Below are positions 1 through 64,000 of a stretch of DNA of 64,000 bases, in pieces. Below the pieces are notes generated by a model. It saw only the letters and a program-made list of their open reading frames with translations. It had not been told where the DNA came from and did not search any database. Position numbers and translations under genes: made by a program. The DNA is taken from the NCBI GenBank assembly GCA_016840165.1, contig JAEOSU010000072.1:224001-288000 (forward strand). Direction: 5' to 3'. How positions within the stretch are numbered: the stretch's first letter is position 1; each line of letters begins with the position of its first letter. Origin of the DNA: Promethearchaeota archaeon (GTDB lineage Archaea; Asgardarchaeota; Lokiarchaeia; Sigyniarchaeales; SOKP01).

Positions 1-152
1 TCTTCCCTAGAAATATTATCCATAGATGAATGAACTCTTACAATATTAGTGATAATAGTATTATTCTTTCCCATATAAAATAATTTTGGGAAAGATATTG
101 ATTTTCATTAAATTTATATCGATTGATTTAAAAATATATATTGTGATTTCTA

Positions 153-836
153 ATGTCGGATGAAAGTACCCTTAATGTTATTGATGGAACTTTACGTTCT
201 GTTGAAGAAAATTTTAAAAAGTTTATTGAAGTCCTTGAGACTGCCAAAAATGAGCTCATAATTTTGGAAAATGATAAAGCACAGCTCAGTCATGATAAGG
301 ATTTACTTCAAAAAGAAAAAGAGCAATTAGAACAAGCAACCAACATGTTAGAAAAAGATAAGAACAATTTAGAAAGGGAAAAACAATTATTAGAAACAGA
401 AAAACAAAAATTAGAAAAAGAAAAAGAAGAAAAGGAGCAAAAGATTGGAGAATTAACCAGCGAACAGTTACGTTTGTTAGATGAATACAAGAATTTAAAA
501 GTAGAACTAAAAAAATTCATGAAAATAGCACAAGACCAAGAAGAGTCAGAATTCAATTTTGAAAGAATAAAAGCTTTATTGTCAATAACAATGCTTCTTA
601 TTCAAGAGATCTGGCAAGGTCAACCTCATTACCGAATTTTGTTAACACTTCATGGAGAGAGGGAAGAAATGACTCGGGAACAACTTAAAAATACAACTGG
701 AATTTCTGGAGCAATGGTTTTACGAGCGATTCATGAGTTAGTAAAGATAGATTTGGTGGAATATGATGAAGAGCGCTCACTTGTCAAATTAAAAAAGCGT
801 TTATTTGAGAAAAAAGCCTTGGAAAAAAAAAGTTAA
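153..836 (+). CDS. Coiled-coil protein with C-terminal winged-helix domain
   Basis: Long E/K/L heptad run (LEKDKNNLEREKQLLETEKQKLEKEK) followed by a wHTH-like segment (ILLTLHGEREEMTREQLKNTTGISGAMVLRAIHELVKIDLVEYD). Confidence 0.7.
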   Translation: MSDESTLNVIDGTLRSVEENFKKFIEVLETAKNELIILENDKAQLSHDKDLLQKEKEQLEQATNMLEKDKNNLEREKQLLETEKQKLEKEKEEKEQKIGELTSEQLRLLDEYKNLKVELKKFMKIAQDQEESEFNFERIKALLSITMLLIQEIWQGQPHYRILLTLHGEREEMTREQLKNTTGISGAMVLRAIHELVKIDLVEYDEERSLVKLKKRLFEKKALEKKS

Positions 837-838
837 TG

Positions 839-1903
839 TTATTTTACAATTACCATCTCGTGCAAAGCAGTTCCTTCGTCTTTATATTTTTTGCCATTAT
901 GAGTGAAGTTAATCTCAAATTTTGAATTAAATCTAAAATATCCTGGATTTAGTTTTAGAACTTTATTTGCTAGAAAGCGTAATATTGGATTGAAGTCAGA
1001 AAGTAAAAGCTCAGCATCAATAATTTTTTCAACATTGAGAGTGATTTCATTTTGTTCAGATAATATAAATTTTAATGATTTGGGATAATTATTTTTTATT
1101 TTTTCATTATATTGGAAACTATTTTCCAAGAAATCAAATTCGCCCGTGCTAAGAATTATTTCATCATTTTTTGCAAGCATAAAGACTTTAATATTGTAGT
1201 TATCCATCTTCTCATTACAGCTAATATAAGCATAGATGATAGTCAAGTTTTCTGAATAGATTCGTCCCCAATGCCAATATTTTACAACTTTAATAGCATT
1301 AAAGCTTATCCAGTTGTGATCATGATATCCAAACCCTTTCACTGGTATTATCCTATTATATACTTTAATTGTTCCTTCTACTTTTGCTCTTGGTAGAGGT
1401 ACAACCCATCCAAATTCACCTATTTCACTAAATTGAACATATCCTCTACCCGGCATCCATCCAGGAACTTGAGCTGTGTATTTTAAATGAAGACCAAATT
1501 TACCCTCATCTAAAAATACTTCATATACAGGGAATTTTTCATTTGAATAGTCAACTTTTATATAATTATTATTAATCTGCAGATCTGCTAACTCATGAGA
1601 GACCTTTAGATCAGAACGACGATACTTATAGAAATTTTGTATTTTTGCCCCTTCAGGTGTATAGATAGTGATTTCTACACCTGTTTTCCCTGTACGTTGA
1701 TGCTTTGCACAAAAAAATCCAACTACAGTATATCCATCTTCAAGATGAGCATCAAAATACCACCATTCAGAATTTCCTCTTTTTTTCATATCTATATGTA
1801 TAGCATCATATTCGGGTTTAAATTTTGTTATATGCTCATCTTTTCTTCCTGGTCCAGACCATGCCTCAATTATTTTGAGTTTATTATTTTTCATTTTTCC
1901 CAT
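839..1903 (-). CDS. CrtC/AttH-like lipocalin-fold protein (hydroxyneurosporene synthase/tocopherol cyclase-like)
   Basis: EWWYFDAHL and GYHDHNW...WHWGR motifs. Start moved from 2023 to the ATG at 1903, which has GGTGA upstream and avoids overlap with the next gene. Confidence 0.65.
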   Translation of the reverse strand: MGKMKNNKLKIIEAWSGPGRKDEHITKFKPEYDAIHIDMKKRGNSEWWYFDAHLEDGYTVVGFFCAKHQRTGKTGVEITIYTPEGAKIQNFYKYRRSDLKVSHELADLQINNNYIKVDYSNEKFPVYEVFLDEGKFGLHLKYTAQVPGWMPGRGYVQFSEIGEFGWVVPLPRAKVEGTIKVYNRIIPVKGFGYHDHNWISFNAIKVVKYWHWGRIYSENLTIIYAYISCNEKMDNYNIKVFMLAKNDEIILSTGEFDFLENSFQYNEKIKNNYPKSLKFILSEQNEITLNVEKIIDAELLLSDFNPILRFLANKVLKLNPGYFRFNSKFEINFTHNGKKYKDEGTALHEMVIVK

Positions 1904-1941
1904 CTTATTTTCACCATTCGTTTTATTTACTTTCAAAAATC

Positions 1942-2358
1942 CTATTTTTTTAGAAGTTCGAAAATCTTTAATAACGAGAGTAGTTTTAAAATACCCTTCA
2001 TTTTCACTTCCCTTACTAACCATTTGGCAATTATATTTAATATTGTAATTTTATCCATCGCTAAAGCGAGAAATAGTTGAGAATTCATCGAGATGAAACC
2101 ATCCCATCCAATTAGTTTCTTTTTTAAATTAGATGCAGGTTTATTTGGAACACTTTCGACCCTTAAAGAGCCCTCATTGATGGTTACCAGGGCAGCATGA
2201 TTTAAATTAGATGCATTGATTAGATATTTTTTCTTAAAATTTTTGAATTTTTGTTTGAATTCTTGATTCTGATTTAGAGGATCCATTATTTTTTTAATAA
2301 GTCCTGCAAATCCTCTTGCTTCTGGATTTATCAATTCTTGTTCATTCATTTTTCTCAT
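1942..2358 (-). CDS. SCP2 (sterol carrier protein-2)-like lipid-binding domain protein
   Basis: Small alpha/beta protein; the C-terminal pattern (DGFISMNSQLFLALAMDKITILNIIAKWLVREVKMKG) resembles SCP2 domains. Confidence 0.5.
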   Translation of the reverse strand: MRKMNEQELINPEARGFAGLIKKIMDPLNQNQEFKQKFKNFKKKYLINASNLNHAALVTINEGSLRVESVPNKPASNLKKKLIGWDGFISMNSQLFLALAMDKITILNIIAKWLVREVKMKGILKLLSLLKIFELLKK

Positions 2359-2382
2359 TCACACTCATAATGATAAAAAGTT

Positions 2383-3942
2383 TTATTTTGCAGAAATATA
2401 GAATCCCGAATCGGCGATGTTGTTTGGGTCAAAAGCTTTTTTTATCTTTCTTAGCCATTTATGATAATTCATCATATGCGGACCAAACATATTATGCATT
2501 CTATCACCCTCAACGAAAAATGGTGCTCCAAGATGCTTAACTAAGTCAAAATGATAATTTTCTTCCATGTTTTCAGCAAATCCTTTAACACTTTTTTCAT
2601 CAGTTTGATCAAACATTGTAGGAGATTCAATATGAAAATAATGCCCTGATTCATATGATGTTATCCAGACCCCCTCTCCAAAATCATTTCCAATTACTCC
2701 TTTCTTTATATATTTTTTTTTTAAAGGTATACTCATTTTAGTAGTATTTAAACATAATCTAGCTGTATCACATTGACCTTTTGACGACTGAAAACCTCCA
2801 GTTACGATAAATCCATGAAGACCCAAATTCGAACGTAAGGCTTCAGCATAGAAGAGGCTATTGGGTGTGTATTTAGATCCAATTACATTTTCTAATTTAA
2901 ATTCACTCATTAACATATTCATTACTTTTTGTTTATATTCAAATTCACGTTTAGTTCTTGCTGCAATAAGGACTAATAAAGGTGCTCGTATACTAACAAT
3001 TGGTATTTTGTCCATTAACGATTCAATACTATTAGAAAAAATTGCTCCTAAACCATACCCAGATAAATGACTACAAATGAATGAGATTTCCTCCTCTTCG
3101 ACTCTGTAAAAGACTTTTTCTAAATGTTTATAGTTCTTACAATCCATAACATATAATTTCATAAAGTCAGGAATCTCAAATTCATAATTAGGAGAATTGC
3201 CTTTTAATTTAAATTTGGTACTACAGGGATATGGAAAAAGTTTAAATGCAACTTTTGTAAACACACCTATGCCTGATTTTGCTCCTGCCCACCCACGCAT
3301 TATCCCTCTTAAACTTGGACCTGGACCATCTCCATTATACCAATCTGGATCATTTTTCAAACCCGTTGAACCTAACCTTAAGATTTCTCCATCAGGTAAA
3401 ACCCATTCAACACCTAATACATTTCGGGCACTATGACCAGTATGTGGAGAGGTAAATCCTGGTCCATTCATGCTAGTGGCACTAGCTAAAGGTGAAACTT
3501 GGGGTCCCGCTCCAGGCATATGGACTGTCAAACCATATTTCATGGTTTCTACTTGTAGTTGTGCTCCACTTACGTATGGTTCAACAACTGCATAAAGATT
3601 CTTATCATCAATTTTTACAATCTTATTCATCCTACGTAAGTCTAATATAATACTATTTTCTGATGACGGCTGGTTCCATGGCCCAAGCCCGGTAGATTGA
3701 GCTTTAAACTGAAGATTAAATTTATTGCAAATCTTAATAATTTGTTGAACTTCTTCTGAACTAGAAGGTAAGATTACAGCTTTTGGAACTGGAGAAAATG
3801 GAATAGCCTCTTTCTCTTCCATATAATTTACGAATTCGGTGCACCAATTATATGAATAGGCATTTGTCATTACTTCACTATCATCAATATTCTTTGATCC
3901 AACTACATTTTGAAATTCTTCTAATATCTGCTTCTTTAGCAT
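2383..3942 (-). CDS. FAD-binding oxidoreductase (GlcD/VAO family)
   Basis: PKAVILPSSSEEVQQIIKICN, LDLRRMNKIVKID, GVEWVLPDGEILRLG and C-terminal KIKKAFDPNNI. Confidence 0.85.
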   Translation of the reverse strand: MLKKQILEEFQNVVGSKNIDDSEVMTNAYSYNWCTEFVNYMEEKEAIPFSPVPKAVILPSSSEEVQQIIKICNKFNLQFKAQSTGLGPWNQPSSENSIILDLRRMNKIVKIDDKNLYAVVEPYVSGAQLQVETMKYGLTVHMPGAGPQVSPLASATSMNGPGFTSPHTGHSARNVLGVEWVLPDGEILRLGSTGLKNDPDWYNGDGPGPSLRGIMRGWAGAKSGIGVFTKVAFKLFPYPCSTKFKLKGNSPNYEFEIPDFMKLYVMDCKNYKHLEKVFYRVEEEEISFICSHLSGYGLGAIFSNSIESLMDKIPIVSIRAPLLVLIAARTKREFEYKQKVMNMLMSEFKLENVIGSKYTPNSLFYAEALRSNLGLHGFIVTGGFQSSKGQCDTARLCLNTTKMSIPLKKKYIKKGVIGNDFGEGVWITSYESGHYFHIESPTMFDQTDEKSVKGFAENMEENYHFDLVKHLGAPFFVEGDRMHNMFGPHMMNYHKWLRKIKKAFDPNNIADSGFYISAK

Positions 3943-3944
3943 AT

Positions 3945-5249
3945 TTAAGCAACCTCTGCTAATACTTGCTTTAATTTTTCAGAATCTAACCCTAAAGCCA
4001 TTAACAATAATTCACTAATATCAAAATATCTTAATTTTGAACCACTATCTTTTATCCCATCTTGTAAATTAGTTGAGCAAAATGGACAAGCAGAGACTAA
4101 AATATCAGCTCCAGTTTCCTCTGCTTCTTCTATTCTTATTTTTGCAGTATCAAGAGCCATCTCAGGGAATGCAGATTTGACTCCCGCTCCTGCCCCACAA
4201 CAATAAGCATATTCTTTAATTCTTTCCATTTCTACAAGTTTCAACCCAGGAATTTTATTTAAGATAGCTCGAGGAGCATCATAAATTCCTTTTTTACCAG
4301 TTCTTTTAGGTTTTGGAGGGATATTAATTGAGACTAATGGCATTAATTGTACTTCATCTCCTTCCCATTGTTCATATCTCTCTGCGTTCCTTCCAAGATG
4401 ACAAGGATCATGATAGGTTGCGGTTAGTGGTATTTCCTTAGTTAAATTCAGTTTATTTTCTTCAAGTAATCGATTAAAGAATTCCACCGTATGAAGCACT
4501 TCAAAATTGTAATCACGATATAAGGGATAATCTACCTTAAAAGTATCATAACATCCTGCACAACTGAATACAACTGTCTCTATACCTCTCGATTCAATAA
4601 TTTCGATGTTTTTATTCAAAATTTCTTGAAAAGTAGGAATATCCCCAGTTCTTAATATTGGACTACCGCAGCAATATTCGTTATCTCCTAAGATATCAAA
4701 TGGTATTCCTGCTGCATTCATAATTCTAGCTGCTGCTAATGCCATTTCCTGTCTCCTATATGAAGAAGTACATCCAATATAATAGAGTACTTTAGCATCA
4801 TGATCAACTTCAATATCATCCGGAAGCCAATCCATTCTATTCTCATGAGGTTCATTATATGGATTGTTTACCTTCTTAGTTGCGGCAATATAAGCTTTCT
4901 GCTTTGGCATTGGCCCATAACCTGTTTCAACTAACTTCTCTCTTAATCTCATCATTATTTCAAGGGGTTCTAATGTATAAAGAAATTTACATGAAATAGC
5001 ACAATTACCGCATTCAGTACATTTATAAACAATCTCTAATAATTCCTTGGATGGTTTAATTCTGCCCATTTCCAATGCTAATGCTAAAATAATTTTTCCA
5101 CCTCCACTATAGGGATGATAATTATAGAGATCAATAGCAGGGCAAGCAGTTGCATATTTTTGACTTTTAATTTGAACTTGGGGAATCCATTTGCAAATTG
5201 AACAGCGCAAGCACCGCTTTATCATTTTTTGATATTCTTCTTCATTCAT
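3945..5249 (-). CDS. Fe-S oxidoreductase with two CCG domains (GlcF/HdrD-like)
   Basis: CLRCSIC and CTECGNCAISC clusters; YYIGC, CCGS, SCAGC, YHDPCHL, CCGAG and ACPFC motifs. Confidence 0.9.
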   Translation of the reverse strand: MNEEEYQKMIKRCLRCSICKWIPQVQIKSQKYATACPAIDLYNYHPYSGGGKIILALALEMGRIKPSKELLEIVYKCTECGNCAISCKFLYTLEPLEIMMRLREKLVETGYGPMPKQKAYIAATKKVNNPYNEPHENRMDWLPDDIEVDHDAKVLYYIGCTSSYRRQEMALAAARIMNAAGIPFDILGDNEYCCGSPILRTGDIPTFQEILNKNIEIIESRGIETVVFSCAGCYDTFKVDYPLYRDYNFEVLHTVEFFNRLLEENKLNLTKEIPLTATYHDPCHLGRNAERYEQWEGDEVQLMPLVSINIPPKPKRTGKKGIYDAPRAILNKIPGLKLVEMERIKEYAYCCGAGAGVKSAFPEMALDTAKIRIEEAEETGADILVSACPFCSTNLQDGIKDSGSKLRYFDISELLLMALGLDSEKLKQVLAEVA

Positions 5250-6765
5250 CTTGGTTCCTTTTGTTTTTTTCTTTATTCAATAAAATTCTTTTTAATTTAT
5301 CATCAAAACAGAGAACCCCAGGATTTAATACGTTGTTTGGATCAAATATATCTTTAACTTTTTTCAAAGCTAGGGATGTTTGTTTATCATGTCTTGCATA
5401 CATTTCTTTTGCCCAGAAACCATATGGGCGATTAAAGAAAGCTCCAGAATCCATTAAATCTGAACTAATTTCTAAAAATAACCTTTTTATTTCTTTAATT
5501 CTAATTTTTTCAATTGGATCATAAAAAAGGTCAAACTCACAATGATATGAACTCCCTTGATTTATAGGTTGAATATATACTCCCATCTCATCATTGTATT
5601 TCGATTCTACCATTAAAATATACTTTAAAATATTCTTAAAATTGCTAATAAAGAAAATATCTTGATATTGGCCTTTATACCTAGCTCTCCAGGGCTCTAA
5701 AGTAGAAATATTTACACATTTTAAAATATCATCAAAATTATTGAGATTAGATTTCTCTAAATGTTCAAAATTAGATGTTTCAATCAGGTCGTTTATATCT
5801 CCATCAAGATAATCTAGTTTATCTTTAGCCAATTCACCTCTTCCAGATATTATAAATACTAAGTTCCATTTTGAAAGAGCATCAGAAAATTTTTTTATTT
5901 CCTCTTTTTTCTCCTTGAGTAAACATGCTAAATTTAAATTATTTAAGATAAAGGTTTCATCGCATAATCTATATTTAACTAATTTTTGTTGAAAATCTAA
6001 TAATTCTTCAATATTATTTGATTGATAATGAAATACTTTTTGAAGGGTAGGAATTAATTCTAATTTCAGTGTAGCCCACGAAACAATACCAAGACTACCT
6101 TGTGCTCCTTGTATCACTCTATAAGGACTAAATTGAGTAGGTCCCATGGGATTCACATGAGCTAATCCCTTTTTTCTTTGTTGTTTAATTGATCCTGAAC
6201 CCGCAGCCGTTCCAGTCCTAAATAAATCTCCGGTTCCAAAAACAACTTCTATACATAACAATGGATCAGAACTATCCCAATGATATCGTGGAATTATAAT
6301 AGGTTCTCGCTCAAGAGCACTTGTAATTACAGATTTCGTTCCAGTAGGGTAAAGAGGTAATAATAATTTTAAACCTTTTTTTTTAAGTATAGGAATTAGA
6401 GAAGCAAAATTTACCCCAGGTTCAATCTTAACCACTCTGTTTTTCCTATCAACGGATAGAATTCTGTTCATTTTGGACAAATTCATAATAATAGAATCTT
6501 CTTTTCTAGGAATCGTATCTCCATGATGTCTAAATTTAGAATTTGAACTTATAGGAACAACGGAAAAATTCATTTGGTTAGCAATTTTTAAGATTTTAAT
6601 TATTTGCTGTACTTTATTAGGCCAAACTATAAATTTAGGCTTACTTCCTATTAAAAAGCTCTTATCAAAAGAATAATCTTCTAAAAGCACAGGATTATTT
6701 GAGATATTTTTAGAACCACAAATTTTAGATAGACTATGATATAAAGTGTCTTCATTTATCTTCAT
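5242..6765 (-). CDS. FAD-binding oxidoreductase (GlcD/VAO family), second paralogue
   Basis: LSKMNRILSVDRKNRVVKIEPGV, GAQGSLGIV, KVKDIFDPNNVLNPG. The ATG at 6765 is preferred to the GTG at 6786. Confidence 0.85.
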   Translation of the reverse strand: MKINEDTLYHSLSKICGSKNISNNPVLLEDYSFDKSFLIGSKPKFIVWPNKVQQIIKILKIANQMNFSVVPISSNSKFRHHGDTIPRKEDSIIMNLSKMNRILSVDRKNRVVKIEPGVNFASLIPILKKKGLKLLLPLYPTGTKSVITSALEREPIIIPRYHWDSSDPLLCIEVVFGTGDLFRTGTAAGSGSIKQQRKKGLAHVNPMGPTQFSPYRVIQGAQGSLGIVSWATLKLELIPTLQKVFHYQSNNIEELLDFQQKLVKYRLCDETFILNNLNLACLLKEKKEEIKKFSDALSKWNLVFIISGRGELAKDKLDYLDGDINDLIETSNFEHLEKSNLNNFDDILKCVNISTLEPWRARYKGQYQDIFFISNFKNILKYILMVESKYNDEMGVYIQPINQGSSYHCEFDLFYDPIEKIRIKEIKRLFLEISSDLMDSGAFFNRPYGFWAKEMYARHDKQTSLALKKVKDIFDPNNVLNPGVLCFDDKLKRILLNKEKNKRNQDE

Positions 6766-6889
6766 AAAATCAACTATAAAACACAATAAATAGCAACAAT
6801 TTTTTAATCTATAAAGATGTTTTGATTAAGTGACTTTTAAATATGGATGAAATCTATTTTTTTTATTAATAAAAAAAAAGGGTGAAAAA

Positions 6890-8296
6890 TTGAAAGCTTA
6901 TGATATAATAATAGTGGGTGCCGGACCTGGTGGCTCTATGGCAGCTAAAATTGCAGCTGAAGAAGGGCTTAAAACAATCTTTTTTGAGAGAGGACGAAAA
7001 CCAGGTGAAAAAAATTCTTCTGGTTGTGGATTAGGACCACGTATGTGGCAAACTTTCCCTGATTTAATGAAGTACTTGACCCCTGAGAAATGTCCTTCTA
7101 TGAGGGCTGGATCAGCTTCTCGTAATTATTTTGTTAACGAAGAAGGTAGAGTAGTAGGGTATATTATGGCGCACCCTACTGAATCAGTGTCGTATGAACC
7201 TGCTAAAAGCTGGATTACGATGAACTGTTATCGAAGCGAATTTGATCCATGGATCGCCGAATTTGCTACTAAAGAAGGAGCTGAATTAAAAACTTCAAGA
7301 TTAATTATTGATTTATTAAAGGAAGAGGGAAAAATTTGTGGAGTGGTTGATGAACGTGGAGAGAAATATAAAGCACCTATAGTAATTGGAGCAGATGGTG
7401 CGATATCATTGGTTGCTAAAAAGAGTGGTTTAAGAACAAAATGGGCTCAGGATCAAATTACAATTGTTCCTCAATATGATTTTCATGCTCCCTCAAGTAA
7501 AATCGATGATATAATGGGAGATGAAGCACTTGCGGTTTGGTGGTCTGCGATCTTCCCCGCATCGTATCAAGTTTTCTTTCATGATGGGTTTCATCAAGGT
7601 TTAGGTAATTGGTTGAATAAATGGGATAAGAATCCGTTATTTTTTCTAAATCGTGTTGTTAATCTCAAGTATTATCAACGGTTATTAAAGAATTTAGATG
7701 CTAAACCAAGAGAATTACAATCACATCTTCTTCCTTGGTTAAAATATCCATATAATACCCATACTGATGGGGTTATTTTAATTGGAGATGCTGGGGGATT
7801 TCCTTGCCCTCTTGAAGCAGAAGGAATTTATCCAGCAATGGTTACAGGAAAGGTAGCCGCAGAAGTTGCTGCTGAAGCAATCACATCTGAAGATGTTTCA
7901 AAAAATGCTCTTTCAAAATTTGATGAACAATGGAAAAAAACTAGTATTGGAGAAGAATTCGAAGCAGGAGAGGAACTATATAATATTTGGAAAGCATTGC
8001 CCTTTAGCCCTAAAGAAACAATGAGTTGGTTTATACCAATGTTTATGGACCTATTGGGAGGAATCTTTGATTGGTCACAGCCACACGCAAAACGCGTTCG
8101 GCAAATAGCTAGTCATGTCAAATCTTATATGCCACAAGCTTTACCATTTATTATGAAATATGTATTCCCTCTTGTTGCTAAAATTTTTGAAAATGATCTT
8201 GACAAAATGATGGACCCTCAAAAGTTAATGACAATGCTTCCAAAAATTATGGATCTCCTCCCAAAAAAGAAAAAACAAAGGAGGGATCAAGCATGA
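6890..8296 (+). CDS. Geranylgeranyl reductase/FixC-like FAD-dependent oxidoreductase
   Basis: YDIIIVGAGPGG, ERGRKPGEKN, RSEFDPWIA, GADG and IGDAGG...EGI motifs; GGTGA upstream of the TTG start. Confidence 0.85.
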   Translation: MKAYDIIIVGAGPGGSMAAKIAAEEGLKTIFFERGRKPGEKNSSGCGLGPRMWQTFPDLMKYLTPEKCPSMRAGSASRNYFVNEEGRVVGYIMAHPTESVSYEPAKSWITMNCYRSEFDPWIAEFATKEGAELKTSRLIIDLLKEEGKICGVVDERGEKYKAPIVIGADGAISLVAKKSGLRTKWAQDQITIVPQYDFHAPSSKIDDIMGDEALAVWWSAIFPASYQVFFHDGFHQGLGNWLNKWDKNPLFFLNRVVNLKYYQRLLKNLDAKPRELQSHLLPWLKYPYNTHTDGVILIGDAGGFPCPLEAEGIYPAMVTGKVAAEVAAEAITSEDVSKNALSKFDEQWKKTSIGEEFEAGEELYNIWKALPFSPKETMSWFIPMFMDLLGGIFDWSQPHAKRVRQIASHVKSYMPQALPFIMKYVFPLVAKIFENDLDKMMDPQKLMTMLPKIMDLLPKKKKQRRDQA

Positions 8297-8562
8297 AGAT
8301 TGAAATTGATGGATTAACGAAACATATTCCAGGAACGGGCGATTTTATTTCAATCGATAATAATAAATGTAATAATTGTGGGAGATGCATTCTTGTATGT
8401 TTGGTAAACTTGTGGTTTAGAAAAGACGATAAGATATATATATCTGAGGATTATAAAGAAAAATGCTTAGAATGTGCCGCTTGTTATCAAGTTTGCGATG
8501 CTAATGCTATAAAATTCCAATATCCAGCTGGAGGTACAGGAATAATTTATGAAAAAGGCTAA
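8293..8562 (+). CDS. 2[4Fe-4S] ferredoxin (FixX-like)
   Basis: CNNCGRCILVC and CLECAACYQVC; YPAGGTGIIY tail typical of FixX; ATGA overlap with the upstream gene. Confidence 0.85.
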   Translation: MKIEIDGLTKHIPGTGDFISIDNNKCNNCGRCILVCLVNLWFRKDDKIYISEDYKEKCLECAACYQVCDANAIKFQYPAGGTGIIYEKG

Positions 8563-8629
8563 TCCTTCTTTTATTTTTTTATTCTTTTAAGGATTTAAAT
8601 ATTAAAAAGAGGTACTTTAAATTTTATTT

Positions 8630-9520
8630 TTATAAGGAAATATTAAGTATTTTTTTTAATTCTTTATATCTTGAACGAAGGGTTACCTCAGTAACTCCAA
8701 TTAAATCTGCTATTTGTTTTTGTGTGAAATTTTCATTTTTTATTTTAGAAGCTAAATAAATCGCTCCACCAACAATTCCTTTTGGATCTTTACCGCTTGT
8801 AACAAAATTGGACGTATAAGTATCCGCTATTTTAATAGCTAATTTTTCAATTTCTGAAGATAATCCTAATTTAGTTGTGTATCGTGGAATTAAAGCAATT
8901 GGATTTGTATTAGGTGCCTTTAAATTTAATTCACGAATTACTACTCCATAACATCTTCTTACATCCTTTCCATTTTCATTAGTTTCATCTAAAACTTCTT
9001 GTAGTGTTCTAGTTATTCTATATTTTTTTATTGCATAATAAATACACGCTGCAATCATAGAATTGATTGATCTACCACGCAATAATTTCCGCTTGAATAC
9101 TTCTTTATAAAGGCTCATAGCTTCTTGCTTTACATGGTTAGGCAAATGTAAATTTGTACTAATTCTTTTTAGTTCCGTGGTAGCAATTAATATATTCCGT
9201 TTTTCCCAACTCATTCTAGTGTTCCATTTAGCTGCCCTTTTCAAGTCAGGATTGTTAATTTTATTTCGATCAATTACATTTGTTAATCCAATATCAGGTA
9301 CCAACACAGATATAGGAGCCCCAGTTCGTTCTCTATTATTTTTTTCATTCACTGTAAAAGCTCTTCTTCCATCATGAGAAAGATCTAATCTTTTCTCTTC
9401 TAATACTAATCCGCATTGGTTACAGATCAAATCTCCCGTCTCTTTTAAGGCGATAATAGCACCTCCACATTCAGGACATACATTAGAGTCGCTCTGCACG
9501 TTATTAGTCTTAGTAATCAT
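8630..9520 (-). CDS. tfb: Transcription initiation factor IIB (TFB)
   Basis: Zn ribbon CPECGG...CNQCG, B-reader RRAFT...RERTGAP, two cyclin repeats (LLRGRSI; GKDPKG; TQKQIADLIGVTEVTLRSRYKEL). The ATG at 9520 follows the clpB stop after 1 nt. Confidence 0.95.
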   Translation of the reverse strand: MITKTNNVQSDSNVCPECGGAIIALKETGDLICNQCGLVLEEKRLDLSHDGRRAFTVNEKNNRERTGAPISVLVPDIGLTNVIDRNKINNPDLKRAAKWNTRMSWEKRNILIATTELKRISTNLHLPNHVKQEAMSLYKEVFKRKLLRGRSINSMIAACIYYAIKKYRITRTLQEVLDETNENGKDVRRCYGVVIRELNLKAPNTNPIALIPRYTTKLGLSSEIEKLAIKIADTYTSNFVTSGKDPKGIVGGAIYLASKIKNENFTQKQIADLIGVTEVTLRSRYKELKKILNISL

Positions 9521-9521
9521 T

Positions 9522-12134
9522 CTAATCACTTCCTATTTTTCCAATTTTTTCAAAAGACAAACTTCCATTTTTTGCTACGTCGACTTTAATGATGTCCTCG
9601 TCCATAAAATCCCCTTCTAATAACTTGAGTGATAATGGATTTTGGATGAATTGCTGAATAGCTCTTTTTAAGGGACGTGCTCCATAATCGGGATCAAATC
9701 CCTTCTTAGCAAGCATCTCTTCTGCCGCTTCTGTTAATGTTATTTTGATATTGTGTTCAGCTAATACTTTATTTAGATTTTTTATTTGAATTTCAACAAT
9801 TTGTTTAATCTGGGCTTCTTCTAAGAAGTTAAAGACAACTATTTCATCAACTCGATTTAAAAATTCAGGTTTAAAGTAGCCTCTTAGAATTTTAACAATC
9901 TCTTCTGCATTCAGATTACGATCTTTTTGACGAGCATCTAGTATGAATTGGCTTCCCACATTACTAGTCATAATAATGATTGAATTTTTAAAGTCGACGG
10001 TTCTTCCATGACCATCAGTTAAACGTCCGTCATCCATTATCTGGAGTAAGATGTTAAATACATCAGGGTGTGCTTTCTCAATTTCATCAAATAAAATGAC
10101 AGAATAAGGTCGTCGTCTTACTGCTTCAGTTAAATATCCCCCCTCATCATAGCCTACATAACCCGGAGGTGCTCCTATTAATCGTGCTACGCTATGTTTT
10201 TCCATAAATTCGGACATATCAATCCGAATCATCGCATTCTCATCATCAAATAAGAATTCAGCCAGAGCCTTTGCAGTTTCTGTTTTACCTACACCAGTAG
10301 GTCCCATAAAGATAAAAGATCCGATTGGGCGGTTAGGATCTTGAATGCCAGCCCTAGCGCGCCTGATAGCATCCGATATAATTTTTATTGCCTCATCTTG
10401 ACCAATTACACGTTCTTTAAGGCGCTGTTCCATTTTAAGCAATTTTTCTCGCTCTCCCTCTAACATTCGGGAAACTGGAATGCCAGTCCATTGAGATACA
10501 ATCTTTGCAATATCTTCGGAATCAACCTCTTGTTTTAACATTGTCTTATTCTTTTGGATCTCAGCCAATTCATTATTATACTGATCTAAATCTTTTTTTA
10601 GTTGATTTAAAACACCATAAGTTAATTCTGCGGCTTTTCCAAGGTCGCCTCTTTTTTCTGCTCTCTCTGCCTCAATTCTTGTTTCCTCCATTTGTTTTTT
10701 AATATTGTTAATTTTCTGTATTAGATTTTTTTCATTATTCCATTGAATCTTCAATTTATCGCTCTCTTCTTTGAGATTTTCTAATTCTTCATCTATTTTT
10801 TTAATTTTTTCGGCGCATGATTTATCATTTTCTTTTTTTAAAGCTTCTTTTTGTATTTCTAATTGTATTCTTTTTCTCTCTATCTCATCAATTTCTGTCG
10901 GCATGCTATCAATTTCTATTCGCAATCGTGATGCAGCTTCATCCATTAAATCTATAGCTTTATCAGGTAAAAATCTATCCGCTATATATCGATGAGATAA
11001 GGTAACCGCACTAATAATTGCAGAATCTGTAATCCTTACTCCATGATGGATTTCATATTTCTCCTTTAAACCTCTTAAGATTGCAATTGAATCTTCTACT
11101 GATGGTTCTTCAACTAAAACTGTTTGAAATCGACGAGTTAAAGCTGCATCTTTTTCTATATATTTACGATATTCATCTAGCGTGGTAGCACCTACTGCCC
11201 GTAGTTCTCCCCTCGCCAATGCAGGTTTTAACATATTAGATGCATCTATCGCTCCTTGGGCAGCCCCAGCTCCAACTAAAGTATGTAATTCATCAATGAA
11301 AAGAATATATTTACCGGCACCTTTCTCAACTTCTTTTAAGAAAGCTTTTAACCGGTCTTCAAATTCACCACGATATTTAGCCCCAGCGACTAGAGCTGCT
11401 AAATCTAAGGCGATAATCTCTTTATTCTTTAAAGATCCTGGAACATCATCATTAGCAATTCGCTGGGCAAGTCCTTCTACTATTGCAGTTTTCCCGACAC
11501 CTGCCTCTCCTATTAATACAGGATTATTTTTTGTTCTTCGAGATAGGATATGCATGACTCTTCGAATTTCGTCATCTCTCCCAATAACAGGATCTATTTT
11601 CCCTCTTCTAGCTAAATCTGTGAGATTTCGACTATATTTTTCTATAGCTCTATATTTTCCCTCGGGATCTTGATCTGTGACGTTTTGACTCCCACGAATG
11701 CTAGTAAGCGCTTGCATAATTCGGTCACTGGTAATACCATAACTTTTTAAAATACTATATTCCGATATCGAATCCATTTTCGAGAGTGCCAATAATAAAT
11801 GTTCGGTACTTAAAAATTGATCTTTTAGAATTTCTGCTTCTTTCCAAGCTCTGTCGAATAATCTCCCAGAATTTGGGGATAGTAAGACATCGGTGGCTCC
11901 TGAACCTGTGACCTTTGGTAATCGATCGAGTTCTTTATTTAAATCAAATATTATCTTATTGATATTCACTCCTAATTTCTGGAAGAGAGGTTTTGTAATT
12001 CCATCTTCTTGTTCTATTAAACTAAGTAATAAATGGACTGGTTCAATCTGTTGGTTGTCATTAGTTTGTGCTAATGATCTTGCAGACATCATAGCTTCTT
12101 GAACTTTAATTGTAAACTTATCAAATTTCATCAT
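9522..12134 (-). CDS. clpB: ATP-dependent chaperone ClpB
   Basis: Clp N-domain, two Walker A motifs ([16 protein letters not shown]), long middle coiled coil, [12 protein letters not shown]. Confidence 0.97.
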
Positions 12135-12149
12135 ATCTTTTAATCCCTC

Positions 12150-13160
12150 CTATAAACCTTCCGCTCTTAATTTTTCCATCAATTCCTTTTGCTTTCTACT
12201 TATTTTTTTTGGAACTTTAATTTTTATTCTGACTAATTGATTGCCTCGTTCTTCAGAATTTAGATTATAAAAACCTTTATTTTTTAATCTTAAAATAGTG
12301 GAATCTTTTGTTCCGGGAGGAACAGTAACTTTTGCTGAATTTTCTATTCCGGGGACTTGTATTTTACCACCAAGAACAGCAGTTGTAAAAGGAATTTCTT
12401 GCTCTATATAGATATCATCTCCATCTCTTTGAAATACATCATGATCAGATACATGAAGTATAATATAAAGATCACCAGAGGTTCCACCATTTTGACCGGG
12501 CATTCCCTTACCCTTTAATCTTAATTTTTGATCATCTCTGATACCTCGTGGTATCGTGACCGTGAGAGTTTTATTTTCTCCTGAAATAGGATCTCGATAT
12601 TGAACTTTTTTCTTTCCACCATAAAAAGCATCCATAAAATTAATTTCCATATCATATCGTAAATCTTCACCTTCACGGGGATAATTCTGCGTTGTTTTTG
12701 ACCTTGCTCTGGTGCTACCTCCAAAATTCGAAAATACATCAAAAATGTCTCCTAAATCGTTAAAAAAGTCATAATTTTGGGCTCTACCCTTTCCTCGCTT
12801 TGAGGAAGACCCAAAAATATCACTGAAATCAAATCCTCCTGGTCCTCCAGAAGTTGAATAATAATATGTGGTACCATCAGGTCCTTGATAGACCCTCTGT
12901 CCACCTGCTTGATTAGCATATTGTTGATAATTAAATGGCTCTCCATCTACTACACCAAATTTATCATACATTTCTCGCTTTTTATCATCATTTAAGACAC
13001 TATATGCTTCATTAATTTCCTTAAACTTCTCACCCGACTTTGCCTCATCGGGATTCACATCAGGATGATACTTGCGAGCTAATTTCCGGAAAGCTCTCTT
13101 AATTTCCTCTTTTGAGGCTCCTTTCTCTATTCCTAAAATACTATAATAATCTTTTGGCAT
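12150..13160 (-). CDS. dnaJ: Class B DnaJ (CbpA-like, no Zn finger)
   Basis: J-domain with HPD, G/F-rich linker and C-terminal domain; no CxxCxGxG repeats. Confidence 0.9.
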
Positions 13161-13223
13161 AATTTACAACCTCATAATAAATATTAAAAAATTTAAAAAA
13201 ATATTATAAAAAAATTAAAAAAT

Positions 13224-15122
13224 TTATTCGTAATCTGCATCAACTACTCCATCATCTTGACCTGTGGCTCTTCGAAACTGTTCTTCTTCGATTTCATCCT
13301 GTGTTTTTCCTTGTGTTCCATATCCAGCTCCGGGTGGCACTCCACCCATTCCTCCGGGTGGTGCTCCTTGAGTTCCTTGTTGTTGTCCGTAGATCCGGGA
13401 TGAGACCTCATGTAATGAATTCTGTAATGCTTCGCTAGCTGCTTTAATTCTATTTAAATCATCAGCTTCAACAGCACTTCGTAATTCTGAGATTTTTTCG
13501 AGAATACGTGATTTTAAATCTCCAATTACTGCTTCATTTTCCTTGAGTAATTTCTCAGTTTGATAAATCAATGCTTCCGCTTGGTTTTTCGCTTCCTGTA
13601 ATTCTTTAAATCTCCTATCTTCATCAGCGTGACTCTCCGCTTCTCGGATTTTCTGTTCAATTTCATCTTCTGACATTTTTGAAGAGGCGGTAATGGTAAT
13701 AGATTGACTTTTTCCCGTTCCTTTATCTTTTGCTGATACATTAAGAATACCATTTTGATCGATATCAAAAGTCACCTCTATCTGTGGAACACCTCGTGGT
13801 GCAGGAGGGATTCCCGTCAAATGAAATTTACCTAATGAGATGTTATCTGCAGCTTTCGGTCGTTCTCCTTGTAATACATTGATCTCTACTGCTGGTTGAT
13901 TATCTGCTGCGGTGGAGAATGTTTCCTTTTTCTTCGTTGGAATAGTGGTGTTTCTCTCGATTAACTTAGTGAACACTCCGCCTAATGTTTCAACTCCTAA
14001 GGATAATGGTGTGACATCAAGTAATAACAAATCTTCGACTTCACCAGTTAGTACACCACCTTGAACTGCGGCACCCATAGCGACACATTCCATTGGATCA
14101 ATGCTTCTTTCAGGTTTTTTACCCAAGAAATGTTCGAACTTCTCTTGAACACTAGGCATCCGAGTTGGACCACCAACTAAAATTACCTTATCCACTTCAC
14201 CTTTTTTAAGACCTGAATCTCGTAATGCCTTAATAATAGGTGCCTCTAAACGTTTCAATACCGGATCAATTAATTGTTCTAATTTAGCTCTTGTAAGATT
14301 CATATTCAGATGTTTTGGACCTGAGTCAGTAGCAGTGATATAAGGTAAGTTAAGATCTGTGGTTATTGATGTCGAAAGCTCTATTTTTGCCCTTTCGGCA
14401 GCTTCCCGTATTCTTTGCATAGCCATGGAATCCTTTCGCAGATCGACTCCTTCAGTTTTTTTGAACTCGTCAACGATATAATCTACTAAAAGTTTGTCCA
14501 TATCTGTTCCGCCTAATTGAGTATCTCCTGCCGTAGAAATAACTTCAAAAACCTGATTGTCCATTTCCATGATGGTTACATCAAACGTACCTCCACCTAA
14601 ATCTAATACCGCAATTTTTAGGCGGACATCCTTCTTATCCAATCCATAAGCTACTGCTGCGGCAGTGGGTTCGTTAATTAAACGTTTTACATCTAATCCC
14701 GCGATCCTTCCCGCGTCTTTAGTAGCTTGGCGTTGATTGTCATTGAAATATGCTGGCACAGTTATAATTGCTTCTGTTACTTCTTCTCCTAAGTAAGCGC
14801 TTGCATCTTCTTTAATCTTCCGCAATATCATCGCAGATATTTCTTGTGGTGTATATTCCTTACCATCAATTTCTACAGTGTAAGAAGTTCCCATTTTTCG
14901 TTTTATGGCAGTAATTGTTCTATCAGGGTTTGAAATCGCTTGTCTTCGCGCAGGTTCACCAACAATCCTCTGGCCATCCTTCGTGAATGCAACCACTGAA
15001 GGAAAGGCTTTACCACCTAAGGTATTTCCTTCGGCACTTGGAATAATTGTTGGTTTCCCACCAATTAATACTGCTGCTGCTGAATTGCTTGTACCAAGGT
15101 CAATTCCTATAATTTTTCCCAT
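13224..15122 (-). CDS. dnaK: Hsp70 chaperone DnaK
   Basis: [36 protein letters not shown]. Lacks the N-terminal insert of Gram-negative DnaK, so it is the archaeal/Gram-positive type. Confidence 0.98.
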
Positions 15123-15158
15123 TTTGTTTCACTCCTTTATTTATTTTTATTTTTATTT

Positions 15159-15839
15159 TTATTCTTGATTTTTTATACTAAATTTTTTTTTTGATACTTT
15201 TACCCTTGCGGGTTTCAATACTTTGTTATTTAAATAATAACCTTTATCAATCACTTCAATAATAGTATTTTCTGGAAGATCGTCATTCTCCTCTACCATT
15301 ACTGATTCATGTTTATATGGATCGAACTTTTCTCCTTTACAATTCATCGGAATTAGTCCCTCATCTTCAAGCATTTTTTGAAAGTTCCGAACAATCATCT
15401 TGAATCCATTTCTTATCGATTCATCACTGTTATTGATTTCCATAATTTGCTGAGCGCGTAATAAATCCTCGTAGTGATCTATTAGTTTTTTCATAATTCT
15501 TTCCTTCAAAATAGTGTTATATTGCTCTTTGTCTCGTTGTACCGATTTCTTATAGTTTTCAAAGTCTGCTCGCGCTCTTACCAGTGAATTCAAATATTTC
15601 TTTGTCTTTTCCTCTAAATCTTTTAATTGTCGTCCATCTTCTTTTAGGTTTTCAATTTGTTTATGTAGCGCTGATTTCTCTGTTTGGGCATGATCCAGCT
15701 TTTTAGCTAATGCCTCATATCTTTCGGCAGTCTCTCGTAACTTATTGTATTCTCTCTTGGAAATAGTTATTCTATCCCGTGGATCTTCCAATGCTCTTCT
15801 TTTATTAAAATAATTATCATAAAATTTTTCATATACCAT
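15159..15839 (-). CDS. grpE: Nucleotide exchange factor GrpE
   Basis: RARADFENYKK, GEKFDPYKHESV, KGYYLNNKVLKPARVKV. The start is uncertain (15863, 15851 or 15839). Confidence 0.92.
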   Translation of the reverse strand: MVYEKFYDNYFNKRRALEDPRDRITISKREYNKLRETAERYEALAKKLDHAQTEKSALHKQIENLKEDGRQLKDLEEKTKKYLNSLVRARADFENYKKSVQRDKEQYNTILKERIMKKLIDHYEDLLRAQQIMEINNSDESIRNGFKMIVRNFQKMLEDEGLIPMNCKGEKFDPYKHESVMVEENDDLPENTIIEVIDKGYYLNNKVLKPARVKVSKKKFSIKNQE

Positions 15840-15873
15840 GTTATCTATCATCTTATTTTTCAATGATTTTTTT

Positions 15874-15948
15874 TTGGCAATTGATTTTTGTCAATCAATT
15901 GTTTACTTGACAATCGTTAATTAACATAGATGAGTTTACATATTTAAA
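15874..15948 (-). promoter_or_regulatory. Putative heat-shock operon promoter with inverted repeats
   Basis: Minus-strand TTTAAATA at 15941-15948; perfect CAATTGATT-N6-AATCAATTG (15878-15901); TTGTCAA/TTGACAA pair (15888-15913). Confidence 0.5.
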
Positions 15949-16315
15949 TGTTTCTATTTTGAAAAATAATATAATGCGAAACTAAAGATGTAAAGGATTG
16001 GGATTTTAGACCCACTTTCAACTATTCTAATATTAGTTATTAACTAATCATACTCAAAGATTTAGAAAGAACTAGTAAAAACTTCTCAAATTAATAGATT
16101 ATAAAATGCTAGTGGATAACTTTTATTTTTGTCTGAAAACGCCATCATTATCAAAAGAGGGTCGTAATTTGCTCCTAAAGACAATTGAATGTTCGATTTG
16201 GCCTGTAAAATGCTCATTCATTTACATAATGATAAAACATTAACTTTTTGATTGAAATTAATTTTTATATTATAATTTAAATGATATTTGCTATAAATAA
16301 TTACACCTTAGCATA

Positions 16316-17533
16316 ATGAAGTATAGAAAGATGGGAAACCTAGATTGGGAGGTTTCTGCGCTTGGTTTTGGATGTATGCGATTACCAACTAAAACCATTC
16401 TGGATAAAAGTTCAAATCAAAGTAAGCAAGTAGTTGATAGAGAGTATGCAATAAATATGATAAGGTATGGTATTGATCAGGGCATCAATTATATTGATAC
16501 TGCTTGGACTTATCATGACGGTGAAAGCGAATTAGTAGTTGGAGATGCGCTTAAGGAAGGCTATAGGGAAAAGGTAAAGTTGGTTACTAAACTTCCAACG
16601 TGGTTAATAAAAAGCGAAGGAGATTTTGATGTATTTCTGAAGAAGCAACTTGAGAAGTTAAAGACCAATTATTTGGATGTTTATTTACTTCACTCATTAG
16701 GAAAAGATCTATTTGAAACTGTTAAAAAATTTAATTTAGTTAATAAAATGGAAGAAGCAAGAAAAAAAGGATTGATAAAGCACATTGGGTTTTCTTTCCA
16801 TGATAATTTAAAGGTATTCAAAGAAATAATTGACTTTTATGATTGGGATGTAGCCCAAATTCAATATAATTATTTTGATCCAGATTATCAAGCAGGAGTT
16901 AAGGGTTTAAAATACGCTGCAGGCAAAGGAATTGCTATGATAATAATGGAACCATTATGGGGCGGAAAGTTAACGCAATCATTTTCAGAAGCGGAAGATA
17001 TAATAAAAAAAGCACCTATTAAAAGATCATTAGCAGATTGGGCACTTCAATTTCTTTGGAATCAACCAGAAGTATCTGTTGTGTTATCTGGTATGGGTGA
17101 ATTGTGGCAAGTCAAAGAAAATGTGGAAAGCGCCAATAATTCATCAATTAGATCTCTAAAAAAGGATGATATGAAAGTCATTTCAGAACTGCGTAAGGCT
17201 TATTCTAAATATATTACAATCCCTTGTACAAATTGTGAGTATTGTATGCCCTGCCCGAATTCAGTTGATATTCCCCAAAATATTCGATTTTTAAACGATT
17301 TTATCTGGTTTGGAGAGGGAGAGAGAGAGCGATTCGAGAGTATTTATGGGAAATTCTTAAAAAATAAAGAGGAACTCGAAGAATTAGGAGGAAAAGGAGC
17401 AGGAAATGCAAGCTTGTGCATAGAATGTGGAGAGTGCCTTGAAAAATGTCCCCAAAACATCCAGATTCCTGAAGTTCTCAAGAAAGTAGATGCAATTTTG
17501 GGCAAAAAACGAAAAATCTCGGACTTTTTTTAG
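16316..17533 (+). CDS. Aldo/keto reductase with C-terminal Fe-S domain
   Basis: SALGFGCMRLP, YIDTAWTYH, CTNCEYCMPCP and CIECGECLEKCPQ. Confidence 0.92.
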   Translation: MKYRKMGNLDWEVSALGFGCMRLPTKTILDKSSNQSKQVVDREYAINMIRYGIDQGINYIDTAWTYHDGESELVVGDALKEGYREKVKLVTKLPTWLIKSEGDFDVFLKKQLEKLKTNYLDVYLLHSLGKDLFETVKKFNLVNKMEEARKKGLIKHIGFSFHDNLKVFKEIIDFYDWDVAQIQYNYFDPDYQAGVKGLKYAAGKGIAMIIMEPLWGGKLTQSFSEAEDIIKKAPIKRSLADWALQFLWNQPEVSVVLSGMGELWQVKENVESANNSSIRSLKKDDMKVISELRKAYSKYITIPCTNCEYCMPCPNSVDIPQNIRFLNDFIWFGEGERERFESIYGKFLKNKEELEELGGKGAGNASLCIECGECLEKCPQNIQIPEVLKKVDAILGKKRKISDFF

Positions 17534-17612
17534 AAAGTATTTCGAACTAATATGCCAGAAGATTTATAAATATGAATCAACATAATATTCAAAAAAATTA
17601 TAGTGTAAAATT

Positions 17613-18494
17613 ATGGGAAAATTTGATGGTCAGTATAAAGATATGAAACAAGCCTACAAGGCTTCTTCAAAGATTCTTGAAAAACGAATGCAAAAAGAAA
17701 GACCTTTAGATTTGGAAATTTTAAAGAAAATAGATGAGAGCGCCATCATCATTGTTGCGGGAGTCTATGATAAAATAGAATTGGTTTTAGATCTAATTAA
17801 TATCCCTTATGTGTTGATTCAACCAAGAGATTTTGATAAAATTAATTTAAGACCAGATCAAATTTTAATTATTAATTGTCCTGGTAGTATTACTGAAGGC
17901 CTTACTAAAATTGAGAATTTTGTGAAAAAAGGAGGGTTTCTGTTCACAACAGATTGGGCTTTATTGAACGTCTTGGAGAAAATATTTCCAAATCTTGTGA
18001 AATATAATCAGAGACCCACCGGTGATGATTGTGTAAGAGTGGAAGTGGTAGACAAATCGAATAAATTTCTTGAGGGTCTATTTCAAGGGGAGGCAGATCC
18101 AATTTGGTGGCTAGAGAGTTCTTCATATCCAATAGAGATTCTTGATAAGAAGAAGGTAAAAGTATTAGTAACTAGTAGAGAGATGAAGGAAAAGTATGGT
18201 GAGGCGCCTATTGTCATAACATTTGATTATGGAGATGGTGGAACCGTACTCCACATGACTAGTCACTATTATCTTCAAAGATCTGAATTAAGAACAAAAC
18301 GTCATAAAGCAACAGCAAAGGATTATTTAGTATCTGAAATGGGCTTTTCAAAAAAGGAAGCAGATGAAATCGAAGAACTTGAAGGACTTAGCTTAGGAGA
18401 AGCGGAAAATGCCTATTCTACAACTCAGTTTATCAGTAATGTGATCGTAGAACAGCAAAAAAAAGTTAAAAAACGAAAGGAACAGAAAAAGTAA
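17613..18494 (+). CDS. Hypothetical protein, class I glutamine amidotransferase-like fold
   Basis: ILIINCPG...KIENFVKKGGFLFTTDWA pattern; clean 293-aa ORF. Confidence 0.55.
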   Translation: MGKFDGQYKDMKQAYKASSKILEKRMQKERPLDLEILKKIDESAIIIVAGVYDKIELVLDLINIPYVLIQPRDFDKINLRPDQILIINCPGSITEGLTKIENFVKKGGFLFTTDWALLNVLEKIFPNLVKYNQRPTGDDCVRVEVVDKSNKFLEGLFQGEADPIWWLESSSYPIEILDKKKVKVLVTSREMKEKYGEAPIVITFDYGDGGTVLHMTSHYYLQRSELRTKRHKATAKDYLVSEMGFSKKEADEIEELEGLSLGEAENAYSTTQFISNVIVEQQKKVKKRKEQKK

Positions 18495-18528
18495 TAAAAG
18501 ATGCAATTTAAACTCTTATTTGTAACCC

Positions 18529-18729
18529 TTAGAGGTCTCTTAAACTTTTTTTTATTTTTTTATAAATATTTTTCAAACCAAGATCATCAAGAAAAGAATC
18601 AAGCTTAGTTTTTGGTTCTGTCATGGTTTCTGTATGATTTTGAGTCTCATTGATTAAATCTGAACCACAATATTCACAGATTTTTTGATCTTTATCAAAA
18701 TAATTTCCATTACAATTAGGGCATTTCAT
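18529..18729 (-). CDS. Small zinc-ribbon protein
   Basis: CPNC...CEYC at the N-terminus. Confidence 0.65.
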   Translation of the reverse strand: MKCPNCNGNYFDKDQKICEYCGSDLINETQNHTETMTEPKTKLDSFLDDLGLKNIYKKIKKSLRDL

Positions 18730-18837
18730 TTGAGCGAAATTAATACAGTTTTTTTAATTACAATAATAAATTAAAGATTTAAAAGTTTAAATTTAAAAAA
18801 AGAAAAAAAATATTAATTGCTCTTTTTCGAATTTAAT

Positions 18838-19356
18838 TTAAGTTTCAACTTCAGGCTCAGGCTCAGGCTTAGGTTTTGGCTTAGCTTTAGGCTTAGATTT
18901 TGTTTCCTCGGTAGACCATTTAAATTCTTTAGGGCCTGCGAAAAGAAGTAACGCAGCGGGAATAAGAATTACTGCAGCAGCCCAGAAATACCAGTCAAAT
19001 ATTAATAACACAATACCCCATATTAGCATCCATGGTACGCGAAACGTTCCGAGAACGATTACCCAATCAAGGAGTCCGTCCCAATCTTGCTCAACGCATT
19101 TTGCAGAAAATTTGGGTTTAATGATGAAGAAGCCAATCACTATAACGATGACCCCTGATATAATATCCCAAATCCCAGTAAAACCAAATGGAACTGGATA
19201 AGGAATTAATGGAACGATAAGACTCCATTGTACAGCTGATATGGCATATCTTATCAATGGGTCTATTATTTGTATTATTCCGTTTAAAATGACAATAATC
19301 CAAGCCCATTTCCCAATTTTTGAAACTATCGATGCATGTTTCCAATTTTCACTCAT
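18838..19356 (-). CDS. Hypothetical membrane protein with KP/EP-repeat tail
   Basis: About 4 hydrophobic segments, GAGGT RBS, tail KSKPKAKPKPKPEPEPE. Confidence 0.7.
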   Translation of the reverse strand: MSENWKHASIVSKIGKWAWIIVILNGIIQIIDPLIRYAISAVQWSLIVPLIPYPVPFGFTGIWDIISGVIVIVIGFFIIKPKFSAKCVEQDWDGLLDWVIVLGTFRVPWMLIWGIVLLIFDWYFWAAAVILIPAALLLFAGPKEFKWSTEETKSKPKAKPKPKPEPEPEVET

Positions 19357-19521
19357 TATATAATTACCTCAGTCCTTAGTTTATTTGCGAATCATAGAGA
19401 ATTTCACAATAATCTATATGAAATCTTCTTATATTTATTAATTTTTAGGTTTAATTTAAAATTAATTATAATCTCTTAGGCAATGTAGAAAATTAATGGA
19501 AAAAATGAAGACTAAAAGTCA

Positions 19522-20985
19522 TTATTCTTCAGGTGAAAGAATCTCACCGACGTAATATAATCCTACAAGATTCCCTCTTTTTTGGAACTTTCTGGAAACT
19601 AAAAGTATTACAACATGTTCATTTTCATCGAGGTATCCGGTTTCAACACCATATTTAACGGATTGTTCAATTAAACTCTCTGCATCGAGTTGAAAAAAAT
19701 CAATACTCTCAATATGAATAGGTTGTACTCCCCAAATTAATTGTAATTCTCTGGCTGTTCTTTTAAACGGTGTCATAGCAATTATCGGTAAGGGAGGACG
19801 AAATTTAGAGATCATTCTTGCACCATAACCCCTTCTAGTGATAACAAGAATTTTCCCCCGGAAGTTTAATTCTTCCATCTCTTTCGCGAGAGAATGGATA
19901 GCATGTCCTAAGGTCTGAGTGTGAGTTAATCTATCTGAATCATAATCATCAGGGTGACGTATAGGCGCATGTTCACTAGCAGTAGAAGCAATTTTATTCA
20001 TATATTCCACAGAATTGATCGGGTATTTTCCAACAGCTGTTTCAGCTGAAAGCATAACAGAATCTGTTCCATCGATAACAGCATTATAAATATCATTTGC
20101 TTCTGCCCTTGTGGGTACAGGTGTGTTTGTCATAGATTCAAGCATTTGTGTTGCAACTATAACTGGTTTTCCTTCTTTATTGCACTTGTAAATAAGTTCT
20201 TTTTGTCGTATTGGAACCTGATCTGGAGAGATTTCAACTCCTAGATCGCCTCTCGCGATCATTATACCATCAGATACTTCAAGGATTTGATCAAAATTAT
20301 CAAGAGCGATAGGTCTTTCAATTTTAGAAATTAATTTAATATCGTTGTTACCATAATTCTCAAGAAGCTTTTTCACTGTAAGGACATCATCCCCGCTAGA
20401 TACAAATGATATAGCGACATATTCAGGATCCAGATCTGCAATGAATTCCAGATCTTTGATATCTTTTTCCGTAGGTACTTTTTGTTCTAAATCTCCAGAG
20501 GGAATATTCACTCCTTTATTATTACTTATTAATCCTCCGGCGATTACTTCTCCAATAAGATGATCTCTTTCTCTACTTTTCACTTTTATCTTTATTATAC
20601 CATCATTCACATAAAAAAAGTCGCCTTTTTTCATTGATTTCACAAAACCAGGTAATGGGATTGCAAATTTTTTATCATCCCCACCACCTTCTATCTCATG
20701 TTCAAAAACATCAATAGTTTGTCCAACATTCAAAATATAGGCTTGATCATCTCTAAATTTTCCCACTCTTATTTTTGGTCCTTGAATATCAGCTAGTATG
20801 CTTATGTAATCATTAACTTCGCGGATTTTTTCAACTAATTCTCTTTTTTCTTCATGTGTCCCATGAGAGAAATTAAGTCTAAACACATCTGCTCCAGTAT
20901 CAATTAGTTTTTTAAGGACTGATTTTGAATCTGAAGCGGGGCCTAAAGTAGCAATAATCTTAATTGGATTTTCACGAATTGTCAT
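19522..20985 (-). CDS. pyk: Pyruvate kinase
   Basis: KIIATLGPAS, RLNFSHG, DIQGPKIR, MIARGDLGVE, ATQMLESM, VMLSAETAVGKYP. Confidence 0.97.
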   Translation of the reverse strand: MTIRENPIKIIATLGPASDSKSVLKKLIDTGADVFRLNFSHGTHEEKRELVEKIREVNDYISILADIQGPKIRVGKFRDDQAYILNVGQTIDVFEHEIEGGGDDKKFAIPLPGFVKSMKKGDFFYVNDGIIKIKVKSRERDHLIGEVIAGGLISNNKGVNIPSGDLEQKVPTEKDIKDLEFIADLDPEYVAISFVSSGDDVLTVKKLLENYGNNDIKLISKIERPIALDNFDQILEVSDGIMIARGDLGVEISPDQVPIRQKELIYKCNKEGKPVIVATQMLESMTNTPVPTRAEANDIYNAVIDGTDSVMLSAETAVGKYPINSVEYMNKIASTASEHAPIRHPDDYDSDRLTHTQTLGHAIHSLAKEMEELNFRGKILVITRRGYGARMISKFRPPLPIIAMTPFKRTARELQLIWGVQPIHIESIDFFQLDAESLIEQSVKYGVETGYLDENEHVVILLVSRKFQKRGNLVGLYYVGEILSPEE

Positions 20986-21098
20986 TCACATCTTTTCTTT
21001 AATTTCTTTTAATTTATGCTTAAAAGTATTATTGATAATTTTATTAAGAAGTTCATTTTTTTTCATTTCTTTCTATGGTATTAATTATACTTCTTATA

Positions 21099-21539
21099 TT
21101 AATTTATGATATTGTTTAATTTCATAAGGAAATTAGTTCTTAGTTTGTTTAGTTTATTCTTTAATTCATCTATGTCCATAAATTCTTCCAGTTCTCTTAA
21201 AAAAGCTAAACTAACGCGAAAGTGTTCTGGATGGAATGGAAACTGAATTAGCTGTATATGTTCTTTATCTGAAATTAATTTTCTGGCAATTTTTGCTAAT
21301 AAATCTGAACTCTGAACAGCTACTACAAGCGCAAGATAATATTTCTTTACTTTATGTTTATCTTTGAGCTTAGTGATAATAAGATAAAAATTTCGATAAT
21401 CTTCTTTTAGTTGGAATATTTTTTCAATTTTCTGGACTCTTAGTTTACCATCACTTCTTTCTGATATTGGAGGATATTTATTTTTTAATTTAGTTGCTTT
21501 AGCAAGTAAATCACGCTTAATTTTTTCTTTTAATTCCAT
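21099..21539 (-). CDS. Hypothetical protein
   Basis: 146-aa ORF between aor and pyk on the same strand, with AAGGA upstream. Confidence 0.6.
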   Translation of the reverse strand: MELKEKIKRDLLAKATKLKNKYPPISERSDGKLRVQKIEKIFQLKEDYRNFYLIITKLKDKHKVKKYYLALVVAVQSSDLLAKIARKLISDKEHIQLIQFPFHPEHFRVSLAFLRELEEFMDIDELKNKLNKLRTNFLMKLNNIIN

Positions 21540-21571
21540 ATTTTTAATCCTTATTATCGATTGTATATAAA

Positions 21572-23545
21572 TTATATTAATTCATATAAATCGTTGATCA
21601 CATAATCCAAGTCAAGATTGCTTAAAGTTTTTATCAATGGATATCCATTTTCAGGATTCCATCCAATTTCTTGACAAAAAAGCTCATAAAATTTTTTATA
21701 TTCGATGGTGACCCCTTTATTTGGACCTTTCGTATCTGGTGGATCACCAATTATCCTTCCACTCAATTCATTTGTATGTATTTTAACCCCTTCTCTAATA
21801 TTGAAGGCTTGCCTAAGGGTTTGGATCCTTATTCCAGTTGTTATAAGTTCTTCAATACTCACATTCCACCCTGTTAATGAATTGATTAAACCTAAAAGAG
21901 GATAATTACCAAATTGAGAAGAGAATAAACACAATCCTAAACAGCTAATTACCTGATGAATAGCGGTTACTTTTCTTTGGGCTTTTTGTTTCCTTTTAGC
22001 ACTCCATTTCCACCCAAAAGGAAATTTTAATTCCTTGATAAAGGTATTCATATTACCAATATCAAAAAAATCAATACTTGCCGTGGTATGGCGTCCCGGT
22101 GTAGGATCATAGGCATATGAGAAGGCTAATGATTCTATTACTCTAGGATTATGCATTGGAATTTCAGAACCTAAAGAAGTAATTGCATACTTCTCGCTTC
22201 CATTTCCTATTTTTTCAGATGCTATTTTACATCCATCAGCTAATAAATCACCAAACCCTTCCCTATTAATTATTTTTTTTGTTAAAGAAACGATAGCATC
22301 TGCATTACCCCATGTTAATTCTAATCCATCAGTATCCTTTTTCGTTAATATCCCATTTTCATAACATTCAATGGCAAATCCTATTGTTACACCGGTAGAA
22401 ATTGTATCTATGGCTGCGCGATTACAAAGATCATTAATTTTTATAATTGACAATAAATCATCATTGAGTAGAAATGGACCAAATGCTGCACAGGTTTCAT
22501 ATTCTGGTTGGTGTGTCTCTTCAATACCTAACTCAGGAACTTTCAATATCGCTCCACATTGAATAGGACAGCTAAAACATCCATAATCTCTTACTTTATA
22601 TGTTATAATATTTGTTGATGAGAGTTTGATAGACTTTTCAAATGGAAAATCGTACATCCCAATACCTTTCCAATTTTTTATCGGAGTATCTCCATTTTCT
22701 GCAGAAATTGTATTCCCAGCAATAGTTCCAAGATGTCTATAAACCGATCTAATAATATTACTGGGTCCAGACATCCCAATATTGAGTTTTCTTAACATTT
22801 TTGCCATATTAGGGAGTTGATAAAGAATATATTTCATGGTTAGACCTGGATCTTTTGGTACGGCATTTTTATTGTACTTTTTTACATGTCCCATAAATTT
22901 TGATTTATCAGATATGTTAACTTTTCTATTACCATCTAAAATTAGAGACTTAAGTTTTTTAGACCCCATTATTGCACCTAAACCTGCCCTTGCGGCGATT
23001 CGACCATGATCATTGGTAATGCCAGATATTTTAGATAAATTTTCACCGGCTTTTCCGATTGAGGCGATTCGAACACTTGTTCCGAACTTTTCTTTTAATA
23101 ACTTTTCTGTTAATACAATATCCTTACCCCAATAATCAGTACCATCCAGAATTTGCCTTTCGGATTGTTTAATTAAGATAATTTTAGGTGAGTTCGACTT
23201 TCCCTCAATTAAAATTCCGTCATAACCACATTTTTTGATTGCAGGTCCAAAAGTTCCTCCTGCATTAGCATCTCCCCATGTATTGGTTAGTGGAGATTTA
23301 CCTACTACCATAAACCTTCCCGTGAGAGGCGCTGCAGTACCAGTTAAGAGTCCAGGAAAAAATCCTAATATTGAATCCTCTTCGAATGGAGATGTATGAA
23401 CAGGCATGTTTCTATAAATTAATTCACAACCTAAACCATAACCTCCAAGATAGGATCTATAGCTTGTTTCTGGAATATTTTGCTCTCGAAAGGTTTCCGT
23501 TGATAAATCAACCCATAAAACCTTCCCAAAAAACCCTTTATTCAT
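21572..23545 (-). CDS. aor: Tungsten-type aldehyde:ferredoxin oxidoreductase family protein
   Basis: KSPLTNTWGDANAGG, AARAGLGAIMGSKKLK, CFSCPIQC, PEYET, DTIS. Confidence 0.93.
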   Translation of the reverse strand: MNKGFFGKVLWVDLSTETFREQNIPETSYRSYLGGYGLGCELIYRNMPVHTSPFEEDSILGFFPGLLTGTAAPLTGRFMVVGKSPLTNTWGDANAGGTFGPAIKKCGYDGILIEGKSNSPKIILIKQSERQILDGTDYWGKDIVLTEKLLKEKFGTSVRIASIGKAGENLSKISGITNDHGRIAARAGLGAIMGSKKLKSLILDGNRKVNISDKSKFMGHVKKYNKNAVPKDPGLTMKYILYQLPNMAKMLRKLNIGMSGPSNIIRSVYRHLGTIAGNTISAENGDTPIKNWKGIGMYDFPFEKSIKLSSTNIITYKVRDYGCFSCPIQCGAILKVPELGIEETHQPEYETCAAFGPFLLNDDLLSIIKINDLCNRAAIDTISTGVTIGFAIECYENGILTKKDTDGLELTWGNADAIVSLTKKIINREGFGDLLADGCKIASEKIGNGSEKYAITSLGSEIPMHNPRVIESLAFSYAYDPTPGRHTTASIDFFDIGNMNTFIKELKFPFGWKWSAKRKQKAQRKVTAIHQVISCLGLCLFSSQFGNYPLLGLINSLTGWNVSIEELITTGIRIQTLRQAFNIREGVKIHTNELSGRIIGDPPDTKGPNKGVTIEYKKFYELFCQEIGWNPENGYPLIKTLSNLDLDYVINDLYELI

Positions 23546-23666
23546 TTAGTTAAGAGAAAAATTGCTTTTTAATTTGTTAATATCTAATTTATATGATGAA
23601 AGATAAATCTAAATCTTATTTAAATTACATCAGAAAAATACAAAAAAAATCAATAAAACGTATTAT

Positions 23667-23860
23667 ACTCATTAAGGGAGAACAGTTTCTACCTTCTTAT
23701 CGGGATAAAGCGAAACATATAAATATGTCGTTTATCAGTAATATATTGATCGCGAAAAGTACGGAATGAATCACGTAAATACTGTTTTCTTATAGTATCT
23801 CAATGAGTTAAGGGAGATCTACATAGCGTTAAGCAAGTGCCGATTGATAGATTATCAATC
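23667..23860 (+). other. Structured intergenic element (candidate ncRNA or operator array)
   Basis: Nested pairings 23667-73/23802-08, 23676-86/23781-91 and 23704-36, a further hairpin at 23842-60, and a 10-bp direct repeat TTAAGGGAGA at 23672 and 23808. Confidence 0.35.
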
Positions 23861-23892
23861 ATAAGTTTTAAAATTTTTATAGGAGGAAAATT

Positions 23893-24102
23893 ATGGAAAT
23901 ACTGTCAAAGATAAAAAAGGAAGAGAAAGATATTACTATGTTTATTGATTGGGATAAATATAAAAATAGATTCTATAATAACTTATATTTGGAAGATTTT
24001 AAGTTTGTAATCAAGATGCCTTTAATTGAAAATGAAGATTTAGATATAAAAATTAAAAAATTTGATTTGACAGAATATACTTATTTAATTTCTTATGATT
24101 AA
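23893..24102 (+). CDS. Small hypothetical protein
   Basis: 69-aa ORF with a strong AGGAGG RBS. Confidence 0.55.
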   Translation: MEILSKIKKEEKDITMFIDWDKYKNRFYNNLYLEDFKFVIKMPLIENEDLDIKIKKFDLTEYTYLISYD

Positions 24103-24110
24103 TTGAATAT

Positions 24111-24239
24111 TTATTGTATTAAATTTCTACTTCTTAGATCCTCATTCCAACACGCAAAACACATATATTCATGTTCGTTTAATTTTACCAGATCTTTTAT
24201 AGAGCGGATCATTCCACATTTCTTGCATTTTTTCTTCAT
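24111..24239 (-). CDS. 42-aa zinc-finger microprotein (not in the ORF track)
   Basis: Manual translation MKKKCKKCGMIRSIKDLVKLNEHEYMCFACWNEDLRSRNLIQ*, with CxxC...CxxC and GAGGA upstream. Confidence 0.7.
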   Translation of the reverse strand: MKKKCKKCGMIRSIKDLVKLNEHEYMCFACWNEDLRSRNLIQ

Positions 24240-24274
24240 ATAATATTTAATCCTCTTCTATCAACTTTAATTAT

Positions 24275-25684
24275 TTAGTTTAATTGGATTTTTCTGTATT
24301 TCTCTGGAATCAAGACTTTTATTTCTGAATTTTCCAATAAGCTTTCAAAAAAATGTGGATATTCTGTGTGGATTGGAATCAGTGTAGTTGGATTTACGTT
24401 GATTATGAACTTATATAAATCATGAGGCATAATATGTCCAGAAGCATGTATTTGATAAGAAGGAATGCCTAATTGCATCAATTTTCGACTAATTGAATGA
24501 TTATCGTCAACATATTCTTCCGTATAAGGATCTAAATATGAGGAAATAAATACGCCTTTAAATTTTTTGTTTAGTTTTTCAATTAATTTTATGGGTAATC
24601 GAGTTAAATATAATAGGAATTTTTTATTCAAATTACTAATATCTTTAGTTTTAAGAAGTCTATTTCCCTTTCCTTCTTTATAGAGTTTGGTCCGAATAGT
24701 CTCTTGCCATTTAAACCTTACATCACCATTGGTAATGATTAGAATATGATCGTCATTTAATATGTTCGGATGACGCATTGATTCGTATATTTTGTCTTTA
24801 TTCATTAAATAGTAAAAGTAGGCATCTTTTTCTGAAATTATATAGTTAAAATCATTCATTTTTGCTATAACCGAATATGTTCTAAATCGATCCCAGTTTA
24901 ACCGGTCGTATTTTACCAATGCATAATCATAGGGCATTTGTTTAAAAAGCTGCTTCAGATTCCGTTTTACTTTTTTTTCGGACTCAAAATGACCTTGATT
25001 GACATGAGTGCCCTCACAAATTAAGGTATTCACTTTATATTCCTTAATTTTTTTCACAAAATCATAAGACATCCATGATAATGGTCCATGCATTCGAAAA
25101 TCACCAGTATATACACAATTTCCTGCTGATGTTTTTATTATAAAACCATAAGATGCGGGTATCGAATGATCAACATGACATGGGATTATCTCCAATCCAT
25201 TTATATGAATAATATCGCCTGTTCGAAACAATTTCCATTTAATACCTTCAAAATTGTTGATAATTGAACGTTTAGTACATTTATAGTATGCTGAAATGAT
25301 TTTTTGAGTGAATTCTCCTGCATAAACCGGAATATTTCGGTTAATGAAGGACAATGCTAAAAAATGATCTCTATGTGGATGGGAGATTATGATTGCATCT
25401 AGTTTTGAGGATGCGTTTGAAGGGTTGTATTTAATTTTCACTGACTCTCTTTGATATAAATTTAAAAATCCTATTTCTGCTTCATCTGGTAGTAATCCTA
25501 ACCGTATAAGCTCTTCCACAGATTTGGGAAACTGGAGGTATTCATAATGATTGTTATAAGATTTTATGTTAATACCAAAATCGATGAATAACTTAACGTT
25601 ATGGATGTGATCTTCTAATAAAAGCGCGTTTCCCCCAACTTCATTTATGCCCCCACAAAAAGTCAAATCAACTTTAGATTCCAA
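24275..25684 (-). CDS. RNase J-like metallo-beta-lactamase/beta-CASP hydrolase
   Basis: GGINEVGGN, HPHRDH, VDHS, GDFRMHG, CEGT, HASGH, IPIHTE. Confidence 0.85.
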   Translation of the reverse strand: MESKVDLTFCGGINEVGGNALLLEDHIHNVKLFIDFGINIKSYNNHYEYLQFPKSVEELIRLGLLPDEAEIGFLNLYQRESVKIKYNPSNASSKLDAIIISHPHRDHFLALSFINRNIPVYAGEFTQKIISAYYKCTKRSIINNFEGIKWKLFRTGDIIHINGLEIIPCHVDHSIPASYGFIIKTSAGNCVYTGDFRMHGPLSWMSYDFVKKIKEYKVNTLICEGTHVNQGHFESEKKVKRNLKQLFKQMPYDYALVKYDRLNWDRFRTYSVIAKMNDFNYIISEKDAYFYYLMNKDKIYESMRHPNILNDDHILIITNGDVRFKWQETIRTKLYKEGKGNRLLKTKDISNLNKKFLLYLTRLPIKLIEKLNKKFKGVFISSYLDPYTEEYVDDNHSISRKLMQLGIPSYQIHASGHIMPHDLYKFIINVNPTTLIPIHTEYPHFFESLLENSEIKVLIPEKYRKIQLN

Positions 25685-26309
25685 TCGAGATCTTCTTTTA
25701 AGGTGGAATTTTTACACTTTATGTCTTTACAATAAGAGAATATGCTTAACTTATAAAAATTTAAGCAAATTGATTATGGGAATGTTTTTTTCTAATTGAA
25801 ATACTTGCTTTTATCGGCCAATATAGAGAATATTATTATAAATTAATGCCAATTTTTTATAATAATTAAATAGTAAAAACTTATATGAGAATACAACAAT
25901 AAAACCTATTTAAAAGGAAAAGGTGAAAGGCTCCGTAATCTGAGCTAATTTTTTTAAGGGATAGAGAGAATTATACGCTATTCTAAGCGCATAATAGAGG
26001 GCGAAATCCAATGTTAAGCTCAAATTTTGGAATCCTTCAGTGTTACTAAATATACTATTTTTAAGCTATTTAATAATTATAGGGTCCAATTTTAATTTGT
26101 AGCACTAGTACGGAAATGTAAAAATTTACCGACAAAATTCATCTTAAAAGACAAATAGAGTTCCCGATGATAACATTTATTTCTAGTTATCAATTATAAA
26201 TAGAGTTCGAGAAATTATTATCATTTTAAGGTGTAGTAATTTATTTTCTCAATAAAATATAAAACGAACTTACATAATCGGTCTTTTAGATTATATTATA
26301 GGGATTGAA

Positions 26310-26906
26310 ATGTATGAAAAAGAAATGGTTATGAATGGATATAATGTAATTGCGAATGATTATTATACTCACAGAGATTTGAATAAATTTAATGGAGAAC
26401 TGGAGAATTTTTCGAATCTGATTCCTGAAGGAGGCAGAGTTCTAGATGTTGGATGCGGTGCGGGAATACCAACTGCTAGATATTTGGTAAAAAAAGGTTT
26501 AAAAGTAACCGGTATTGATATTTCAGAGAAAATGCTTCAAATGGCACGAAAGAACGTCCCTGAGGCCGACTTTTTCAAGAAAGATATGATGCTGCTTGAT
26601 TTCGATGATAATAAATTCGATGGTATTATTTCTGTATATGCTCTCTTTCATGTTCCTAAGCAAGAACAATTTAAAATATTTCAAAATTTTTATCGGATCT
26701 TAAAACCCGCAGGAATTCTATTGATTAATACTGGAATCTCGGAATCTGAAGGAGTGAGTAGTTTTTTTGGCGTTCCGATGTTCTGGAGTAATAATAAACC
26801 TGAGAAGACCTTAGAATCTATTAAAAAGTCTGGTTTTTCAATCATTTTCGATGGAGTACTCCAAAGAGGGGGAGAGTTTCAATACTGGATAATCGCTAAA
26901 AAATAA
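26310..26906 (+). CDS. Class I SAM-dependent methyltransferase
   Basis: VLDVGCGAG, GIDISEKML, RILKPAG. Confidence 0.9.
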   Translation: MYEKEMVMNGYNVIANDYYTHRDLNKFNGELENFSNLIPEGGRVLDVGCGAGIPTARYLVKKGLKVTGIDISEKMLQMARKNVPEADFFKKDMMLLDFDDNKFDGIISVYALFHVPKQEQFKIFQNFYRILKPAGILLINTGISESEGVSSFFGVPMFWSNNKPEKTLESIKKSGFSIIFDGVLQRGGEFQYWIIAKK

Positions 26907-27327
26907 AATAATATTTGTTCTTTTCAATTATCTTAAAAAAAATTTAAAATAAGTTTGATAGTTTAGTTCCTAAAGCCTTAGTAAAAGTTTGAAATTTAAA
27001 AAAAAGATTTGATTAAGATTTCTAATCTCTGAAACCATAATAGATATTTATTAGTAAAAGTAATACTCTTCTTATAGAAATACTAATGATTCCAAAAGAA
27101 AGTATTGGATCTTGACCAATTGTGAAGAGAAACAACGCAATCATTATTGCTATGAAAACTAGTATTGAGAAGAGACTTTTTTGTATTGAGAAGAGTCATT
27201 TTCATTTTTTTATGATTTTATTTGGATAAAAAATAATAAGAAAATAATAACTGATATATTTATTCTTATTCCTAAATTGTTGAAGAACTATCTTTATTAT
27301 ATATAGTATATATTTAATATGTGTTTT

Positions 27328-28776
27328 TTAGTCTAGTTGTATTCGCCTAATATTATCTGAAAGCTTATCATCATCAATTTTTTGAGATTCTTTCCCGCGT
27401 TCTAAATAGTAGAACCTAGAATGTTCTGGTTGGAATTTTTCTTTTAGGATCTTCATAACATTTAATCCTTTTGAATATTCATCACAAACAAAAATATCGA
27501 TGCTGATATAGCCATGTTCTGGCCAAGTATGGATAGCGGCATGACTAGATTTTAAGATCGCTATAGCAGTATAACCATATGGATGAAATGCATATTTAAA
27601 AACATCATGAACTATTATTCCAGTGGAAAATAAAGATTCAAGAAAGATGCGATGGATTTCTTCATTTTTCATTAAAATTTGCTGGTTTTTAAATTGTATC
27701 TCTCCCACAAAATGATGCCCTATCGGTCGAAATGGGATATCAACTCCACGTTTTAATTGACTTGTATAAATTTTTGGGTATTTCAATCGCAATTGACCCT
27801 CATCTTCATGGATCTCACTTAAAGTAAGATAATAAAGATCGCTAAACTGTCCTATGATACTTGCTCCTTCGTAGCGGTTAAAATCAGGAAGCATCTCTTT
27901 GATCACAAAGCCATGATCCAGTATCGACATTTGAATTTTCTGCATTTCTTTTGGTGGTTTGTTGCCAAAACAGAGGATACACTTTTTACCAATCGAAATG
28001 TATTGCTTTTTCTCAATTTGAATTGATGTTCTTAGAACTTGTTTTGCTCGTTTTAAAAACAGACGCAGTCCTTGATTGGTATAAGGAGGGTCCATGATGA
28101 CAACGTCATAATTATTTAAAAAATTAGATGGAAGAGGTTCTCTTAAATCGTGCTTAAGAAAGCCAATATTTTTGATCGAATTAAGCTCTGCAACATCTGA
28201 AAGATAATTTAATATCTTATCATCTACATCAATAACAGTAATTAGATCAGCAAGATTGGTTAATCCTACTAAAATAGAAGTTGCATCATCATCGCCAAGA
28301 AAAATTAGTTTTCTTCCTTCGATATCCCCTTTTTTCGCAAGATAGAGAGTTCTTTCAACGACAGTGGGAATAGTTGCATGAGCTTGATCATAGGAATAAT
28401 TTGGTTCCGGTCTACTTTCAAGATAGTTAGTACTATCTTTTAAAAATTCGAAGAGTTTGGGAAGGTTCTCAAATGGAAAATCAAAATCTTTCGGGAGAGG
28501 ATCAAAATCAAATTGGAGATGCAAATTTTCTTTTACCCATTCTTGTCCCTTCAGTCCGAGCCTATTCCTTTTTTCAATAACTCCTGCTTTTACTAATTCT
28601 GACCTGACTGCTGCTAATGCGGGAATTGCGATTCCTGTTTTTTGAGCCAATTTCTTGTTTTTAAGCGTAGGAAAACGATACATATAGAGAAGGATGGAAC
28701 GAATCCCCTCCAAACCTTCTGCTAGGTCAGCTTTTTCGGCAATAAGGGTTAGAATAACTTCTGCATTTTCATTCAT
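27328..28776 (-). CDS. bpsA-speD: Fusion: BpsA-like branched-chain polyamine (aminopropyl)transferase + pyruvoyl S-adenosylmethionine decarboxylase
   Basis: RPEPNYSYDQAHAT, FLGDDD, HDLREPLP and DPPYT (BpsA family); C-terminal FHPYGYTAIAILKSSHAAIHTWPEHGYISIDIFVC (SpeD family). Confidence 0.85.
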   Translation of the reverse strand: MNENAEVILTLIAEKADLAEGLEGIRSILLYMYRFPTLKNKKLAQKTGIAIPALAAVRSELVKAGVIEKRNRLGLKGQEWVKENLHLQFDFDPLPKDFDFPFENLPKLFEFLKDSTNYLESRPEPNYSYDQAHATIPTVVERTLYLAKKGDIEGRKLIFLGDDDATSILVGLTNLADLITVIDVDDKILNYLSDVAELNSIKNIGFLKHDLREPLPSNFLNNYDVVIMDPPYTNQGLRLFLKRAKQVLRTSIQIEKKQYISIGKKCILCFGNKPPKEMQKIQMSILDHGFVIKEMLPDFNRYEGASIIGQFSDLYYLTLSEIHEDEGQLRLKYPKIYTSQLKRGVDIPFRPIGHHFVGEIQFKNQQILMKNEEIHRIFLESLFSTGIIVHDVFKYAFHPYGYTAIAILKSSHAAIHTWPEHGYISIDIFVCDEYSKGLNVMKILKEKFQPEHSRFYYLERGKESQKIDDDKLSDNIRRIQLD

Positions 28777-28865
28777 TAATAATATAAAATCTTGCTTTGC
28801 TTTTGTTTTTTAACCATCTAAATCTAACATGGATTAAGAAGAATATAAAGGAAATAAATTCAATT

Positions 28866-29753
28866 CTAATTGTTTTTTCTTTTTTTCTTCTTACTGATAA
28901 TATCGTAAAATTCGAGATTTATTTGATCTTCACTTGTAAAGAATTGTTTAGTAAAGAGATAATTGGTGACAATGCTTGTAAAAAATGCTGCTGTCAATAA
29001 CATCATAAATACTATAATTTGATTTACTGCGGCCTCTATAGGAGAAGCTCCACCGATAATCATACCAGACATTAATCCTGGAATAGTAACTATTCCTAAA
29101 ACAGCTACTCGATTGATAGTAGGGACAAGACTAGCTCGAAAGGAATCACGTAATAAACCTCTAATTGATCTAATTGGAGTTGCCCCTAGTGCTAAGGCGG
29201 CTTCAATTTCTCCCTTAGATTTTAATAAATCTGACTTTAAACGCTCGAGGGCTACACCAGATTCTCTCATTGCAAAAAATATCACCATACTTCCCACTGG
29301 TATAACAAAACTTCCAAGAGATGAACCTGCAGTTTCGGTAGGGTGATAGATAATACCATCAAAATTTGGAATCGCAGTGGAAAAAATAGCAAACGTCATG
29401 ATAATCATGACACTCATTGTAATAGCTATAAAGTTAAATGCAAATATCTTAGGATAAGGATAAGAACGCCAATTAGTAAATGCCGCAAAGAAGCACATGA
29501 ACAAAAGTATAATATATAATAGCCAGATCTCATTTATTCCAAAGATCAGAAGTAGAATTGAACCGAGAAGCACAATTTGAACCAAACCACGTAAAAAACT
29601 CCAGAATATCTTTTTTTCCAAATAAGTTTTTTGCCAGAGAGAGAAAAGTATCAAAACTACTAGTAAAATACTTGCAAGGGCAAGTCGAATCCAAATGTTA
29701 GGATTTGACAGGGTTAGGACGATTTCACTAAATATATCTATGATATCTGTCAT
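28866..29753 (-). CDS. fetB: FetB/UPF0014 ABC permease
   Basis: RGLVQIVLLG, EIEAALALGAT, GIVTIPGLMSGMIIGGASPIEA. Confidence 0.85.
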   Translation of the reverse strand: MTDIIDIFSEIVLTLSNPNIWIRLALASILLVVLILFSLWQKTYLEKKIFWSFLRGLVQIVLLGSILLLIFGINEIWLLYIILLFMCFFAAFTNWRSYPYPKIFAFNFIAITMSVMIIMTFAIFSTAIPNFDGIIYHPTETAGSSLGSFVIPVGSMVIFFAMRESGVALERLKSDLLKSKGEIEAALALGATPIRSIRGLLRDSFRASLVPTINRVAVLGIVTIPGLMSGMIIGGASPIEAAVNQIIVFMMLLTAAFFTSIVTNYLFTKQFFTSEDQINLEFYDIISKKKKRKNN

Positions 29754-30505
29754 TTTTTTTCCTCCGTTATTTTTTCTTTGAAAAAGGAATGAATTTCATT
29801 TATATCATATTTAGAGAAAAAATTATCCGTACTAATCTTTTCAATCAACTTCCCTTCACGTAAAAATAAGATTGATTCTGTTAATCGCTCAGTCTGTTCT
29901 AAAGAATGTGTGACAATAATAATTTTAATTCCTTCTTGATTCAATTGCTTGAGTGTCGTCTCAATAATCTCTTCTGAATTGATATCAAGAGAACTTGTTG
30001 GTTCATCAAGAAGAAGCACGTATGGCCTGTTTGCTAAACTTCGTGCTAAACTTACTCTCTGTTGTTCGCCTCCTGACAACCCTTCCACCTGTCTATTGAG
30101 AAATTCCTTCCCTAACGCGACTTTTTGGAGTAATTGAATTAAATCGTTATCTGAATATTCGATAGCCCATATTTTTGGTCCATAGAGTATATTTTCTTTT
30201 ATCGTCCCATTAAATAAGAATGGACGTTGCTGGACTAACCCAATTTCTTTTCGAATGATTTGGGGGGGTATATCTTTGGTATCTTGAGTTTTATAAAAGA
30301 TTTTGCCTTCTGAGGGAGATATTAATTTGTTTAATAATCGCAGAAAGGTGCTTTTTCCCGCACCAGAAGGTCCAATAATACCAGTAATACCACTTGAGTT
30401 AATATCAGCTGTAATGTCATTTAAAATCTTGTTCTCTCCAACTTGAAAAGCAATATTAACTAATTTAAACAATTCATTATTCTTTTCTATATTAGGAGTA
30501 GTCAT
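29750..30505 (-). CDS. fetA: FetA-like ABC ATP-binding protein
   Basis: GPSGAGKST, LSGGEQQ, LLLDEPT; ATGA overlap with fetB. Confidence 0.85.
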   Translation of the reverse strand: MTTPNIEKNNELFKLVNIAFQVGENKILNDITADINSSGITGIIGPSGAGKSTFLRLLNKLISPSEGKIFYKTQDTKDIPPQIIRKEIGLVQQRPFLFNGTIKENILYGPKIWAIEYSDNDLIQLLQKVALGKEFLNRQVEGLSGGEQQRVSLARSLANRPYVLLLDEPTSSLDINSEEIIETTLKQLNQEGIKIIIVTHSLEQTERLTESILFLREGKLIEKISTDNFFSKYDINEIHSFFKEKITEEKK

Positions 30506-30694
30506 AATTATAACTGTAGAAGAAGAAATAGTAAAAAAAAGTTCTCTACATAGTTTATAATTTTTTTGCGATTATGATATAAAAGGATCATAGAGCAAAG
30601 TTGTTAGTCCCATATATCCGTATTTATTTTATAAAACTAACTTTTAAATATAATTTCCCTAATATTGAGATAAATTATTCAAGATAGAGTTAAT

Positions 30695-31822
30695 ATGGGT
30701 TTACACACAAAATATGCTCCAGCGGAACGAGCGAATCCTGAAAAACTAAAGAAGCAATCAAAATATTTTGAAAATAATAATCTCCTCGATAATTTTTTAA
30801 GAAATATTCCTGCCATATTTATCATTATCAATGAACAGAGACAGATTGTATACCTAAATAATGGAGCGTTAGAATTTTCAGGTTTAAGTGAAGCAGCTCC
30901 AGCAATTGGAAAAAGACCGGGAGAATTGATAGGATGTATTCATTCAGATGAAGAGGAAGGGGGATGTGGTACCTCAGAATCTTGCACTTATTGTGGTGCT
31001 GTTAATGCTGTATTAGAAAGTCAAAGGACTAGTGAGAAAGCAGTAATGGATTGCAGATTAATTGTTGGTCCAGAAGAAAATGCTTATGATTTGCGAGTAT
31101 GGGCGACACCATTAGCCTTTAAAAATGAAAAATTTACAATGGTTACTATCCAGGATATTCGGAATGAAAAATGGCGAGGATTCTTAGAACGCATATTTTT
31201 CCATGATCTATTAAATATCATGACAGCTCTTCTCGGAAATATAGAACTTTACAAACTAGAAAATCAAAATTCTAAGAATAATGATCACATTCACCATATT
31301 GATACTATAGCAGGATATTTGTTGCAAGAAATAGAAAGTCAAAGGTTAATAATGAATGCTGAAAATGATTTATTAAAAATTAATCCAGAATTAGTTAATT
31401 CTAAAGATATTTTGAGTGAACTTATTGAATTATATCGCAATAATCAATTAATTAATGGAAAGAGGATTAAAGTCTCTCCGAATTCAGAGTTTATTGATAT
31501 GTTAACGGATAAAATTATTCTCAGGAGGATATTAGGAAACATTTTGAAGAATGCTCTTGAAGCAACTCCTGAAGGAGGTTTAGTGACAATTGGGTGTTTG
31601 AAGAAAAATTCAATGATGAACTTCTGGGTACATAACTCAGGATTTATCCCAAGAGACGTACAAATACAGATTTTTACGCGATCTTTCTCAACAAAGGGAA
31701 ATGGAAGGGGTTTAGGATGTTATTCAATGAAATTATTAAGTCGTTTTCTCGATGGAGAGGTCTCTTTTTCTACTTCTAAAGAGAAAGGAACTATATTTAA
31801 GATAGATCTTCCGTTAAAATAA
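30695..31822 (+). CDS. Soluble PAS-like sensor histidine kinase with a Cys-rich sensor
   Basis: FFHDLLN H-box, NILKNALEA N-box, FSTKGNGRGLG; N-terminal GCIH...GCGTSESCTYC. Confidence 0.88.
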   Translation: MGLHTKYAPAERANPEKLKKQSKYFENNNLLDNFLRNIPAIFIIINEQRQIVYLNNGALEFSGLSEAAPAIGKRPGELIGCIHSDEEEGGCGTSESCTYCGAVNAVLESQRTSEKAVMDCRLIVGPEENAYDLRVWATPLAFKNEKFTMVTIQDIRNEKWRGFLERIFFHDLLNIMTALLGNIELYKLENQNSKNNDHIHHIDTIAGYLLQEIESQRLIMNAENDLLKINPELVNSKDILSELIELYRNNQLINGKRIKVSPNSEFIDMLTDKIILRRILGNILKNALEATPEGGLVTIGCLKKNSMMNFWVHNSGFIPRDVQIQIFTRSFSTKGNGRGLGCYSMKLLSRFLDGEVSFSTSKEKGTIFKIDLPLK

Positions 31823-31857
31823 GAATATTTCACAAATTTTGTTTTAGAGGAAAACCA

Positions 31858-32202
31858 TTATTTTATATTTTTAACTCCCATAATTGCATTATGTAAAAAT
31901 CCAAGCCCTCGAGGAGTTGCTTTCCATCCACTTTTTGTATTGATGATGTAAAATAGTTGTTCTAGCATAGATAAATGATATTTAATTTGCTCCTCTTCTT
32001 CCTGAAATTTAATTTTTATTTCTTCAAATGTTCTCGCGTTATTTCCAATGAATTTTAGCAAATCTCTCCTCGTCTGATTCATCATTGTTCTATAAGCAAG
32101 ATAATGATCTTTTTTAGGATTAGTATGTTTTGTTAGTTCTAAATATTTCTTCATTTCCTCGTCATCTAATTGACAAATTTCTAATATTTCTTTCATATCC
32201 AT
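31858..32202 (-). CDS. ArsR-like winged-helix protein
   Basis: NQTRRDLLKFI...IKYHLSMLEQ...WKATPRG. Confidence 0.7.
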   Translation of the reverse strand: MDMKEILEICQLDDEEMKKYLELTKHTNPKKDHYLAYRTMMNQTRRDLLKFIGNNARTFEEIKIKFQEEEEQIKYHLSMLEQLFYIINTKSGWKATPRGLGFLHNAIMGVKNIK

Positions 32203-32347
32203 CGTAGATTCACTTTTTATTCATATTATTTTCATTTATTTACTCTACCACTTGATTTTTAAAATTAAATATCCAATAAATAATCATTTTTTTGAGAAAT
32301 TGACATTGAAATACATTTTTAAAAACTTTTAAAAAAATATCGATATC

Positions 32348-32413
32348 TTTATATAGGATTTTTAATATATTCCTACATGGGATTATTCCTATATGAGACT
32401 ATTATAATGGATT
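32348..32413 (+). promoter_or_regulatory. padR promoter with tandem 16-bp imperfect palindromes
   Basis: TTTATATA at 32348-55, then TATTCCTACATGGGAT (32368-83), TATTCCTATATGAGAC (32384-99) and TATTATAATGGGAT (32400-13). Confidence 0.55.
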
Positions 32414-32418
32414 AAAAA

Positions 32419-33042
32419 ATGACAGCTAATACTCAAAAAGGAATGGAAATTGAGTTAAATCATAATCAATTTACTTTATTAGGGTTAGTTTCTGAAGGAG
32501 AGCCAGAATATCAGTATCAAGCAACATATCCATACATGATAAATAAAAAAATAAAGGAGAGAGGTATGGAGGCATGGACAAATATAGGAGAAATGGGCAG
32601 ATCGTCTATTTACCGAATTTTAAAAGAATTAGAATCATTGAAACTTATTACTCACTATACTGAAGAAGTAGATAATAGAAGGCGTAAAGTGTATTCTATT
32701 ACAGAAAAGGGAATTACTCTTTTAAAGAAAAGAATATACGAGGTTATAAGTAACTTTATAGGAAAAAACGATGAAGATTTTTATGTTGCATTTTCCATGC
32801 TTCCACTCTTGAGTCAAGAACAACAAATTGAAGCATTCACTAAATCAATTGAAAAGATAACAAATCATATAGAGGAATTAGAAGAAATGCTAAAACAAAA
32901 TGCTCAATTCCCTCTTAATGTTACTGGATTATTTATGCATCCTATTGAAATCCTTAAAACGGATGCTAAATTTCTCAGATGGGTATTAGAAGAATTAAAA
33001 AAAGGAAAAGGAAAAGTAAGGTTTAGTGATTATAATAAATAA
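32419..33042 (+). CDS. PadR-family transcriptional regulator
   Basis: SSIYRILKELESLKLI...RRRKVYSITEKG plus a C-terminal helical domain. Confidence 0.88.
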   Translation: MTANTQKGMEIELNHNQFTLLGLVSEGEPEYQYQATYPYMINKKIKERGMEAWTNIGEMGRSSIYRILKELESLKLITHYTEEVDNRRRKVYSITEKGITLLKKRIYEVISNFIGKNDEDFYVAFSMLPLLSQEQQIEAFTKSIEKITNHIEELEEMLKQNAQFPLNVTGLFMHPIEILKTDAKFLRWVLEELKKGKGKVRFSDYNK

Positions 33043-33086
33043 CAGAGCAAATTGATATATAATAATATAGATTAGGTGATTTTAAG

Positions 33087-34223
33087 ATGAAATATATTAT
33101 AAAGGATTTTGTTCATAGAATAGGACAGCACTGTGAGTCATCTTCGATGCGTGATTTATTCGAATACTACGGATTTCCTATGTCCGAGGCAATGGCATTT
33201 GGTCTTGACGGAACTATGGGATTTGGATTTTTCGATAGCACAGGTCAAAGTTCATTTATTCCAAATACTGAAGTTCCCTTTTTTATTGGGGGAAAACAAG
33301 GAACGATAGAGCCTAATAGCCTAGCGTGTCGATTATTAGGAATTAGTTTAAGGAAACAATCGTTTACAAGTACTAATAAAGCGTGGGAGGAATCCATAAA
33401 ATTAATAGATCAAGATACGCCTCTCCTTATAAGAGTCGATATTGCTTATATGCCATATGAAGATTTTGATACAGAACTTGAGGTAGCTCATTTTGGTGGG
33501 CATGCTGTCACGTTGGGGGGATATAATGACCAGAAGGAAATAGCATATATTGGTGATACCGAATTTGAGGGATTTCAAGAAGTTCCAGTGAAAGTTCTCA
33601 AGGAAGCAAGAAGTTCAACTCATGGACCTAAATTTTTACATCCCAAAAATACACAATTTTCTATGACTCCTCGACCTGATGGAAAACATCCCCCATTAGC
33701 AGCAGGTATAAAATTAGCGATCCAACAAGTTGTTAATAATATGCTACGACCATCAATGAACTTTAATGGAATCCAAGGATTAAAAGGATTTGCCAAATCA
33801 ATTCTTACATGGGGGGAAAAACTTAAAAAAAGTATCATAGATTCTAAAAGTGAACATATTTCTTTAGCTCATCTGATGTTTGAGCTTATATATGGATATA
33901 TTGAAACCTGGGGTACAGGAGGAGGTTCATTCCGTAGACTCTATAAAGACTTCTTAGTTGAACTAAATCAGCATTCTGAGCTTAGAGAAGGTTCTAGAGC
34001 GTGGAGTTCTGATGAATTTAGCATTCTTGAAGAAGTTATCCCATTAATTGGTGATTCTGCCGATAAGTGGACTTATATCGCAGAAATTCTGAAGAAATCG
34101 GTGGATGAATATAAAGATGACTGTTTAAATCATGTTGATTTCGGTCAATTACACAATATAGCAATTGATATCTTAACTAAAGAAGAGGAAGCATTCAAAA
34201 AATTATCAAAACTTAAAATTTAG
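33087..34223 (+). CDS. BtrH-like (papain/C39-like Cys-His) protein with DUF4872-like C-terminus
   Basis: GQHCESS, SEAMAFGL, HFGGHAV, GTGGGSFRRLY. Confidence 0.8.
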   Translation: MKYIIKDFVHRIGQHCESSSMRDLFEYYGFPMSEAMAFGLDGTMGFGFFDSTGQSSFIPNTEVPFFIGGKQGTIEPNSLACRLLGISLRKQSFTSTNKAWEESIKLIDQDTPLLIRVDIAYMPYEDFDTELEVAHFGGHAVTLGGYNDQKEIAYIGDTEFEGFQEVPVKVLKEARSSTHGPKFLHPKNTQFSMTPRPDGKHPPLAAGIKLAIQQVVNNMLRPSMNFNGIQGLKGFAKSILTWGEKLKKSIIDSKSEHISLAHLMFELIYGYIETWGTGGGSFRRLYKDFLVELNQHSELREGSRAWSSDEFSILEEVIPLIGDSADKWTYIAEILKKSVDEYKDDCLNHVDFGQLHNIAIDILTKEEEAFKKLSKLKI

Positions 34224-34234
34224 GTGTGCAATAA

Positions 34235-34663
34235 ATGGAAAATAATAACTTAGCAGCACCATGTGGAATGTATTGTGGGATGTGCCGACAATACTTAGCT
34301 TTAAAAAAAGGACTATTAGAAGAGAAAGGTTTGAAATTAGGTTGTCAAGGATGTCGAATACGAAATAAAAATTGTGTATTTATAAGGAGAGACTGTTCCA
34401 AATTAAGAAAGAAGGAAATTGAGTATTGCTATGAATGCGAGGAAATGCCTTGCAATAACCTCAAGAAAATTGATAAAATATACATAGATAGGTATTCTCT
34501 AAGTTTCATAAAAAACTTAAGAAGAATTGAAGAGATTGGAGTAAAGTCATGGCTTCAAGAGCAAAAAGAACTCTACACTTGCCCAGAATGTGGAGGGGAA
34601 ATTTGTATTCATGATGGGGAGTGCTATGATTGTGGTTTAAAAATAAATCCAAATATAGGGTAA
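34235..34663 (+). CDS. DUF3795-like Cys-rich protein
   Basis: APCGMYCGMC, CQGCR, YCYECEEMPC, CPECG...CYDCG. Confidence 0.8.
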   Translation: MENNNLAAPCGMYCGMCRQYLALKKGLLEEKGLKLGCQGCRIRNKNCVFIRRDCSKLRKKEIEYCYECEEMPCNNLKKIDKIYIDRYSLSFIKNLRRIEEIGVKSWLQEQKELYTCPECGGEICIHDGECYDCGLKINPNIG

Positions 34664-34672
34664 GAGTAAGAA

Positions 34673-35089
34673 ATGATAGAGGAAAAAGTAAGTTATTGTG
34701 GTTTATATTGTGGAGCATGCCCTTCTTTTCATAAAGGAACGTGTTTAGGATGTAGATCAGAGGATAAAAATCAGAGTAGAAAATCCAAGTGGAGTTGTAA
34801 AATTCGAAAATGTTGTATTGAGGTAAAAAAGATTGAACATTGTGGTCAATGTGAAGATTTCCCGTGCAAAGAAATGAATCGAAAGCTCATTAATTCGCAT
34901 CAAAATGATCCTAGATTTGAATATCGCCATAAAATACCTCAAAATATGAAAGCTCTTAATAAGTTGGGTCTCAGAGAATGGGCTCAAGCTCAAGCAAAAT
35001 TATGGTGTTGTATAGATTGTGGAAAACCCATAATTTTTTATTATAATAAATGTAGTGTATGTGGAAAAGAAAAGAATAAAAATGTCTGA
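34673..35089 (+). CDS. DUF3795-like Cys-rich protein (paralogue)
   Basis: YCGLYCGAC, CLGCRS, CKIRKCC, HCGQCEDFPC. Confidence 0.8.
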   Translation: MIEEKVSYCGLYCGACPSFHKGTCLGCRSEDKNQSRKSKWSCKIRKCCIEVKKIEHCGQCEDFPCKEMNRKLINSHQNDPRFEYRHKIPQNMKALNKLGLREWAQAQAKLWCCIDCGKPIIFYYNKCSVCGKEKNKNV

Positions 35090-35753
35090 AAAAATATTAA
35101 AAGAATTGGATGCTGAGGGGCTTCGAAATGTTTTTCTTAAATACACGAGAAAGGCATTTAAAAGTCTCCCAAAGATCGATAATCCTCGCATTCTTGATGT
35201 TGGATGTGGTACAGGTCAACCGAGTCTAGAGTTGCTCAAATTAAGTGATGGTGAGATCTATGGAATTGACATTGATCAGGGCGCATTAGATAAATTAAAA
35301 TTTAAAATTAAACAAAAAGGACTATCGGATAGGCTGAGAATTTATAATTATTCTATATATAATACCCAATTTGATGATGACATGTTTGACATAATATGGG
35401 AAGAAGGAGTATTGCATTTGCTTAAAATTGAAAAAGCTTTAGCTGAATGTAAGAGAGTGTTAAAATTCAATGGATTCATGGTTACAGGGGAAACAACTAG
35501 CTGGGCAGGGAAAAGTCTTAAAATATTCCCTAAATTTGGTTTTAAATTAATAAAAGAAATAAAATGGGAAAGAGAATGTTGGTGGACAGAATATTACGCT
35601 CCTTTAGAAAAAAAAATAAAAATCTTGAAAAATAAATATGGAAATATTGAAAGGATTGAGCAAATTAGACGACATCTTAGGGAAATAGAAATGGTTAAAA
35701 AAAATCCCTCAAAATTTGATTGTACAACTTATATAATGCAAAAAATTAAATAG
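35082..35753 (+). CDS. Class I SAM-dependent methyltransferase
   Basis: ILDVGCGTG, FDIIWEEG; the ATG at 35082 overlaps the upstream stop. Confidence 0.88.
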   Translation: MSEKILKELDAEGLRNVFLKYTRKAFKSLPKIDNPRILDVGCGTGQPSLELLKLSDGEIYGIDIDQGALDKLKFKIKQKGLSDRLRIYNYSIYNTQFDDDMFDIIWEEGVLHLLKIEKALAECKRVLKFNGFMVTGETTSWAGKSLKIFPKFGFKLIKEIKWERECWWTEYYAPLEKKIKILKNKYGNIERIEQIRRHLREIEMVKKNPSKFDCTTYIMQKIK

Positions 35754-35768
35754 AGGATGAGTGAATAA

Positions 35769-38270
35769 ATGGATTTTATAAAAGTAAGAGGCGCAAGAAT
35801 TCATAATTTAAAAAATGTAGATGTAGATATTCCCAAAGGAAAATTGATTCTTATAACCGGCGTATCTGGCTCAGGGAAGTCTAGTTTAGCATTTGATATC
35901 ATATTTGATGAGGGGATGAATCGTTATCTGCAATCAATCGGCTTCCCACCTAAATTTGAGGATGAAAAACCGTTTGATATGATTGATGGGTTAAGTCCTA
36001 CGGTTGCTGTAGAACAAAGAACAACAAGAGTATTTAATCCTCGTTCGACAGTTGGAACTAAAACAGGTCTTTATGCCCTCCTACGTATGTTATATGCCAC
36101 AGAGGGAATCTTAATTTGCCCAATTTGTAAAGAACCAGTCAATCAAGCTACTTTGGAATGCGAATTATGTGGAATGGTAGTTGATCGAAAACAAATAAAA
36201 CATTTTTCCTTCAATGAACCATCAGGAATGTGTTTAGAATGCAAAGGGAGAGGCTATAAAATGTTTTTAACAGAAGATATGATTGTTCAAGATTATAATC
36301 GGAATCTAATAGAAATCACTAAAGCTGGATCTGCTGTATTTGCAGATCAAATTAGATTTGTAGAACAATTACCAAGATTTTATAATTTTGACATTAATAC
36401 TCCCTATAAAGACTTGCCAGATGAAATAAAACAAATTTTCTTATATGGAAGTGGAAAAAAACTGAAGTTTCAATGGGAGTCGAAAACATTCTCTGGAGAA
36501 TTGGAACGAGAATTTGAAGGCGTTATCCCTCATATTAAGCGAGCTTTAAGTGAGAGTAAGAGTGCATATCGACGACACAAGATTCATAGTAATTACATGG
36601 CAAAAAGGAAATGTGATGAATGTGATGGATATAGAATAAATAAAGAAGCACAAGAGATAAAGATTGAGGGCAAACATATTGGTGAATTAGCAGAAATGCC
36701 TATTGATGATTTGATTGGCTATTTGGATAAATTACCAAGAAGTAATTTTAATAGCCCACAAGGCTCATCAGTTCTAGATTTAATCCTAGTAAGTCTTAAT
36801 CGCATGGTGAGGGTTGGATTAAAATATCTACATTTAAATCGAACATTACCAACTCTAAGCGGGGGAGAATTACAAAGATTATCACTAATGACTCATTTAG
36901 ATGGAGGGCTAGATTCATTAATATACATATTAGATGAACCAAGTATGAGTTTGCATGAGCGTGAAAAGGATTCTTTAGTAGTTATATTGGAGGAACTAAA
37001 AGATTTGGGGAATTCTGTAATAATTGTTGAACATGATAGACGATTTATTAATATTGCTGATGAAATTATTGACATTGGTCCTGGAGCAGGTGTGAATGGT
37101 GGTCGAGTTGTATTCCAAGGAAATATAAAAAAGATTAAGGAAATTGAAGAGTCTTATACTGGTCAGTTTCTCGCAGATAAAATCCACTTGCCAATTAAAT
37201 TAGAAGATGACCGAAAATCAATTGATAGCGAGACCAGATATCTCACAATTAAAAATGCAACAACTAATAATCTTCAAAACATAACTGTTAATATCCCATT
37301 AGGAATGATGGTAGGTATTGCAGGAGTTTCTGGATCTGGTAAGAGTTCACTTATATTAGATACCCTTGTCCCACTACTAAAACCCCTCTTCAAACGAGGA
37401 AGTAATAGCAATAAAAAAGAAAAAAATGATAATGGAACCAACGAAGAGGATGAGGAAGATCTATTAGAATATTCTGGAACTTTAGAAGGTTGGGATAACT
37501 TAGATAATGTAGTGGTTATTAATCAAAAACCGATATCCCGAGTAAAAACCTCTACTCCTTGTTCTTATATAGGAATTTGGGGTAAAATAAGAAGCATTTT
37601 TGCTAAAACTACAGAAGCAAAGAAAAGGAAATATACACCTGGTCACTTCTCTTATAACTCCGAAAGTGGAAGGTGTCCGATATGCAAAGGAAGCGGGGAA
37701 CAAGATTTACAAATATCATTTATTAGCAGTTTCTCGATTCCTTGTAAGGAATGTAAAGGATCACGGTATAAACCAGAAATTTTAGATATAACTTTCAAGG
37801 GCAAAAATGTTGCTGAAGTACTTGATATAACCGTAAGTGAAGCGCTAGATTTATTCAAGTCTCAAAAAAGTATCTACAATGTTCTCAAGATCTTAGATGA
37901 TATTGGTATGGGTTATATGGCTTTAGGACAACCTGCACCAACTCTTAGTGGCGGTGAAGCTCAGCGAGTTAAACTTGCGAAGGAACTTGGAAAACTTCGG
38001 AAAGGAAACTCACTGTATATTCTTGATGAGCCTACGGTAGGTTTAGCATTTTATGATGCTATTAAACTTGTAGAGCTATTAGAGAAACTTGTTCAAGAAG
38101 GGAATAGTGTGATTATTATTGAACATGATCCAGAGATTCTCTCCTATACGGATTATATTATTGAATTGGGACCAGAAGGGGGACCAAAAGGAGGAGAGAT
38201 AATTGCAGAGGGCCCACCAATTAAAATTAAGTCAAATGAGTATTCAAATACTGGTCCATATTTAAACTAA
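35769..38270 (+). CDS. uvrA: UvrA-like ABC ATPase (class II / DrrC-like)
   Basis: GARIHNLKN, two GVSGSGKSS Walker A motifs, two LSGGE signatures, Zn fingers. Short (833 aa), appears to lack the UvrB-binding insert, and has no adjacent uvrB/uvrC. Confidence 0.88.
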   Translation: MDFIKVRGARIHNLKNVDVDIPKGKLILITGVSGSGKSSLAFDIIFDEGMNRYLQSIGFPPKFEDEKPFDMIDGLSPTVAVEQRTTRVFNPRSTVGTKTGLYALLRMLYATEGILICPICKEPVNQATLECELCGMVVDRKQIKHFSFNEPSGMCLECKGRGYKMFLTEDMIVQDYNRNLIEITKAGSAVFADQIRFVEQLPRFYNFDINTPYKDLPDEIKQIFLYGSGKKLKFQWESKTFSGELEREFEGVIPHIKRALSESKSAYRRHKIHSNYMAKRKCDECDGYRINKEAQEIKIEGKHIGELAEMPIDDLIGYLDKLPRSNFNSPQGSSVLDLILVSLNRMVRVGLKYLHLNRTLPTLSGGELQRLSLMTHLDGGLDSLIYILDEPSMSLHEREKDSLVVILEELKDLGNSVIIVEHDRRFINIADEIIDIGPGAGVNGGRVVFQGNIKKIKEIEESYTGQFLADKIHLPIKLEDDRKSIDSETRYLTIKNATTNNLQNITVNIPLGMMVGIAGVSGSGKSSLILDTLVPLLKPLFKRGSNSNKKEKNDNGTNEEDEEDLLEYSGTLEGWDNLDNVVVINQKPISRVKTSTPCSYIGIWGKIRSIFAKTTEAKKRKYTPGHFSYNSESGRCPICKGSGEQDLQISFISSFSIPCKECKGSRYKPEILDITFKGKNVAEVLDITVSEALDLFKSQKSIYNVLKILDDIGMGYMALGQPAPTLSGGEAQRVKLAKELGKLRKGNSLYILDEPTVGLAFYDAIKLVELLEKLVQEGNSVIIIEHDPEILSYTDYIIELGPEGGPKGGEIIAEGPPIKIKSNEYSNTGPYLN

Positions 38271-38401
38271 GTTTAAGTATAGTAGGATTATAGAGAATAT
38301 GATTATTCAAATTATAGGTGTCAAAGAGAATAATCTCAAAAATATTTATGTATCCATTAAAGATTAGGAAAGCTCAAATATATAGAAAAACTGAAAATAT
38401 C

Positions 38402-39016
38402 ATGGAAAACCTCAAAAAAAAGGATTTTGTACCTGAGAGTCTTGTTAATGAATCAATATCAAATCCAGAAATTCTAAAAGAATTAGTAAATAATCTACTC
38501 AAAAAGGAGGATACAATCAGGTATAATAGCCATAAAGTATTACTGTTAGTGAGCGAAGCTAATCCTGAGATCCTATATCCTGAATGGGTTTTCTTCGTTA
38601 ATCTATTAAAGAGTAAAAATAATTTTCATAAAGTAATTGGTATTCAAATTTTAGCAAATCTTTCTAAAGTTGATACTCTAAACAAATTTGAAAATATTTA
38701 TGATGACTACTGTGATTTACTTGATGCGAAAAGCGTGATGACGACAGCACATTTAGCAGCGAATATAGGTAAGATAGCTAAGAATAAACCAAACTTAAGA
38801 GAGAAGTTAACTCAAGTATTATTAGATATAGATAAAACTCATCATGAAATTGGTCGAAAAGATTTAATTAAAGCGTCAGTTATTGACTCTTTTACGGAAT
38901 ATTTCAATGAGATAAAAAATAAAGAAGAAATAATAAGATTTGTAGATGCGCAATTGAAGAGTAAAAGTCCTAAAACGAAAAAAAAAGCTGAAGAATTTCT
39001 TAAAAAATTTAAGTAA
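38402..39016 (+). CDS. HEAT-repeat/alpha-solenoid protein
   Basis: Amphipathic helical repeats (IRYNSHKVLLLVSE; HKVIGIQILANLS). The start is uncertain (38318 GTG vs 38402 ATG). Confidence 0.65.
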   Translation: MENLKKKDFVPESLVNESISNPEILKELVNNLLKKEDTIRYNSHKVLLLVSEANPEILYPEWVFFVNLLKSKNNFHKVIGIQILANLSKVDTLNKFENIYDDYCDLLDAKSVMTTAHLAANIGKIAKNKPNLREKLTQVLLDIDKTHHEIGRKDLIKASVIDSFTEYFNEIKNKEEIIRFVDAQLKSKSPKTKKKAEEFLKKFK

Positions 39017-39081
39017 ATAGAGCGATATATACTAATAATAAATAATTATAGTCAAATAAAAAAAAAGGAGATAGGGAATTT

Positions 39082-39489
39082 ATGAGAAATTCGCTACACC
39101 ATGCCCATCTATTTGCGACCAATGTTGATGAAAGCATTAAATTTTACAAAGAAATGTTTGGAGCTAAGTTATTATTCGATTTGGAAATGGCAGGAGCTCG
39201 AAATATAATGATTCAGATTGGAACATCAAAAATCAATTTCTATGATCAACCCCCTAAAGATCTAGGGCGAGGTACGATCCATCATTTAGGAATTGAAACT
39301 GATAATTTAGAAGCTCTCGTAGAACATATGAAGAGTAAGGGTTTTCAATTTAGGAAAGATATAAGAAGTTTTGGTCCTATGAAATATGTTATGGCAGGAG
39401 CTCCTGATAATGTACTTTTAGAGCTTTTTGAGGTAGTTAAAGATAAATTACCACAAGATCAATATGAATTAATATCATCATTGGACTAA
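39082..39489 (+). CDS. VOC/glyoxalase family protein
   Basis: LHHAHL...FYKEMFG, IHHLGI, APDNVLLELFE. Confidence 0.88.
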   Translation: MRNSLHHAHLFATNVDESIKFYKEMFGAKLLFDLEMAGARNIMIQIGTSKINFYDQPPKDLGRGTIHHLGIETDNLEALVEHMKSKGFQFRKDIRSFGPMKYVMAGAPDNVLLELFEVVKDKLPQDQYELISSLD

Positions 39490-39620
39490 TTATAAGTGAG
39501 ACTATTCTAATAAGAAATATTCAAATCAATACTATTTATAACTAATTTTCTAATTTAAAAATATCACAAAAACAATTATTACACCTCTAAAATGTTATAT
39601 TGTAAAAATTAGGATTTTTG

Positions 39621-39676
39621 TGAATAATTATTCATGTGTCACATCATTGTGACAGGATTGTGACAACATTTAAATA
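39621..39676 (+). promoter_or_regulatory. Candidate operator array at the actin promoter
   Basis: Perfect palindrome TGAATAATTATTCA (39621-34); TGTCACA (39637), TGTGACA (39648) and TGTGACA (39659) at an 11-bp period; TTTAAATA at 39669-76. Confidence 0.6.
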
Positions 39677-39834
39677 TTATAATTAGTTTTATCTTATTAA
39701 AATCAAATGCTGGAATAAATCTTTAGTTATTAATGTATTAAACAAGATCAGAGAAATTACAGGATATGTTGATTTAATTAAAACTTAATAGCCTAATGAG
39801 AAATTGTAGCATTATACCAACAATAAGTAAAGTC

Positions 39835-40986
39835 ATGGAGAATTATGATATGAAAGATATTAATTTTAAGAAAGCAATTATAATAGATAATGGAACAGGA
39901 ATCTCTAAGAATGGTTTTGGTGGTGAAGATCAACCGAGATCAGTTTTTCCAACTATGATGGGAACTCCAAAATACGGAACAGTAATGCCTGATGTAAAAC
40001 ATTTCTCAAGAGAGCATTATATTGGAGAGGAAGCAATGGAACTGAAAGGTCTATTGAATCTTAAATTTCCAATTGAACACGGGATTGTGGAAGATTGGCC
40101 TGCAATGGAAAGACTTTGGCATTATACTTTTTATACAGATTTAAGGGTTGATCCTTCAGAGTATCCAGTTCTTCTTACTGAAGCACCATTAAATCCTCGC
40201 CAAAATAGAGAAAAAATGGCTGAAATTATGTTCGAAACATTCAATGTTCCTGCGTTATATATTGCTATGCAAGCAGTCTTATCATTATATGCTTCAGGAA
40301 GAACTACAGGGACAGTAATAGATATAGGAGATGGAGTTTCTCACATCGTTCCAATTTATGAAGGATTTGCTTTAAGTCATGCGATAGAAAGGATTGATTT
40401 AGCTGGACGGGATGTAACAAAATATATGAAAAGATTATTGCGTCAGAATGGTTATTCATTTACCACTAGTGCAGAAACAGAAATTGTAAGAGATATTAAA
40501 GAGAAGTTGTGTTATGTTGCAATTGATCCTGAAAAAGAACTTTTACTTTCAAAGAAAGTTAGCGGTATGAATAAACATTACATGTTACCAGATGGAGAGA
40601 CCGTGAGTCTAGGCATTGAAAGATTTTTAGCACCTGAGTGTTTCTTTAATCCCTCAGTTATTGGAAAAGAATTAGAACCTATTGATGAACTTATTGTCAG
40701 TGCAATAACTGAGTGTGATGTTGATCTTCGAAGAGATCTTTATAGCAATATTGTTCTGTCTGGTGGATCTACAATGTTTCCTGGTATTAAAGAAAGAATA
40801 ATTAAAGAAATAAAAGAAATGATCTCTGAATCTGTGGATGTTAGGATCATCAGCCCACCCGAACGAATGTATTCCGTTTGGATTGGAGGTTCGATTTTGG
40901 GCTCATTAAAGACCTTTCATAGAATGTGGATCACAAGGCGAGAATACAAGGAATTTGGACCAACGATAATTCATCGTTGTTTCTAA
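39835..40986 (+). CDS. actin: Asgard actin (Lokiactin-like)
   Basis: [76 protein letters not shown]-terminal HRCF. The start is 39835 or 39850 (track: 39796). Confidence 0.97.
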
Positions 40987-41032
40987 TAAAAGTATTATTT
41001 TTTTAATTTCCCTTAACGAGGAAAATAAAAAT

Positions 41033-42235
41033 ATGGAAAATGTAAGGAATAAAATTGAAAAATATCTTGATTCAGAATCGAGAATAATCTCTACCACAAT
41101 TATTGAAGAGAGAAATAAAATAGTATACACTTCAGATAATTGGGACATATCTGATGATTTAGACTCAATCAATTCCTTATGGGAGTTAGAGAAGCATGGA
41201 GAATTGATAGTTAATAAAATTAAATATAAAATTATACAAATGTCCTCTGAAAAATTAGTGGCTATGAATTTGGAAGGTAAAGGGAGTCTTATTGGTTTTA
41301 AAGATGATGAACGTAGAATTATCTCTAGAGTGGAACCAGGTGATGCTGCTTTTATAGGGTTAATGGAATCTTCGAGGACATTGGGAAGGCTTCGTAAAAA
41401 GGATCCTTATCTCGATCCTAATACTAAGTTAGGTAAAATAAACGATGTTATATGGGCAACACCAAAAGTGTTACTTAATGACACCTATAATTTACAGAGA
41501 TTAGGATTATTAAAAGTTGGATTAACCCTGGATGAGGCAAAAGTCTATTTAGCTTTACTACAAAGTGGTGAAGATGGAGAAAAAGTTGGAAATCTAAATA
41601 AACAATTGGAAATAAAGAGAACAACAATATACCGAATAATAGATCGATTAATAAACAAGGGATGGGTATATAAGTTAATGGAAAGACCAACAGGTACAAC
41701 ATTATATATAGCTAAGCCACTAAATGAATTTATCGATGACATTATCGAGGAAAAAGAAGAAGAACTAAGAATACTAAAGAGCTTCCGATTTGTGATGGGA
41801 GAAAGTTCAGAAAATGGTTGGATTGACTTTTCCAGAGAGAATGATACATTGGGATTGATTGGACTAGAGAAAGATTGTGGTCTGATTGTATTCGAATATG
41901 ATGAGATTGTTAAGGAAAAAGTGATTATTCAGGCTGCTTTACAATTATCCTATGAAAGATTAAAGAAACATTTACAACTGGATTCAAATGAAAAAAAAAA
42001 TATTAATCAGGACATTGAGGATATCAAAATTACGAATATTAATATAAATGAGTATTTTGGAGCTAATATGTATATTAGATTTAAAGAAGGGACAAAAAGC
42101 GCGAATAATGTGGGCAATGACTGGATTTTATTGACAAAACATGTCGCGATTCCTATTGAAGATAAAATTTATGTAATTTGGGGTTCTGAGGAAAAATTTC
42201 CAATATTATTAAGCATAATTTTAAAGATAAGATAA
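41033..42235 (+). CDS. Profilin-like domain fused to a TrmB-type winged-helix domain and an unassigned C-terminal domain
   Basis: aa 1-135 resemble Lokiarchaeal profilins (IVYTSDNWDI, IKYKIIQMSSEKLVA, GKGSLIGFKDDERRII, PYLDPNTKLG). aa ~155-250 are a TrmB HTH (GLTLDEAKVYLALL...IKRTTIYRIIDRLINKGWV...LYIAKP). Confidence 0.75.
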   Translation: MENVRNKIEKYLDSESRIISTTIIEERNKIVYTSDNWDISDDLDSINSLWELEKHGELIVNKIKYKIIQMSSEKLVAMNLEGKGSLIGFKDDERRIISRVEPGDAAFIGLMESSRTLGRLRKKDPYLDPNTKLGKINDVIWATPKVLLNDTYNLQRLGLLKVGLTLDEAKVYLALLQSGEDGEKVGNLNKQLEIKRTTIYRIIDRLINKGWVYKLMERPTGTTLYIAKPLNEFIDDIIEEKEEELRILKSFRFVMGESSENGWIDFSRENDTLGLIGLEKDCGLIVFEYDEIVKEKVIIQAALQLSYERLKKHLQLDSNEKKNINQDIEDIKITNININEYFGANMYIRFKEGTKSANNVGNDWILLTKHVAIPIEDKIYVIWGSEEKFPILLSIILKIR

Positions 42236-42700
42236 CTAAAAAATAAGGATTTCAGGATGCTTTTTCGCTTCCTCATAGATAGGTCCCGAAGTAATAAACC
42301 CAAGAGCTAAACCACTACCTCTTGCAACTAAAAGTTTTTTATTTATCTTAATATTGAAAGCATCTAGCAAATTTTCTGTTAGCTTAATAGATTTCTCCTT
42401 CTTTATATTTACCCAAGAGAATATCCTGTTATTAATTTTTTTTATCGCTCCCTCATTTATCTTATAATTTAATAAATCAGGGTATTTGGTTAATAAATTT
42501 CCTATTGGTGTGTCTGCTAAAAGACGTTTAGAACTCAATCCAAAGCCACCTGATTTTTTACTCCCAGACATTAGAATGGCTTTTTCATCATTAATGAAAC
42601 CATATTCCAAGTAAGCTTCATCAGGTATGAATATATCTCTATTAATTCTAACTATTGTCCATCCAAATACGTATTTTCCACCTTTAACAAGTTGAGGCAT
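42236..42700 (-). CDS. Conserved hypothetical protein (possibly tandem AbrB-like swapped hairpins)
   Basis: MPQLVKGGKYVFGW..., SGSKKSGGFGL; two similar beta-rich halves. Confidence 0.6.
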   Translation of the reverse strand: MPQLVKGGKYVFGWTIVRINRDIFIPDEAYLEYGFINDEKAILMSGSKKSGGFGLSSKRLLADTPIGNLLTKYPDLLNYKINEGAIKKINNRIFSWVNIKKEKSIKLTENLLDAFNIKINKKLLVARGSGLALGFITSGPIYEEAKKHPEILIF

Positions 42701-42755
42701 AAAATTATATCTCTTATATATTTAGTTTTCAATTTATTATATTAATTTACCAGAG

Positions 42756-45700
42756 TTAGTATTTCAATTCTACCCAATTTTCCAACTCAAGATAAAGCTT
42801 TTTTAGATTGTTAATTTGATCATCATTCGCTTCCCAATAACCCCTATTATTCGCTTGAAGCATATTTTTTATGATGTCCATCATCGCAAAACGGTTATTT
42901 TCTTCTAATAAATCTCTCAACTCTGCATTTTCTATGTATTGATCATAAGCTTTATCCCAAATCCAGTTATCTACTTTATGTGTCGTGGCAGATAGCCCTA
43001 GAAAATTCTCCACACGCTCTGCAACTTTTTGCCCACCATGGTATTTATGCTTTAGGAGAGTTTTAATCCACTTAGGGTTTAATGAACGAGTTATTGCTCC
43101 TTCCTTGATGCTCTCTTCAAGGCGTTGTACTTTTATTTTTTTAGAAGAAGAATCTGCGATATAAATATTTGCTTCCTTCCCACTTAGTTCCTTATAAGTA
43201 CGTGCTAAACCACCAGTGAATTCATAGTAATGATCTAAGTCTGTAATAGAATATTCGCTCGAATCGCGAATTTGACTCATGATTTCAACTTCATTAATAG
43301 TTTGAGAAAAATTTTCAACCAACTGCTTTACTTTTTGGTTTTTCATATAAGCAAAACTCATGTTTCTTATATAATCCTCCGCTAATTCTTTTTCATCTCC
43401 CCATTTTCCAGCAGAGATAATCTCAGTTAAATTGGTATTGTATTTGCCTGGAGGTGGACCAAACACTCGAGCTTTCGCATTCTCTAATCCTTTTTGTTGC
43501 ATTGTTAAGACTGATTTCTTTACGAAGTTCTGATTAACATCCTCATCTAATTCTGCTACTAATTCTATTGCTTTATTGATTAACTCTAAATGATAGGGAA
43601 AAGTATCACGAAAAATTCCGCATATTGTGATAAGAACATTTATTCGTGGATGCAGCATCTCCTCTAAAGGTATAACTTCTAATTCAGTAGTCCAGATGGA
43701 TTTATTCTTGACGGGTCTTACACCTAAATAATTAAAGATCTGACCTATAGTCTCTCCTCCAGTTTTCATGGTTTCAAAAGCCCAAAGCACAACACTCACG
43801 GACTTGGGCCATTCTTTATTATTATTTTGATAATCTTGGAGGAGTTTTTCTGCTATCTCATTACCACGAGTTAATGCTGTCGAATTAGGAATGAGCCGGG
43901 GGTCAAATCCATAAGAATTTTTCCCAGTTGGAAAAATATGTGGTGAACGAATAGGATCACCCCCTAACCCTGGTTCAATATATCCACCTTCCAAAGCATG
44001 GATAATATTATCCAATTCTAACGTATCATCGATTTTAAATATTAACTCTCGCATCCAATCAATCGTATACTCTATTAAGTCATCCTTGGTGTCAATGTAA
44101 GAAGTCAATTCATTTTTAATATCATTAAAGGACTTGTCTAAAGATAAAAATTCATAAGATTCATCTATAAATCTATCAAGCAATTCAGTGTCAAGAATAT
44201 GATTATCAATTTTGAAATAGAATAAAAAATCTTCTATATATGAGGGTTTCTCCGTAGAATGAAGGATAATGTTTTTTAGAAGATCTTTTTTCTGATCATC
44301 TGTATAGTGAATTCCTAAAGAATGCAATCCCATAGGAATTATTTCTTGTTTGTAATTATAGAGTTTATCCTCTAATTCAGAAATAGTACTATATTCAATA
44401 TTCATTTGCTTAGCCAATTCTCTGATCTCCTGACTTAAGTCACCAATCCTAACATCATTTTGTTCGAATTTAGGATTATTTTCTGAATTAAAGGAGATTC
44501 TTTGATATTCAGAGATTAATTCTTCTAATTTCTCAAATTCATCATAAAGACCCGATTCTTGAAATGTGGGTCCCGCATGGTTAATAATAAGTGCATTCCC
44601 TCTTCTCTTGGCAATCGCAGACTCACTAGTATTAGTTATGTGATAATAATATATATTGGGAAGAGTTCCTATTAATTTCAAATTAAAGTCATGAATCCAG
44701 CCAGCACATTCTTTCCCCGGGAGAAATTCTTCAGTTCCATGAGTTCCTACATGGATTAGGACATCGACGTCTAAATTCTTTTCAAGATAATGATAGAAAG
44801 CTAAATATTGATGGTGAGGGGGCAAATTTTTATCATGGTATTCATTACTATCTCCCGAAACTCTACTTCTTGATGGTTGGATACAGAGATATATATTACC
44901 AAAAGAAATTATTGGCAATCTAATATGAGAATTAGCAAGCATTATATCTCCCGGTGGTTCACCCCAAAATTGAATAACTTCTTGTTGTTGCTCTAAAGGA
45001 AGAGTATGAAAGTAATGAATATAATCTTGAAGATTTAGCTCTGCACCTTTGTAATCCTTAACATTAGTATATTTTGGTAAATTTACTACCCCATAATTCA
45101 CTAATAATTCCATAAGATTATGTTCAATAGAAAAATCTTCGATGTAATATCCTTCCTGAATCATTTTTGTTATTAATTGCTTAATTGATTCTGAAACGTC
45201 TAGATATGCAGCATTTCCAATTTTATCTTCTCCTGGAGGGTAATTATATACAATAATCGCGATTTTTTTGTCTTGATTTTTTTTTATTCTTAGTTGCAGC
45301 CATTTTTTAATTCTTTCGCAATATAATGCAATACTTTCTTCTAATGGTTTGACTTCAAGAATATTAGAATTTATTTTCTCCGAAAAACCTAAATCCTCAA
45401 GTAACCCAACAGTAGTCATTTCTATTCGACCATCTAATTCAGGCATGACTATGGCTATAACTTGATTGATAGGAATAATGCCCTCCTTTGATTTAAAGTA
45501 CTCTTCAAATGTAATATCATATTGAATAATTGGATTAAATTGGGGAATATCCATTTTCTTAAATAAATCGAGAGTAGTTATACCATTACCACCAAAGGGT
45601 CCACCATTCAATTGAAAATATTGAAGATTAATAACTGCACTGACTAAACATCTTCCATTGGTAAAGAATAAGGTTTCATAAGCATCAATATTTGTTAATA

Positions 45701-46565
45701 CATCAGAAAAAATGGGAAGTAAATTGAATTCGGATAAGTTCCTCATAAATTCTTTCACGATAGGAAGAGATTGTTCAAAATACAAACCTCCATAATAAAA
45801 TATACCAACAGTTTGTTTTTTGGGGTCATAATTAATTTTTTGAAAATATTCTTCAGAAGTTTGAAAATATTCGCTTAGGAGGGGATCGTAAATACCATAT
45901 GGTGGAATTTTTTTTGGTTTCTCAACTTGAAGGTTCTTATATCCAAGATAGTGTTTTAAAAGGAAGAGTATCATATTTTTATGGTTTACCGCAATACCAC
46001 CTAAACCATGTACCCAGTAATCCATCATCATAACCCAATATCGAGCATGTCTTAAAGTCTTTACAGGAAAAACTTTACCTAAAAAACCTAAGAATTTCGT
46101 CATTCTTTGACCAAATCGTACTGCTTTGGTCAAATCAGGAATTTCATCGATATTGTATCCATCACTACTTGGGGAGGGAATTTTTCGTGCTTGAAATGAT
46201 CCCATTTTAGTTAGACCTCTTATTTCACTATTCCCCCCGACTAACGCAACAATTTCTTTAGTTTCAAATAAATTAGGATTTTCTTCCTCCATCTTTCTAT
46301 AAGTTTTAACCAAGATTTCAACTGTAGGAGAATTTCCACGAATATCTAATAACATTATATCAGATTTATAGATGGAGGTAATTAATTCCTCTTCTGGAAT
46401 CTTTCCAGAGTCCAAATCATTTAAGAAATAAATTTTAAATTCGAAAAGTTTACCTAATTCTTTATATAGTTCATCAATTGCTTCAGTTAACCACTTTAAA
46501 AAAACAGACGTTGTAATTAAGGATATTTGAGGCAATTGTTTAGTATTTGGATTCGTTGAATTCAT
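42756..46565 (-). CDS. CobN/magnesium chelatase H-family large subunit
   Basis: MPELDGRIE, YNYPPG, PPHHQYLAFY, HVGTHGTEEFLPGK, PTGKN, CGIFRD, DLDHYYEF; has a ChlH-like N-terminal domain. Confidence 0.9.
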   Translation of the reverse strand: MNSTNPNTKQLPQISLITTSVFLKWLTEAIDELYKELGKLFEFKIYFLNDLDSGKIPEEELITSIYKSDIMLLDIRGNSPTVEILVKTYRKMEEENPNLFETKEIVALVGGNSEIRGLTKMGSFQARKIPSPSSDGYNIDEIPDLTKAVRFGQRMTKFLGFLGKVFPVKTLRHARYWVMMMDYWVHGLGGIAVNHKNMILFLLKHYLGYKNLQVEKPKKIPPYGIYDPLLSEYFQTSEEYFQKINYDPKKQTVGIFYYGGLYFEQSLPIVKEFMRNLSEFNLLPIFSDVLTNIDAYETLFFTNGRCLVSAVINLQYFQLNGGPFGGNGITTLDLFKKMDIPQFNPIIQYDITFEEYFKSKEGIIPINQVIAIVMPELDGRIEMTTVGLLEDLGFSEKINSNILEVKPLEESIALYCERIKKWLQLRIKKNQDKKIAIIVYNYPPGEDKIGNAAYLDVSESIKQLITKMIQEGYYIEDFSIEHNLMELLVNYGVVNLPKYTNVKDYKGAELNLQDYIHYFHTLPLEQQQEVIQFWGEPPGDIMLANSHIRLPIISFGNIYLCIQPSRSRVSGDSNEYHDKNLPPHHQYLAFYHYLEKNLDVDVLIHVGTHGTEEFLPGKECAGWIHDFNLKLIGTLPNIYYYHITNTSESAIAKRRGNALIINHAGPTFQESGLYDEFEKLEELISEYQRISFNSENNPKFEQNDVRIGDLSQEIRELAKQMNIEYSTISELEDKLYNYKQEIIPMGLHSLGIHYTDDQKKDLLKNIILHSTEKPSYIEDFLFYFKIDNHILDTELLDRFIDESYEFLSLDKSFNDIKNELTSYIDTKDDLIEYTIDWMRELIFKIDDTLELDNIIHALEGGYIEPGLGGDPIRSPHIFPTGKNSYGFDPRLIPNSTALTRGNEIAEKLLQDYQNNNKEWPKSVSVVLWAFETMKTGGETIGQIFNYLGVRPVKNKSIWTTELEVIPLEEMLHPRINVLITICGIFRDTFPYHLELINKAIELVAELDEDVNQNFVKKSVLTMQQKGLENAKARVFGPPPGKYNTNLTEIISAGKWGDEKELAEDYIRNMSFAYMKNQKVKQLVENFSQTINEVEIMSQIRDSSEYSITDLDHYYEFTGGLARTYKELSGKEANIYIADSSSKKIKVQRLEESIKEGAITRSLNPKWIKTLLKHKYHGGQKVAERVENFLGLSATTHKVDNWIWDKAYDQYIENAELRDLLEENNRFAMMDIIKNMLQANNRGYWEANDDQINNLKKLYLELENWVELKY

Positions 46566-46567
46566 TA

Positions 46568-48547
46568 TTATTCACGCTTATTATGAACTAATCCTTCACT
46601 TTCCAACACACTACTCACGTTTTCTTGATTCATGTTGCTTATGTGATAGTACAATGCATTGGACGCTTCTGCAAATTTTTTATTGATTCCAAGTTTCACA
46701 TCTGTCGCTTCCGTATCAATTATTATCATATCGATGCCATTTTTTGTTATTTCCTTGCCAATATTCATTATATCTTTAATTGGATCTTTAAAAAATACAT
46801 TTCCTCGGGCATCAGAAATAAGAATAATCAATGGGATATATCCTGTACTCTTTCTCTTTTCTTCAAGAGCAATATTTAAGGCTTTACTTAAACCTGTGAC
46901 CAATGGGGTTGTACCCCCCGTTGGGACCTCTTTTAATAACTTATATGCTAAATCAGTACTTCTTGTTGGAGGTAGAATTACTTCAGCATCATCTCCTCGG
47001 AAAACCACCAAAGATACTTTATCACGGTATACATAATTAGATTGGAGTAGAGAAAAAATTACCCCTTTTACAGCTTGCATTCTATCGTTTGCACCCATTG
47101 AACCGGAAGCGTCGACACAAAAAATAATTAAGTAGCTAGATTTCCCAATCCTTCTTTTAACGTGTATATGCTCTTCTCTAACTTTTAATTTGTCACCATT
47201 TTTAACTGCTTCTTTATTCTCAGATTCTAATGCTGCTGTGTTAAGAGTTTGTAATACTGCGATGTCTGCAGAACTTGTAAAATTGAAATTTTTAGGCTTT
47301 TGACCACTAATATATTTTCCTTTCTTATCTTGGGTAGGATGGAGTAATCTTTGTCCGGAAGTATTCATTTGCTTTTTCATTCTTTTCTTTTCCAAAACTC
47401 TATCTGCATTAATGGATGTATCGATGTCAAAAGTTCGTTCTTTTATATTATTAATCATTTTTTCATTAATTTCCTTTGAATCAGGGGGAAGAGTAGCTTG
47501 TTCTTCTAGTTGCTGCTCCTCATTAAACATCTTATCGATTTCCTCTTCATCGATAACATTTTCTTCAAAGGGAAGTTTTCTTAAACGGTGAGCTAAAGCT
47601 AACTTAGCTGCAATTTTAATGTCATCATCAACTACTTCTTTCCTTCCATTAAAGGCCGCAATTGTTTTAGCAGTTATGTTAATGGTAATATCTGCGCGAT
47701 GACTATCAATCTCTAATTGTACAGAAAGTTGAGCGATTTTCTTTAGTTGCTCTTCTGAAATTTGAACATTATCAATAATTTTGCGAGCATTCACAATTTT
47801 TTCTCTCAAAATTTTTTGCTCATGCTCGAATCTATCGTGGAACTCATGAGGATCAATGTGATATTGCTCAGAATATTTAATTATTAGAACGCGCTTATCA
47901 ATATCTAATATTGGTTTTGCTTCTACACTTAGACCAAATCGATCTAAAAGCTGGGGTCGTAAATTTCCTTCTTCGGGATTCATTGTTCCAACTAAAATAA
48001 AGTTGGAGGGATGATGAATACTTATTCCTTCACGTTCAATTATGTTTATCCCCATGGCGGCACTGTCTAATAACACATCTGCAACATTATCCGCAAGCAA
48101 GTTAACTTCGTCAATATAGAGAATATTCCTATTCGCTTCAGCTAAAATTCCTGGTTCAAGAGCTTTTAATCCCTCTTCTAAAGCTTTTTTTATATCTATA
48201 GTTCCAACCACTCTATCTTCGGTTGCATTAATAGGGAGATTGATTACTCTCATCTTTCGTGATTCTATGTCACTTTCATCTAATTTATTTTCGATAATTT
48301 TATGTTGACACGCATGACATGATTCTTTTAAATTATCAGGATTACAATTGAAAGGACAATCTTTAATAATTTTGATTTCGGGGAGTAAATCTGCCAATGC
48401 TCTGACTGCAGTTGATTTTGCTGTTCCTTTCGTTCCTTTAATTAGTACACCTCCAATTTTAGGATTGATCGCATTTAAAATCAGCGCAAGTTTCATTAAA
48501 TCTTGTCCTACTATTGCAGTAAAAGGATATGTTTTAAAGTGAGTCAT
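46568..48547 (-). CDS. Chelatase AAA+ subunit with C-terminal vWA domain (ChlD/ChlI-like)
   Basis: [40 protein letters not shown]; vWA DASGSMG and GGTTPL. Confidence 0.9.
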
Positions 48548-48669
48548 TTTTAATCGTTTTGACTTATAGATTCAAACTTAATATTTTTTTATTATTTTTT
48601 CATACTCTATAAAAATTAGCAAATAATCGTTAAAAAAATTACTTTTTTTAAAATATAATTTTACATAAT

Positions 48670-49275
48670 CTATGTTCTTTCCATCTTCAGCTCATTTTTG
48701 AGCTCTTGATAAAATCGATCTATAATCTCATGTCGTTTTTGAGCAAACTCTTTTGATATATCTAAAAAAAGTTGTTCTATTAGTATCAGAATCTTATTCT
48801 CAAGATGCTTAAGGACATCTTGAATCGTTCCATCCATTCTTGTTGTATAACCTATGGTTCTATATAAACCAATCGCTCCGAGGGCATCTAATTTATCCAC
48901 ATCTGACAAAATTTTAGCTTCGAGGGTTTTTGGGAGTTTCTGACTTGAAAAGGAGTGAGCATGAATACAATGAATTATATTCTCAAAGTCAGTTTTGATA
49001 AATATAAAATCTATAGTTTGAAGGTATTTTGATGCTAAATTTGCCGAAATCTCAGCATGATTTTTATTTCTATGTTTAAAATCCTCAGAAAATCTGCCAA
49101 TATCATGTAAAAGGGCAGCAATTTCTAAGACAAACAAGTTTGCACCCAACTTTTTGCCAATTTCGATGCACATATGATGCACACGTTCAGTATGACCATA
49201 ACCGTGAATATCATCATAAGGAATGTGTTTAAGAGTATAGTTCTTAATCTCTTCTAAGAGTTCTTGTTGATTCAT
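48670..49275 (-). CDS. HD-domain phosphohydrolase
   Basis: HGYGHTERV, ALLHDIGR, DVDKLDALGAIG. Confidence 0.88.
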   Translation of the reverse strand: MNQQELLEEIKNYTLKHIPYDDIHGYGHTERVHHMCIEIGKKLGANLFVLEIAALLHDIGRFSEDFKHRNKNHAEISANLASKYLQTIDFIFIKTDFENIIHCIHAHSFSSQKLPKTLEAKILSDVDKLDALGAIGLYRTIGYTTRMDGTIQDVLKHLENKILILIEQLFLDISKEFAQKRHEIIDRFYQELKNELKMERT

Positions 49276-49383
49276 TGATCTTAATTAGTAAATTGTTAAT
49301 CAATTTGAATAGTTAATATAAAAAATAAAAGTAAAATAGATTAAATAAAGCTAGAATTTATTTTTAATCTTAAAAGAAATGGT

Positions 49384-51069
49384 TTAAACTTCTTCTCCTC
49401 TTCTTCTCGCTTCTATCTCCTTAAGATCTTTCCTTAAAACTTTACCTACTAATGTTTCAGGAAGTTCTTTTCTAAATTCTATGAATTTAGGAATTTTATA
49501 AGGTGCTAAGACTTGACGGCAAAATTCCTTTATCTCTGCCTTCATTTCATCAGATTCTTTATACCCATCCTTAAGTACAATATAGGCTTTCACTTTTTCG
49601 CTCCCAGGAAGGTTGGGATCGGGAAGTCCAATAACTGCTGCGTTCTCTATAGCTTCATTTTCAAATAGGACATCTTCAAGTTCTCTTGGATATACCTTGA
49701 ATCCACTAACATTTATCATGTCTTTCTTTCTGTCAACAATGTAGAAATATCCGTCCTCGTCCATTTTAGCAATGTCTCCAGTCAATAACCAACGATTTTT
49801 AATCTGGTTATCAGTTTCATCTGGTTTATTCCAATATCCTTTCATTACTTGAGGTCCCTTTATAATAATTTCTCCAGCTTCTCCAAGAGGAACAGATTGA
49901 GTATAATCATCAATTTTAACAATTTTAACCTCAGTGTCGGGAATTGGCATACCCACAGAACCTACTTTTCGTTCTCCCTTAAATGGATTAGTATGGGTAA
50001 CCGGTGAGGATTCAGTCATTCCATATCCCTCAAGAATTATTGCCCCAGTTCTTTCTTCAAATTCTTTCAATACTTCAGGAGGCATAGGTGCCGCACCAGT
50101 ATTACAAACCCGAATAGATCTTAAATCTTTCGCATAATCTTCAAGATCATCCCTTTCTAATAATCGCATATACATTGTAGGAACTCCAGGAAACATCGTT
50201 GCATTTGTAGTTTTAATTATTTCGAAGAGAGACTTTTGATCCCGAGGATCTGGGTTAAGTGCGATAGTAGAGCCTATTAATACATGCAGATTCATACACA
50301 CGGTTTGTCCATATATATGAAAAAGTGGAAGATTTGTTAGAATGGTTTCCTTTCCCTCTCGTAATTCACCTACTCCCCATACATTGACAGCAACTGCATT
50401 TGATACAAGATTGTAATGAGTGAGCATCGCGCCTTTAGGTAAACCAGTAGTTCCACCTGTATATTGTAAGCATGCTATATCTTCTTTAGCGTTAGTTGTA
50501 AAAGCTGGGGGATTTGGTTTAGTTTCGTCAATTAGGTTTAATAACTGTTTTGTACCGGATATTTCAGGCGGATTTCTTTTTGACATAGGAGAGTAATCTA
50601 GTACATTGGTAATTATTACGTGCCTTAATCGAGTTCTGTCTCTAATTTTACTGATTTTTTCAATTTGATTATCCCATGCAATTATAACTTCTGCTCCGGA
50701 ATCATTCAATTGGTAGGCCAACTCATGTTCTGTATGTAGAACACTACAAGCTGTGACTATCGCACCTGCTTTTAATATTCCATAATAACTTATAATAAAT
50801 TGAGGAAAATTTGGGATCATTATTGCCACGACATCCCCGTGTTTTACCCCGAGGTCTATTAAAGCAGTCGCCAATCTATCAGTAATATCATCTAATTTTT
50901 TATATGTAATTTTATTCTTCATAAACCAAATAGCAGTTCGGCCACCAAATTTATTTGCGGAATTCTTTAAGAATTCATATATATTAATCTCAGGATATTC
51001 AATGTGCGCTGGAACACCCTCATCATAGTTTTTTAACCATGGTTTTTGAGAATAAATATCTTCACTCAT
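49384..51069 (-). CDS. fadD: Long-chain fatty acid-CoA ligase
   Basis: YTGGTTGLPKG, EGYGMTE, TGDIA, DRKKDMI, VGKVLR. Confidence 0.92.
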   Translation of the reverse strand: MSEDIYSQKPWLKNYDEGVPAHIEYPEINIYEFLKNSANKFGGRTAIWFMKNKITYKKLDDITDRLATALIDLGVKHGDVVAIMIPNFPQFIISYYGILKAGAIVTACSVLHTEHELAYQLNDSGAEVIIAWDNQIEKISKIRDRTRLRHVIITNVLDYSPMSKRNPPEISGTKQLLNLIDETKPNPPAFTTNAKEDIACLQYTGGTTGLPKGAMLTHYNLVSNAVAVNVWGVGELREGKETILTNLPLFHIYGQTVCMNLHVLIGSTIALNPDPRDQKSLFEIIKTTNATMFPGVPTMYMRLLERDDLEDYAKDLRSIRVCNTGAAPMPPEVLKEFEERTGAIILEGYGMTESSPVTHTNPFKGERKVGSVGMPIPDTEVKIVKIDDYTQSVPLGEAGEIIIKGPQVMKGYWNKPDETDNQIKNRWLLTGDIAKMDEDGYFYIVDRKKDMINVSGFKVYPRELEDVLFENEAIENAAVIGLPDPNLPGSEKVKAYIVLKDGYKESDEMKAEIKEFCRQVLAPYKIPKFIEFRKELPETLVGKVLRKDLKEIEARRRGEEV

Positions 51070-51172
51070 ATTTTATTCACTTTATATGTCTTTATTTTTA
51101 ATATAAAACGTATATTATCTTATTAATTTTATTTTAAATCAAAAAAAGATAAAAAGAAATTTTATTACTAAC

Positions 51173-52765
51173 TTAAGTTTCTTTTATATTATCAATGGCT
51201 AATTCTGCAGCTTCACAAACATAATCACATTCATCATGAATCATTCCTTGTAATGCAGAAAGAACCTCAGTAGAGTCTACTCCAAGCATTCCCAATGCTT
51301 CGGTGGCTCGCCATCGTACATCTTTATTTTTGTCGGATAAAGCTCTAATTAAGGACGGAATTGCCTTAGTAGCAAATAATCCTAATTTACCAATAGCAAG
51401 CGCTGCTTCTCTACGTACATTAGCTTTCTTATCAAGTAAAGCACCTTCTAAAGCATTAAGAGCAGCATTGGATTCCACTCCAATCTTTCCTAAAGTCCTC
51501 GCAACTTCTAGTCGTATATAATTTTTTTTACTATTCAATTGCGTGATAATGAAATTTATAGGTTCATCTTTGTTTATACCAATTCCACCAATAGATGCAA
51601 TTAATAGTACTTTTTGCTTGTTATTTAAATCGAATAACTTATGGAACCATAAATAATACCCCAAACTAAGATATATGATATCTATTATTATAAATATTGC
51701 ATATATTATTGAATAAAAAAACGATATAAAAGCAAAAATAGTCCCTAGACCCCCTAAATTCATTAAAACAAAAAGTAGGGGTAATCCTGGTGTAAATAGA
51801 TAAATCATACTTAAAACTAATAAAACCCAAAAAATTGGAAATCGAATAGTTTGTTTACTAAAAAGAGGAATGTGAAACTCATCATAAGCTTTTATTATGG
51901 ATGGGATAGCAGTTTCCCCGATGCTTCGCAGCGCATCAGTGGCTATACCTCGAACAGATTCTACTTTATCGTCTAATAAACCAGAGATTTTTTCTAAAAC
52001 CTCGGGACTGGATATTTTTAATTCACCTAAAGTTTCAACCGCACATCTTCTAACGATAGCATTCTTATGCTTTAAGGAATCTAATAAATAAGGTAGGGTA
52101 GGTTCGCCAATTTGAGCAAGTGTAGATATTACCCTATTTCTTACCCTCCAATCATCATCACTAAGAGCATGAATGAGAGTAGGAATAGATTTTATAGTAT
52201 TTTTTCCAATTCCACTTATTGCTTCTGCTGATGCGGTTCTTACAGTCCAATTCGGATCTCTCATGCTTTTTGTTAAATCAGGAATAACCTCAAAAGCATC
52301 AGGACCTAATAAACCTAATGATTTCGCAGATTCAGTGCGAACACTCTCATCTTTATCCTTTAATCCATTTTTTAATATATCTATACATTCTTCAGTAGCA
52401 ACACAGATTCTTCCTAATGAATTAACCACTGAACTACGAATAGAAACTTCTTTCTCATTTATAAGATCAGCTAATCTTGGAATGGATGGAGACGCTATAT
52501 GCCCGATTTTACCCAGAGACCGAGCTGCCTCACGTCTTACGCTCCAATCTTCATCATTAAGATATTTGGTTATTTTTGAAACTGCTTTTGGCCCAGCTTT
52601 TTCACCAAGCTCTCCGAGAACGAATATAGAATTAAAACGAATAGATCTTATTTCATTATCAACTTGCGTAACCACATCATCAATAACGGAAGGATCTTTT
52701 TCTATTCTTCCGAGAACTAGATCAATCCTTGCATCTCTTAATAATTGTTCTAAAGAAGCAGACAT
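51173..52765 (-). CDS. HEAT-repeat protein with an internal transmembrane hairpin
   Basis: More than 10 repeats of the type L.D....VR..AA..LG; two long hydrophobic helices at aa ~305-375. Confidence 0.82.
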   Translation of the reverse strand: MSASLEQLLRDARIDLVLGRIEKDPSVIDDVVTQVDNEIRSIRFNSIFVLGELGEKAGPKAVSKITKYLNDEDWSVRREAARSLGKIGHIASPSIPRLADLINEKEVSIRSSVVNSLGRICVATEECIDILKNGLKDKDESVRTESAKSLGLLGPDAFEVIPDLTKSMRDPNWTVRTASAEAISGIGKNTIKSIPTLIHALSDDDWRVRNRVISTLAQIGEPTLPYLLDSLKHKNAIVRRCAVETLGELKISSPEVLEKISGLLDDKVESVRGIATDALRSIGETAIPSIIKAYDEFHIPLFSKQTIRFPIFWVLLVLSMIYLFTPGLPLLFVLMNLGGLGTIFAFISFFYSIIYAIFIIIDIIYLSLGYYLWFHKLFDLNNKQKVLLIASIGGIGINKDEPINFIITQLNSKKNYIRLEVARTLGKIGVESNAALNALEGALLDKKANVRREAALAIGKLGLFATKAIPSLIRALSDKNKDVRWRATEALGMLGVDSTEVLSALQGMIHDECDYVCEAAELAIDNIKET

Positions 52766-52776
52766 TTTGATTCACC

Positions 52777-53490
52777 TTATATTCCTAAATAAACTTTTTT
52801 AATTCTTGGCTCTTTTACTAATTGCTCTTTTGTACCTCTCATCTCAATTTTGCCCTCTTCGAGCACATGGATATTTTCACCTACCTCCATAGCGAGAGCT
52901 GCGTCTTGTTCAATCAATAGAGTTGTTGTACCTTCTTCTTTAATCTTATTTATCGCCTGAAAAATAGTGTCTTTAATTTTTGGAGCTAATCCCAATGAGG
53001 GTTCATCTAATAATAAGAGTTTAGGATTAGCCATTAACGATCTTGCAATTGCGAGCATCTGTTGTTCACCGCCACTCAGAGTACCTGCTCTTTGTTTTTT
53101 TCTTTCTTTTAGTCGAGGGAATATTTCAAATATAAATTCCAGTAATTCATTATACTTTTGTTTGTCTTTAAGAGTATTAGCCCCTAAGTCAATATTTTCC
53201 ATAACTGTCATATCATAGAATAATCTCCGTCGTTCAGGACAGTGAGCTATCCCTCTCTTTGCTATTTTATGAGGTTTCATACCATCAATTCGCTCTCCTA
53301 AAAATTCAATTTTACCACGATCAGGTTCTTCTAGTCCAGAAATTACTTTTAGAAGAGTAGATTTTCCGGCACCATTCGGACCTATTACGGCATCAAGAGC
53401 TTTTTCTTCAACTTTTAAGTTTATTTCTTCCAGTGCTCGTGCTTTTTCATAATAATGATATATTTTTTTCAATTCAAGCAAATCCTTCAC
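52777..53490 (-). CDS. livF: HAAT-family ABC ATPase LivF
   Basis: GPNGAGKST, FPRLKERKKQRAGTLSGGEQQMLAIAR, DEPSLGLAP. Confidence 0.92.
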   Translation of the reverse strand: MKDLLELKKIYHYYEKARALEEINLKVEEKALDAVIGPNGAGKSTLLKVISGLEEPDRGKIEFLGERIDGMKPHKIAKRGIAHCPERRRLFYDMTVMENIDLGANTLKDKQKYNELLEFIFEIFPRLKERKKQRAGTLSGGEQQMLAIARSLMANPKLLLLDEPSLGLAPKIKDTIFQAINKIKEEGTTTLLIEQDAALAMEVGENIHVLEEGKIEMRGTKEQLVKEPRIKKVYLGI

Positions 53491-54214
53491 CTCTTCCTAA
53501 ATATGCTTCTAACACAATTTTGTTATTTGCAACTTCTTGGGGTGGGCCTTCGGCTATATATTTTCCTTGATGCATTGCTATCACCCTTGGAACTAAGTGC
53601 ATCAATTCCCGTAATACATGTCCCGTCATAAAAACAGTTACTCCATCATCGTGCAATTTATTGATCAAATCAGTAATTCCTTCTTGTTCTTCATGGGAAA
53701 GTCCGCTAAATGGTTCATCAAGCAAAAGAAATTGGGGATTAGTCCCAAGAGCTTTAGATATTTGTAGTTTTCGTAGATCTCCATGGGGAAGTATAATTGG
53801 AGGAATTCTAGCCTTATCAACTAAACCAGTTGATGCAAGTATTGTACTGGCATATTCCTCCACTCCATATTGTTTTGAGGCTTTTCGACTTCTCTTCGAC
53901 AAGCAAGGAACGACTACATTATCGAGTAAAGTCATATAACGAAAATATCGCACTATTTGAAAGGTTCTAGCAATACCTAAATTTACAATCTTAAATGGCT
54001 TCATACCAGTTATGTCTTGACCATTAAATCTAATAGATCCTGAAGATGGCTTTTCTAAGCCAGAGATCATGTTAAAGATTGTTGTCTTTCCTGCTCCATT
54101 TGGTCCAATAAGCCCAACAAACTCTCCACGATGTATTTCAAAGCTCATATCATTAACCGCTGTGAGTCCTGAGAATTTCTTAGTTAAATTCTTAACTTCT
54201 AATATAATTCCTAT
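53474..54214 (-). CDS. livG: HAAT-family ABC ATPase LivG (probable ATA start)
   Basis: GPNGAGKTT, GIARTFQ, VLEAYLG. The conserved N-terminus ILEVKNLTKKFSGLTAVND lies upstream of the tracked ATG (54148) and begins at an ATA at 54214 after GAGGTGA. Confidence 0.88.
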   Translation of the reverse strand: MGIILEVKNLTKKFSGLTAVNDMSFEIHRGEFVGLIGPNGAGKTTIFNMISGLEKPSSGSIRFNGQDITGMKPFKIVNLGIARTFQIVRYFRYMTLLDNVVVPCLSKRSRKASKQYGVEEYASTILASTGLVDKARIPPIILPHGDLRKLQISKALGTNPQFLLLDEPFSGLSHEEQEGITDLINKLHDDGVTVFMTGHVLRELMHLVPRVIAMHQGKYIAEGPPQEVANNKIVLEAYLGRGEGFA

Positions 54215-54225
54215 TTTTTTTCACC

Positions 54226-55278
54226 TCATCTTCCTAATAAAACTAACCAAAAATCTCTAAGGTGTTCTAATGCTGGTTTTAAAACTCCTTCAGATGCAAA
54301 TCGAATGATTAAAATAAGTAGAATTGAAAAAATAAAGAGAGGTTCAGCAAAATCTACTAAAAATGCAAAAAATGGTATATTCGACAAAAACTCAGATATA
54401 AATACCAAAGCTTCACTTAAAAAAACAAATATAAAAGCTCCAAGAGCACCACCGGATATTGTGGCTAGACCACCTAAAGCTACCATAATTAATGCATAAA
54501 ATGAATATAATGGTTGATATATTAAAGGATTTATCGCATTATTATACATAGCCCAAAGCGCTCCTGCTAAACCTGCAAATAAAGCACTTATCATAAATGC
54601 TATCACTTTATATTTAGTTGTATTAATACCTGAAGATTCTGATCCTCTCTCGTCATCTCGGATTGATTTTAAAATAGTCCCTAAATTTGATTTTGTTAAA
54701 CGGATCATGATAATTATTGATACGATCATAAAAATGAATACTACATAATATGAGACCGTAGCAATCGGCGATATACTTGGCACACCAGGTATTCCCTCAT
54801 CACCATGTAAAATGGGTTTTAAATCCCATAATCCGAACACCTGCCGGAATATAATGCCAATAACTAGTGTTGCTAAGGCTAAATAAGGTCCTTTCATTCT
54901 TAATGTCATATAACCAATAGCTAATCCTAATAATACAGCAACCAGAAGACTAATCCATATTGCAATTGCCCAATGAAGATGATATGTCACTAAAAGTTCA
55001 GCAATAACATATCCAGAAATACCAAGAAAGATAGCATGCCCAAAACTTACTTTCCCTGTGAAACCAGCTAATAAATCCCAACTTGCGGCATAAATAGAAT
55101 AAATCATGGCAAGCATGAATACTTTTAGGACATATGTATTAGTACTTACTAAGGGAAACAATGATAGTCCTATCACGCAAAAAATTGTTAGACCCCCTTT
55201 AAATTCTCGCGCCCAACTTGCAAAATATTTTGGAAATCCAGATATTTTTTCCCGAACCTTATTAGTTTTATTCGACAT
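54226..55278 (-). CDS. livM: HAAT-family ABC permease LivM
   Basis: GFTGKVSFGHA, GPYLALAT, SIRDDE. Confidence 0.9.
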   Translation of the reverse strand: MSNKTNKVREKISGFPKYFASWAREFKGGLTIFCVIGLSLFPLVSTNTYVLKVFMLAMIYSIYAASWDLLAGFTGKVSFGHAIFLGISGYVIAELLVTYHLHWAIAIWISLLVAVLLGLAIGYMTLRMKGPYLALATLVIGIIFRQVFGLWDLKPILHGDEGIPGVPSISPIATVSYYVVFIFMIVSIIIMIRLTKSNLGTILKSIRDDERGSESSGINTTKYKVIAFMISALFAGLAGALWAMYNNAINPLIYQPLYSFYALIMVALGGLATISGGALGAFIFVFLSEALVFISEFLSNIPFFAFLVDFAEPLFIFSILLILIIRFASEGVLKPALEHLRDFWLVLLGR

Positions 55279-55308
55279 AAATTTTTCTACACTTTAATAT
55301 TGATTTTT

Positions 55309-56184
55309 CTAATCAATTTCTTTTTTACCAAAAAGACCCCTTGGACGTATTATTAAAATTATAATTAGAACTATTATTGGCATTAGAGTGGATATAACAG
55401 GATTAAGAAAGTAAGCTGTAAAAATTCTCACATACCCCAGAATAAAGGCACCAATTAAACTACCTTTAAGACTGCCCATGCCACCCAAAATAACTATAGC
55501 AATCGAATCTGTTAATACAACCCACCCAAGATAAGGAGCCACTCTATCTAATGGTGTATAAAGTATTGCTGCTAACCCGGCTAAAAAAGCAGAGATCATA
55601 ACCGTATACATTACAATTCTATCGACATTTATGCCCATCAAGCTTGCAGCTTCACGATCCTGGGAGACTGCTCTGACAGCCTTTCCTAATTTGCTTTTGC
55701 TAATAAAGAGCATTACAAGAGATATTATCACTATTGAAGAAACAATTAATATGATTTGGTGGAGTTGAATTGTAACATCAAAAAAATTAAAACTCATATC
55801 CCAGATGGTTGAAATATGTTTAGTTTCAGGTTCAAAAAGAACACCTACTAATTGTTCTGCAAAAAATGCAAGAGCAAATGTACCAATCATAACACTTACT
55901 TCGTTTTCATGCAAGGGTTTTATCAATAGCAAATAGGTCAACATCCCAATTATAATAATGAAAACTATTGCTATACCCATTCCTAATAAAAATGCAGTAT
56001 CACCAAGATTGGGAGTAAGGGTTGACCATATCCAATAAAAAATATAACTAGCTAGAAGATAAAAGGCTCCTTGGGCCAAGTTCAAAATACGTCCAACTCC
56101 GTAAACCAATGAATAACCCAAAGAATATAAAGCATATATTAAGCTTTGAATTAAACCGAAGAATAAAAAATCTACAATGATCAC
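55309..56184 (-). CDS. livH: HAAT-family ABC permease LivH
   Basis: GYSLVYGVGRILNLAQG, GKAVRAVSQDREAASLMGIN, RPRGLFG. Confidence 0.9.
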   Translation of the reverse strand: MIIVDFLFFGLIQSLIYALYSLGYSLVYGVGRILNLAQGAFYLLASYIFYWIWSTLTPNLGDTAFLLGMGIAIVFIIIIGMLTYLLLIKPLHENEVSVMIGTFALAFFAEQLVGVLFEPETKHISTIWDMSFNFFDVTIQLHQIILIVSSIVIISLVMLFISKSKLGKAVRAVSQDREAASLMGINVDRIVMYTVMISAFLAGLAAILYTPLDRVAPYLGWVVLTDSIAIVILGGMGSLKGSLIGAFILGYVRIFTAYFLNPVISTLMPIIVLIIILIIRPRGLFGKKEID

Positions 56185-56409
56185 GTTAATTTATCAACTC
56201 GATAATTGATGTAATCAAAAGATTTAAACAAAATGTCCCATCTAATGACCATTTAATATTAAAAATATTTGTTTTTATCCTATAAAAAGATTACTTTATT
56301 CTAGTTTGCTTCTAAACAATTTTTACAAATTGTGCCAATATTTAAATACATCCTTATCAAAACTAGTTAATATCCAAAATTTATTTACAAAAATTTGTGA
56401 GAATTTAAT

Positions 56410-57927
56410 ATGGAACAATTAACAAAAAGAATATTAGCAATCGTACTGATTGCGGTAATAGGAGTTGCTATAGGATTTACAGTTTGGATCTTTGTTGCCC
56501 CTTATGTTTGGAGCAATGTAGATGTGCCTGGGATGGAAAATGAAGCTGCTATCCCTGAAGATCGAATAATCAAAATTGGAGTTGCGGGTGATACTAAAAG
56601 AATTCATGGTCGAGGCCAATATCAAGGAGCGTATTTAGCAGCATATGAAATCAATACTGGAACTGGAGCAATCGGATCGAAATATTTCCCTGGGGGAGGT
56701 ATTACCATTGGCGGTCAAAAATATTATATTGGTATAACCTCGGAGGATACTGATGAAGCTAATCCACAACTAGATACTGCTAAAGGTACCGTTGCGGCAG
56801 ATAGGTTAGTATATTATAAAAACGTGCAATTTGCTTTGGGAGGATTTAGGACAGAATCTCTTTTAGCATACCGAGAAGTTTTTATGGAGAATGCTATTCC
56901 TTTTATCAATACAGGTTCTGCAACAGATAGTTTCTGCGAAGATGTAAAAGACAATTATGCAAGATATAAATATTTCTTCCAAGACAATCCAATTAAGGGC
57001 TCGGATTTAGCATCAGAACTTATTAGACTGCTTATGACATCTTCAGTAATATTTTCAGCCTTTCCACCCTCTTTAGGAGGTGCTGGTCAACCTGTAATAC
57101 GGTTTTCGATTGTACGAGAACAGCTAGAATGGACGGAAGGTTTCAAAGATGCAATCGTTGCTGTGTTAACAAATCTAACAGGTACTAACCCCTTAATAGA
57201 AATGGTATTTACAGGGTTAGACATTACGATTCCTCAAAACATTGGAGAAACTGAGATGCGAGCTCATTGGTTAAACCTTGATGGTAACAATACTCAAATT
57301 GTAGTACCTATTATATCTGGTGAGGCAGGTAGTACATTTACTACTACTTATGGCGATATAAATCCAGGTATTATTCCCATAGGAATAAATGTTATGTCGC
57401 AAGCTGGGGACTATTGGACCACCACAGGTGGTAGATGTGAATACGGTGTAACCTTAGAATCAGTATTAAGAACAAACAAAACTACGCTAACACAACCAGT
57501 ATGGGATGCATATCTTGCGAGATGGTTAGAAAGTCCAATCTATACAGCAGTTGGAGCGATTGATGCTGTGCTCCATTATGCATGGGCGATTAATGCTTCA
57601 CAATCCCTTAATCCGGACACAATCGTAGCACAGCTTGAAACATTAGACAAGGCTAATGCCATTGAATGTACTGCTGGATGGATAGCGTATGATGATGGTT
57701 CTACTGGAGCTACTAGACATTGTACAACAGAAGGTTGGCCTTATGGTGCTGCTCTTGCAGTACAATGGTATAATGGTTTTAAGAGATTAGTACCTGGTGC
57801 TTTGATTTATCCAAGTGATCCTTGGTCAAGTGCCATTCATCCCTTATATACCCCTCCCTATGGCTACCTTGAAGGCATGAACTATACAGTACTTCCACCG
57901 GGATTAAATCCACCTACTCCTCCTTAA
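56410..57927 (+). CDS. Membrane-anchored LivK-type substrate-binding protein
   Basis: N-terminal TM helix, IKIGV, AAYEIN...GGI, GGFRTE; divergent from livH; Pro-rich C-terminus. Confidence 0.85.
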   Translation: MEQLTKRILAIVLIAVIGVAIGFTVWIFVAPYVWSNVDVPGMENEAAIPEDRIIKIGVAGDTKRIHGRGQYQGAYLAAYEINTGTGAIGSKYFPGGGITIGGQKYYIGITSEDTDEANPQLDTAKGTVAADRLVYYKNVQFALGGFRTESLLAYREVFMENAIPFINTGSATDSFCEDVKDNYARYKYFFQDNPIKGSDLASELIRLLMTSSVIFSAFPPSLGGAGQPVIRFSIVREQLEWTEGFKDAIVAVLTNLTGTNPLIEMVFTGLDITIPQNIGETEMRAHWLNLDGNNTQIVVPIISGEAGSTFTTTYGDINPGIIPIGINVMSQAGDYWTTTGGRCEYGVTLESVLRTNKTTLTQPVWDAYLARWLESPIYTAVGAIDAVLHYAWAINASQSLNPDTIVAQLETLDKANAIECTAGWIAYDDGSTGATRHCTTEGWPYGAALAVQWYNGFKRLVPGALIYPSDPWSSAIHPLYTPPYGYLEGMNYTVLPPGLNPPTPP

Positions 57928-57991
57928 GAAATTAAATAAATTTTTTTTTTTCTATTTCTATTTATTTTTAAAATTAGAGTATAAGATACAT

Positions 57992-58936
57992 TCAGTTTTT
58001 TGTTGAAAATCCATTTTTTAAGCTGAGAATTCGATTTGAGCTTTTATCAAATTGGATGTTTATTGAATAAAAAGAACCAGAAAAATAACTTTCAGAAAGA
58101 AGTAAATAAAGTGTAAATTCTTTCTCGCTTTCTTTAAATTGAGGAAGTATGTATTCCCATTTAAGGAAAAAAGTATATTTTTTACAAATACCTAAGGCTT
58201 GCTTGTAGATTATTTCTTTTTGTGAATTTTTTTCTATCGTTGTCTCATATAAAGTAGTGCTTTTCTCTTTGAATTGTATTTTTTTAGTTAATTTAAATGT
58301 TATTTTATCCTCATTAGATTGGTTTTGATAAACTAAATAGGTAAAAGGAAATATACCTGGTATATAATGGGCATAATTGGGCAATCTTAATTGAACCCAG
58401 ACTTTTGTAATAATTCTATAGGAGAAATAAAAGAGATAAAACCCAAGGATGAAATAAATTATAGGTGAGAAATATAAAGAAGGCCATAAGAAAAATACCA
58501 CAAAATAGAAAAGAATTATTGAACCTGAAACCGTTGCTAAAGCGATATTGATGGCTCTATCGATAAAAAATCTCACTCTTTTTTTATAAAATGGATAAAA
58601 AAGGGGAATTTTAGAGGCAGATAAGAAATCTAATGTTAAATGCAAGCTATAAAATAGAAATCCAACTACCCATACTAAGAGAAAGGGTTCTTGTAAAAGA
58701 AATGATGAAAATATTCCGATTAACCCTGAAAATAAGAAGGCAAAGAAGTAGGAATGAGAAACTCCTTTATGAGAGAGGAGAGGGGTGTCTTTTATTCTTT
58801 TTAATGGCTCTAAGATTATGTCAAAGTCAGCTATCACAGCCATAATAATGCCATACAATACAATACTGAAATTAAATGAATTCAGTGTGAATAAGCTCAA
58901 CAGAATCCCCATTAAAAAATGAGTAAAAAAGTCCAT
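57992..58936 (-). CDS. Membrane metal-dependent hydrolase (YdjM-like)
   Basis: MDFFTH, ADFD, HKGVSHS, HLTLD; start moved to the ATG at 58936. Confidence 0.82.
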   Translation of the reverse strand: MDFFTHFLMGILLSLFTLNSFNFSIVLYGIIMAVIADFDIILEPLKRIKDTPLLSHKGVSHSYFFAFLFSGLIGIFSSFLLQEPFLLVWVVGFLFYSLHLTLDFLSASKIPLFYPFYKKRVRFFIDRAINIALATVSGSIILFYFVVFFLWPSLYFSPIIYFILGFYLFYFSYRIITKVWVQLRLPNYAHYIPGIFPFTYLVYQNQSNEDKITFKLTKKIQFKEKSTTLYETTIEKNSQKEIIYKQALGICKKYTFFLKWEYILPQFKESEKEFTLYLLLSESYFSGSFYSINIQFDKSSNRILSLKNGFSTKN

Positions 58937-59064
58937 ATTCCTTAAATAAGAAATTTTAATGTATATTTTAAGTTTAATATTTTTATTTATAATTTCTATA
59001 ATAATGAGTTTAATCATAAATAAAAATTCTTAATTTACTAAACTTAAAGGAGGCATTCCTTTTG

Positions 59065-59099
59065 TTCCTCTTTCACAAACATTTCTTGAAAGAGTTCAT
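59065..59099 (-). other. SECIS-like or terminator hairpin at the end of the arsenic operon
   Basis: Minus strand AUGAA-CUCUUUCA-AGAAAUGUUUG-UGAAAGAG-GAA; a second hairpin AAAGGA/UCCUUU at 59046-59062. Confidence 0.35.
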
Positions 59100-59220
59100 T
59101 CCAAGCTTAGTTCTATTTCGTTTGAAAATAATGGGCAAAATATTCATTATCTTTACCGAATTTCTTTCTAATCACTATTTTAAAAGAACTTATTTCAAAC
59201 CGATTTTTCACTTTTTCTCA

Positions 59221-59577
59221 TCAACATCCAACATCTGGTTGTAATTGAATATAACTGTCAGGATAGACATTAAATTCAATTTTATCCCGAATGGGATTGA
59301 ATTTTTGCATCAATCCGTTCTCATCTGGAGCATAAGCATAGATTCCAACATCATCATAAATGCTATTTGTTTTAAAATCGACAAGCAATTGCATGTAATT
59401 GTGAATATAGCCCTCATTTATAGGAAAAATTGTTTTTTGTGTATCCTTTGCTTCTATTTTATCAACCATCGCAAGACATTCCAAGAACGTAGCATCTTCT
59501 TTTATTGTAAGATTGTATTTCTTTCCGTGTTGAAGCCCCTTAATCGGTAAACTAATCTCAAAAGTTATTTTTTTAAT
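59221..59577 (-). CDS. Probable ubiquitin-like (beta-grasp, MoaD/ThiS-like) protein ending in Gly-Cys
   Basis: The frame stays open upstream of the tracked TTG (59484) to ATT codons after GGAGG: IKKITFEISLP...YNLTIKEDATFLECLAMVD...YPDSYIQLQPDVGC. This matches the MoaD-like strand/helix pattern. Confidence 0.5.
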   Translation of the reverse strand: MKKITFEISLPIKGLQHGKKYNLTIKEDATFLECLAMVDKIEAKDTQKTIFPINEGYIHNYMQLLVDFKTNSIYDDVGIYAYAPDENGLMQKFNPIRDKIEFNVYPDSYIQLQPDVGC

Positions 59578-59613
59578 AATATTCCCTCCATTGTTTAAAT
59601 TAAATATTTATGC

Positions 59614-59889
59614 TTAAATTAACCCTTTTTGTTTCAATATATTTGGTAATTCTTTTTTTAATAAATATGAAGCTGTAAAGATCCTATTATTATCCACTAC
59701 CGCACATTTACTATGAAGATTTAGATTACGTGCCTCTTCAGAATTCAAGTTTTTAGTATCGTAATCTATATATTTTATATAAGGAGTAAGTGCTTCAAAA
59801 ATTCTATTTACAAATTTGTCCCATTCGCAAGCACACGCATCTAATGGAACATATATATTTACTGTTAATTTTTCATTCGATTTTTCCAT
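59614..59889 (-). CDS. Small thioredoxin-fold/ArsD-like CxC protein
   Basis: VNIYVPLDACACEW followed by a helix, and KCAVVDN; lies within the arsenic operon. Confidence 0.55.
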   Translation of the reverse strand: MEKSNEKLTVNIYVPLDACACEWDKFVNRIFEALTPYIKYIDYDTKNLNSEEARNLNLHSKCAVVDNNRIFTASYLLKKELPNILKQKGLI

Positions 59890-59922
59890 TACTTATTATA
59901 GCACCTTTTTATTATTAACATT

Positions 59923-60246
59923 TTATGGGCAGTTACAGCTTTTTTGTACGCTTTTAGCAACACTTCTAGCATTCCACAAACATCCACAACCTTTCTGCTC
60001 ATTTAAAATAATGGCGTTGACAGGGCAGTTTCGCTGACAAGCACTACATTCTGTGCATAATTCTGGATGGGTTATCTCGAACTTCCCATTCTCCTTTTCG
60101 TGGGGTAATCCAAATGGACAGAGTTCGGCACAAAGCCCACAACCAGTACATTCTGGCTCTTTTATCATTATTTTTATACCTAAAACACGTAAAATGTTAT
60201 CTAAAGAATTTGTATTACAACAAGCGTTCTGATTTATATCTACCAT
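59923..60246 (-). CDS. hgcB-like: HgcB-like 2[4Fe-4S] ferredoxin with Cys-rich termini
   Basis: CTGCGLCAELCP and CTECSACQRNCP, then GCGC and a terminal CNCP; N-terminal CC; directly follows the hgcA-like gene. Confidence 0.75.
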   Translation of the reverse strand: MVDINQNACCNTNSLDNILRVLGIKIMIKEPECTGCGLCAELCPFGLPHEKENGKFEITHPELCTECSACQRNCPVNAIILNEQKGCGCLWNARSVAKSVQKSCNCP

Positions 60247-60266
60247 ATTATCTATTCCTCCTTTTA

Positions 60267-61925
60267 TTATATTATGTTAAAAAAATTAATTATATTTAAT
60301 CCTAAGAACAAAAAAACAATGATTATTAATATTATATTGATTCTTCTGAAAATTGGATACTCTAACTGTATTTCTCTTGGACTAGTCGCCATCGTGTATC
60401 CACTGAAAGACATCGTTGAGAAGAAACTTAGCCAAAAAATAATTACACTCTGTAAAAAAACATAGAGCACTGAGTAATGAATAAACCATGTAAATAGGCT
60501 TAGAATAAAGAGAGTAATACCTCCAAAAAATATTGCTTTTAGAACAAATTTTCTTGTAAATTTTGAAAGTGGGAAGAAAATGGATATTATAGCGTTTGAT
60601 AAAATTACCCAGATTGCCAACTCCCCAACCCAAAATAGATATTTTGCTTTACTTAAAGCTAGAAGTAGGATTAATAGTCCTAAAAGAGGTAACCAAAATA
60701 TTTTGCGAAATAAAAAAGTAATATGTGTTATTCCCGCACGGATTCTTTGAGTAAAGGTAAATTTCGCAAGTTTCATAGAATCTGGTTTTTTAGTAGGTTT
60801 ATTCTTGACATATTCCTTTATTTTATTCGACCATACTGGTCCATATTTTATTTTAAAAGGAAAATTTTTAGGAAGCTGTGGGATTGATATTCCACCTGCA
60901 GATAATTGAGGGAGAATCAGAGTTTTTGTGTTTGTAATCTGTTTAATTCCAGTAGCATTGATTGCATTTAAGAGTTGTATATTTCCAAAGTCTCCGCCTC
61001 TCGCAGCACACCATACATTTATGCCGTTAGAATCTATACATAAAACCCAAGCGTCAATATCTTTTAAATCTCGCATTACTTTTATATATGTATAGTCATA
61101 ATTAGCAGTCACAATAATAGGAGAGTGCTCATCTGGATTTCCTGACCTATAAATACCCGGTTCGATTGCAACTCTATCCACTTGCCCAGTAAATAAACAT
61201 CGGTATATTCTAAACTGAGATTTTATTCCTTTAAAGTTTCGTAATTTCGGTCTATAGTATCCTGGTTCGTTTTCGGTGTTGACTGTAATTTTTTGTAATT
61301 CTATAGCTCTAATAGCCCCATGAGCCCATTCCTTTTTTGTAAGAATTTTGAATCCTATAGAACTTAAAAAACCTAAAAAGTAATTATTAGTATGAGTACC
61401 TCCCAATCTTAATTTCCGTAATTTTTTTTTATACCACCATCTTTTTAACCTAAATTGTATCTTCCAGAAACCTGAAGGGATAAACTCTGCCGCTATTATT
61501 AGCCTTCCATCAGGTTTCAAAGCTCTCCAAACATTTCTCAAAAAAATTTGTTGTTCTAAAGGTTTAAGCTCAGAAAGCATAAATGTACTCAATATAAGAT
61601 CTTGTGAGCTATTGTCAACTTCTAAGTCCTTATAAGAACCGACTTGGTATAAAAGCTCTACTTCTTTTTCAGTTGGATAATTATCCATAGCATATTTAAT
61701 CATATTCAAGTTATTATCTATTGCTTTAACAATATTCTCTTTTAAAGCAGCATTTTTTGCTAAAGTACCAGTGCCACATCCAATATCTAAGATAGTACTG
61801 TTTTTTTTAATCTTTTCCAATATCCACTCTTGAACTTTATTATTTACGCCCTTAGTTAAAGATGTGAATTCTGAATCATATGATTTCGGAACTTCCTCTA
61901 ATTTTTTCATATATACTACTGCCAT
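60267..61925 (-). CDS. hgcA-like: SAM-dependent methyltransferase fused to an HgcA-like corrinoid-binding membrane protein
   Basis: N-terminal ILDIGCGTG...LKPDG. Then EPGIYRSGNPDEHSPIIVTANY, GINVWCAARGG, LILPQLSAGG, YGPV, about 5 TM helices and the MSFSGYTMATS...E motif. Confidence 0.85.
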   Translation of the reverse strand: MAVVYMKKLEEVPKSYDSEFTSLTKGVNNKVQEWILEKIKKNSTILDIGCGTGTLAKNAALKENIVKAIDNNLNMIKYAMDNYPTEKEVELLYQVGSYKDLEVDNSSQDLILSTFMLSELKPLEQQIFLRNVWRALKPDGRLIIAAEFIPSGFWKIQFRLKRWWYKKKLRKLRLGGTHTNNYFLGFLSSIGFKILTKKEWAHGAIRAIELQKITVNTENEPGYYRPKLRNFKGIKSQFRIYRCLFTGQVDRVAIEPGIYRSGNPDEHSPIIVTANYDYTYIKVMRDLKDIDAWVLCIDSNGINVWCAARGGDFGNIQLLNAINATGIKQITNTKTLILPQLSAGGISIPQLPKNFPFKIKYGPVWSNKIKEYVKNKPTKKPDSMKLAKFTFTQRIRAGITHITFLFRKIFWLPLLGLLILLLALSKAKYLFWVGELAIWVILSNAIISIFFPLSKFTRKFVLKAIFFGGITLFILSLFTWFIHYSVLYVFLQSVIIFWLSFFSTMSFSGYTMATSPREIQLEYPIFRRINIILIIIVFLFLGLNIINFFNII

Positions 61926-61936
61926 TCAACACCAAC

Positions 61937-63022
61937 TTATTTGGATTTCCAAAACCCAATTTTTCCCAAATATCTCCCTAAATAGACAATTGAGAGCATA
62001 ATAGGCACTTCCCAGAACAACCCCATGGTAGTACCTAATGCGGCATAAGAACCAATCCCATACATCGCTATTGCTGTTGCGATCGCGATCTCAAAATGAC
62101 TAGACGAACCAATGATGACTGTAATTACTGCCTCTTTATATTTCAATTTAAGCAATTTTGTGACTATAACATTATAACTAACAACAATTACAAATCCCAC
62201 CAATAGGGGAATAGATACTATTAATAAAAGATCAGGATTAGTAATTAGTACATTACCATTTAGCGAAAATAGTACAACAAGAGTTATCAATAAAGCTATA
62301 ATCGATACTTTTCCGACGAATGGACGATATTTTTCATCGAACCAAACTTTACCTTTAGAAGATATTATTAATTTCTTGCTTAAGATCCCCAGAAGCAAAG
62401 GTAAACCAATAAAAAATATTAAAGAAACAAGTAATAGTAAAATATCTATAGGAATATTTTTAATTCCTGATAATAATGAGACCATTCCAACATAGCCAAA
62501 AATTATTGTAATTGTATTAAGACTTGTATTAAGGACATTTTGTTCCTGATTTCCTTTAGCCATCCAACCCCAAACCAAAACCATAGCAGTACAGGGTGAA
62601 CTAGATAATAAAATAATTGCAAATCCCAATTGTCTCACTATTTCTGAATCTCCCGGTAAAAATATGTTTACCATCAACAAACCAACGAAGGGTGCCACTA
62701 ACCAGTTAGAGATTAAAGTTAAAATTATAGGTTTGGGATTCTTTCCAAGTTTTTTTAATTCCGATGCTTGAAGATTTAACATCGCAGGATACATCATTAA
62801 AAATAAACAAATACCAATTGGTATAGAAATGTTTCCAATAGTGAAAGAATTGATTAAAATACTAATTTCTGGAAGAAATTGGGAAATTAAAATCCCTAAG
62901 ATTATGCAAATTCCTACCCAGATTGGTAATAATCTTTCAAAATAGTTGATTTTTCTCGATTTTTGTTTATCTGGTTCATCAAAACTCTCTAATAATTCCT
63001 GTTCAAACTCTTCTTCAGCCAT
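61937..63022 (-). CDS. acr3: Acr3 arsenite efflux transporter
   Basis: FERLLPIWV, MMYPAM, SPCTAMVLVW, SSHFEIAIATAIAMYG, EVPIML. Confidence 0.93.
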   Translation of the reverse strand: MAEEEFEQELLESFDEPDKQKSRKINYFERLLPIWVGICIILGILISQFLPEISILINSFTIGNISIPIGICLFLMMYPAMLNLQASELKKLGKNPKPIILTLISNWLVAPFVGLLMVNIFLPGDSEIVRQLGFAIILLSSSPCTAMVLVWGWMAKGNQEQNVLNTSLNTITIIFGYVGMVSLLSGIKNIPIDILLLLVSLIFFIGLPLLLGILSKKLIISSKGKVWFDEKYRPFVGKVSIIALLITLVVLFSLNGNVLITNPDLLLIVSIPLLVGFVIVVSYNVIVTKLLKLKYKEAVITVIIGSSSHFEIAIATAIAMYGIGSYAALGTTMGLFWEVPIMLSIVYLGRYLGKIGFWKSK

Positions 63023-63128
63023 AATTCTCAAATTATATTTAATGTGTTTTTATTCATATTATTAAATGAAATTGTAATTTCATCTAATTAGAGTCTGAGA
63101 TATAGTTATTTTGGCTCAAATAAAAACA

Positions 63129-63146
63129 TTTCGATTTGAATCGAAA
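63129..63146. promoter_or_regulatory. Candidate ArsR operator
   Basis: Perfect 8-2-8 inverted repeat TTTCGATT-TG-AATCGAAA between the divergent acr3 and arsR genes. Confidence 0.55.
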
Positions 63147-63233
63147 CAAATTTATCTGAATAAATTTTTTATACTTTAATAGCTTCTAGATACATAAGAA
63201 TTTACCAATCCTTAAATAAAATGGTGGTTTATT

Positions 63234-63626
63234 ATTAAAACCAATAGAAAAGCGGAAGTTAAAGAAATGTTATGCTCATGTGATGTATGTGGAGATAGTG
63301 AGACTCTTTTCATTAATTTGCAACAATTAGGAAAAAATCTTAGGTATGATGAGCAAATTAATAAAGCTATTAATTTTTTAAATGTTTTAGGAAATATTGA
63401 AAGACTAATAATTATTAATGTTTTGAAGGAAAAGGATAGATGTGTCTGTGAATTAGAAGCTATTTTAGATAAATCTCAACCATCAATCTCTCACCATTTA
63501 AGGGAATTGGAAAAGCTTAATTTAATCCAAGGATTAAAAAAAGGAAAATTTACCTATTATTCCCTCAATAAGGATGCTTTAATATCTAGTTTAACCTATA
63601 TTATAAACCAATTAAATGTTAAATAA
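63234..63626 (+). CDS. arsR: ArsR/SmtB metalloregulator
   Basis: RCVCELEAILDKSQPSISHHLREL...KKGKFTYYSL; N-terminal CSCDVC. The start is the ATG at 63267 or an ATT at 63234 after GGTGG. Confidence 0.9.
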   Translation: MKTNRKAEVKEMLCSCDVCGDSETLFINLQQLGKNLRYDEQINKAINFLNVLGNIERLIIINVLKEKDRCVCELEAILDKSQPSISHHLRELEKLNLIQGLKKGKFTYYSLNKDALISSLTYIINQLNVK

Positions 63627-63728
63627 TTCTATGCATCTTGTCCAAATTTTAAACCTAATAAACTCAAAGAATATGTTGATTTCTATTTTTATGGAATTAA
63701 TGGTAAAAGGTAAAAAAGAATGTATTTA

Positions 63729-64000
63729 TTATTTTGGTTTTAATGTTTGTTTAGACTCGAGATTTTCTGAAATAGCTTCTTTTGTAAAGAGATAGGGAAT
63801 ATACTTTCCTTTCACCCAAAGTTTAATTAAATCTTTATAATGTTTATGAAAGGGAAGACCAGATTGACCACCAGGAAGGGCTCCTATAGAATTATCCCAG
63901 TTTGAGAGATCATGAATCTGACGATAAGATGGCCCAGAGAGCACATCGAATCCTTCAGAAGGATCATAAGAGCCCGGATTTAAAGTATTTCCATCTCCTC
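63729..64000 (-). CDS. C-terminal fragment of a penicillin acylase-family Ntn hydrolase (runs off the window)
   Basis: GDGNTLN...GPSYRQIHDL...LPGGQSG..FHKHYKD...W..G.Y.P. Confidence 0.8.
   Translation of the reverse strand, partial: GDGNTLNPGSYDPSEGFDVLSGPSYRQIHDLSNWDNSIGALPGGQSGLPFHKHYKDLIKLWVKGKYIPYLFTKEAISENLESKQTLKPK

Follow-up and report, generated by a model that had tools for sequence, protein, structure and literature searches.

An optional cassette of a second actin gene and a profilin-TrmB-type fusion regulator behind a conserved palindrome: a candidate actin-responsive circuit in one family of Loki-type Asgard archaea

The window analysed here, a stretch of 64,000 nucleotides from a Promethearchaeota archaeon, carries a second actin gene followed by a gene whose 400-aa product joins a profilin domain, a TrmB-type winged helix and a C-terminal domain that we call domain X, with a palindrome at the BRE/TATA region upstream. 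This gene order is conserved among genomes, and both genes are under purifying selection. We tentatively read the whole as an optional autoregulated cassette with G-actin as its input; held still more tentatively is the reading as a one-protein prokaryotic circuit, in which the free-actin pool, read by the profilin domain, would directly set transcription of the second actin. The features of the locus are as follows.

39636-39655, no strand assigned: outer operator, with a perfect TGTCAC-N6-GTGACA core at 39637-39654; it ends 13 bp before the TATA box
39647-39666, no strand assigned: inner operator, one mismatch, overlapping the outer one at an offset of 11 bp (22.4 bits)
39669-39676, plus strand: putative archaeal TATA box TTTAAATA, from sequence
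39850-40986, plus strand: second (paralogous) Lokiactin, 378 aa (Pfam Actin, E 6.7e-129)
40987-41032, plus strand: spacer of 46 nt, with a 7-T run at 40998-41004 and without operator
41033-41398, plus strand: profilin domain, aa 1-122 (VIA, Foldseek, complex model)
41399-41482, plus strand: linker, aa 123-150, with a PY motif (low pLDDT; conserved in alignments)
41483-41794, plus strand: TrmB-type winged helix and long helix, aa 151-254 (PF01978; fold)
41855-42235, plus strand: C-terminal alpha/beta domain X, aa 275-400 (pLDDT 80.5 when folded alone)

The actin ORF ends at 40986 and the 400-aa ORF (41033-42235) begins after a 46-nt gap on the same (+) strand, just where the preliminary description had placed it, and all the motifs quoted there are found in this ORF. 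One of them, PYLDPNTKLG, is part of the linker after the profilin fold and not of the fold itself. The earlier account of a profilin plus a winged helix-turn-helix holds for these two domains but left a third one (residues ~275-400) undescribed, and three domains are present in the AlphaFold2 model of the fusion. A chance fusion or a misassembly is ruled out by 164 full-length homologs, in which profilin is fused in frame, so that we are dealing with a profilin domain and not with a stand-alone small profilin protein.

Adjacency to actin had been proposed as a feature to be followed across genomes, and actin lies directly upstream of the fusion in 43 of the 44 informative loci, that is, loci with enough flanking sequence. 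In the exception (L042:1-760), the fusion has been parted from actin and operator by an apparent inversion. The full fusion is present in 13 of the 42 genomes of one Loki-type Asgard family and was found in none of the other genomes searched among 201 sampled from the phylum. An extra actin stands beside the fusion in all 13 fusion-positive genomes of the family, and no second actin above 70% identity was found in the 29 fusion-less ones. Operator, actin and fusion are present or lost jointly across genomes, a pattern that amounts to co-inheritance and not to a statistical test, since the genomes are kin and not independent. Because the cassette is optional (13/42 family genomes), it is not a general G-actin homeostat of the MRTF-SRF kind, and this part of the original proposal is not supported. 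Decayed forms were also observed: two genomes retain a 3' stump of the fusion alone, promoter and actin being gone (L077:3933-4265 and L079:4497-4757), and at L015:3100-3777 the promoter and the first half of actin are lost.

The order of the cassette would be operator and promoter, second actin, in about half of the loci a microprotein, and the profilin-winged helix-X regulator. The microprotein (55-80 aa) is encoded between actin and fusion in ~23 of 43 loci (for example L020:9753-9950 and L017:9741-9950), is present in two copies in L051 and in 19 of 121 family genomes, and is absent from window 40987-41032; it is conserved, carries a hairpin (IIDGIPCI) at the N-terminus and an amphipathic helix at the C-terminus, and matches no known family; its assignment as a WH2 or AbrB protein was dropped, as Pfam, PDB and Atlas gave no support. 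Upstream of the cassette, window 32419-39489 holds a cluster encoding a PadR regulator, a BtrH_N/DUF4872 protein, two Cys-rich small proteins, a SAM methyltransferase, an 833-aa UvrA-like ATPase and a glyoxalase-family protein, several of which recur near the cassette in other genomes. On the other side (42756-48547, minus strand), a CobN/BchH-type chelatase large subunit adjoins a ChlI/ChlD-like gene, and the chelatase block also lies beside profilin-less regulators in L075-L077.

DNA binding upstream of actin had been proposed, and a conserved operator stands there: the upstream regions of the homologous loci have in common the motif TTGTCAC-N6-GTGACAA adjoining the TTTAAATA box. Of 40 promoters, 27 carry a perfect core, and 40 of the 41 homologous promoters examined have TTTAAATA or TTTATATA at this position. 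The region suggested for gel-shift assays (EMSA), 39621-39676, contains both operator and TATA box. In most promoters the palindrome ends 2-3 bp before the TATA box, which is the position of the inner operator, whose right half-site covers the expected BRE and stops 2 bp short of the TATA box. The outer operator (23.2 bits) is the top PWM match in the 3.6-Mb genome, the two window operators are the sole PWM matches above 14 bits in these 3.6 Mb, and across 48 genomes nine of the ten exact pattern matches fall at the cassette promoter. Several candidates were rejected: as members of a wider regulon, the next PWM matches (13.3 and 11.9 bits) and the other perfect TTGTC-N10-GACAA of the genome, all inside ORFs, and as an internal promoter for the fusion, the actin-fusion spacer, with no palindrome in the 21 spacers examined. 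PWM and pattern scans found no operator at the main Lokiactin promoter. Control of the cell's main actin, as first suggested, is therefore not supported; the operator stands at the paralogue's promoter only, and the paralogue is the one actin on which an effect would be expected.

The middle of the protein was confirmed as a TrmB-type winged helix-turn-helix, since residues 160-229 score 47.5 bits against a Pfam cut-off of 25.6 (E 1.6e-12), and the winged helix matches TrmBL2 (5bpd) with a Z of 10.9. Its most conserved segment is the recognition helix KRTTIYRI (mean identity of 79% in aa 194-209), and the long helix that follows probably serves dimerisation. The fusion is the sole winged helix of its family in this genome; elsewhere, profilin-less paralogues consist of winged helix and domain X and are mostly divergent from SAM methyltransferase genes. 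A perfect TTGTC-N10/11-GACAA, found at one site in this 3.6-Mb genome, lies upstream in 10 of the 11 closest profilin-less paralogues. At the paralogue loci TTGTC-N10-GACAA sits between two facing TATA boxes at fixed spacing, ~10 bp from that of the divergent gene and 1-4 bp from the regulator's own, where recognisable. Recurrence of palindromes related to the operator at profilin-less paralogues ties the site to this winged helix. The regulator very probably binds the palindrome as a dimer via its winged helix, with this operon as its sole target here. The actin promoter shares the geometry of the regulator's own TATA box, which suggests that actin was placed under the promoter that had served the regulator itself. 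On this view, a regulator acting locally on a methyltransferase gene would have acquired a profilin domain, and an actin duplicate would have come to sit behind the promoter of that regulator. The regulators with a TrmB-type domain and domain X form an uncharacterised family (L022, L024, L025, L036, L046, L047, L073-L078, L084).

A rival in which some other factor reads the palindrome, or in which the palindrome works as a DNA structure, and in which the fusion adjoins actin only by history, appears very improbable. In its favour, both arms of the palindrome carry symmetric changes at some promoters (TGTCGC...GCGACA), and the L042 fusion stands without operator or actin; but related palindromes follow the winged-helix family to unrelated genes with fixed TATA spacing, and operator, actin and fusion occur and vanish jointly.

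Compared with the TrmB family (Pyrococcus TrmB, TrmBL1, Thermococcus Tgr and the halophile TrmB), the fusion has in common the PF01978 domain followed by a long helix, and, judging from sequence, a palindromic site at BRE/TATA with probable autoregulation. The differences are that the winged helix is N-terminal in TrmB and central in the fusion, and that TrmB has a metabolic regulon whereas a single operon is seen here. Furthermore, the TGM of TrmBL1/Tgr reads TATCAC-N5-GTGATA (PMC4158304) against TTGTCAC-N6-GTGACAA here, and a TGM-like N5 spacing was dropped, the spacer being N6. Domain X gave no match to the TrmB sugar-binding domain. Given the other site, and with no matching sugar domain found, the fusion is not a member of the TrmBL1/Tgr group.

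The N-terminal part is a profilin domain, as proposed, with a Foldseek E of 5.2e-8 and a TM of 0.82 to 5zza and a VIA superposition on Loki profilin-1 (5yed) at Z 18.0 (rmsd 2.1, 123 aligned residues). Residues ~1-122 gave significant matches only to Asgard profilins in a PDB sequence search (5zza, E 6.6e-8), and the family profile matched 5yed (E 8.9e-17) and 5zza (E 1.9e-11). The whole domain has the same fold, an antiparallel sheet between terminal helices, as the known Asgard profilins (Loki profilin-1, 5YED/5YEE; Loki profilin-2, 5ZZB; Odin, 5ZZA; Thor, 7PBH) and shares with them the motifs NW.IS.D and Y.I.Q.T.ER. Those proteins are free and of 120-140 aa, whereas the fused domain belongs to a 400-aa DNA-binding protein, has no Loki-loop insertion, evolves faster and comes from a family-specific group of ~200-aa profilins. 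Indeed, the fused domains are nested among Loki profilins on one side of a 96/88 branch, where the adjoining and nearest group is that of the family-specific ~200-aa profilins, which share the PY motif of the linker. The ~200-aa profilin of this genome is on a contig other than those of both actins, so the parts were probably joined from separate loci, which would argue for function over accident. Profilins of ~200-210 aa that bear a C-terminal tail fall into two families (L002:5951-6556, C49; L003:5544-6182, C29); most genomes of the archaeal family have the C49 type, which is also the nearest to the fused domain. In the same family, profilin domains are also fused to leucine carboxyl methyltransferase (PF04072; L080:1252-2613, L081:1293-2597, L082:4343-5614 and L106); as a speculation, these could be enzymes aimed at the actin C-terminus.

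Cytoskeletal Asgard profilins are known to bind actin (PMC8410842, PMC13716822) and phospholipids (PMC8410842). As had been suggested, the fused domain was modelled in complex with the adjacent actin, and ESMFold2 docked it at 0.69 against 0.00 for the best control; of 80 solved complexes 58 attain this mark, and of 110 mismatched pairs 2 do. The pass may reflect the model's having learnt 5zza/5yee, because solved Asgard profilin-actin complexes exist. In the predicted pose, the domain occupies the barbed-end actin surface used by Asgard profilins; runs share at least 87% of contacts and the partner pLDDT is at least 80. The hairpin motif facing actin, Q69-x-S/T71-x-E73-K/R74, is retained as in Odin and Thor profilins, and the dN/dS of the domain (0.20-0.25) indicates purifying selection. 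Profilin is the fastest-evolving part of the fusion protein and the least conserved on average (43% vs 64% and 58% for the other domains), and its C-terminal helix facing actin is more variable than in stand-alone profilins. The predicted interface positions are not better conserved than the others: taken together they have a mean BLOSUM of 1.49 vs 2.41 elsewhere, and the polar ones among them 2.02 vs 1.99 (p 0.35).

This variability of the interface, with branches longer than those of stand-alone profilins, speaks for a reading that we consider unlikely, namely that the fold has lost actin binding in vivo and serves instead to bind phospholipid or another partner (roadblock/longin-like contacts or the microprotein), reporting membrane state or just oligomerising the regulator. 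Phospholipid binding by other Asgard profilins fits it, as do the matches of the domain to roadblock folds, whose Z of ~10.6 is well below the 18.0 of Loki profilin-1. However, the hairpin residues are kept, the complex model passes, and regulators with profilin sit with actin while profilin-less ones do not. In the reading that we prefer, it is somewhat more likely than not that monomeric actin is held at its barbed end by the profilin domain, be it the main or the second actin, whose profilin faces resemble each other.

The actin gene itself is real; it is a paralogous copy and not the main Lokiactin, the near-invariant housekeeping copy, which is encoded on contig C77 and to which it is 83% identical. 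Its most likely start is ATG 39850, preceded by GGAG at 39837-39840 and used as start codon in close homologs as well. A tree of 62 actins puts the 41 copies linked to the fusion on one side of a 95/99 branch, and within the family the main actins are 98% identical to each other and the fusion-linked ones 83% on average. Lokiactin, the main actin of Promethearchaeia (PMC9834061), and the second actin share a two-residue D-loop insertion and an invariant nucleotide site; the second actin differs in forming a separate, faster-evolving branch and in being optional. A decaying copy is ruled out by a dN/dS of 0.03-0.04 and by a subdomain 2 that is constrained like the rest of the protein or more. 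Nucleotide-site positions are essentially invariant across the copies, and the barbed-end profilin face has a divergence of 0.07 against a mean of 0.16. In contrast to these conserved sites, subdomain 2 holds 12 of the 16 nearly fixed changes (Fisher p 1.2e-8), among them Y37K/T, E41G, S42N, T45P and E48K (actin numbering). M136T (in most copies, not in the window gene) and V134I map to the cleft in which the D-loop is received (PMC12304888). Since subdomain 2 is constrained within clades as strongly as the rest of actin or more, the filament interface was rebuilt early and then kept. Actin subgroups that can be mapped to genomes track genera, which suggests vertical descent with loss. An apparent ATT start after a Shine-Dalgarno-like sequence was seen in 20 of 42 loci (L013, L014, L016-L030, L033, L034, L039), with a stop directly before it in L013, L014 and L016 and with ATG or TTG at this place in the others; such a start may damp or regulate translation of the second actin. 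A third actin type, ~50% identical to the window actin and unlinked to the fusion, is present in three family genomes (L070, L071 and L072).

As to purpose, the cassette could provide inducible defence with an actin less sensitive to filament-severing toxins or to enzymes attacking the D-loop, an improbable purpose in our view though one compatible with actin sensing. UvrA-like ATPases, methyltransferases, a glyoxalase-family protein, PadR and BtrH-like genes are frequent neighbours, but they vary and are without operator. By the general site lists used here, hardly any change is seen at the macrolide-toxin site (0.03), and divergence at the latrunculin and cytochalasin sites (0.12) is below the mean of 0.16, which speaks against defence. 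In its favour, Lokiactin cells respond to swinholide A and cytochalasans (PMC13716822), and M136T and V134I fall in the cytochalasin D cleft, where Ile136 helps form the pocket and the D-loop is received (PMC12304888).

Domain X is common to the fusion and the profilin-less paralogues, and is a candidate second effector domain. It has no match in Pfam, PDB sequences or Atlas features, which does not show its fold to be new, and 53 homologs among 1.84 billion representatives; its best structural matches are Mog1/PsbP-like (Z at most 6.7, not significant). Comparison with the TrmB-type sugar/effector domain gave no Pfam or PDB sequence match and weak fold matches only. The dN/dS of X, 0.11-0.13, indicates a stronger constraint than on profilin (0.20-0.25), and X is the only candidate sensor in the profilin-less paralogues. 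Both observations fit a rival that we regard as possible but doubtful, namely autoregulation via the palindrome with a small molecule at domain X as input, presumably like the parent regulators, the profilin binding actin only to escort or localise the protein, to little transcriptional effect. Yet a low-copy regulator would be a poor actin escort, and a 42-kDa ligand on a dimer beside TFB would be unlikely to be neutral. No longer fused forms of the regulator were found, which is weak evidence.

Under the reading that we prefer, with G-actin as input, binding of actin would be likely to alter promoter occupancy or TFB access, and the free-actin level would thereby set second-actin output. As to the sign of this response, TrmB proteins act as activators at sites upstream of BRE and as repressors at sites that overlap it or lie downstream (PMC4158304). 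TFB-RF1 (PF1088) of Pyrococcus is likewise the product of the second gene of its own operon, where a palindrome directly precedes BRE/TATA; it is an activator with its site just upstream of BRE (PMC5937170), while here the right half-site overlaps BRE. From these geometries, the overlap of operator and BRE favours repression only mildly. We lean slightly towards repression by covering of BRE, lifted as G-actin rises, which would make available, when needed, an actin whose filament interface differs; nearly as likely would be the reverse, in which G-actin blocks an activator by analogy with MRTF. In the MRTF-SRF loop of animals, an actin-monomer-binding module is tied to actin-gene transcription, and this logic would be shared by the cassette. 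The fusion differs from MRTF-SRF in being one protein, without a nuclear import step, and in aiming at a spare actin; furthermore, no Pfam match to RPEL or MADS was found at E up to 1, which leaves no MRTF-SRF homology.

Each part is of a familiar kind: a profilin domain as in Asgard profilins, a winged helix of the TrmB type and a Lokiactin. In the literature, judged mostly by title or abstract and with most subscription papers outside the coverage, neither the fusion nor the operator nor the second actin was found described, and a survey of 256 Asgard profilins mentions N-terminal extensions only. Regulation of the Asgard actin cytoskeleton is, to our knowledge, known at the protein level only (profilins, gelsolins). 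The cassette is a new variant of one-component regulator cassette and offers a full testable set of regulator, unique 20-bp site, target gene and candidate ligand; control of transcription by an actin sensor would, if confirmed, be a new category among prokaryotes. Should actin be the ligand, this would be a cytoskeleton-to-transcription feedback in a prokaryote, with a simple one-component regulator as its evolutionary starting point. As it is confined to one Loki-type family, the cassette is a parallel to eukaryotic systems and not their ancestor, and would, if the reading is true, represent an independent invention of the coupling of G-actin to transcription in archaeal relatives of eukaryotes. 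Even if actin is not the ligand, a duplicated actin with a conserved, rebuilt D-loop and its own regulator is a model of early isoform specialisation.

Follow-up and report, generated by a model that had tools for sequence, protein, structure and literature searches.

A SAM-methyltransferase/HgcA-like fusion in an acr3 operon of Lokiarchaeia, a candidate for corrinoid-dependent metalloid methylation

We describe an operon of a Promethearchaeota archaeon in which acr3 is followed on the minus strand by genes encoding a SAM methyltransferase fused to an HgcA-like corrinoid protein, an HgcB-like ferredoxin, a CxC protein, and a beta-grasp protein. The operon lies in the window, a 64,000-nt stretch of contig JAEOSU010000072.1 (Table 1). 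Successive genes are separated by only 11, 20, 33, and 33 nt, and arsR diverges from them on the plus strand. The open reading frames thus bear out the tight run described in an earlier sequence-only reading of this DNA. Its gene content, the identities of the encoded domains, their conservation, and, as read from the DNA, a selenoprotein are established at this locus, and the make-up of the operon suggests B12-dependent arsenic methylation. We assign a probability of roughly 45% to the reading that this is the organism's arsenic operon, in which an ArsR with a thiolate site controls both Acr3 efflux and the transfer of methyl groups to a metalloid by three modules of the HgcAB-like/CpaM type. 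The gene arrangement is well beyond chance, because it was found again in dozens of species. Our literature search found no paper describing a cassette of acr3, a methyltransferase/HgcA-like fusion, a ferredoxin, a CxC protein, and a selenoprotein.

Table 1 Features of the operon and its control region (positions in the window)
Feature	Position	Strand	Details
arsR, ArsR/SmtB metalloregulator	63267..63626	+	NF033788 70 bits (cut-off 55), PF01022
Palindrome TTTCGATT-TG-AATCGAAA in arsR/acr3 intergenic block	63129..63146	no strand	candidate ArsR operator
acr3, predicted arsenite efflux permease	61937..63031	-	TIGR00832 257.2 bits, PF01758
Fusion ORF, 552 aa	60267-61925	-	SAM-methyltransferase::HgcA-like
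Fusion, N-terminal class I SAM methyltransferase domain (residues 1-215), CpaM-like	61281..61925	-	NF043040 135.8 bits, residues 3-209
Fusion, corrinoid-binding domain (residues about 235-385)	60771..61223	-	PF03599 CdhD, NF040863/NF043039
Fusion, HgcA-type membrane domain (residues 391-550)	60276..60755	-	AF2, five predicted TM helices
HgcB-like 2x[4Fe-4S] ferredoxin	59923..60246	-	best NCBIfam match HgcB NF040864, 51.2 bits (cut-off 99)
CxC protein, 91 aa	59614..59889	-	C19, C21 invariant
Beta-grasp Cys-Sec-Sec selenoprotein (predicted)	59113..59580	-	probable ATT start 59580, TAG stop 59113-59115
SECIS-like element	59047..59099	-	AUGA, 8-bp helix, A-rich loop, (G/A)AC, second hairpin

Domains and family placement of the fusion

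The fusion of a SAM methyltransferase to an HgcA-type protein, proposed in the earlier reading, proved both real and Asgard-wide. Its AF2 model (pLDDT 89.3, pTM 0.87) found the deposited HgcAB model 9a0b_A as its best Foldseek match. In the methyltransferase domain, residues G49, G51, G53, D70, and D109 are invariant, and Foldseek matched this domain to small-molecule SAM methyltransferases. Residues 244–375 match the CFeSP large subunit structures 2h9a and 4c1n, and the cap helix NVWCAARG (NVWCAA at 61002–61019) carries Cys306, unchanged in 63 of 63 sequences. The cap-helix Cys, the PQL and YGPV motifs, and the TM domain had all been pointed out before; the motifs are present in the translation, and AF2 predicts TM helices at residues 391–423, 427–454, 460–483, 486–510, and 516–550, a five-helix C-terminal domain of the kind expected of HgcA. 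The RG in place of GK had also been read correctly (the canonical HgcA helix is NVWCAAGK).

Family profiles placed the fusion near several curated families. Over residues 253–536, it scored 176.3 bits against HgcA (NF040863), below the equivalog cut-off of 275 and compared with 394–430 bits for canonical HgcA representatives. It scored 177.9 bits against HgcAB_like (NF043039; cut-off 285), matching positions 15–264 of the 350 in that profile, with the ferredoxin encoded by a separate gene. The CpaM score of the methyltransferase domain was below the cut-off of 180, which two fused relatives exceed (P0137, 211.5 bits; P0201, 230.6 bits). That all three scores fall under their cut-offs counts against reading the operon as HgcAB-like/CpaM-type. 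In an unrooted tree, the canonical GK sequences formed one clade (SH-aLRT 100) with the window protein outside it, and a bipartition with a support of 95 united 12 of the 13 methyltransferase-fused rows with three unfused NVWCAARG rows and all six HgcAB_like rows. The HgcA label first given to the fusion was therefore dropped, as the scores and the tree rule out canonical HgcA membership. The profile scoring and the tree that had been proposed alongside that label gave matches to HgcA and HgcB, both under cut-off, and a place with HgcAB_like rather than within canonical HgcA. On sequence grounds, the fusion belongs with the “HgcAB-like” paralogues.

An ArsM-like mechanism, in which the N-terminal domain methylates arsenic directly, was ruled out, since no arsenic-binding Cys is found there. 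Against ArsM (NF008823; cut-off 263) we obtained 35.2 bits, the ArsM-type As(III)-binding cysteines are absent, and the single Cys of the domain sits within a GCGTG motif. This absence is consistent with methylation of cobalt, yet it also weighs against the arsenic-operon reading. The fusion resembles ArsM in having a class I SAM methyltransferase fold within an ars operon and in the proposed net conversion of SAM to methyl-arsenic, whereas methyl transfer in the fusion would pass through the corrinoid.

The cassette is an HgcAB-like/CpaM three-module system (NF043039 and NF043040) whose modules are joined at another fusion point. Both versions comprise a class I SAM methyltransferase, a corrinoid/TM protein with a Cys-bearing cap helix that lacks the canonical GK, and a 2x[4Fe-4S] ferredoxin, and they share one side of the HgcA-family tree. 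Here, the methyltransferase and corrinoid protein are fused and the ferredoxin is free, whereas in HgcAB_like the corrinoid protein and ferredoxin are fused and the methyltransferase is free; in both HgcAB_like loci inspected (L078 and L079), a separate methyltransferase gene of 222–224 aa lies directly upstream. The coupling to an HgcA-like corrinoid protein expected of CpaM is thus found in either form, by fusion in the window and by adjacency in these two loci, in which we did not see the ars operon context, the CxC protein, or the selenoprotein. A literature search on “corrinoid protein-associated methyltransferase” (CpaM) returned no paper. Canonical HgcA/HgcB (NF040863/NF040864; Pseudodesulfovibrio mercurii ND132) and the window proteins share a CFeSP-type corrinoid domain with the Cys in its cap helix, a set of five TM helices, and a ferredoxin partner that has additional Cys. 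The window fusion differs in carrying its own SAM methyltransferase domain, while HgcAB uses SAM without one.

Cysteine- and selenocysteine-rich partners

In almost all loci, the ferredoxin gene comes next after the fusion, and its earlier label, HgcB-like, agrees with its best NCBIfam match, though the score lies below the cut-off. The eight cluster cysteines, in two CxxCxxCxxxCP motifs, are kept in 62 of 62 sequences. An invariant GCGC follows the second cluster motif, and the C-terminus ends in a CxC/CC tail. C87/C89 are kept in 61 of 62 sequences and C106 in 60 of 62. These features are analogous to C73, C94, and C95 of HgcB, which are required for activity (PMC11588087). In the CxC protein, C19 and C21 are unchanged in 26 of 26 sequences. 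This protein matched no Pfam or NCBIfam family and nothing in a sequence search of the PDB; an Atlas feature search led to Thioredoxin_3-type clusters (score 0.90), a lead by which it probably has a thioredoxin-like fold.

The last gene had been described as ubiquitin-like and treated as an ordinary small ORF. The fold was upheld by an AF2 model (pLDDT 80), which Foldseek matched to SAMP1 and other beta-grasp folds. The gene itself is longer at both ends than in the ORF listing, where it ends at 59221: a 119-aa domain ending in PDVGC is followed by UGA-UGA at 59218–59223 and by a conserved tail of 34 codons. TGA-TGA or TGA-GGN-TGA-TGA occurs in all 38 distinct homologues, with a conserved peptide downstream. 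Databases end the protein at the first UGA and label it hypothetical, and neither a PDB sequence search with this gene nor an Atlas search with its 87-aa form gave a match. By its UGA-UGA read-through and the SECIS-like element that follows, the gene encodes a previously unannotated Cys-Sec-Sec selenoprotein, which likely binds metalloid.

For the SECIS-like element, RNAalifold on an alignment of 21 sequences yielded 13 pairs, four of them with compensatory changes, and helix 1 was never broken; Rfam found no SECIS match in the 3′ region. The element agrees with the eSECIS-like features described for Lokiarchaeia (PMC11227280), and it resembles those of known Lokiarchaeial selenoproteins in its 3′-UTR AUGA...(G/A)A core, its A-rich loop, and its position near or overlapping the stop codon (PMC4989117, PMC11227280). 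The genome encodes SepSecS (476 bits) and SelB (246 bits). No tRNA-Sec passed the threshold (RF01852, best 39.9 bits against 47), and none was in the output of aragorn, a negative of little weight, as this program reported only 11 tRNAs across the whole assembly. We thus found each mark of an Asgard selenoprotein gene, namely an in-frame UGA with conserved downstream sequence, a SECIS, and Sec machinery, with tRNA-Sec not above threshold.

Linkage to ars genes across Asgard archaea

We surveyed 90 Asgard loci for linkage. The earlier reading had considered that the link to ars genes might be unique to this contig, and had proposed a survey of how often fusion and acr3 co-occur. The association proved common: acr3 lies directly upstream of the fusion in 42 of the 90 loci, and acr3 and/or arsR are present in at least 56. 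Two closed genomes from the same order as this archaeon also carry the fusion, and one of them has it between arsR/acr3 and the ferredoxin gene. The ars-linked state is scattered over the fusion tree, while a MarR-linked state forms one derived clade. Wherever Cys-Sec-Sec and CxC proteins were seen, they accompanied a fusion in an ars-type setting, marked by acr3, DUF166, or arsR in the vicinity or by a contig cut short; they were never seen in MarR or type-B settings. In the MarR-linked clade of paralogues, and likewise in distant Asgard families whose neighbouring genes vary, the core pair was found without acr3; the ancestral substrate is therefore not necessarily arsenic.

These other contexts bear on a different role, in which the corrinoid protein acts on an organic or halogenated substrate (for instance in reductive halomethane dehalogenation or methylation of a membrane compound) and SAM and ferredoxin only reactivate the cofactor reductively, as in MetH. 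The MarR-linked paralogues lie among genes for MFS, cupin, and membrane proteins, a setting that resembles a response to organic compounds, the neighbours in the distant families are not metal-related, and a 2026 preprint reports CCl4 dechlorination by heterologously expressed HgcAB (bioRxiv 10.64898/2026.04.26.720869). Yet the module sits tightly between acr3 and the genes for the CxC and Cys-Sec-Sec partners, and these proteins, together with the cysteines that the ferredoxin conserves outside its clusters, indicate a thiophilic ligand, so that we consider an organic substrate decidedly unlikely.

The pump gene is part of the context that favours arsenic. By its profile match, acr3 probably encodes an arsenite efflux permease: the score falls short of the TIGR00832 equivalog cut-off (282.8), covers 324 of 327 profile positions, and is far above that of any other family. 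It is the single acr3 match in the genome, in which no ArsM passes the cut-off, in keeping with the ArsM-independent route proposed earlier. ArsR scored above the family cut-off and carries the alpha3 Cys site of ArsR/SmtB regulators, a CVCE motif formed by C59 and C61 (unchanged in 21 of 21 homologues), with C3, C5, and C8 as N-terminal cysteines. The palindrome noted before between arsR and acr3 is present upstream of a TTTATA-type box. The intergenic block TCAAATAAAAATATTTCGATtTGAAT...AAAnTTTTATAA...ATAGCTTCTAT is kept across loci; we did not find the exact palindrome as an operator shared among them, conservation being limited to the surrounding block, and the perfect dyad is particular to this window.

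The regulator can also be read in favour of a broader activity. The module might methylate soft metal(loid)s in general (Hg(II), Sb, Bi, Se, Te) or another thiophilic acceptor, and reside in an ars operon merely for the convenience of a thiolate-sensing ArsR. CVC and N-terminal Cys sites in ArsR/SmtB proteins are not arsenic-specific, CadC being an example, and even in loci that lack acr3 the fusion is flanked by ArsR-like proteins carrying CVC sites; those next to the fusions of distant Asgard families have CVCE too, plus an N-terminal Cys pair. Mercury, moreover, is the substrate of canonical HgcAB and, like arsenic, would bind Cys-Sec-Sec. Against such breadth, the gene joined most tightly to the fusion, at an 11-nt gap here and directly upstream in the 42 loci above, encodes a carrier of As(III)/Sb(III), and the fused HgcAB of P. 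furiosus, on the fusion's side of the tree, did not methylate Hg, according to the part of PMC10083202 that cites Podar 2015. We regard a broad methylase as unlikely.

Proposed methyl transfer and its meaning

Under the arsenic-operon reading, the HgcB-like ferredoxin would reduce the corrinoid in the Cys306 cap-helix domain to Co(I), and the fused methyltransferase domain would then transfer the SAM methyl group to Co(I). From methyl-Co(III), the methyl group would pass, at the membrane domain, to a soft metalloid held by thiol or selenol groups, most likely As(III) and possibly Sb(III), and presented by the Cys-rich tail of the ferredoxin, the CxC protein, and the Cys-Sec-Sec selenoprotein. 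Unmodified As(III) would leave via Acr3. The loading of the corrinoid from SAM is well supported by inference: fusion or adjacency ties the methyltransferase to an HgcA-type corrinoid protein, which fits both a SAM-to-corrinoid relay and the reported biochemistry of purified HgcAB, which methylates its own Cys-ligated cobalamin with SAM (PMC11588087). The order of transfer is deduced from the domains, and arsenic as the acceptor from gene context and the Cys/Sec-rich partners. The relay from SAM through corrinoid to metal(loid) proposed in the sequence-only reading thus holds in its first part, with the methyltransferase fused or adjacent; its arsenic substrate, drawn from that same context and those partners, did not reach the same standing. 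In bacteria, hgcAB has been linked to arsenic through an ArsR-like regulator and ars neighbours (PMC7438021; bioRxiv 10.1101/2022.10.17.512643).

Other observations concern the genome and the end product. In favour of the arsenic-operon reading, the genome encodes at least 14 proteins with B12-binding domains. Two points weigh against it: no CobS turned up in the genome, so the corrinoid is either salvaged or made by a route that went undetected, and we saw no gene for MAs(III) efflux or detoxification in the operon, MAs(III) being the more toxic form compared with As(III). A predicted complex of fusion, ferredoxin, and beta-grasp domain scored 0.01, a result that speaks neither for nor against such a complex.

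The direction of the reaction may also be questioned. The module could run in reverse, as an anaerobic demethylase of methylarsenicals, or it could serve efflux, with the membrane domain and chaperones handing As(III) to Acr3 and the corrinoid chemistry being secondary. We know of no anaerobic C-As demethylase, which leaves room for one, and the operon does encode small chaperone-like Cys/Sec proteins and a membrane domain adjoining the pump gene. A dedicated SAM methyltransferase domain on the corrinoid domain, however, favours methyl loading over unloading, and the core pair also occurs without acr3; both make a reverse or efflux role very improbable. A wider proposal extends the arsenic-operon reading to the whole superfamily: its native role in these archaea would be corrinoid-dependent, ArsM-independent methylation of As or Sb, with cobalamin loaded from SAM by the dedicated methyltransferase domain and the metalloid delivered by the Cys-Sec-Sec and CxC proteins, and canonical Hg methylation would be an offshoot. 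We offer this tentatively and consider it rather doubtful.

These findings bear on what HgcAB-type proteins natively do and on how their cobalamin is methylated. Only in 2024 was the methyl donor of HgcAB identified as SAM; the conserved fusion, which joins a SAM methyltransferase with an HgcA-type protein, provides independent genomic support for SAM-to-cobalt loading and identifies a partner domain for it. Corrinoid-dependent methylation of arsenic is an idea dating from the 1970s, McBride and Wolfe reportedly having proposed it for methanogen extracts in 1971, and the fusion is a concrete candidate for it. PMC11227280 lists seven families of Asgard selenoproteins; the beta-grasp Cys-Sec-Sec family, with two or three Sec, is not among them and would extend the list by one. 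Many Lokiarchaeia have the fusion in their single ars operon, and this placement is the tightest gene link between the HgcAB superfamily and arsenic that we found.

A methyltransferase fused to an HgcA-like protein

The source genome, an Asgard MAG of 3.6 Mb and 99.7% completeness that holds the window at C54:224001-288000, carries its sole acr3 in a minus-strand run of five genes separated by successive gaps of 11, 20, 33 and 33 nt, with arsR divergent. Marine-sediment metagenomes contain the same DNA, and relatives bear the names Promethearchaeota, Hodarchaeota and Hermodarchaeota. The genome has at least 14 proteins with B12-binding domains; we found no CobS in it, and no ArsM above the cut-off (top match 82 bits vs 263). 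The palindrome that the sequence-only reading had placed between arsR and acr3 was confirmed. It sits in a block conserved across loci, which also carries a TTTATA-type box, and its perfect dyad is particular to the window.

Features of the operon and of related loci
Feature	Position	Strand	Evidence or remark
arsR	63267-63626	+ (divergent)	NF033788, 70 bits, above cut-off
Palindrome	63129-63146		arsR/acr3 intergenic region
acr3	61937-63031	-	TIGR00832, 257 bits, below curated cut-off
Fusion, 552 aa	60267-61925	-	CpaM (NF043040) and HgcA-family profile matches
Ferredoxin, 107 aa	59923-60246	-	best match HgcB, 51 bits
CxC protein, 91 aa	59614-59889	-	conserved C19/C21
Beta-grasp selenoprotein (predicted)	59113-59580	-	probable ATT start, UGA-UGA read-through
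SECIS-like element	59047-59099	-	comparative folding
DUF166 gene (PF02593)	L003:4143-4898; equivalents in L004, L005, L008, L020, L025, L084, L091, others		between arsR and acr3

In family scans, fusion residues 3-209 matched CpaM (136 bits), while residues 253-536 matched HgcA (NF040863, 176 bits), HgcAB_like (NF043039, 178 bits) and Pfam CdhD. HgcB was the best family match of the ferredoxin. The HgcB, HgcA, HgcAB_like, CpaM and acr3 matches all fell short of the curated cut-offs. The motifs first read from the DNA (NVWCAARG, with NVWCAA at 61002-61019, PQL and YGPV) are all present in the translation, including RG where canonical HgcA has GK (NVWCAAGK), and 63/63 sequences conserve Cys306 of the cap helix. 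An AF2 model with a 30-row alignment (pLDDT 89.3, pTM 0.87) comprises a Rossmann methyltransferase domain, a corrinoid domain and five TM helices, the cap helix (304-309) being its only low-confidence stretch. Its top structural match in the PDB was the deposited HgcAB model 9a0b_A (E 1e-11, 338 columns), and the others were small-molecule SAM methyltransferases; sequence-level PDB matches were CFeSP large subunits alone (residues 244-375). The only Cys of the methyltransferase domain lies within its GCGTG motif, which leaves the domain without an ArsM-type arsenic site.

A search of 1.84 billion cluster representatives with the HgcA-like part of the fusion recovered 959 relatives, 121 of which were placed in a tree. 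Canonical GK sequences (394-430 bits on HgcA) formed one clade (SH-aLRT 100), and the other side of the tree (95) held 12 of the 13 methyltransferase-fused rows, the window's included, together with all 6 C-terminal-ferredoxin fusions (375-396 bits on HgcAB_like). Neither its score nor its position in the tree makes the fusion a canonical HgcA. Two fused relatives (P0137 and P0201) have N-domains above the CpaM cut-off, and a class I methyltransferase gene (222-224 aa) lies directly upstream of HgcAB_like in the two loci inspected. Because of this adjacency, the tree and the scores, we conclude that the window holds a three-module system already named by NCBI curators, here with its modules fused in another way; our literature search found no paper on it. 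Asgard sequences were earlier placed in a "fused" subtree (PMC10083202), and the same paper cites work in which the fused protein of P. furiosus failed to methylate Hg.

Distribution and gene neighbourhood

Matches to the fusion occurred in 205 of 400 Asgard genomes (E <= 1e-20, partial matches included) and in 108 of 134 genomes of the window's own family; other families have full-length copies at 30-36% identity, and some genomes carry two. We inspected 90 loci, sampling one genome per species; related species are not independent, and the following counts describe the distribution rather than test it. The ars linkage extends well beyond this contig: acr3 lies directly upstream of the fusion at 42 loci, and acr3 and/or an ArsR gene is present at at least 56. 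At 17 loci MarR takes their place, and the remainder have no regulator or acr3 of either kind or are interrupted by a contig end. In the fusion tree, the loci with MarR and those lacking a regulator together make up one derived clade (100) and arsR-only loci a separate one (97), the acr3-linked state being scattered over the rest. In distant families the fusion and ferredoxin pair is constant and the flanking genes vary; at three such loci an ArsR-like gene runs in the same direction, and its product has an N-terminal Cys pair and the CVCE site of the window's ArsR.

In many loci, though not in the window, arsR and acr3 are separated by a DUF166 gene, which weakly matches the NCBIfam "(seleno)protein DfsP" model; at L017, L083 and L136 this gene separates arsR from the fusion, and acr3 is absent. 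A paralogous clade (loci L006, L010-L016, L019, L021, L028, L081, L090 and others) has the fusion and ferredoxin flanked on one side by genes for a DUF420-like membrane protein and MarR, and on the other by a gelsolin-repeat-like gene, a cupin and an MFS transporter; the MarR position is taken by an ArsR-like gene in L089, L098 and L112. At locus L057 (780-1178), a truncated acr3 and then a stand-alone methyltransferase-like fragment, with 30% identity to the fusion N-domain, precede a full fusion, which suggests a local rearrangement. A YdjM-family (PF04307) membrane protein gene lies 3' of the operon in the window (57992-59017, minus strand) and in several related loci (e.g. L003-L005, L025, L086, L103), and may or may not share its transcript.

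A beta-grasp selenoprotein at the end of the operon

The apparent end of the last gene's ORF reads Gly-Cys-TGA-TGA, and all homologues conserve the peptide encoded by the following 34 codons. Among 38 distinct homologues, 34 have TGA-TGA, 4 have TGA-GGN-TGA-TGA and none has another stop; paralogues have three Sec (U-G-U-U). Immediately after the true stop comes AUGA, then an 8-bp helix whose loop is A-rich, then (G/A)AC and another hairpin; RNAalifold on 21 sequences gave 13 pairs, with compensatory changes in 4 and helix 1 never broken. This element matches the Lokiarchaeial eSECIS-like element, with which it shares a stop codon/AUGA overlap in some loci (PMC4989117, PMC11227280). Genes for SepSecS (476 bits) and SelB (246 bits) form a Sec-machinery cluster in the genome, less than 6 kb apart on one contig (G000:C63:14952-16253 and C63:21812-22699); tRNA-Sec was not detected with RF01852 or aragorn. 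Judged by sequence comparison, in which the UGA-UGA/SECIS reading holds, the last gene is a selenoprotein gene.

Homologues have about 38 more residues at the N-terminus, whose counterpart in the window is in frame, and the start is probably an ATT preceded by GGAGG (59577-59580). In L006, L010-L016, L019 and L028, the residue that corresponds to Met1 of the window's fusion is Ile, consistent with ATT or ATA starts in the lineage; ORF callers restricted to ATG/GTG/TTG would truncate such genes.

The "ubiquitin-like" label holds at the level of fold, since the N-domain is predicted to be beta-grasp (pLDDT 80) and its model matches SAMP1 (3po0/4hro, TM 0.57-0.59), but the gene is no ordinary ORF. 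Databases hold 71 clusters of this family, all Asgard where a source is named and none with a Pfam domain; none exceeds 144 residues, and therefore none contains the read-through form of about 155. PMC11227280 lists seven Asgard selenoprotein families, of which this is none, and the family appears to be missing from published Asgard selenoproteome lists.

Proposed methyl relay and its acceptor

Since the methyltransferase is tied to the corrinoid protein, by fusion or adjacency, across deep divergence, the first half-reaction is most likely SAM-to-Co methyl loading, which ferredoxin-driven reduction of the corrinoid would precede. This order fits published HgcAB chemistry, in which SAM is the methyl donor (PMC11588087). 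All eight cluster Cys of the ferredoxin are present in 62/62 sequences; its invariant GCGC and terminal CxC or CC parallel HgcB C73/C94/C95, which the same paper states to be needed for activity. In the CxC protein, C19 and C21 are conserved in 26/26, and the protein resembles Thioredoxin_3 proteins (Atlas features score 0.90), a lead only.

The acceptor would be As(III) or Sb(III), and we put the probability of such metalloid methylation at roughly 45%. Four observations speak for it: acr3 is joined closely and repeatedly to the fusion, the ArsR is of the thiolate type, the ferredoxin has Cys outside its clusters, and the partners include CxC and Cys-Sec-Sec proteins. Speaking against it, acr3 is missing beside paralogues and distant relatives, no methylarsenical efflux gene was seen, and MAs(III) is toxic. 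A broader or other soft-metal acceptor is an unlikely alternative, a substrate other than a metal, for example halomethanes (bioRxiv 10.64898/2026.04.26.720869), is somewhat less probable again, and reverse-direction or chaperone-only roles are less likely still.

Association of ars genes and ArsR with hgcAB in bacteria was already known (PMC7438021; bioRxiv 10.1101/2022.10.17.512643), as were HgcAB_like and CpaM as database families. As far as we have searched, three findings are new: the methyltransferase::HgcA-like fusion forms a conserved Asgard family, it sits within the organism's sole ars operon, and a Cys-Sec-Sec beta-grasp selenoprotein with its SECIS accompanies it there.

What the first reader, a model, noticed from the sequence alone, without database searches (positions are those of the whole stretch)
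60267..61925. Rosetta-stone fusion pointing to the methyl-loading partner of HgcA-like proteins
Seen: a single uninterrupted 552-aa frame joins a class I SAM-MT (aa ~1-210, DIGCGTG) to the corrinoid domain. The MT lacks the multiple conserved cysteines of ArsM. Inference: it methylates Co(I) rather than As directly, and stand-alone homologues near hgcA-like genes would be the loading enzymes. The GK-to-RG change may mark altered specificity and would evade strict hgcA motif filters.
Basis: partly seen in the sequence, partly recalled or inferred. Interest (0 to 1): 0.72.

Follow-up and report, generated by a model that had tools for sequence, protein, structure and literature searches.

The report
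SAM methyltransferase fused to HgcA-like corrinoid protein
An Asgard archaeon encodes, inside its only arsenite-efflux operon, a real and widely conserved protein that joins a SAM-dependent methyltransferase to a relative of the mercury-methylating corrinoid protein HgcA, which points to SAM as the methyl source and to arsenic as a possible target for this uncharacterised branch of the family.

Summary
ORF 60267-61925 (-) is one 552-aa frame with three parts: a class I SAM methyltransferase (aa 1-215), an HgcA-like corrinoid domain whose cap motif is NVWCAARG, and five predicted TM helices. It is not an assembly artefact. More than 120 protein clusters carry the same fusion, as do about 85 Asgard genomes, and contigs from three independent studies bridge the junction.

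The methyltransferase domain belongs to NCBIfam's CpaM family ('corrinoid protein-associated methyltransferase', a hypothetical equivalog). So the Rosetta-stone partner is already curated, though I found no paper that describes or tests it. Stand-alone CpaM genes sit directly upstream of fused HgcAB-like genes in 8 of 8 bacterial loci. None was found within 1.5 kb of 25 bona fide hgcA genes. Asgard genomes also carry split and triple-fused versions.

The window's class (MT-HgcA plus a separate HgcB-like ferredoxin) scores below the cut-offs of the CpaM, HgcA and HgcAB-like models, so it is a distinct lineage. In 19 of 29 related species it lies directly downstream of ACR3, usually with ArsR nearby. 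This genome has no ArsM.

The most likely mechanism is SAM to Co(I) to a metal(loid) acceptor. This is inferred, not shown. The scan had noted this same stretch before, in another reading of the window.

The parts
61281..61925 (-). CpaM-type class I SAM methyltransferase domain (aa 1-215). Motif I DIGCGTG is at aa 47-53 (nt 61767-61787).
   Evidence: NF043040 CpaM scores 135.8 bits over profile positions 2-213 of 216, below the cut-off of 180. Pfam Methyltransf_11/25 match. G49, G51, G53 and D70 are invariant in 62 sequences at 29-93% identity. The N-terminal signature L9 E10 P13 Y16 D17 is shared with stand-alone CpaM.
61191..61280 (-). Linker (aa 216-245), ending in a helix that carries Cys243.
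   Evidence: Cys243 is 95% conserved in 141 fusion proteins. It is present in the MT-A class and in one split HgcAB-like sequence (L066), but absent from bona fide HgcA and the other HgcAB-like sequences aligned. AF2 predicts a helix at 233-245.
60771..61190 (-). HgcA-like corrinoid-binding domain (aa 246-385). The cap-helix motif NVWCAARG is at aa 303-310 (nt 60996-61019), with Cys306.
   Evidence: HgcA_corrinoid scores 176 bits (cut-off 275) and HgcAB_like 178 bits (cut-off 285). PDB CFeSP gamma subunit 2h9a matches at E 3.7e-9. Cys306 is 100% conserved. The Foldseek top hit is the HgcAB model 9a0b_A.
60270..60770 (-). Membrane domain with five predicted TM helices (aa 391-550).
   Evidence: The AF2 model has helices at 391-423, 427-456, 460-483, 486-508 and 516-550; mean pLDDT 90.3, pTM 0.87.
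59923..60246 (-). HgcB-like 2x[4Fe-4S] ferredoxin (107 aa) with a GCGC motif and a C-terminal CxC tail. It starts 20 nt after the fusion gene.
   Evidence: HgcB_ferredoxin scores 51 bits (cut-off 99). It is present directly downstream in 20 of 20 and 29 of 29 orthologous loci. The alignment shows GCGC(L/I)WN at the position of HgcB Cys73 and a terminal Cys pair.
61937..63031 (-). ACR3 arsenite efflux permease. It ends 11 nt before the fusion gene on the same strand.
   Evidence: TIGR00832 scores 257 bits (cut-off 282.8) over 2-325 of 327. It is the only ACR3 hit in the genome. ACR3 lies directly upstream of the fusion in 19 of 29 species-level loci of the same family.
63267..63626 (+). ArsR/SmtB metalloregulator, divergently transcribed. 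It carries a CVC motif ahead of the HTH.
   Evidence: NF033788 scores 70 bits (cut-off 55); Pfam HTH_5 match. The CVC is read directly from the translation. ArsR is found beside the orthologous loci.
59614..59889 (-). Conserved 91-aa CxC protein, 33 nt downstream of the HgcB-like gene; function unknown.
   Evidence: tblastn finds it downstream of the HgcB-like gene in 17 of 29 and 5 of 11 orthologous loci. There is no Pfam hit even at E 5.
63129..63148 (.). Near-perfect palindrome TTTCGATT-TG-AATCGAAA in the arsR/acr3 intergenic region; a candidate operator.
   Evidence: It lies within inverted-repeat arms I1/I2. Its role as an operator is inference only.

Best explanation
The gene encodes a natural three-part enzyme: a CpaM-type SAM methyltransferase domain, an HgcA-like corrinoid domain with a Cys cap (Cys306), and a five-helix membrane anchor. 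It works with the HgcB-like ferredoxin encoded 20 nt downstream. The proposed cycle has three steps. (1) The ferredoxin reduces the cobalt to Co(I). (2) The fused MT domain binds SAM and presents its methyl group to Co(I), giving CH3-Co(III) and SAH. (3) The methyl group passes to a thiol-bound soft metal(loid) held by the Cys-rich tail of the HgcB-like protein and possibly Cys243. In this Lokiarchaeial lineage the acceptor is most likely As(III) or Sb(III), because the gene sits in the genome's only ACR3/ArsR operon. Shown here: the domain identities, the reality and conservation of the fusion, the obligate pairing with the ferredoxin, the recurrent CpaM/HgcA-like linkage in three architectures, and the ars context. 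Inferred: every chemical step and the acceptor. My rough odds are 0.9 for the architecture and linkage, 0.6 for SAM-to-Co loading by the MT domain, and 0.35 for arsenic or antimony as acceptor.
For: Domains. SAM-binding residues G49, G51, G53 and D70 and cap Cys306 are invariant across 29-93% identity. Linkage: MT-A plus B is found in 20 of 20 and 29 of 29 loci. Split CpaM plus HgcAB-like, and triple fusions, occur in other Asgard loci. In bacteria, 8 of 8 full-length CpaM loci have HgcAB-like directly downstream, against 0 of 72 generic MT loci. The stand-alone MTs and their partners pass the NCBIfam cut-offs. SAM is the experimentally shown methyl donor of purified HgcAB, via CH3-cob(III)alamin with Co-thiolate ligation (PMC11588087). 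The AF2 pTM of 0.87 for the whole chain suggests a defined inter-domain packing. Arsenic context: gaps of 11 nt and 20 nt place acr3, the fusion and hgcB-like in one tight gene string. This is the only ACR3 in the genome and no ArsM reaches its cut-off. ACR3 lies upstream in 19 of 29 related species, and ArsR without ACR3 in 5 more. The HgcB-like protein keeps the Cys73-equivalent and the terminal Cys pair.
Against: There is no biochemical or expression evidence. Purified bona fide HgcAB uses SAM without any CpaM-like protein (PMC11588087), so a dedicated loading domain is not chemically required. The ars context is confined to the close Lokiarchaeial orthologues. More distant MT-A fusions (families f9, f24) and the CpaM/HgcAB-like loci of bacteria and other Asgard paralogues show no ars genes, apart from one ArsR (L054). 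About a third of close orthologues have MarR or an FMN reductase upstream instead. Related genomes are not independent samples. ACR3 exports As(III), not methylarsenicals, and no ArsP-like exporter was seen.
Confidence: 0.6

Rival explanations
1. The MT domain is a repair module only, like the AdoMet reactivation domain of methionine synthase MetH. With an electron from the HgcB-like ferredoxin it reductively remethylates inactive Co(II). The turnover methyl donor would be another compound, such as a methyl-pterin, supplied by an unlinked methyltransferase.
For: A low-potential ferredoxin plus a SAM-binding domain are exactly the parts needed for reductive methylation; this rests on established knowledge of MetH, not on a test here. 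The genome has a Wood-Ljungdahl corrinoid protein, so it has methyl-pterin metabolism.
Against: No pterin- or corrinoid-methyltransferase gene is conserved beside any of the roughly 85 loci examined. SAM supports turnover in purified HgcAB (PMC11588087).
Confidence: 0.15
2. The MT domain methylates the final substrate directly, whether a metalloid, thiol or small molecule. The corrinoid/ferredoxin part would do different chemistry, such as reductive dehalogenation or demethylation, so the fusion reflects a shared pathway rather than methyl relay.
For: The closest structural relatives of the MT domain are small-molecule methyltransferases such as UbiG, Coq5, PEMT and CmoA. A 2026 preprint reports halomethane dehalogenation by HgcAB-carrying organisms (10.64898/2026.04.26.720869).
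Against: The MT domain has no metalloid-binding cysteines. The CpaM family is found only with HgcA-like partners in the loci sampled: 8 of 8 against 0 of 72. The three modules travel as a self-contained unit with no other conserved neighbour.
Confidence: 0.12
3. It is a functional mercury methylase, that is, a divergent HgcA carrying its own SAM domain.
For: It has the cap-helix Cys, five TM helices and an HgcB-like partner with a Cys tail. Its HgcA model score of 176 bits would pass the 'moderate' threshold of 100 bits, if the Hg-MATE HMM scores similarly.
Against: It scores below the NCBIfam HgcA cut-off (176 against 275). It lacks the GK of the cap motif, and its partner lacks the C(M/I)ECGA motif of HgcB. 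It falls outside the strongly supported bona fide HgcA clade. [quoted passage not shown]
Confidence: 0.08
4. The fusion is an assembly or gene-calling artefact that joins two separate genes.
For: None found.
Against: See the observation check. The 'stops inside' flagged are the genes' ordinary stop codons at position 553-555.
Confidence: 0.01

Closest known systems
CpaM (NCBIfam NF043040, corrinoid protein-associated methyltransferase; hypothetical equivalog) with the HgcAB-like fusion protein (NF043039)
   Same: It uses the same three modules: a class I SAM MT with the N-terminal E..P..YD signature, an HgcA-like Cys-capped corrinoid/TM protein, and a 2x[4Fe-4S] ferredoxin. The MT matches the CpaM profile end to end (2-213 of 216).
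   Different: Here the MT is fused to the corrinoid protein and the ferredoxin is a separate gene; the curated system has a separate MT and a fused A-B. All three scores are below the cut-offs (136 vs 180; 178 vs 285). The cap motif is NVWCAARG rather than NVWC[AG][AS]xGG. An extra conserved Cys243 is present. The gene sits in an ars operon. The curated family itself has no published or tested function that I could find.
HgcA/HgcB mercury methylation proteins (NF040863, NF040864)
   Same: It shares the corrinoid domain with a cap-helix Cys, five TM helices, and a separate ferredoxin partner with the Cys73-equivalent and a terminal Cys pair. An ArsR-family regulator nearby has also been reported for hgcAB (bioRxiv 10.1101/2022.10.17.512643). 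SAM is the methyl donor of HgcAB (PMC11588087).
   Different: It lies outside the bona fide clade and scores 176 against 275 bits. It has no GK in the cap motif. The N-terminal 215 aa are a SAM methyltransferase, which none of the 25 true hgcA loci has within 1.5 kb.
ArsM / AS3MT arsenite S-adenosylmethionine methyltransferase
   Same: It is a class I SAM MT fold encoded in an ars operon under ArsR.
   Different: It has none of the As(III)-binding cysteines and scores 35 against 263 bits. Any methyl transfer to arsenic would have to go through the corrinoid.
MetH reactivation (AdoMet) domain and cobalamin-dependent radical SAM methylases (TsrM, Fom3 and others)
   Same: These are precedents for SAM methylating Co(I)/Co(II) of a protein-bound cobalamin. 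This rests on established knowledge and on the discussion in PMC11588087.
   Different: The folds are unrelated. Here the SAM binder is an ordinary Rossmann-type class I MT.

Membership tests
CpaM (NF043040) | Whole-protein score at or above the curated cut-off of 180 bits | tested here: not met
   135.8 bits on the protein and 138.8 on the genome scan. Stand-alone neighbours of HgcAB-like genes score 250-273 bits.
CpaM (NF043040) | End-to-end match to the 216-position profile, including the N-terminal signature ahead of motif I | tested here: met
   Profile positions 2-213 are matched. L9/E10/P13/Y16/D17 here correspond to E11/P14/Y17/D18 in stand-alone CpaM.
CpaM (NF043040) | Genomic association with an HgcA-like corrinoid protein | tested here: met
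   It is covalently fused to one.
HgcA (NF040863) | Score at or above the cut-off of 275 bits | tested here: not met
   176.3 bits. Bona fide examples score 396-464 bits.
HgcA (NF040863) | Cap-helix motif N[VI]WC[AS][AGS]GK (Capo et al. 2022) | tested here: not met
   The motif is NVWCAARG. The Cys is present; GK is replaced by RG.
HgcA (NF040863) | C-terminal membrane domain of five helices | tested here: met
   The AF2 model has five helices at aa 391-550. The Foldseek top hit is the HgcAB model 9a0b_A, TM-score 0.60 normalised to the target.
HgcA (NF040863) | Placement inside the bona fide HgcA clade | tested here: not met
   Bona fide HgcA forms its own clade (SH-aLRT 100). The window's clade (99) lies outside it, and the backbone is unresolved (quick tree, 180 columns).
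HgcA (NF040863) | Methylates Hg(II) | not testable with these tools
   This needs an enzyme or culture assay.
HgcAB-like fusion protein (NF043039) | Score at or above 285 bits, with the ferredoxin fused at the C-terminus | tested here: not met
   It scores 177.9 bits and matches only profile positions 15-264 of 350. The ferredoxin is a separate gene.
HgcB (NF040864) | Score at or above 99 bits and the C(M/I)ECGA motif | tested here: not met
   It scores 51.2 bits and the motif reads CTECSA. The Cys73-equivalent and the terminal Cys pair are present.
ArsM (NF008823) | Score at or above 263 bits and conserved As(III)-binding cysteines | tested here: not met
   It scores 35 bits, and the only Cys in aa 1-215 is C50 of the GCG motif.

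The most novel reading that the evidence does not exclude
Lokiarchaeia and other Asgard archaea would detoxify or transform arsenite (or antimonite) by a corrinoid-dependent route that does not use ArsM. The route would run from SAM through the fused CpaM domain to Cys-capped Co, and then to As(III) held on the thiol tail of the HgcB-like ferredoxin. That would make metalloid methylation the native job of the HgcA superfamily, with mercury methylation a side reaction of one branch.
Probability: 0.3. Interest if true: 0.85.

Novelty: new variant of a known kind. Interest (0 to 1): 0.6.

Why it matters
The native function of HgcAB and its relatives is a long-standing open question, and so was its methyl source until 2024. 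This fusion gives independent genomic evidence that SAM feeds the corrinoid in the wider family. It also defines a third lineage that current hgcA filters and NCBIfam models leave annotated only as 'methyltransferase domain-containing protein'. Because the gene sits in a conserved ACR3/ArsR operon in genomes where no ArsM was found, it offers a concrete, testable substrate hypothesis (As or Sb). The protein is a self-contained single-chain system (MT plus corrinoid) that needs one small partner, which makes it attractive for expression and spectroscopy. For environmental surveys, it means these Asgard genes should not be counted as mercury-methylation potential.

Tried and rejected
I used genome contigs and genome-search loci instead.

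The genome-contig scan used the generic pattern [VI]LDIGCGTG, so 72 of its 80 loci are unrelated methyltransferases. I used them only as a negative control.

No RNA holder is listed for the stretch, so nothing can be said about expression.

The PMC copy of Haft & Gwadz 2023 is not held. The preprint version does not mention CpaM. The term 'CpaM' in this sense appears in no paper searched.

The 'stops inside' were checked. The TAA cases are the genes' own stop codons. The TGA/TAA cases in the paralogues are ordinary boundaries between a CpaM gene and an HgcAB-like gene that happen to share a frame, not selenocysteine.

One outgroup row in the tree (OG_L162) was cut from the wrong region of an 839-aa protein, so its placement should be ignored.

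The 91-aa and 87-aa downstream proteins have no Pfam hit even at E 5.

Full report
**What is there.** One search lists an uninterrupted 552-aa ORF at 60267-61925 on the minus strand. Pfam finds class I methyltransferase models at aa 45-145 and the CdhD/CFeSP corrinoid model at aa 241-343. NCBIfam is more specific. Residues 3-209 match 'corrinoid protein-associated methyltransferase CpaM' (NF043040) over the whole profile, at 135.8 bits against a cut-off of 180. Residues 253-536 match both 'HgcA' (176 bits, cut-off 275) and 'HgcAB-like fusion protein' (178 bits, cut-off 285).

The gene 20 nt downstream (59923-60246) is an HgcB-like two-cluster ferredoxin. The gene ending 11 nt upstream (61937-63031) is an ACR3 arsenite permease. 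An ArsR with a CVC motif is transcribed divergently (63267-63626). The MT domain has one cysteine, in the GCG of motif I, so it is not ArsM-like.

**Is the fusion real?** Yes.
- A protein search returned more than 120 clusters of about 550-aa proteins at 59-93% identity, all with both domains. Where they are named, they come from Promethearchaeota/Lokiarchaeota, Heimdall-, Hod-, Odin- and Hermodarchaeota.
- In 301 genomes of the phylum, the query matched in 64 of 68 genomes of the window's own family. It matched full-length at 32-37% identity in two further families.
- Contigs from three studies other than the likely source sample cross the domain junction without gaps.
- The 'internal' stops flagged are the normal stop codons.

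**The partner is a known, curated but uncharacterised family.** Asgard genomes carry the same three modules in three layouts:
- MT-HgcA plus a separate ferredoxin, as in this window. This layout was found in 20 of 20 and 29 of 29 loci.
- A stand-alone MT gene followed by a fused HgcA-HgcB gene.
- A single MT-HgcA-HgcB chain of about 600-655 aa.

The stand-alone MTs pass the CpaM cut-off (250-273 bits), their partners pass the HgcAB-like cut-off (375-447 bits), and a triple fusion passes both.

In bacteria, a scan with a CpaM alignment returned 80 methyltransferase loci. The 8 with a full-length CpaM match all have an HgcAB-like gene directly downstream. They come from Deltaproteobacteria, two Gemmatimonadota, Zhengella, Eubacteriales, Acidimicrobiia, Desulfobacterales and one unclassified bacterium. 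None of the other 72 loci has one. By contrast, 25 bona fide hgcA genes (396-464 bits) have no CpaM-like gene within 1.5 kb.

So the Rosetta-stone logic is sound, but it identifies the partner of the HgcAB-like branch, and NCBI curators have already named that partner. I found no paper that describes it. Lin et al. 2023 placed Asgard sequences in the fused-HgcAB clade, but trimmed the first 327 alignment columns as poorly aligned. That would have removed any N-terminal MT domain from view.

**A distinct lineage.** The window's class scores below all three NCBIfam cut-offs, as do its distant members L052 and L057.
- Its cap motif is NVWCAARG(N/G/D)(D/N)FGN in the close orthologues.
- Bona fide HgcA has NVWCAAGK in 24 of 25 (NVWCAASK in the other).
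- HgcAB-like proteins have NVWC[AG][AS]xGG with no Lys.

The motif fails the published high-stringency list, and the ferredoxin fails the C(M/I)ECGA rule. In a quick tree of the corrinoid domain, bona fide HgcA forms one clade (support 100). The window's clade (support 99) lies outside it, and the backbone is unresolved.

Conserved features across 29-93% identity include the SAM-binding G49/G51/G53/D70, the cap residues N303/V304/C306/A307/A308/G310, and Cys243. Cys243 is present in the MT-A class and in one split HgcAB-like sequence (L066), but absent from bona fide HgcA and the other HgcAB-like sequences aligned. The HgcB-like protein keeps a GCGC motif at the position of HgcB Cys73 and a terminal Cys pair.

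AlphaFold2 gives a confident single-body model (pLDDT 90.3, pTM 0.87) with five TM helices. Its best structural match is the published HgcAB model 9a0b.

**Context.** The ACR3 gene is the only one found in this 99.7%-complete genome, and no ArsM reaches its cut-off. Across 29 species-level loci of the same family:
- ACR3 lies directly upstream on the same strand in 19.
- ArsR without ACR3 is present in 5 more.
- The remaining 5 have no ars gene within 1.5 kb; four of them carry a MarR, one with an FMN reductase.

The fuller loci fetched earlier confirm the MarR/FMN-reductase neighbours by Pfam. A conserved 91-aa CxC protein follows the ferredoxin in 17 of the 29 loci.

The arsenic context does not extend beyond this group. 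More distant MT-A fusions, and the CpaM/HgcAB-like loci of bacteria and Asgard paralogues, show varied neighbours and no ars genes apart from one ArsR. The three modules therefore form a self-contained unit whose acceptor may differ between lineages.

**Mechanism.** Purified HgcAB takes its methyl group from SAM through a CH3-cob(III)alamin intermediate with Co-thiolate ligation (PMC11588087). Given that, the simplest reading has three steps. The ferredoxin makes Co(I). The fused CpaM domain delivers the SAM methyl to it. The methyl then goes to a thiol-bound soft metal(loid), with As(III)/Sb(III) the best candidate in this lineage.

All chemical steps are inferred. The main rivals are a MetH-like repair-only role for the MT domain, direct substrate methylation by the MT domain with the corrinoid doing other chemistry, and genuine Hg methylation. 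The last is disfavoured by the failed membership tests and by the reported lack of methylmercury production in tested organisms with HgcAB-like genes.

**Verdict.** What is new is this architecture and lineage, and its conserved place in the Lokiarchaeial ars operon. The scan had already noted this same stretch in another reading of the window. I tested its content independently.

Noticed in passing
window 59614-59889 (-): A 91-aa protein with a CxC motif after the first strand follows the HgcB-like gene. It is conserved at that position in 17 of 29 and 5 of 11 orthologous loci. It has no Pfam hit even at E 5. A thioredoxin-fold or ArsD-like metallochaperone is my guess only.
   Followed up: partly
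window 59221-59484 (-): An 87-aa ORF ending in Gly-Cys lies further downstream in the same gene string. An earlier first-stage note called it ubiquitin-like. It has no Pfam hit.
   Followed up: partly
window 63129-63148: The palindrome TTTCGATT-TG-AATCGAAA lies in the 235-bp arsR/acr3 intergenic region and is a candidate ArsR operator.
   Followed up: no
L061-L066, L075, L076 (Asgard genomes, same family and phylum): Many genomes that carry the MT-A fusion also carry a second, paralogous system: a stand-alone CpaM plus an HgcAB-like fusion. In the loci of the window's own family (L061-L065, L075, L076) the cap motif is NVWCGACG, which has a second Cys. Three of the four loci scanned (L061, L062, L064) have a PF04075 (F420H2-dependent quinone reductase-like) gene directly downstream.
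   Followed up: partly
L069-L074 (Asgard families f9, f14): Single-chain triple fusions CpaM-HgcA-HgcB of 596-655 aa. L071 passes both the CpaM and the HgcAB-like NCBIfam cut-offs.
   Followed up: partly
L042, L045, L048, L016, L037: In close orthologues that lack ACR3, a PF03358 NADPH-dependent FMN reductase gene takes the upstream position in the operon, often with a MarR regulator. PF03358 is the superfamily that includes ArsH. It could be an electron source for the ferredoxin.
   Followed up: partly
G301 (Desulfobacterales MAG): L159 and L085/L163: One bacterial genome carries both a bona fide hgcA (444 bits) and a separate CpaM plus HgcAB-like pair (166 bits to the HgcA model). The two systems therefore coexist and are presumably not redundant.
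   Followed up: no
window 26418-26729 (+) (G000:C54:250418-250729): Another class I methyltransferase in the window gives the second-best CpaM score in the genome (72 bits, a partial match), probably a generic MT.
   Followed up: no
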